Assembly: GCA_049599475.1 (NCBI GenBank) | Contig: JBMYOQ010000105.1 | Coordinates: forward strand, 1-12,197 | Direction: 5' to 3' | DNA from: Opitutales bacterium | GTDB taxonomy: Bacteria; Verrucomicrobiota; Verrucomicrobiia; Opitutales; JABSRG01 | Length of the DNA stretch: 12,197 bases | Shown here: one piece after another, positions 1 to 12,197 of the stretch | Numbering within the stretch: the first letter of the stretch is position 1 | How the letters are laid out: the number at the start of each line of letters is the position of its first letter | The notes under the pieces: model-generated | Seen by the model: only the letters and a program-made list of their open reading frames with translations | The model's database searches: none | What the model was told of the DNA's origin: nothing | Position numbers and translations under genes: made by a program

Positions 1-2
1 GG

Positions 3-49
3 GGTCGTCGGCTTCTACCAAAATAAACGAAAACACTTTTGAGAACCGA
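3..49 (-). repeat. Left copy of a 47-bp inverted repeat bounding the window; includes a truncated GTAG-type REP pointing outward
   Basis: 3..49 GGTCGTCGGCTTCTACCAAAATAAACGAAAACACTTTTGAGAACCGA equals the reverse complement of 12151..12197 at 46/47 positions (mismatch at position 21). Confidence 0.92.
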
Positions 50-103
50 TATAAATGGCTTCAATAAGATCTGGGGGGGCACTGACGACAGGCTGTCTCA
101 ATA

Positions 104-199
104 GGTAGCCCCGGATCACCGAACTGGCATAAGCGCGTCAGCCCAAGCAAGCTAAACGGCCAAGGCCGAGTCATGCCGGCTCGGTGATCCAGCGCTACC
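104..199. repeat. REP doublet (REPIN-like), copy 1
   Basis: GGTAGCCCCGGATCACCGAACTGGC on + and GGTAGCGCTGGATCACCGAGCCGGC on - face each other. The spacer (ATAAGCGCGTCAGCCC...GGCCAAGGCCGAGTCAT) matches the reverse complement of the spacers at 5482..5578 and 11910..11999. Confidence 0.85.
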
Positions 200-318
200 A
201 AAATAGAGCTTTATTCAAACTATTTAGACTACAAGAGGACACTACACCCCAAGTGTATACGAATTTTTTTTGAGAAGCCGTCTAAAACCGATACGCACCC
301 ATTTTGATAGACGGCGTC

Positions 319-409
319 GTAGTCACGGCCCTCCGCTGCCGTGTCACTCGGCAAAGCCGTTCAAGCCAATGTCATAAATGCAGGTGCCTCAACAAAACGA
401 GGCGGCTAC
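319..409. repeat. Diverged REP doublet; the right REP may also act as the 3' hairpin of the desaturase transcript
   Basis: GTAG-T-CACGGC-N8-GCCGTG at 319..343 (+) and GTAG-CC-GCCTC-N8-GAGGC at 409..386 (-). The 91-bp span is similar to the other doublets, and the spacer has weak ACTCGG..AGCCG..TGTC similarity to copy 3. Confidence 0.6.
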
Positions 410-414
410 AACCA

Positions 415-1419
415 TCACTGACTATCCGGCTTCAGTGAAACCTTCCGCTTTTTCTCCTCGTCCCAGAACAAGCAAATGAAGGACCTACGAAAATCTGACC
501 AAGTCAACGGTTCGACCGCAGCCACTTCAGGAATAGCCCGACGTACGGCTTCGAGGCGATAATTTGGGATTTTCATATTCAAATGATGCACATGGTGCAG
601 TCCGATATTCGCAGTAAACCAAGTGAACGGCTGGAAGAACTTGATATAGCTCGAGCCATGGAGCGCAGCGTCTTGAAACTCCCAATCGTCATTCCACTCA
701 AAATAGCTGTGCTCAAAATTGTGCTGTATCCAAAAAAGCAAGCTACCGAGACCTCCCGTTAAGAAATAGGAAGGAAATACGACGAGAAAATAAGTCGCCC
801 AACCCAGCCAATAACAGAGGAGTGCTTGAAGGATGAAGGCTCCGATATGAGTCACCCAAATGCTCCGGATGAGCTCCTCCCGCTTGGGCACCTCCCATTT
901 AAATTTCTCTCTAAATAGAAAAAAGCCCTTATAAGAACGCCGTCTGAACCCAATGCTGTAGATCCCATAGATCATCACACCGATGGTGGATACTTTTGCG
1001 TATGCTAGGTCGACCAGATGGGGGTCTTTCTTCGCCTCTTCAACGGTCGGCGGACTGTTCACCGAATCGACTCCGCGCTTCGAGAGATTGCCCTGATGCA
1101 AGTGATGCCAGCGATGCTCCGAGCGCCAGAGTTCATAGGGGACAGTAGTGATCCAGGCCAAAACATGGCCAACTATATCGTTGGTTCGGCTTCTCAAAAA
1201 TAGATTTTGGTGCCCACAATCATGCTGGAGCACAAACAACCGCATAATCAGCATGCCCGAAAGGAAGAAACATAAGATGTTTACCCAAATGCTATCCGTT
1301 TGATCCACCCACACCCAGAGGCCAAACCACAGCGCCGCTGTCGAGAACACCTGCCATAAGGAAATGATCAAGCTAGGGCGATAGAGCTCCTTGGGAATTC
1401 TGATCTTATTTTCAGGCAT
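415..1419 (-). CDS. Membrane-bound acyl-lipid fatty acid desaturase, Bacillus Des / DesA-like (334 aa)
   Basis: Three His boxes: HDCGH, HRWHH, HHVHH. Family-typical segments GNLSKRG, LFWIQHNFE, ALHGSSY, NIGLHHVHHLNMKIPNYRLE, plus hydrophobic segments. Start placed at ATG 1419 (MPENK); the longer ORF start at 1647 overlaps the FAR gene. Confidence 0.9.
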   Translation of the reverse strand: MPENKIRIPKELYRPSLIISLWQVFSTAALWFGLWVWVDQTDSIWVNILCFFLSGMLIMRLFVLQHDCGHQNLFLRSRTNDIVGHVLAWITTVPYELWRSEHRWHHLHQGNLSKRGVDSVNSPPTVEEAKKDPHLVDLAYAKVSTIGVMIYGIYSIGFRRRSYKGFFLFREKFKWEVPKREELIRSIWVTHIGAFILQALLCYWLGWATYFLVVFPSYFLTGGLGSLLFWIQHNFEHSYFEWNDDWEFQDAALHGSSYIKFFQPFTWFTANIGLHHVHHLNMKIPNYRLEAVRRAIPEVAAVEPLTWSDFRRSFICLFWDEEKKRKVSLKPDSQ

Positions 1420-1567
1420 AATTTCTAAGCTAGATGAATACCGCTCGTGAATACAAGCAAAGGCAACGCCACCACGCCATTTATATCCAGCGTCGATAAG
1501 TTCTATCACGAATTTTGTAGACTGGAATGCGATCCGCGCCATTAACGAGGGGGACTCACTCACCTCC

Positions 1568-3052
1568 ATGTCTGACAATATTTCCATATACCAGAGCTTT
1601 CGCGACAAGCGCGTGTTTCTCACTGGGGCAACAGGCTTTCTTGGCAAAGCAATTGTTGAGCGCCTCCTCGCAGTGGGTGTCGCACAGGTGTATGTCCTGA
1701 TTCGATCTTCGAAACGGCAAACTGTGGACGAGCGATGGCATCAATGCTTCGGCGAAAATCCGCTCTTTGCTGCCTATCAGGAAGATAAAAACTCGGAATT
1801 CGCAGAGCGCGTCGTTCCGCTCGAGGGCGATGTCGGCAAAGAGGGGCTAGGCCTATCACCTGAGACACGTTCGCTACTAGTGAACACGATCGACATCGTA
1901 ATCAACTCTGCAGGCCTCGTAAAATTTCATGCGCCCTTGGATCAAGCCTTAGATGTAAATATTCGGGGAGCCCTCAGAATGCTGGAGCTGGCGCAGGAGG
2001 CCGGCGCAAAATGTATCCATATTTCAACGGCATTCGTAAATAGTCACCGGAAGGGCGCAATCAGCGGCAGCTTCGAGTCTTTTGATAATGCGATCTCAGG
2101 TTCAGCGTATCCATCCGAGCAATCACTTGAGCAAGAAACCGCATTTTTACAGTCCAAAGTCAGCGAACTCGAAAAGACCGATGATGCCAAACGGAAGTCA
2201 CGGCGTCGATTAAACGAGCGGCTGAGCGATGCCGGACGAGAGATCGTTGATCAGCGCGGCTGGCCTAATATCTATACCTACACAAAATTTCTTTCGGAAT
2301 TTAATCTGAGAAAACACCGTAAAGGCTCCCCCCTGGCTATTGTTCGCCCATCAGTTATCTGGGCGGCACGACAATTCCCCTACCCCGGCTGGATCGAGGG
2401 CGCTCGCAATATCGACCACATGATCCTGGCTTATGGGAATGGCGATTTCAACCGATTCCCCGCAAATCGTTTCCACAGTCTGGATGTCATTCCTATCGAT
2501 GATGTAGTGCACGCTGTGCTAGCATCCGCAGCCGGCTTGGACCGCGAGCCCGAGCTCCTAGTTCAAGTCAGCTCCTCGGAAGCAAACCCAATGCAGTTTC
2601 ACCAGCTAGCGCAATCGGCATATCAGTATTTTACTGAGAATCCCGTTCGCAGATCCGACGGCAGCCCGATACCCGTAAAACCATTTGCATTTGCTTCGCA
2701 CTGGTTCTTTCGGATCGCCATGAAACTTCGAGCAGGCCTCTGGAGCGGGACAGAAGGGATCCTTTCACGTTTGCCCGATTCCATAAAACCGAAGGAGCTC
2801 AGTCGCACTGCTGCAGTCGGCAAACGAAACCTCGATCGCGACAAAGAAATTTTCGAGCTATTCTGGGAATTTTGCAGCGGTCTACGTACCTTCAGCGCAA
2901 ATACAGCAATCGATCTCACACAATTGCTGCCCACCAATGAACAAAGGGATTTCAACTTCGACCCCCGCTCGATCGAATGGGATAAATATCTGCGTCAGTG
3001 CCATATCCCTTCTTTGACGAAAGAAGCCGTATCCTTCGAATTTTCGGAATAG
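1568..3052 (+). CDS. Fatty acyl-CoA/ACP reductase (alcohol-forming FAR; extended SDR plus male-sterility C-terminal domain)
   Basis: VFLTGATGFLGK Rossmann motif, INSAGLVKF, HISTAFV, catalytic WPNIYTYTK (YxxxK), IVRPSVI, PYPGWIEG, DVIPID, and C-terminal FNFDPRSIEWDKYL. 494 aa, with architecture like plant, insect and Marinobacter single-unit FARs. Confidence 0.9.
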   Translation: MSDNISIYQSFRDKRVFLTGATGFLGKAIVERLLAVGVAQVYVLIRSSKRQTVDERWHQCFGENPLFAAYQEDKNSEFAERVVPLEGDVGKEGLGLSPETRSLLVNTIDIVINSAGLVKFHAPLDQALDVNIRGALRMLELAQEAGAKCIHISTAFVNSHRKGAISGSFESFDNAISGSAYPSEQSLEQETAFLQSKVSELEKTDDAKRKSRRRLNERLSDAGREIVDQRGWPNIYTYTKFLSEFNLRKHRKGSPLAIVRPSVIWAARQFPYPGWIEGARNIDHMILAYGNGDFNRFPANRFHSLDVIPIDDVVHAVLASAAGLDREPELLVQVSSSEANPMQFHQLAQSAYQYFTENPVRRSDGSPIPVKPFAFASHWFFRIAMKLRAGLWSGTEGILSRLPDSIKPKELSRTAAVGKRNLDRDKEIFELFWEFCSGLRTFSANTAIDLTQLLPTNEQRDFNFDPRSIEWDKYLRQCHIPSLTKEAVSFEFSE

Positions 3053-3067
3053 TTGAAGCAAGTAGAA

Positions 3068-3694
3068 ATGACGTTAAGATTTATATTCGATTTCGATGGA
3101 GTGCTGTGCGATTCAGAGGAGCACGCGTTTGAAGTATTGAATTACTTGGCGCCTATCCACCGCTACCAAGTGGCCGTGGATCGTGAGGAGTTAAGACGCC
3201 TCTCCGCCAGACAAATCATGGATATCTGTGGAGTGCCTCTCTGGAAAGTACCGATCATTTCCTGGCACGCCTGTTTCGTATCACGGAACCGAGGCCCCGA
3301 CATGGAACTATTTCCCGAAGTAGTCACTGTTCTTAAGGAGCTGCTCAAGGAGAATTTCGACATCCACATTGTGACCAGCAACGGTGCCCGCTACGTAAAA
3401 TCGATCATGCAACGCTACGAACTTCCGATTCGTAGACTGATTCCTCATACAAACATGCTCGGAAAGGCACGGCATATAAAGAAACTCATGCGCTCCTTTC
3501 CCGAAAATGATCCCGTAATCTATATCGGCGATCAAGTCGCGGATATAGAGGCTGCTCAGAAAGCTGGCTGCCTTTCGGGAGCTGTTGCGTGGGGCTTTAA
3601 TCATCCCGACCTGCTGAAGACAACGTCCCCAGATCATTTTTTCGAATCTCCCGAGGAATGGCGGGATTTATTTTTCGAGAAATCGGGAAAGTAG
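3068..3694 (+). CDS. HAD-superfamily phosphatase (Gph/PGPase-like)
   Basis: Motif I FDFDGVLCDS, motif II IVTSN, motif III GK, motif IV YIGDQVADIEAA, and AVAWGF. Start is ATG 3068 or TTG 3053 (the latter abuts the FAR stop). Confidence 0.9.
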   Translation: MTLRFIFDFDGVLCDSEEHAFEVLNYLAPIHRYQVAVDREELRRLSARQIMDICGVPLWKVPIISWHACFVSRNRGPDMELFPEVVTVLKELLKENFDIHIVTSNGARYVKSIMQRYELPIRRLIPHTNMLGKARHIKKLMRSFPENDPVIYIGDQVADIEAAQKAGCLSGAVAWGFNHPDLLKTTSPDHFFESPEEWRDLFFEKSGK

Positions 3695-3722
3695 CCGATT
3701 TCTCAAGCAAACATTTATCTCA

Positions 3723-4880
3723 CTATTTCGCCTGCTTCTCAGTCGGCGTATATTTCCAACCTGTATCCGCCCTGTAGACGACATTGCAACCCTTCGCTAT
3801 GCGCCACAGGGCCTGAGGAATGGGCGTCGGGTCAAATTTATAGAGATCCGGGTAAGCATCTCTCAAGGCTGCGGTCGCGCGCCGAGCGTGATAATGCGGT
3901 ATGCGCGAATTGATGTGGTGAGCTACATGCGTGCTGCCAATGTTGTGGTGTAAGAAATTGAGAATGGGTCCATAAGGCCGATCTACCGTGGAAAAAGCGC
4001 CAACAGTCCACGACCATTCACTTTCGTCGAAGTGTGGGACATCGACATCGGTATGCTGTAACCAGGTATACAATATCAGCCAAAAATTTACCACGAGGTA
4101 AGGCCCAACATACAGGGCCAGAACCGGAACAATTGAGCCAGCTGCAACCGCCCACCATACCAGCACACCCAAAAAGCCAATTACGCCCAGATCCGAAATC
4201 CACATTTTGGTATGCATGCGACGTGGAAACAGCGAGGTCGCGAATGGCTTCAACGGCCAGAAATGATTGGTGATTCCACGCTTCGGGCCTCCACTCAATC
4301 CGACAAGCAGATATAGGGGCCATCCAATCAAGAATTTACTGAGCATGCTGAAGATCGCGAAGGCGTCGTCACCCAGAAATTTCTCAAAGTCGCTCATTGC
4401 CTTGCCAGCCTTGGTGGTCTGACGGAGCGGCACAAAAGTCTCACCCTCATCGAGGTGATTCGTCTTAGAATGGTGCACGGCATGACTCCGTTGCCAGGAA
4501 TAGTAGGGTACCAGCAGAGCCGAATGCAGGACAAAGCCCACGGTATCTTGAACCCATTTTTGTCGAGCAAATGCACCATGCCCACATTCATGAGCAATTA
4601 CCCAGCAACCCGTAGCGACGGTGCCTGTGATAATCGCATAAGCGATCCAAACAGGCAGCCAAGCCCAGGTCATTGGAATGAAAAGATATCCGACACCCCC
4701 GAGGCCCAGCGTAAGCCCGACCGAGATAAACAAATAAATCGAGGATCTCAGAAGACTGATATTGAAGCAGTCTTTGGGTATTCTGGAAATTACCTCACGT
4801 TGCGGAGGCACAGGAATTTTGGCGGCCCGAGCCCTTCGGACATTCTCACTTTGGGCAATCTCTGGATTCAAATCAGACAC
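3723..4880 (-). CDS. FAD2-like omega-6 / Delta-12 fatty acid desaturase
   Basis: WVIAHECGHGAF, LLVPYYSWQRSHAVHH, TWLQHTD, STVDRPYG, HHNIGSTHVAHH..SRIPHYHA; N-terminal IPKDCF..SLLRS. GTG start, 385 aa. Confidence 0.92.
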   Translation of the reverse strand: MSDLNPEIAQSENVRRARAAKIPVPPQREVISRIPKDCFNISLLRSSIYLFISVGLTLGLGGVGYLFIPMTWAWLPVWIAYAIITGTVATGCWVIAHECGHGAFARQKWVQDTVGFVLHSALLVPYYSWQRSHAVHHSKTNHLDEGETFVPLRQTTKAGKAMSDFEKFLGDDAFAIFSMLSKFLIGWPLYLLVGLSGGPKRGITNHFWPLKPFATSLFPRRMHTKMWISDLGVIGFLGVLVWWAVAAGSIVPVLALYVGPYLVVNFWLILYTWLQHTDVDVPHFDESEWSWTVGAFSTVDRPYGPILNFLHHNIGSTHVAHHINSRIPHYHARRATAALRDAYPDLYKFDPTPIPQALWRIAKGCNVVYRADTGWKYTPTEKQAK

Positions 4881-4944
4881 AGTGTTTTAGAGGAGTATCC
4901 AAAACTTGCTTACCCGAGAGCACCAAGGATCGGGCCCACTTTAA

Positions 4945-5208
4945 TCAGCCCTGCTCTTCTTGAGTTTTGATTATCAAATCAACCGTCGCGGACACTTTGG
5001 AATCTAAGCTATCCACATCGTCGTCATCGAATTCCACGTCGAAGCGATCTTCTGCCTTAGCGATGATGTTTACGATCTCCGCAGAGGGGGCTCCCAAGTC
5101 AGTAATGAAGTCTGTATCTTCGGTAAGACCGTCAACCTTGTCCTGGTTTACAGTATTCACTGTTTTGAGTATTTCTTTAATTTCCTGCAGTACTTCGCTA
5201 CGGTCCAT
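4945..5208 (-). CDS. Acyl carrier protein (atypical attachment motif)
   Basis: 87 aa and very acidic. Fold signature TEDTDFITDLGAPSAEIVNIIAKAEDRFDVEF; the Ser is at the phosphopantetheine position, but the context is GAPSA rather than GxDSL. Confidence 0.88.
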   Translation of the reverse strand: MDRSEVLQEIKEILKTVNTVNQDKVDGLTEDTDFITDLGAPSAEIVNIIAKAEDRFDVEFDDDDVDSLDSKVSATVDLIIKTQEEQG

Positions 5209-5481
5209 GGGTGTCAGTCGATTGAGATTAATTCTTTAATTCGTGGGGCGGGGTGCTTTCTTCGATAGCCATCTGAGCGCTCTTGGAAAGGTCAAAATTT
5301 AAAGCTGCCCTCAGCAGAAACCAAACCACCCCTCGCGACCGGTCACCATAAGGGAAAATTGGATACTCCGACTGGTGTCGGCAACGGGTGTAAATAGAAC
5401 TGCGGGTATTCCTAATGCTGTCTACCCGATCCCGGCTGATACGGAGAGAGTGTCTCAAAAGTCTGGATTAAGGCAACTTCG

Positions 5482-5578
5482 GGTAGTGCCCGTTCACCGC
5501 AACGGGCATAATTCGGCCTTGGCTGCTTGGTTTGCTCGGGCTGACGCGCTCATGCCGGTTCGGTGAACCGGCGCCACC
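5482..5578. repeat. REP doublet (REPIN-like), copy 2
   Basis: GGTAGTGCCCGTTCACCGCAACGGGC (+) and GGTGGCGCCGGTTCACCGAACCGGC (-). The spacer is the inverted homologue of that in 104..199. Confidence 0.85.
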
Positions 5579-5626
5579 ATTTTAAGGCACCTTACAAAAA
5601 TTTCTTTCTTGGTCTCTGCCCGATTC

Positions 5627-5654
5627 TAGACATTGAATTCACGGTGAATGTCTA
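5627..5654. promoter_or_regulatory. Candidate operator palindrome in the divergent ACP / acyltransferase-FAS promoter region
   Basis: Perfect 8-bp arms TAGACATT-N12-AATGTCTA, with an overlapping second dyad ATTCAC-G-GTGAAT (5637..5649), about 125 bp upstream of ATG 5781. Confidence 0.4.
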
Positions 5655-5780
5655 ATTTGCTACCACCCTACTCGAGAAAACAGGCCTCTTGCGCAGCATA
5701 CAGGGATTCGGGAGTGGTCACAGATTTCAAGCCGTGCGGGCTCTGAGTTTATTGCTTTCAGACTTTTTAGGAATTCGGGT

Positions 5781-7202
5781 ATGAACATTCTGCGCAAAAT
5801 GGTTTTCTTCGGGGTCCATCAATTCTGTGGAACGGGTATGCGCACCTTGCAAAATTTACAGCTGCATGGCATAGAAAATCTGCCCCAAAGCGGCCCGTTC
5901 ATTATAGCATCGAATCATTGCAGCCACATGGACACTGCGGTCCACTTCCAGGCTCTGGGTGATCGGAAAGGCGATTTGCGGGTCTTAGCTGCGGAGGACT
6001 ATTTCTTTAAGAATGCACTATCCCGCACCCTGGTAGAGTGGATGTTTAACGGACTTCCAATGGGACGAAAGCGGATCAGCCCGAAATTCCTCAATCACTG
6101 CTCGGAGGAGACTGAGAAAGGGAACATAATCCTCATTTTTCCCGAAGGCACCCGTCAGACCTTTCCAGAGATTGCCTCCATTCGAGGCGCCATGGGGATG
6201 CTCGCCGCCCAATGTGGCGTACCCATCGTGCCCGCACGCATATTCGGAAGCCATCGAGCTATGCCCAAAGGGCGCCTACGCATTCATTGCTTTCCGGTAG
6301 AGGCCCATTTTGGCCAGCCCATCATCCCCGACCCGTTGCCTGAAACCGAAGGCACTGAGCGCAAGGCCTACTATGCGCGACTCAATAGCAAAATCGAATC
6401 CCAGCTGAAGGCCTTGAAGCGCCCGAGCAAAGGACGCGCATTGGTGACCGGCGCATCTTCCGGAATCGGAGCCGCTTTGGCAGAGGAATCCGCACAAGCA
6501 GGATACGATCTAATCTTGGTCGGAAGAGATCTCGAGCGACTGGAACAAGTGAAGACTCTGTGCGAATCGCGATATGGCATAACAGCTGACACGGAGCGTA
6601 TCGAATTGTCGGATGCAGAGCAGGTGGACTCCTGGCTGAAGCGCCTTGAATCAGATTCTAAGCAAATCGACATCCTCATCAACAACGCGGGCTTGGGCAA
6701 TGCGGGCACTCTGGACAGCGCAGACCCCACGGATTTAGATACATTGATTCAGGTAAATATCCGAGCGCTCACACTCATGACCCGCGCGGTTTTGCCCAAA
6801 ATGAAACAGCAGGGAAACGGGAAAATATTAAACATCGGCTCCGTTTACGGTGTCGCGCCGGTTCCCAGACAAGCAACCTACGGAGCGTCCAAGGCCTTCG
6901 TTCACTCATTCAGCATAGCTCTCCGCGAGGAATTAAAAGGAACAAGTATCACCGTGACCTCAGCCCTCCCCGGCTCCACCGATACCGGCTTTCACAAGCG
7001 CCTAAATATCAGCCTTAAGCGAAAGACCGGATCCATGTCCGCGGAGACCGTTGCCCGAGGCCTCTGGCGCGCTACCCTCGCTGGTAAAGCGACCTACACA
7101 GTGGGCACGCATAATGTCATTTTTGTGAAATTATCCAAAATACTTCCGTCCACTTGGGTGTCCGCGTTTTTGTCGCGCTACAACGCACATCGCGGCTTAT
7201 GA
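5781..7202 (+). CDS. Fusion of a PlsC/LPLAT-family acyltransferase (N-terminal, about aa 1-215) and a classical SDR oxidoreductase (C-terminal)
   Basis: N-terminal: GIENLPQSGPFIIASNHCSHMD (NHxxxxD), LIFPEGTR, VPIVPARIFG, AMPKG, FGQPI. C-terminal: ALVTGASSGIG, INNAG, NIGS, catalytic YGASK, REELKGT. One uninterrupted 473-aa frame. Confidence 0.9.
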   Translation: MNILRKMVFFGVHQFCGTGMRTLQNLQLHGIENLPQSGPFIIASNHCSHMDTAVHFQALGDRKGDLRVLAAEDYFFKNALSRTLVEWMFNGLPMGRKRISPKFLNHCSEETEKGNIILIFPEGTRQTFPEIASIRGAMGMLAAQCGVPIVPARIFGSHRAMPKGRLRIHCFPVEAHFGQPIIPDPLPETEGTERKAYYARLNSKIESQLKALKRPSKGRALVTGASSGIGAALAEESAQAGYDLILVGRDLERLEQVKTLCESRYGITADTERIELSDAEQVDSWLKRLESDSKQIDILINNAGLGNAGTLDSADPTDLDTLIQVNIRALTLMTRAVLPKMKQQGNGKILNIGSVYGVAPVPRQATYGASKAFVHSFSIALREELKGTSITVTSALPGSTDTGFHKRLNISLKRKTGSMSAETVARGLWRATLAGKATYTVGTHNVIFVKLSKILPSTWVSAFLSRYNAHRGL

Positions 7203-7262
7203 ATTGCTTTGACCCGATTTCTCCACGGCTGCATTGCCGTATCGTCACACCTGTAAAATAGA

Positions 7263-8006
7263 ATGCCAAAGACCATCTTAGTAACCGGAGCCAGTCGCGG
7301 TTTGGGCCGCGCGATCGCGGAGCGCCTGGCCGTCGATTATGATCTCATCCTTCACGCAAGTAGTGAAGCGTCCCTCGAAGGGACCCTTGAGGCAATTCGT
7401 GGCAAGGAGCACAACAAGATCGAGATGCTTCCCGCCGACTTCTCATCACCGGAGGAACAGGAAACCTTCTGCAAGGAGCTCAAGAAATTGGCGAAGGACG
7501 GACTGGGTGGTGTCGTTAATAATGCAGGGATCGCGCTCGATAAACCCCTTTTGTATCAGCCCATCAAGGACATTGACCTGATGCTCAATGTAAACCTGCG
7601 CGCACCGATACTCATCGGCAAAACGGCTTTCCGCATTTTCCTGAAACAACAGCACGGCGTGATCATTAATATAGGTTCAATCGCGGGCGAGGTCGGCAAT
7701 GCTTACCAATCCGTCTACGCCGCCACCAAAGCTGCGCTCTCCGGCTTGTCCAAAAGCTGGTCCCAAGAAGCCACTGAGCTGGCCCCAGGCTCTGCTATTC
7801 GAGCCCTCACAATCAATCCTGGCTTTTTCCAAACCGAGATGATCGATAAAATTCCCGAGGCGATCATCGAGACTTACCGCAAACGCATACCCAGCGGCCG
7901 CTTTGGAAACCCGCAAGAGCTGGCAAACTTCGTGGCCTTTCTTTTTGGACCTGATGCCGCCTATCTCAATGGCGTAGACTTTTCGATCAACGGAGGCATC
8001 CGCTAG
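7263..8006 (+). CDS. fabG: 3-oxoacyl-ACP reductase
   Basis: VTGASRGLG, VNNAGI, INIGS, YAATKAAL, NPGFFQTEM, IPSGRFGNPQELA, YLNG..INGG; first gene of a coupled FAS operon. Confidence 0.85.
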   Translation: MPKTILVTGASRGLGRAIAERLAVDYDLILHASSEASLEGTLEAIRGKEHNKIEMLPADFSSPEEQETFCKELKKLAKDGLGGVVNNAGIALDKPLLYQPIKDIDLMLNVNLRAPILIGKTAFRIFLKQQHGVIINIGSIAGEVGNAYQSVYAATKAALSGLSKSWSQEATELAPGSAIRALTINPGFFQTEMIDKIPEAIIETYRKRIPSGRFGNPQELANFVAFLFGPDAAYLNGVDFSINGGIR

Positions 8007-8705
8007 ATGAAAGGAGTTTATACAGGCGACTGCATCGAACTGGACCAGGAAGATATTCATCTACTGCAGGAAAAGCGTCACCCCGTCCAACAGGAGGCGA
8101 TCCGAGATTTGCCCGAGGGGAATAAAGAAGACCTCTTCGCACTGCCTTTGCCTTTCATGGCGGCGGTTCAGACCGCGACAAGTTTCTATGCGAAGGGCAC
8201 CGGTAAATACGGTAAAGGCTACGCCGAGGGCCAATGGAAGGTGGACCCGAACGATCCGTGGTTTTGGTGCCACTTTGTCCGCGACCCGGTAATGCCTGGA
8301 TCTTTGGGCACAGATGGTCTCTTCCAACTTGCCGGAATCTGGGGAGCCTTTACGCGTAAAATTCAAGGGCGCCCACGGGCTCTCGAAGGAAAATTCACCT
8401 ACGATGGGCAGATCTTCCCCAATGCCCAATGTGTGTATTATCGGATCGATGTATCGCGCTTTTTGAAGAATCGACGGCTCATGCAGTTCGACGGACAAAT
8501 TGCCGTGGACGACCCGGAAAATGTGATCTATCGCTACGAAGGCTGTAAGATGGGCTACTTCTTCCGCGAAGAACTCGGAATCCCCGAAGGCCCCGCCAGC
8601 ACGTATTATTCGCCAGACTGGGAAACCTGCCGCGTAAAGGCACTCGAATCCGTCCAAAGCTCTCAACGCCTCTCAGAAGCTTCTGACGCATCCAATTTAT
8701 CATGA
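8007..8705 (+). CDS. fabA: FabA-like 3-hydroxyacyl-ACP dehydratase/isomerase with C-terminal extension
   Basis: GKYGKGY, then WFWCHFVRDPVMPGSLGTDGLFQLAG, matching the FabA signature (CHF..DPVMPG.LG.D..WQ) with catalytic His and Asp; also RALEG and GQIFP. Confidence 0.85.
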   Translation: MKGVYTGDCIELDQEDIHLLQEKRHPVQQEAIRDLPEGNKEDLFALPLPFMAAVQTATSFYAKGTGKYGKGYAEGQWKVDPNDPWFWCHFVRDPVMPGSLGTDGLFQLAGIWGAFTRKIQGRPRALEGKFTYDGQIFPNAQCVYYRIDVSRFLKNRRLMQFDGQIAVDDPENVIYRYEGCKMGYFFREELGIPEGPASTYYSPDWETCRVKALESVQSSQRLSEASDASNLS

Positions 8706-9319
8706 CAGAGAAACTGACTCATTCTTCAAACTTGGCTGATTCGCTCCTGGACTGTCGCCCCGAGGACATTCTTCCCCACGGGCCGTCCAAGCTCTTTGTC
8801 GATTCCTATGTCTGGCATCAACCCGGATTTGGTGGGGCCGCGGCCTACACAGTCACCGAAGAAGATGTTAAGGATCACTTCGGAATCATGCGCGGAGTGG
8901 ACCAAATCGAGTTTTTCGGCCAGGCCATTACTGTTTCCTGCGGCATCCATTATATCGCCCACAAGGAGGGATGGACTCTGGAGCAATTGCACCGCGAAGT
9001 CCTCTTTCTATTCTTAGGCGTCGGCGAAGTGCGCTTTCGCTCGCAGGCCGATGTGGGAGATCGTTTGGTCGCTCTAGGATATTTTACTTTTCACAAATTT
9101 CGCCAAGGCATCACCGACGGAAGAATCTATGTAGTGCCCAAGCATTACGACTTAAAAGAACTTTTTTCGGATTTTAATGAAGAGCGCCTGCGCAATTACG
9201 ACCTCCCCGAAGATTGTCGACTGGTTACCGAGCTCTTTGGGACAACTGGCAAGCTTGTGAAGAAATCCAAACTCGAGGCCAAACGCCAACAAGCCGAAAA
9301 GGAGTCGTCTGCATCATGA
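8702..9319 (+). CDS. Divergent FabZ-like hotdog-fold dehydratase
   Basis: ILPHGPSKLFVD (cf. LPHRYPFLLVD), DHFGIMRGVDQIEFFGQ (cf. HFP...MPGVL.IEA.AQ, His and Glu kept), FLGVGEVRFRSQADVGDRL (cf. F.GID..RFK.PV.PGD.L). ATGA overlaps at both ends. Confidence 0.75.
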   Translation: MTEKLTHSSNLADSLLDCRPEDILPHGPSKLFVDSYVWHQPGFGGAAAYTVTEEDVKDHFGIMRGVDQIEFFGQAITVSCGIHYIAHKEGWTLEQLHREVLFLFLGVGEVRFRSQADVGDRLVALGYFTFHKFRQGITDGRIYVVPKHYDLKELFSDFNEERLRNYDLPEDCRLVTELFGTTGKLVKKSKLEAKRQQAEKESSAS

Positions 9320-10665
9320 GCCGCCGAAAAGTCGCCGTCGTCGGGATGGGAGGCACCTTCCCGACCTGTTCAAATCTCGAAGAGTTCGAGTCTAAACTAT
9401 TCGGAAACAAGACATTGATACGCGAATGGCCCGAAGCCTCCGCCTATGGTAAAAAGCTGAGGTCACACGTTTCTGGATACGTGACGCCCGAAGAAAGCGG
9501 AATCGAGCCCGTGTATTCCAGCATGCTGGAATACTACGTCGAATACTATCGAGACCTTTCCGGAAACATCCCCACCGAAAATTTGGCTACATCAGACTTG
9601 CCATCGATCTGGAGCATGCAAGGCGCCGACCAAGCGGTAAAAATGGCAGGCTGGAGCATCGATGAAGTTTCCTCAGAACAAACCGCCGTTATCTTGGGAT
9701 CAGCAGGTGGCGGCAATGCTATCTTGCGCCCAGGCTGGCACGCATTCTTCGAGAATAATAAGAAATCGCGCTTACTCGGCTCACACAATGTGGACCGTGC
9801 GATGACCTATCGTGAGGCCGCCAATGTCTCCTGCTTTTTGAAGACCAAGGGCATGTGCGAGGGATTAGGCTCAGCCTGTGCGACGGGTTTAGGGAGCATC
9901 GGTTATGCCTACCGAATGATTGCCAACGGATATCAAGAGCGTGCGATTACCGGCGCTGCCGAGGGCACATCCCTGGAATCTTTTCTCGGCTTCGATGCCA
10001 TGAGTGTGCTGAGCCGTGGATTTGCACCTGAGAAAAGCTCACGTCCATTTGCGGCAGACCGCGGCGGCTTCGTCTGCTCCTTCGGAAGCGGTATCGTATG
10101 CCTTGAAAATCTCGAACTGGCCGAAGCTCGCGGGGCGCCCATCCTCGGGGTGATTGAAGGCTACCACAACAATGCCGACGGCGATGGTGACATGTTTTCC
10201 CCCTCATTCGATGGACAGCGCAGGTTATGGCAGGGCTTATTCGCAGATGCAGGATCCGACGCTAAGCCCGACGTCGTCAAGGCTCATGGAACGTCTACCC
10301 CCACAGGCGACGGCTTAGAGCTGAACAGCATCGTTTCCGTTCTTGGCTCAAAAGACTATTTGGTCTCTGCCCCGAAATCGCAATTTGGACATATGCTGGG
10401 TGCAGCGGGATCGGTGGAATTTGTAGTGGCTCTGTTGATGCTCAAACGCAACGAGGCGTCTCCCTGCCAAAATTCAGAAATCCTCAGCGAAGAATTGGAA
10501 GCCTTCCAGACAAGTCCAGAGTGGTCAGGCCCCAAGGAACCCATCGCAGCCTATCGCGACATTTTACCCACCCACGCGACTCCGACACAAATCGAGCGAA
10601 TCGCCTGCCTAAACTACGGTTTCGGAGGCACCAACGCAGCTATAATGATCAAGCGATATGAGTGA
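9316..10665 (+). CDS. Beta-ketoacyl-ACP synthase (FabB/FabF family), 449 aa
   Basis: RRKVAVVGMG, catalytic SACATG, AHGTST..GD..E, KSQFGHMLGAAG, SRPFAADRGGFV, NYGFGGTN; Cys-His-His triad intact. ATG 9316 overlaps the upstream TGA (ATGA). FabB versus FabF cannot be resolved by eye. Confidence 0.92.
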   Translation: MSRRKVAVVGMGGTFPTCSNLEEFESKLFGNKTLIREWPEASAYGKKLRSHVSGYVTPEESGIEPVYSSMLEYYVEYYRDLSGNIPTENLATSDLPSIWSMQGADQAVKMAGWSIDEVSSEQTAVILGSAGGGNAILRPGWHAFFENNKKSRLLGSHNVDRAMTYREAANVSCFLKTKGMCEGLGSACATGLGSIGYAYRMIANGYQERAITGAAEGTSLESFLGFDAMSVLSRGFAPEKSSRPFAADRGGFVCSFGSGIVCLENLELAEARGAPILGVIEGYHNNADGDGDMFSPSFDGQRRLWQGLFADAGSDAKPDVVKAHGTSTPTGDGLELNSIVSVLGSKDYLVSAPKSQFGHMLGAAGSVEFVVALLMLKRNEASPCQNSEILSEELEAFQTSPEWSGPKEPIAAYRDILPTHATPTQIERIACLNYGFGGTNAAIMIKRYE

Positions 10666-11497
10666 TTCTAAAGAAGTTCAACTCCCAGGTATTCAGGGAA
10701 AAACAGCTCTCATTTTTGGAGTAAGAAACGATGCCTCGATAGCCTGGGCCACTGCTGAATCTCTCCATGCTCAGGGCTGCACCGTTGCGCTTAATTATCT
10801 TCCTGATACCCAAGTCGAGGTCGAAGCCCTGGCAAAAAAAGCAGGCATGGATCCAGAGCTCATCCAGCAAGTAGATGTCCGGAAAGAGGCAGAGATCCAG
10901 AGCTTCGTAGATGCCGTCCATAAAAAATCTGGCAATATCGACTTCGTCTTTCATTCGGTCGCCTACGGCAATCATCGCGTAATGTGCAGCAAGGCTCCCG
11001 GTTCTCAGGATGAGCCCACAGATTTCCTAGATATTCCCTTCGATGATTTCATGGATTCATTTAACATTAGCACATATTCTCTGCTGAGGATTTGTAGAAC
11101 CTGTAAGCCCTTCTTAAATCCAGGAGCTTCCGTATTGGCCATGACATACAACGCCTCACAACGCGTGCTGCCCGCCTACGGTGGTATGGCCATCAACAAG
11201 GCTGCCTTGGAGAACTTGACTCAGTACCTCGCACATCATTTAGCCGACACTGATATCAGAGTGAATGCGCTCTCTGCCGGACTGGTCATGACCACTTCCG
11301 CAGCCGGTATCACCGGCGTTCGCAAGATGAGAAAACTCAGCAGACAAATTTCTCCACTAGGTAATGTGAAGGCGCAAGACGTAGCCGACGCCGCCTTGTA
11401 TTATTTTTCCGACCTCTCCCAAAAGGTCACTGGAAACATTCATTATATCGATGGAGGTATCAATATGATGGGGACGGCTGGAAATGAAGGCGCCTGA
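10658..11497 (+). CDS. fabI: Enoyl-ACP reductase
   Basis: GKTALIFGVRNDASIAW, IDFVFHSVAY, NISTYSL, MTY...RVLPAYGGMAINKAALE (Y-X6-K), IRVNALSAG, VTGNIHYIDGG. Confidence 0.9.
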   Translation: MSDSKEVQLPGIQGKTALIFGVRNDASIAWATAESLHAQGCTVALNYLPDTQVEVEALAKKAGMDPELIQQVDVRKEAEIQSFVDAVHKKSGNIDFVFHSVAYGNHRVMCSKAPGSQDEPTDFLDIPFDDFMDSFNISTYSLLRICRTCKPFLNPGASVLAMTYNASQRVLPAYGGMAINKAALENLTQYLAHHLADTDIRVNALSAGLVMTTSAAGITGVRKMRKLSRQISPLGNVKAQDVADAALYYFSDLSQKVTGNIHYIDGGINMMGTAGNEGA

Positions 11498-11882
11498 GCC
11501 AAATCTGGACACATGCGTCGATTTCCCTGTTTTCGTCGGAAACGATCTCGTCCACCTTCCCGGTTTTCGCCAACTGCTCAATCCCTCGTTCATCAGACGC
11601 GCCTACGCCGAGTCCGAAGTAAATTATTGCGAACAATTCGAAGACTCCGGCCTGCGCTACGCTTCAACCTGGGCTGCAAAAGAAGCCACCATGAAAGCAT
11701 TGCGCCAAGCCATCCCAGGATTCACCTGCCCCTGGAAGCAGATTGTTATCCTTCGCGAAAAGGCTTCTGGCATACCCCACGTGCACCTACCCGAGAAGGC
11801 CGGCACAGAGCTTAAAAGCAGACTCACCCTGAGCCACGACGGAGACTACGTTTGGGCCATCGCGCTGATGAGTAAGGCCTAG
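11484..11882 (+). CDS. acpS: Holo-ACP synthase (AcpS-type phosphopantetheinyl transferase)
   Basis: VGNDLV, RYASTWAAKEATMKAL, SGIPHV, LTLSHDGDYVWAIA; 132 aa, overlapping the fabI end by 14 bp. Confidence 0.9.
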   Translation: MKAPEPNLDTCVDFPVFVGNDLVHLPGFRQLLNPSFIRRAYAESEVNYCEQFEDSGLRYASTWAAKEATMKALRQAIPGFTCPWKQIVILREKASGIPHVHLPEKAGTELKSRLTLSHDGDYVWAIALMSKA

Positions 11883-11909
11883 CGTATCCAGTTCCAGCAT
11901 TTTCAGAAA

Positions 11910-11999
11910 GGTAACGCCGGTTCACCGTAACCGGCATGACTCGGTCTTAGCCGAATTAGGCTGTCGCGCTTATGCCCGTTGGTTTCCAAGGGCCCTACC
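11910..11999. repeat. REP doublet (REPIN-like), copy 3, just downstream of the FAS operon
   Basis: GGTAACGCCGGTTCACCGTAACCGGC (+) and GGTAGGGCCCTTGGAAACCAACGGGC (-). Spacer ATGACTCGGTCTTAGCCGAATTAGGCTGTCGCGCTTAT is homologous to copies 1 and 2. Confidence 0.85.
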
Positions 12000-12037
12000 T
12001 TTTCGACCTCAATAAATACACCACGAAAATACTTTCA

Positions 12038-12130
12038 TCACGCCCGCTCCGCTCAAGACGCCAAGACCCAAAGCGTAAACACAGATGAAACCTTTCAGCT
12101 GATTCTTGGGGTCTTCGGGTCTTTGCGTGA
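12038..12130. repeat. Long imperfect hairpin element with 8-nt periodic arms
   Basis: AAGACGCCAAGACCCAAAG (12055..12073) pairs with 12105..12123 at 16/19 positions; the outer TCACGC (12038..12043) pairs with GCGTGA (12125..12130). Confidence 0.65.
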
Positions 12131-12150
12131 AACCCCTAGCAACAATTACG

Positions 12151-12197
12151 TCGGTTCTCAAAAGTGTTTTCGTTTATTCTGGTAGAAGCCGACGACC
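12151..12197 (+). repeat. Right copy of the 47-bp terminal inverted repeat
   Basis: TCGGTTCTCAAAAGTGTTTTCGTTTATTCTGGTAGAAGCCGACGACC is the reverse complement of 3..49 (46/47); it ends within a GTAG-AA-GCCGAC REP-like arm. Confidence 0.92.

What the first reader, a model, noticed from the sequence alone, without database searches (positions are those of the whole stretch)
415..11882. Candidate undescribed specialised-lipid cluster: dedicated FAS II, two desaturases, FAR, acyltransferase-SDR and HAD phosphatase
Seen: all 12 genes are lipid enzymes, including an elongation cycle (KS, KR, two DH, ER), an ACP, a PPTase, two desaturases of different families, a FAR, a PlsC-SDR fusion and a HAD phosphatase. 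Known: housekeeping fab clusters usually contain plsX/fabH/fabD and not FAR or desaturases. Aryl-polyene and type II PKS clusters use a KS/CLF pair, pfa PUFA synthases are multidomain, and polyyne clusters have a fatty acyl-AMP ligase and thioesterase; none of these fits. The FAR + carrier + acyltransferase + HAD combination recalls the myxobacterial elb ether-lipid locus (ElbD reductase/ACP/acyltransferase domains, with a HAD gene), but here the parts are separate and the adenylation domain is replaced by de novo synthesis. Inference: the pathway makes polyunsaturated fatty alcohols and attaches them, or the acyl chains, to a glycerol or alcohol acceptor, giving an ether lipid, wax ester or acylglycerol.
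Basis: partly seen in the sequence, partly recalled or inferred. Interest (0 to 1): 0.88.

Follow-up and report, generated by a model that had tools for sequence, protein, structure and literature searches.

The report
Ether-lipid gene cluster in marine bacterium
A marine bacterium carries an animal-style gene set for making ether-linked lipids, joined to its own extra fatty-acid-building and desaturating genes, so it probably makes unsaturated ether lipids by a variant route that has not been tested in any member of its group.

Summary
All 12 genes are real and intact, and a separate housekeeping fab set exists. It is absent from the binned genome but lies on a 41,703-bp contig matching in length the one that carries this window. 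It adjoins the cluster in the same-genus genome. All 4 FAR-bearing relatives among 400 of the order have AGPS in the same locus (5 of 400 have AGPS). The core (FAR, PlsC-type acyltransferase, SDR, AGPS) works like the mammalian and Myxococcus MXAN_1676-1674 alkyl-ether pathway. It differs in three ways: no GNPAT-type enzyme, a PlsC-SDR fusion seen in only 4 sequence clusters, and no plasmalogen desaturase found. The FAS half is a stand-alone Bacteroidota cassette (FabA-like, FabZ-like, KS, odd ACP). It is joined to the ether core only in this genus, so the locus is a mosaic. Best reading (0.6): unsaturated 1-O-alkyl glycerolipids; ether core alone about 0.8. No lipid was measured. The scan noted other AGPS modules before, not this one. 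Verdict: new variant of a known kind.

The parts
415..1419 (-). Membrane desaturase 1, Bacillus DesA (Delta5)-like, 334 aa
   Evidence: PF00487 E 3.7e-29; NF052548 206 bits, cut-off 500; three His boxes; kept beside FAR in G003 at 52%
1568..3052 (+). Alcohol-forming fatty acyl reductase (FAR), 494 aa; would supply the fatty alcohol
   Evidence: PF07993 E 1.2e-58 plus PF03015 below cut-off; best PDB hit 7eoz fatty acyl-CoA reductase, E 2.5e-59, full length
3053..3694 (+). HAD-IA phosphatase (likely start 3068); substrate not shown
   Evidence: PF13419 E 1.4e-18; phosphoglycolate-phosphatase-like below cut-off; not in the fetched G003, G229 or G369 loci
3723..4880 (-). Membrane desaturase 2, omega-6/Delta12 (FAD2)-like, 385 aa
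   Evidence: PF00487 E 6e-32; best library representatives about 50% identical; one of those clusters holds an MMETSP transcript, another (45%) is named omega-6/delta-12 desaturase; a close ortholog only in G001 of 5 genomes
4945..5208 (-). Acyl carrier protein of the cassette, 87 aa; Ser42 in P-S-A-E instead of D-S-L
   Evidence: PF00550; 51-55% to Bacteroidota cassette ACPs, 27% to the housekeeping ACP
5781..7202 (+). PlsC-type acyltransferase (about aa 1-210) fused to a classical SDR (aa 217-473); proposed acyltransferase plus acyl/alkyl-DHAP reductase
   Evidence: PF01553 + PF00106; fusion seen in 4 of the best 120 listed hits; next to AGPS in G003 and in the P0003/P0243 record
7263..8006 (+). 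FabG-like ketoreductase of the cassette
   Evidence: TIGR01830 174 bits, cut-off 298; 50-54% to Bacteroidota cassette
8007..8705 (+). FabA-like dehydratase/isomerase
   Evidence: PF07977 E 3.2e-24; aligns to FabA structures with the HFxxDPVMPG..D motif kept
8702..9319 (+). FabZ/ApeP-like hot-dog dehydratase
   Evidence: NF000582 E 1.5e-4; Atlas neighbours: an unnamed Bacteroidota cluster (0.97) and ApeP-like clusters (0.91)
9316..10665 (+). Single elongating ketosynthase (Cys-His-His), slightly nearer FabB than FabF
   Evidence: 58-61% to Bacteroidota cassette KS, 28-30% to the genome's other KS genes
10658..11497 (+). FabI-like enoyl reductase
   Evidence: PRK08415 207 bits, below cut-off; 53-60% to Bacteroidota cassette
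11484..11882 (+). AcpS-type PPTase, second of two in the genome
   Evidence: TIGR00556 over cut-off; other PF01648 gene on C4
11883..12197 (.). 3' flank with dispersed repeats. Beyond it, outside the window and outside the binned genome, lies the AGPS gene (P0242, 616 aa)
   Evidence: Run X1 contig of 41,703 bp holds window 26-12197 without mismatch and runs on 29.5 kb; P0242 is on a 41,703-bp Logan contig; in G001 AGPS follows acpS tail to tail

Best explanation
The locus makes 1-O-alkyl (ether) glycerolipids by an AGPS-dependent route, and at least part of the chains come from its own FAS cassette and desaturases. Steps: (1) The cassette (KS, FabG, FabA-like, FabZ-like, FabI, own ACP and PPTase) elongates acyl chains, using housekeeping FabD/FabH; the FabA-like enzyme may add a cis double bond (inferred). 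(2) FAR reduces an acyl thioester to a fatty alcohol (family shown, substrate inferred). (3) Acyl-DHAP is made either by the PlsC-type domain acylating DHAP, or by the SDR oxidising PlsY-made lysophosphatidate (open). (4) AGPS swaps the acyl group for the alcohol, giving alkyl-DHAP (enzyme identity shown by sequence). (5) The fused SDR reduces it to 1-alkyl-glycerol-3-phosphate (inferred). (6) The PlsC-type domain or the housekeeping PlsC acylates sn-2. The HAD may give alkylglycerol or alkyl-acylglycerol; CdsA/PssA/Psd would give plasmanyl-ethanolamine (inferred). (7) The two desaturases add double bonds; positions and substrates are inferred. No vinyl ether (plasmalogen) is expected.
For: AGPS linkage. 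P0242 lies on a Logan contig of the same length (41,703 bp) as the one carrying the window. It is 86% identical to the same-genus AGPS, in line with the 73-97% of the other orthologs. In G001 AGPS is tail to tail with acpS (contig-end overlap 149 bp, 98%). In G003 it is tail to tail with the PlsC-SDR gene, in a locus that also holds FAR, desaturase 1, CdsA, PssA-like and Psd. P0003 and P0243 have consecutive accessions on one 15,297-bp contig. G229 and G369, another family, have FAR-PlsC fusion + AGPS + SDR operons. Among 400 genomes of the order, FAR is in 4 and AGPS in 5, and all 4 FAR genomes have AGPS in the same locus. That is two lineages, not four independent events. P0242 matches mammalian AGPS 4bby at E 5.7e-141, against 4e-28 for D-lactate dehydrogenase. 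It keeps GHEPDS, ASLRLMD, the Tyr aligned to 578 and SHHHG. The mammalian acyl/alkyl-DHAP reductase is a TGxxxGxG SDR (PMC7517302), and the M. xanthus AGPS operon also ends in an NAD-dependent enzyme (PMC9131029). Housekeeping FabG, ACP, FabF, LpxC-FabZ, FabD pass their cut-offs elsewhere; FabH-like, PlsY and a second PPTase exist.
Against: No lipid or enzyme data. The binned genome G000 itself has no AGPS; the link rests on contig length and relatives, and AGPS's place within the 29.5 kb was not seen. My guess that contig C26 follows it was not supported. No GNPAT-type enzyme: the acyltransferase domain is PlsC-sized, the genome has only 3 PF01553 genes, and the GNPAT dataset of PMC13012113 has no Verrucomicrobiota row. 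The fused SDR is not orthologous to the G229/G369 operon SDRs (33-34%, separate branches), and its nearest structures are generic ketone reductases. The acyltransferase tree is unresolved. The FAS cassette travels alone: no AGPS and no FAR in 5 of 5 Bacteroidota carriers (no positive control in those calls). The ether core lacks the cassette, the HAD and desaturase 2 in the fetched G003, G229 and G369 loci. AGPS is split in several assemblies of the G003 species, though whole in two. In M. xanthus the AGPS operon contributes only a minor part of ether lipids.
Confidence: 0.6

Rival explanations
1. The ether core (FAR, PlsC-SDR, AGPS) is real, but the FAS cassette and desaturases are separate acquisitions. 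They raise unsaturation of ordinary ester membrane lipids and merely sit in the same lipid island.
For: The cassette is a free-standing Bacteroidota unit with unrelated flanks. Its carriers lack FAR and AGPS in 5 of 5. G003, G229 and G369 hold the core without it. The window has several transcription directions.
Against: The cassette's ACP has left its usual place between fabZ and KS and now sits among the FAR/desaturase genes. PlsC-SDR heads the fabG-acpS run, and AGPS closes it in G001. Desaturase 1 stays beside FAR across genera. G369 has a FabA and a KS gene about 2.2 kb from its FAR fusion.
Confidence: 0.22
2. FAR and the acyltransferase make free fatty alcohols or wax esters; AGPS is incidental or decaying.
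For: AGPS is absent from the binned genome and split in several G003-species assemblies.
Against: FAR was not found without an adjacent AGPS in any of the 4 relatives. No WS/DGAT PF03007 in 5 genomes (controls silent, so weak). P0242, P0241 and P0243 are whole with motifs intact.
Confidence: 0.08
3. The core remodels or salvages ether lipids and fatty alcohols taken from algae or animals, rather than building them de novo.
For: AGPS catalyses an exchange reaction and SDRs are reversible (established knowledge). Earlier scan notes describe AGPS-like genes with non-ether partners (unchecked).
Against: An alcohol-forming FAR, and in G003 CdsA/PssA/Psd, point in the building direction. No kinase, GlpD, acyl-CoA ligase or transporter lies in the window.
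Confidence: 0.07

Closest known systems
Myxococcus xanthus MXAN_1676-1675-1674 operon (AGPS, FAR-GNPAT fusion, NAD-dependent enzyme); PMC9131029, PMC13012113
   Same: AGPS + FAR + acyltransferase + NAD(P)-dependent oxidoreductase in one locus of a bacterium
   Different: Acyltransferase is short and PlsC-type, not GNPAT-like, and is fused to the SDR rather than to FAR. No CarF found. Own FAS cassette, two desaturases and a HAD-IA are added. Different phylum.
Mammalian peroxisomal ether-lipid pathway (FAR1, GNPAT, AGPS, DHRS7B/PexRAP, PEDS1)
   Same: AGPS with conserved active-site motifs (E 5.7e-141 to 4bby), alcohol-forming FAR, an SDR in the reductase slot
   Different: No GNPAT, no PEDS1 found; SDR orthology to DHRS7B not tested; genes clustered and probably ACP-fed
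M. xanthus elbA-E / ElbD
   Same: FAR, carrier, AGPAT-like acyltransferase and a HAD are present. The window's acyltransferase scores 86-95 bits against ElbD-type domains and 68 against housekeeping PlsC.
   Different: No multidomain ElbD, no adenylation domain, HAD is type IA, and the ether bond is attributable to AGPS
FabA/FabB anaerobic unsaturated fatty acid synthesis (E. coli)
   Same: FabA-like protein with the His/Asp motif; KS best PDB hits are KAS I-type
   Different: Divergent (FabA model 93 bits, cut-off 238), with own ACP, PPTase, FabG, FabI and a second dehydratase. Forms a Bacteroidota cassette for which my one search listed no paper.

Membership tests
AGPS-dependent alkyl ether-lipid pathway | AGPS with intact catalytic motifs, linked to the locus | tested here: met
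   gene lies outside the window and outside the binned genome; residue roles recalled
AGPS-dependent alkyl ether-lipid pathway | Alcohol-forming FAR | tested here: met
AGPS-dependent alkyl ether-lipid pathway | GNPAT-type DHAP acyltransferase | tested here: not met
   about 200-aa PlsC-type domain; 3 PF01553 genes in the genome: an MFS/acyltransferase/ligase fusion, housekeeping PlsC, this one; no Verrucomicrobiota row in dataset S2 of PMC13012113
AGPS-dependent alkyl ether-lipid pathway | Acyl/alkyl-DHAP reductase (SDR) | tested here: inconclusive
   intact SDR in the expected slot in two lineages, but the two are not orthologous; no DHRS7B reference was available
AGPS-dependent alkyl ether-lipid pathway | 1-O-alkyl lipids detected | not testable with these tools
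   needs lipidomics or enzyme assay
Aerobic plasmalogen pathway | PEDS1/CarF desaturase (PF10520) | tested here: inconclusive
   0 of 5 genomes, but control genomes were also silent; both window desaturases are PF00487
elb cluster | Multidomain ElbD (FAR-adenylation-ACP-acyltransferase) | tested here: not met
   FAR is stand-alone and the only strong FAR match in the genome; true ElbD-type proteins were seen in other loci
Housekeeping FAS II | Genome's sole or canonical fab genes | tested here: not met
   canonical set passes cut-offs on C31, C7, C1; window FabG, FabA, KS, FabI and ACP fall below
FabA/FabB unsaturated fatty acid route | FabA-type His/Asp motif | tested here: met
FabA/FabB unsaturated fatty acid route | KS of FabB class | tested here: inconclusive
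   PDB best E 5e-48 to 1e-43 for KAS I-type versus 2e-42 for KAS II; NCBIfam 214 bits KAS II versus 203 KAS I, both under cut-off
Aryl polyene / type II PKS | KS plus chain-length factor pair | tested here: not met
   one KS only, Cys-His-His intact
Wax ester synthesis | WS/DGAT (PF03007) | tested here: inconclusive
   0 of 5 genomes, controls silent

The most novel reading that the evidence does not exclude
A GNPAT-free ether-lipid route. The fused SDR first oxidises PlsY-made lysophosphatidate to acyl-DHAP, AGPS exchanges in the fatty alcohol, the same SDR reduces alkyl-DHAP, and the fused PlsC domain acylates sn-2. Fed by a Bacteroidota-derived FabA-type FAS and an algal-type Delta12 desaturase, this seawater bacterium would make polyunsaturated alkyl ether lipids, and through the HAD free 1-O-monoalkylglycerols. 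It would be a genetically defined bacterial source for the unsaturated monoalkyl glycerol ethers of seawater particles.
Probability: 0.2. Interest if true: 0.82.

Novelty: new variant of a known kind. Interest (0 to 1): 0.66.

Why it matters
Aerobic ether-lipid synthesis in bacteria is described mainly in Myxococcota, and most of its steps are unproven even there (PMC9131029). This locus puts small, separate parts in one place and so makes three open points testable in E. coli: whether bacterial AGPS + FAR suffice for the ether bond, which enzyme makes acyl-DHAP when GNPAT is missing, and which bacterial enzyme reduces alkyl-DHAP. Surveys that require GNPAT would score these genomes as incomplete. 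1-O-monoalkyl glycerol ethers of varying unsaturation occur in South Atlantic and Southern Ocean particles (PMC5552659, citing Hernandez-Sanchez 2014); that their producers are unidentified is my recall. The window's DNA is held by seawater metagenomes. The stand-alone Bacteroidota FAS cassette is a second untested unit.

Tried and rejected
1. Housekeeping fab cluster: rejected.
2. elb/ElbD, KS/CLF-type PKS: rejected.
3. AGPS in the binned genome: not found by PF02913 (one sub-threshold hit, C21), tblastn or HMMER.
4. Idea that contig C26 follows AGPS in G000, as the G001 gene order suggests: not supported; a Logan member of the C26-end NUDIX cluster lies on a 15,989-bp contig.
5. Idea that the end repeats are an IS element: not supported; the 3 internal copies examined have no transposase-like ORF beside them by eye.
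6. Link of C72 (third desaturase) to the window's left end: adjacent in G001, not shown in G000; the X1 contig begins at window 26.
7. Orthology of the fused SDR to the G229/G369 operon SDRs: not supported. Acyltransferase tree unresolved.
8. AlphaFold model of the fusion from 4 sequences: mean pLDDT 61.7; Foldseek gave only generic SDRs. Atlas search of the SDR was generic.
10. GC3 of the 12 genes is 0.51-0.64 against a genome mean of 0.55 +/- 0.06, so no sign of recent transfer. Promoter and terminator scans were at or below chance.
11. Run X2 holds 0.39 of the words, as short matching pieces; no structural information.


Full report
OBSERVATION. The window is a whole 12,197-bp contig (C105) of a 4.68-Mb, 146-contig genome rated 96.6% complete. 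Its nearest record is titled Verrucomicrobiota bacterium and family-level relatives are labelled Opitutales, so I infer that placement. Twelve intact ORFs span 415-11882. The same-genus genome G001 has all twelve in the same order at 73-97% identity.

A SECOND FAS. The genome has a canonical set elsewhere. FabG, ACP and FabF on C31, LpxC-FabZ on C7 and FabD on C1 all pass their NCBIfam cut-offs. A FabH-like gene, PlsY, a PlsC and another PPTase also exist. The window's FabG, FabA, KS, FabI and ACP fall below the cut-offs. Among 40 relatives only G001 has a close ortholog of the window KS (E 6.6e-280; next best 3e-46).

ORIGIN OF THE FAS HALF. A scan of the GTDB collection with the FabA-like protein gave 8 loci: 2 from the same-genus record and 6 from Bacteroidota (close relatives only). 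Five of the six show the full run fabG, fabA-like, fabZ-like, ACP, KS, fabI, acpS at 33-61% identity (one has broken frames); the sixth is cut by its contig end. Their flanks are unrelated, often with an alpha/beta hydrolase. The cassette is rare: 1 of 300 further Bacteroidota, and that copy lacks the FabA-like gene. Neither AGPS nor FAR was found in 5 of 5 carriers tested (no positive control in those calls). The ACP family has P-S-T/A-E at the attachment serine, which may explain the dedicated PPTase (inference). The FabA-like protein keeps the FabA motif. The KS leans to KAS I in PDB hits but not in NCBIfam. An unsaturated-chain product is plausible, not shown.

THE MISSING GENE. A FAR search of 400 genomes of the order found 4 relatives: G001, G003, G229, G369. 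In G003 the locus reads Psd, PssA-like, desaturase 1, CdsA, FAR, methyltransferase, PlsC-SDR and, tail to tail, an AGPS split in two frames. G229 and G369 (another family) have FAR-PlsC fusion, AGPS, SDR in one direction. G001 has a whole 598-aa AGPS on a contig whose end overlaps the acpS contig by 149 bp at 98%. AGPS was found in 5 of the 400 genomes of the order (the family tallies match those): these four and G082, where it follows a thioester reductase and a HAD-IB. It was found in 1 of 400 across the phylum. These are two lineages, so the counts are not independent.

AGPS IN THE WINDOW'S OWN ORGANISM. G000 as binned has no AGPS. But the window's PlsC-SDR and FAR are on record on a 41,703-bp contig. 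A search with the G001 AGPS returned P0242, 86% identical, Logan only, also on a 41,703-bp contig. Laying run X1 on the window showed a 41,703-bp contig whose bases 1-12172 equal window 26-12197 without mismatch. I conclude that AGPS lies in the 29.5 kb beyond the window. This rests on the identical length; its position was not seen. The bin has no contig under 3,195 bp and breaks at a repeat found 17 times, 12 at contig ends, so a short AGPS contig could have been dropped (inference). A fourth record has the PlsC-SDR (58%) and AGPS (71%) under consecutive accessions on one 15,297-bp contig.

P0242 IS AN AGPS BY SEQUENCE. It matches mammalian AGPS over residues 25-614 (4bby, E 5.7e-141), Dictyostelium AGPS at 4e-89, and D-lactate dehydrogenase only at 4e-28. 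GHEPDS, ASLRLMD, the Tyr aligned to 578 (Phe in the 4bca chain) and SHHHG are kept. Their catalytic roles are recalled. In the G003 species the gene is split at the same point in several assemblies but whole in P0552 and P0546. That counts mildly against strong selection there.

MECHANISM. FAR (best structure 7eoz, E 2.5e-59) supplies the alcohol and AGPS makes alkyl-DHAP. The pathway then needs an acyl-DHAP source and a reductase. The mammalian reductase DHRS7B is a TGxxxGxG SDR (PMC7517302, passages), and an SDR accompanies AGPS in both lineages here. The two SDRs are only 33-34% alike and branch apart, so the assignment is by position, not orthology. The acyltransferase is PlsC-sized. It scores 89-114 bits against FAR-fused domains, 86-95 against ElbD-type domains and 68 against housekeeping PlsC, but the tree does not resolve its sister group. 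Either it acylates DHAP, or the SDR makes acyl-DHAP from PlsY-derived lyso-PA and the acyltransferase acts at sn-2; the fusion would suit the second. G003's CdsA/PssA/Psd point to plasmanyl-ethanolamine; G000 has these genes elsewhere. The HAD in G000 and G001 may give dephosphorylated alkylglycerols. PF10520 (PEDS1/CarF) and PF03007 (WS/DGAT) were not found in 5 genomes, but controls were silent.

DESATURASES. Desaturase 1 is DesA-like and stays with FAR in G003. Desaturase 2 is Delta12-like: its best library representatives are about 50% identical, one cluster includes an MMETSP transcript, and one at 45% is named omega-6 desaturase. No tree was built, so algal origin is a lead only. It has a close ortholog in G001 alone of 5 genomes. 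A third desaturase lies next to desaturase 1 in G001 and on C72 in G000.

MOSAIC. The ether core is conserved across two families. The FAS cassette, desaturase 2 and HAD were seen with it only in this genus. For coupling: the ACP has moved among the FAR/desaturase genes, PlsC-SDR heads the fab run, AGPS closes it in G001, and G369 has FabA and KS genes about 2.2 kb from its FAR fusion. Against coupling: each half exists alone. I put the ether core at about 0.8 and the coupled reading at 0.6.

LITERATURE. PMC9131029 (passages) describes elbA-E and MXAN_1676-1674 and says most steps are uncharacterised. PMC13012113 (part 1 of 7 and passages) finds the four-enzyme pathway in 73 bacterial genomes, 61 of them Myxococcota, and does not mention Verrucomicrobiota in its text. 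Its datasets do list Verrucomicrobiota FAR and AGPS rows (12 of 15 files searched) and none in the GNPAT dataset. So related genes are catalogued, but I saw no description of the locus. The sponge preprint 10.64898/2026.06.23.733905 (passages) has no mention of the phylum; its supplements were closed and may bear on this. PMC13159169 (passages) reports distant agps homologs in its table S21, which I did not read. PMC5552659 (passages) notes 1-O-MAGEs in ocean particles. Lorenzen 2014 was not read. Searches (listings only, apart from the papers above) showed no paper on this cluster, the PlsC-SDR fusion or the Bacteroidota cassette. The library lacks most subscription journals. MIBiG and antiSMASH could not be run.

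VERDICT. It works like the AGPS-dependent alkyl ether pathway. It is not a full member as defined, because the GNPAT feature was tested and not met. It is a new variant of a known kind, narrow in distribution, easy to test. Interest 0.66.

Noticed in passing
window about 91-215, 5480-5580, 11905-11990: A roughly 100-nt palindromic dispersed repeat with 56 BLAST hits in the genome; two copies fold at about -50 kcal/mol, no shuffle control.
   Followed up: partly
window 1-55 and 12143-12197: An inverted pair of a 53-55-nt repeat, 17 copies in the genome, 12 at contig ends; a likely cause of the assembly breaks.
   Followed up: partly
L003-L008, L110: A stand-alone six- to seven-gene FAS cassette with a P-S-T-E ACP, patchy in Bacteroidota (Zobellia, Aquimarina, MAGs); product unknown. 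The L110 copy lacks the FabA-like gene and is followed by an alpha/beta hydrolase and a PlsC-like gene.
   Followed up: partly
L083:18075-19894: AGPS of the G003 species is split at one point in several assemblies and whole in two cluster members; strain-level loss or phase variation.
   Followed up: partly
G000:C72:17394-19971; L087:8079-10654: CmpB-like membrane protein, a third PF00487 desaturase and a membrane metallophosphoesterase; adjacent to desaturase 1 in G001.
   Followed up: partly
L031:1318-6076 (G000:C106), L026:7541-10595 (C8), L032:6035-6970 (C18): Further accessory FAS-like genes: flavin oxidoreductase + FabZ-like + FabI-like + KAS III-like + alpha/beta hydrolase; KS + ACP + flavin oxidoreductase; and an ACP-FabZ fusion.
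   Followed up: no
L042, L047, L049, L050, L052, L053: Metagenome loci with an SDR gene directly followed by a PlsC-type gene, each about 33-36% like the two halves of the fusion; no FAR hit in these loci.
   Followed up: partly
L096:7192-11869 (G082): Thioester reductase + HAD-IB + AGPS (32%) run: another AGPS architecture in the same order.
   Followed up: no
P0123-P0240: Most of the distant FAR homologs listed are FAR-HAD fusions of 740-810 aa, so FAR and HAD are often paired elsewhere.
   Followed up: no
P0124 and P0244: A FAR (34%) and an AGPS (54%) share one contig length, 5,287 bp, in Logan: probably another FAR-AGPS locus of unknown taxon.
   Followed up: no

Follow-up and report, generated by a model that had tools for sequence, protein, structure and literature searches.

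An acyltransferase-SDR fusion protein in Opitutales bacteria that accompanies genes of AGPS-type ether-lipid synthesis

Described ether-lipid systems and the fused protein

According to the covered parts of PMC7517302 and PMC9131029, the eukaryotic peroxisomal ether-lipid pathway is made up of FAR, GNPAT or FARAT, AGPS, and the reductase ADHAPR (Ayr1/DHRS7B). AGPS requires acyl-DHAP as its substrate (PMC7517302, in part). Bacterial synthesis of the AGPS type is known mostly by homology, and the publications covered assign no measured bacterial DHAP acyltransferase or alkyl-DHAP reductase. In Myxococcus xanthus, MXAN_1676-1675-1674 are described as an AGPS, a FAR-GNPAT protein and a member of the NAD-dependent epimerase family, respectively, and no acyltransferase activity was obtained in vitro with isolated ElbD (covered parts of PMC9131029). 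FcrA is an HMG-CoA-reductase-like protein proven to be a fatty acyl-CoA reductase, and fcrA has been noted next to a PlsC-like gene or AGPS (PMC11948995, in part). Bacterial AGPS and ElbD homologues are reported in PMC13159169 and in bioRxiv 10.64898/2026.06.23.733905, in the covered parts of which no PlsC-SDR fusion appears. A GTDB survey (2026) counts genomes via GNPAT homologues, and its main text, in the parts covered, is without Verrucomicrobiota (PMC13012113); being keyed to GNPAT, it would miss genomes like those described below. A literature search with subscription journals mostly outside its coverage found no publication on a PlsC-SDR fusion.

The window, a stretch of 12,197 nucleotides of Opitutales DNA, was analyzed over its whole length. 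Its organism is an uncultured marine bacterium. A single stop-free frame of 473 aa, preceded by AGGA 8 nt 5' of the ATG, encodes an acyltransferase (AT) joined to a classical SDR:

5781..7202, plus strand: AT-SDR fusion gene, 473 aa (ORF scan, Pfam, full-length homologues)
5781..6404, plus strand: AT domain of PlsC size, residues 1-208, with NHCSHMD, AAEDYFF and FPEGTR; proposed non-GNPAT DHAP acyltransferase
6405..6431, plus strand: short basic linker LKALKRPSK, where the last AT helix ends
6432..7199, plus strand: classical SDR domain with TGASSGIG, R249, NNAG and S354-Y367-K371; proposed acyl/alkyl-DHAP reductase

The Pfam Acyltransferase family covered residues 26-154 (E 9e-21) and adh_short residues 220-409 (E 3e-49). 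The AT motifs stand at N45HCSHMD51 and F120PEGTR125, the linker at L209KALKRPSK217, and the SDR motifs at T223GASSGIG, N301NAG, S354 and Y367GASK371. The earlier note had read an intact acyltransferase and an intact SDR in one ORF, and all the motifs that it named were indeed recovered in the 473-aa frame. The PF01553 score (74.5 bits versus a cut-off of 23), the motifs and the fold place the N-terminal part in the PlsC/GPAT superfamily, and TGxxxGIG, NNAG, the Ser-Tyr-Lys residues and the Rossmann fold make the C-terminal part a classical SDR. No transmembrane helix was predicted. The AT part was poorly resolved in the full-length structure model but well modeled on its own (pLDDT 91). A promoter and terminator scan of the DNA gave nothing above chance.

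Four clusters (90% clusters) of full-length fusions, with 100, 79, 58, and 54% identity to the window protein, were present among the best 120 of 4,955 matches; their source labels read Verrucomicrobiota or Opitutales, and all 11 members of the 54% cluster are fusions. Hence, the possibility raised in the earlier note that orthologues are always two separate genes does not hold. Within the family, 3 of 7 genomes (G000, which is the window's own, G005, and G003) contained the fusion with no stop inside the match, G407 also carries it, and it was not found in the 400 other genomes sampled from the phylum. A contig of 41,703 nt from run X1, which may itself be the source of this DNA, showed 0 differences from the window over positions 5600-12197; run X2 yielded short pieces identical to the window, none of those listed extending across the linker. 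The full-length relatives, the stop-free genome matches and the agreement with X1 rule out a read-through or assembly artefact.

When 1.84 billion representatives were searched with a profile, the best 150 matches added seven distant fusions with 29-38% identity to the window protein: P0383-P0385 (35-38%), P0389 and P0396 (29-31%, with a different AT type), the partial P0392, and P0388, a 998-aa FAR-AT-SDR triple fusion that was seen once. In quick trees, which were the type used throughout for both AT and SDR, the window-type fusions and P0383-P0385 clustered in both domain trees (84 and 98%). Since the ATs of P0388 and of P0389 and P0396 differ in type from the window-type AT, the AT-SDR pairing appears either to have arisen more than once or to have had its AT exchanged.

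Linkage of the fusion to FAR and AGPS

The fusion gene is surrounded in the window by genes of fatty-acid synthesis and modification:

415..1647, minus strand: membrane fatty-acid desaturase, DesA-like below the cut-off, with its real start probably near 1419
1568..3052, plus strand: fatty acyl reductase FAR (NAD_binding_4 and Sterile domains), proposed supplier of fatty alcohol
3053..3694, plus strand: HAD-family phosphatase directly 3' of FAR
3723..4880, minus strand: second fatty-acid desaturase, which we take from its His boxes to be delta-12/FAD2-like
4945..5208, minus strand: acyl carrier protein, divergent from the fusion
7263..8006, plus strand: FabG-like ketoreductase
8007..8705, plus strand: FabA-like dehydratase
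8702..9319, plus strand: FabZ-like protein (weak match, E 1.5e-4)
9316..10665, plus strand: FabB/FabF-like ketoacyl synthase
10658..11497, plus strand: FabI-like enoyl reductase
11484..11882, plus strand: AcpS phosphopantetheinyl transferase
12143..12197, no strand: half of a dispersed palindromic repeat of ~140 nt, where the contig of the bin breaks off

The fusion stands at the head of the run fabG-fabA-fabZ-like-fabB/F-fabI-acpS in the window's genus, and G005 retains the gene order of the window as far as its contig extends. The desA-like desaturase adjoins FAR in G005, G003, and G407 as it does in the window; the HAD phosphatase is kept next to FAR in G005 but is not beside FAR in G003 and G407. 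In the latter two relatives, the locus reads psd, pssA, desA, cdsA, then FAR, the fusion, and a convergent AGPS gene, so that FAR and AGPS flank the fusion on either side. The FAD oxidase of G407 scored 464 bits against guinea-pig AGPS (4BBY) and at most 78 bits against other FAD oxidases. In G005, AGPS lies directly after acpS, in convergent orientation. The AGPS motifs sought (GHEPDS, STLGGW, ASxRL, SHHHG) are intact in G407 and G005. AGPS is frameshifted in G003 and in several assemblies of the same species, in which the fusion is intact, whereas AGPS is intact in further assemblies of the species.

AGPS was not found in the bin of the window's organism (G000), which suggested at first sight that this organism has none. 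Both flanks of the acpS-AGPS stretch of G005, however, map to contig ends in G000, the smallest contig of which is 3,195 nt, and the X1 contig that contains the window runs 29.5 kb past the right end of the window. Furthermore, an intact AGPS with its motifs kept (P0238, 86% identical to that of G005) is carried on a Logan contig of 41,703 nt. Because this size equals that of the X1 contig and because synteny agrees, we attribute P0238 to the window's organism, whose AGPS thus very probably lies just past position 12197. The synteny with G005 and P0238 overturn the reading that the organism lacks AGPS.

Within the family, three of the seven genomes had both the fusion and FAR, and two of these three bins also had AGPS; no fusion, FAR, or AGPS was found in the other 4. 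Being kin, the genomes of the family are not independent. FAR was identified by sequence in all four fusion genomes (G000, G005, G003, and G407), and, counting the inferred P0238, no fusion was seen without FAR and AGPS in the four genomes with readable context. An AGPS of this kind was present in 1 of 401 phylum genomes. Among the distant fusions, two of the seven are on contigs of the same size (45,997 and 369,025) as those of the close AGPS relatives P0246 and P0247, and the other five had no such partner among the 120 listed of 3,372 AGPS rows. Judged by gene context, the fusion is an ether-lipid gene, and we are highly confident that it serves glycerone-phosphate lipid chemistry in some form. 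The link to DHAP and ether lipids drawn in the earlier note is therefore strongly supported by gene context, with FAR and AGPS linked to the fusion. Its proposal that one protein acylates DHAP and then reduces the product has to be amended, since it omits AGPS, a companion of the fusion that acts after the first step and before the second; for the same reason, the expected product would be alkyl-glycerol-3-phosphate (alkyl-G3P) rather than plain lyso-PA.

Affiliation of the two domains

The AT part (~208-215 aa) lacks the GPAT_C domain (PF19277) of the GNPAT/PlsB family, whose members are 600-800 aa long. GPAT_C was not found in G000, G005, G003, G407, or G004 either, with a positive E. coli control, nor in the five genomes with a split AT1-AGPS operon. 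Weak PF01553 matches of ~600 aa were considered as GNPAT candidates and rejected, as they are AT+GNAT proteins. The best match of the AT by both sequence and fold was Thermotoga maritima PlsC (5KYM), and hhalign gave 97% to PlsC versus 63% to E. coli PlsB. By profile and fold, the AT is nearer PlsC, an sn-2 enzyme, than PlsB, and it does not belong to the GNPAT/PlsB family. PlsC and the AT (5KYM, E. coli PlsC, and cmk-linked plsC were compared) share fold, size, HX4D, and FPEGTR. The fusion AT differs in having AAEDYFF in place of the AR/GK-type loop of PlsC, in motif I (HCSHMD), in its separate branch, and in its fused SDR. No NCBIfam match, that of PlsC (TIGR00530) included, was obtained at E<=1e-15. 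Motif I (HxSHMD) and the "AA" that follows align with E. coli PlsB (HRSHMD), an sn-1 enzyme.

In the AT tree, a 99% branch held the fusion AT, AT1, FAR-AT, and ElbD-like domains apart from AT2, cmk-linked PlsC, and other PlsC-like proteins. The domain phylogeny proposed in the earlier note thereby separated the AT from housekeeping PlsC and seated it with ElbD-like domains. Forcing the fusion AT into a clade with AT2 and cmk-linked plsC was rejected by an AU test (p=0.003) that used 39 of 58 rows, long rows being dropped, with the group fixed after a tree had been seen. Support for the AT clade itself was moderate (92 SH-aLRT, quick tree), and the clade also includes ATs linked to cdsA and ATs from termite gut whose loci lack AGPS. 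The motifs of the clade had served as search patterns, which makes motif counts circular.

We then considered the non-fusion loci retrieved with the AT. AGPS was present in 30 of 55 genome loci, many of which are near kin. An HMG-CoA-reductase-like gene (HMGR) accompanied AGPS in 23, and the same 55 loci held FAR in 13, an acyl-CoA synthetase (ACS) domain in 12, the operon SDR in 22, and a second AT (AT2) in 16; 11 had none of AGPS, FAR, HMGR, and ACS. The 43 metagenome loci, many of them short, had AGPS in 1 and any of these four in 8. The usual order of the split operons is HMGR-like, AT1, AGPS, SDR, AT2, and AT2 clustered with the cmk-linked housekeeping PlsC in quick trees. Their HMGR-like gene fits FcrA. 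These operons resemble the present locus in the pathway that we infer and in their broad AT clade but differ in having FcrA instead of FAR, separate AT and SDR, an AT2, and an SDR of another type. From its tree position and the AU rejection, the fusion AT would be the counterpart of the gene that precedes AGPS, with sn-2 acylation left to its own enzyme; the context marks it as a putative DHAP acyltransferase, and the activity of the whole AT clade is a predicted one.

PlsX and PlsY were present in G000, G005, G003, G407, and G004, and all four fusion genomes have a PlsC of the housekeeping type (cmk-linked plsC), which makes the fusion an accessory enzyme. Since both PlsX and PlsY are there, we discarded the idea that the fusion replaces them. 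The presence of both also agrees with a reversed order of reactions, in which the SDR would reduce alkyl-DHAP and the AT would then acylate alkyl-G3P at sn-2 (steps 3 and 4), acyl-DHAP coming from elsewhere, for example, from PlsY taking DHAP or from the SDR oxidizing lyso-PA. We consider this order unlikely. Consecutive steps would follow the usual logic of fusions, the size, profile, and fold of the AT are those of PlsC, the AT of ElbD is called AGPAT-like in the covered part of PMC9131029, and one locus (L096) has an SDR-AT2 fusion, but the AGPS of that locus is split too. This order would leave acyl-DHAP with no identified source. In the split operons, the fusion-type AT is kept 5' of AGPS and a PlsC-like AT2 is present as a further gene, the AU test rejects a grouping with AT2 and PlsC, and the FAR-AT and FAR-AT-SDR fusions mirror FARAT.

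The fused SDR falls in a clade (95%) with the signature SVY..Q..YxxxK / C-terminal NxxR, that is, S-V-Y after the catalytic Ser, Gln364, and a C-terminal NxxR. All the fusions, one HAD-SDR fusion, and stand-alone proteins belong to it. In 351 Myxococcota genomes, 89 matches were obtained, and their top 30 loci included no stand-alone SDR of the SVY type; the three best other matches, from 301 Verrucomicrobiota genomes, proved to be ordinary. An Arg after strand 2 of an SDR indicates NADP(H), and R249 presumably points to this cofactor here. Against PRK06181/NF004825, the fused SDR scored 128 bits (cut-off, 215), compared with 243-283 bits for the operon SDRs. None of the four fusion genomes had an SDR of this operon type over the cut-off, which the control G408 passed, suggesting that the fused SDR fills the vacant reductase slot. 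Fused and operon SDRs were separate in free trees, though a common clade was not rejected by the AU test (p=0.41).

Matches to characterized proteins were distant: the best in NCBIfam was mycolate reductase (159 bits versus a cut-off of 380), the best in the PDB were ketone reductases and HSD17B13, and the closest characterized relatives are general ketone reductases. Neither Ayr1 nor DHRS7B was among the PDB matches listed, and the ESM Atlas returned generic SDR clusters only. Identities rarely exceed 30% even in the SDR family of true ADHAPRs (PMC13256971, in part). These ketone and mycolate reductase matches, together with the place of the fusion at the head of a fab operon in the window's genus, would suit a role outside glycerone-phosphate chemistry, with the SDR acting as a ketoacyl or aldehyde reductase for the fab operon or FAR and the AT forming wax-type or other esters of the fatty alcohol. 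Such a role is very improbable: the fab operon already has FabG, the fusion of G003 and G407 adjoins AGPS and phospholipid head-group genes with no fab operon, and AGPS would be left without a substrate or a reductase.

Proposed pathway and related systems

Based on the motifs, context, co-occurrence, and tree positions of the fusion, we propose as the probable reading that the AT forms acyl-DHAP, that a separate AGPS exchanges the acyl chain for a fatty alcohol, and that the SDR then reduces the alkyl-DHAP. The fusion would thus carry out the first and third steps of an ether-lipid pathway of the AGPS type, similar to that of peroxisomes. The AT would transfer an acyl chain from the ACP of the cluster or from CoA to DHAP, doing the job of GNPAT with a fold of PlsC size; AGPS would exchange the acyl group for the fatty alcohol made by FAR; the SDR would convert alkyl-DHAP to 1-O-alkyl-glycerol-3-phosphate, probably with NADPH; and the housekeeping PlsC would subsequently acylate sn-2. 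The role assigned to the AT follows from the need of AGPS for acyl-DHAP, GPAT_C not having been found in the fusion genomes. In G003 and G407, the neighboring cdsA, pssA, and psd would lead to a plasmanyl-ethanolamine lipid, and in the window's genus, the dedicated fab operon, the desaturases, and the HAD phosphatase may shape the chains and the product. The lipids may be plasmanyl rather than plasmalogen ones: a search for CarF/PEDS1 (PF10520), the enzyme sought as the sign of an aerobic plasmalogen pathway, matched 0 of 5 genomes but also 0 of 14 controls.

Placing steps 1 and 3 in one chain invites a short circuit, because in mammals ADHAPR has a preference for acyl-DHAP when it is located next to DHAPAT (PMC7517302, in part). 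In a self-contained shunt along the lines of the earlier note, acyl-DHAP made by the AT would be reduced at once by the SDR to ester lyso-PA, bypassing PlsX and PlsY, and the ether lipid would be a side branch or be in the course of being lost. The short linker favors direct transfer, the fusion is intact where AGPS is frameshifted, and an SDR occurs together with a related AT in termite-gut loci that lack AGPS. The termite-gut SDR, however, lacks the signature of the fusion SDR, the fusion genomes all possess PlsX, PlsY, and PlsC, and FAR and AGPS accompany the fusion in all four genomes with readable context, if P0238 is included. We therefore regard this shunt as quite improbable and retain the sequence of AT, AGPS, and SDR.

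Seen in this order, the locus is an architectural variant of a known pathway type and belongs neither to GNPAT nor to PlsC proper or ElbD. It shares with the eukaryotic peroxisomal pathway the joint presence of FAR, a true AGPS homologue, an HX4D acyltransferase, and a classical SDR, as well as the same proposed order (PMC7517302, PMC9131029, both in part). It differs in the PlsC size of its AT, which is without GPAT_C, and in what is fused: eukaryotes fuse FAR with GNPAT (PMC13012113, in part), whereas here AT and reductase form one chain. Like the M. xanthus operon, it combines FAR, an acyltransferase, and a candidate reductase in a bacterial AGPS route; compared by description, that operon has a GNPAT-type AT fused to FAR (PMC9131029, in part), in contrast to a PlsC-type AT fused to a classical SDR. 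With ElbD, the locus has in common a HAD gene adjoining FAR and an AT of the same broad clade as the ElbD-architecture proteins of Enhygromyxa and Plesiocystis, the ATs of which cluster with that of the FAR-AT-SDR fusion at 99%. The FAR-ACS-ACP-AT architecture of ElbD is not that of the fusion protein, which has no ACS or ACP domain; FAR is separate, the SDR is fused, and AGPS is present.

More tentatively, the AT clade of PlsC size may represent a second family of DHAP acyltransferases, independent of GNPAT, and the SVY/NxxR SDRs a bacterial family of alkyl-DHAP reductases; their fusion would have arisen more than once, dock on AGPS from both sides and act as a switch. In the presence of AGPS and fatty alcohol, the ether lipid would be formed, and in their absence the ester lyso-PA, which would explain the intact fusion in strains with a frameshifted AGPS. 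If both activities proposed for the fusion are true, a function could be named for a widespread PlsC-like clade that includes the AT domain of ElbD, a bacterial family of alkyl-DHAP reductases would be defined, and marine bacteria of the Opitutales type would join the candidate sources of alkyl-glycerol ether lipids. The fusion is a compact candidate for how bacteria without the usual starter enzyme make ether lipids.

Divergence of FAR between fusion genomes and frameshift of AGPS in the G003 species

Between the genus of the window and that of G003, another genome with the AT-SDR fusion, the fatty acyl reductase (FAR) genes (window:1568-3052 and L017:10303-11745) share only 33-35% identity, whereas the fusion shares 54-58% and the alkyl-DHAP synthase (AGPS) about 70%. 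The comparison suggests that FAR was replaced in one of the two lineages. In G003, a SAM methyltransferase gene (L017:11797-12618) separates FAR from the fusion; G407, a fusion genome with the same type of context, has no such gene at that position.

The G003 AGPS gene (L017:14075-15894) is split by a frameshift, which recurs in several assemblies of the species; AGPS is unbroken in two others (P0374 and P0380). The frameshift is a polymorphic loss in this species.

Split-gene operons and related AT and SDR loci

Marine Verrucomicrobiota host a compact operon (loci L080-L115, e.g., L091:8736-13833) consisting of an HMG-CoA-reductase-like (FcrA-type) gene, AT1, AGPS, SDR, and AT2, and partial versions occur in several other phyla. 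The HMG-CoA-reductase-like gene and AGPS were found together in 23 of the 55 non-fusion genome loci retrieved with the AT. At L096:12352-13842 there is an SDR-AT2 fusion, its domains in the order opposite to that of the window fusion, which may be an assembly error; the AGPS of this locus is likewise split.

On termite-gut contigs (L042-L054 and L076), SDR and AT form an overlapping gene pair, whose AT is related to that of the window fusion but whose SDR is different; AGPS is absent within these loci. An Elb-like gene set is present at a Dehalococcoidia locus (L084:8099-15073), where FAR-AT is accompanied by HAD, a Zn alcohol dehydrogenase, DAG kinase, and a LarA-like protein; AGPS was not found in the genome that carries this locus.

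Other domain fusions were also observed. The 998-aa protein P0388 is a triple FAR-AT-SDR fusion that, judged from its domains, would unite three of the four pathway activities on a single chain; its AT clusters with ElbD-like domains. The SDR clade of the window fusion also includes the SDR joined to an HAD-IB phosphatase in P0445 and, in Spirobacillus cienkowskii, a stand-alone protein (P0405 cluster). G407 encodes an additional PlsC-family protein, an HAD-AT fusion (L146:754-2039).

Cluster edges and repeats

The last genes of the cluster in the fusion genome G005 are AGPS and a Fic gene, adjoining a tRNA-Pro (L175:1-6237), an arrangement resembling that of a genomic island. Contig C26 of G000, the genome bin of the window, terminates at the same tRNA-Pro. 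On its left side, the G005 cluster is bordered by genes for a third desaturase and a membrane metallophosphoesterase (L078:934-3073); in G000 the corresponding pair is located where a contig terminates (C72:17768-19971).

Each end of the window (1-55 and 12143-12197) consists of one half of a ∼140-nt palindromic repeat, which is present at many contig ends and is also internal to several contigs. A second, diverged repeat occurs in the window at about 100-200 and 5480-5580.
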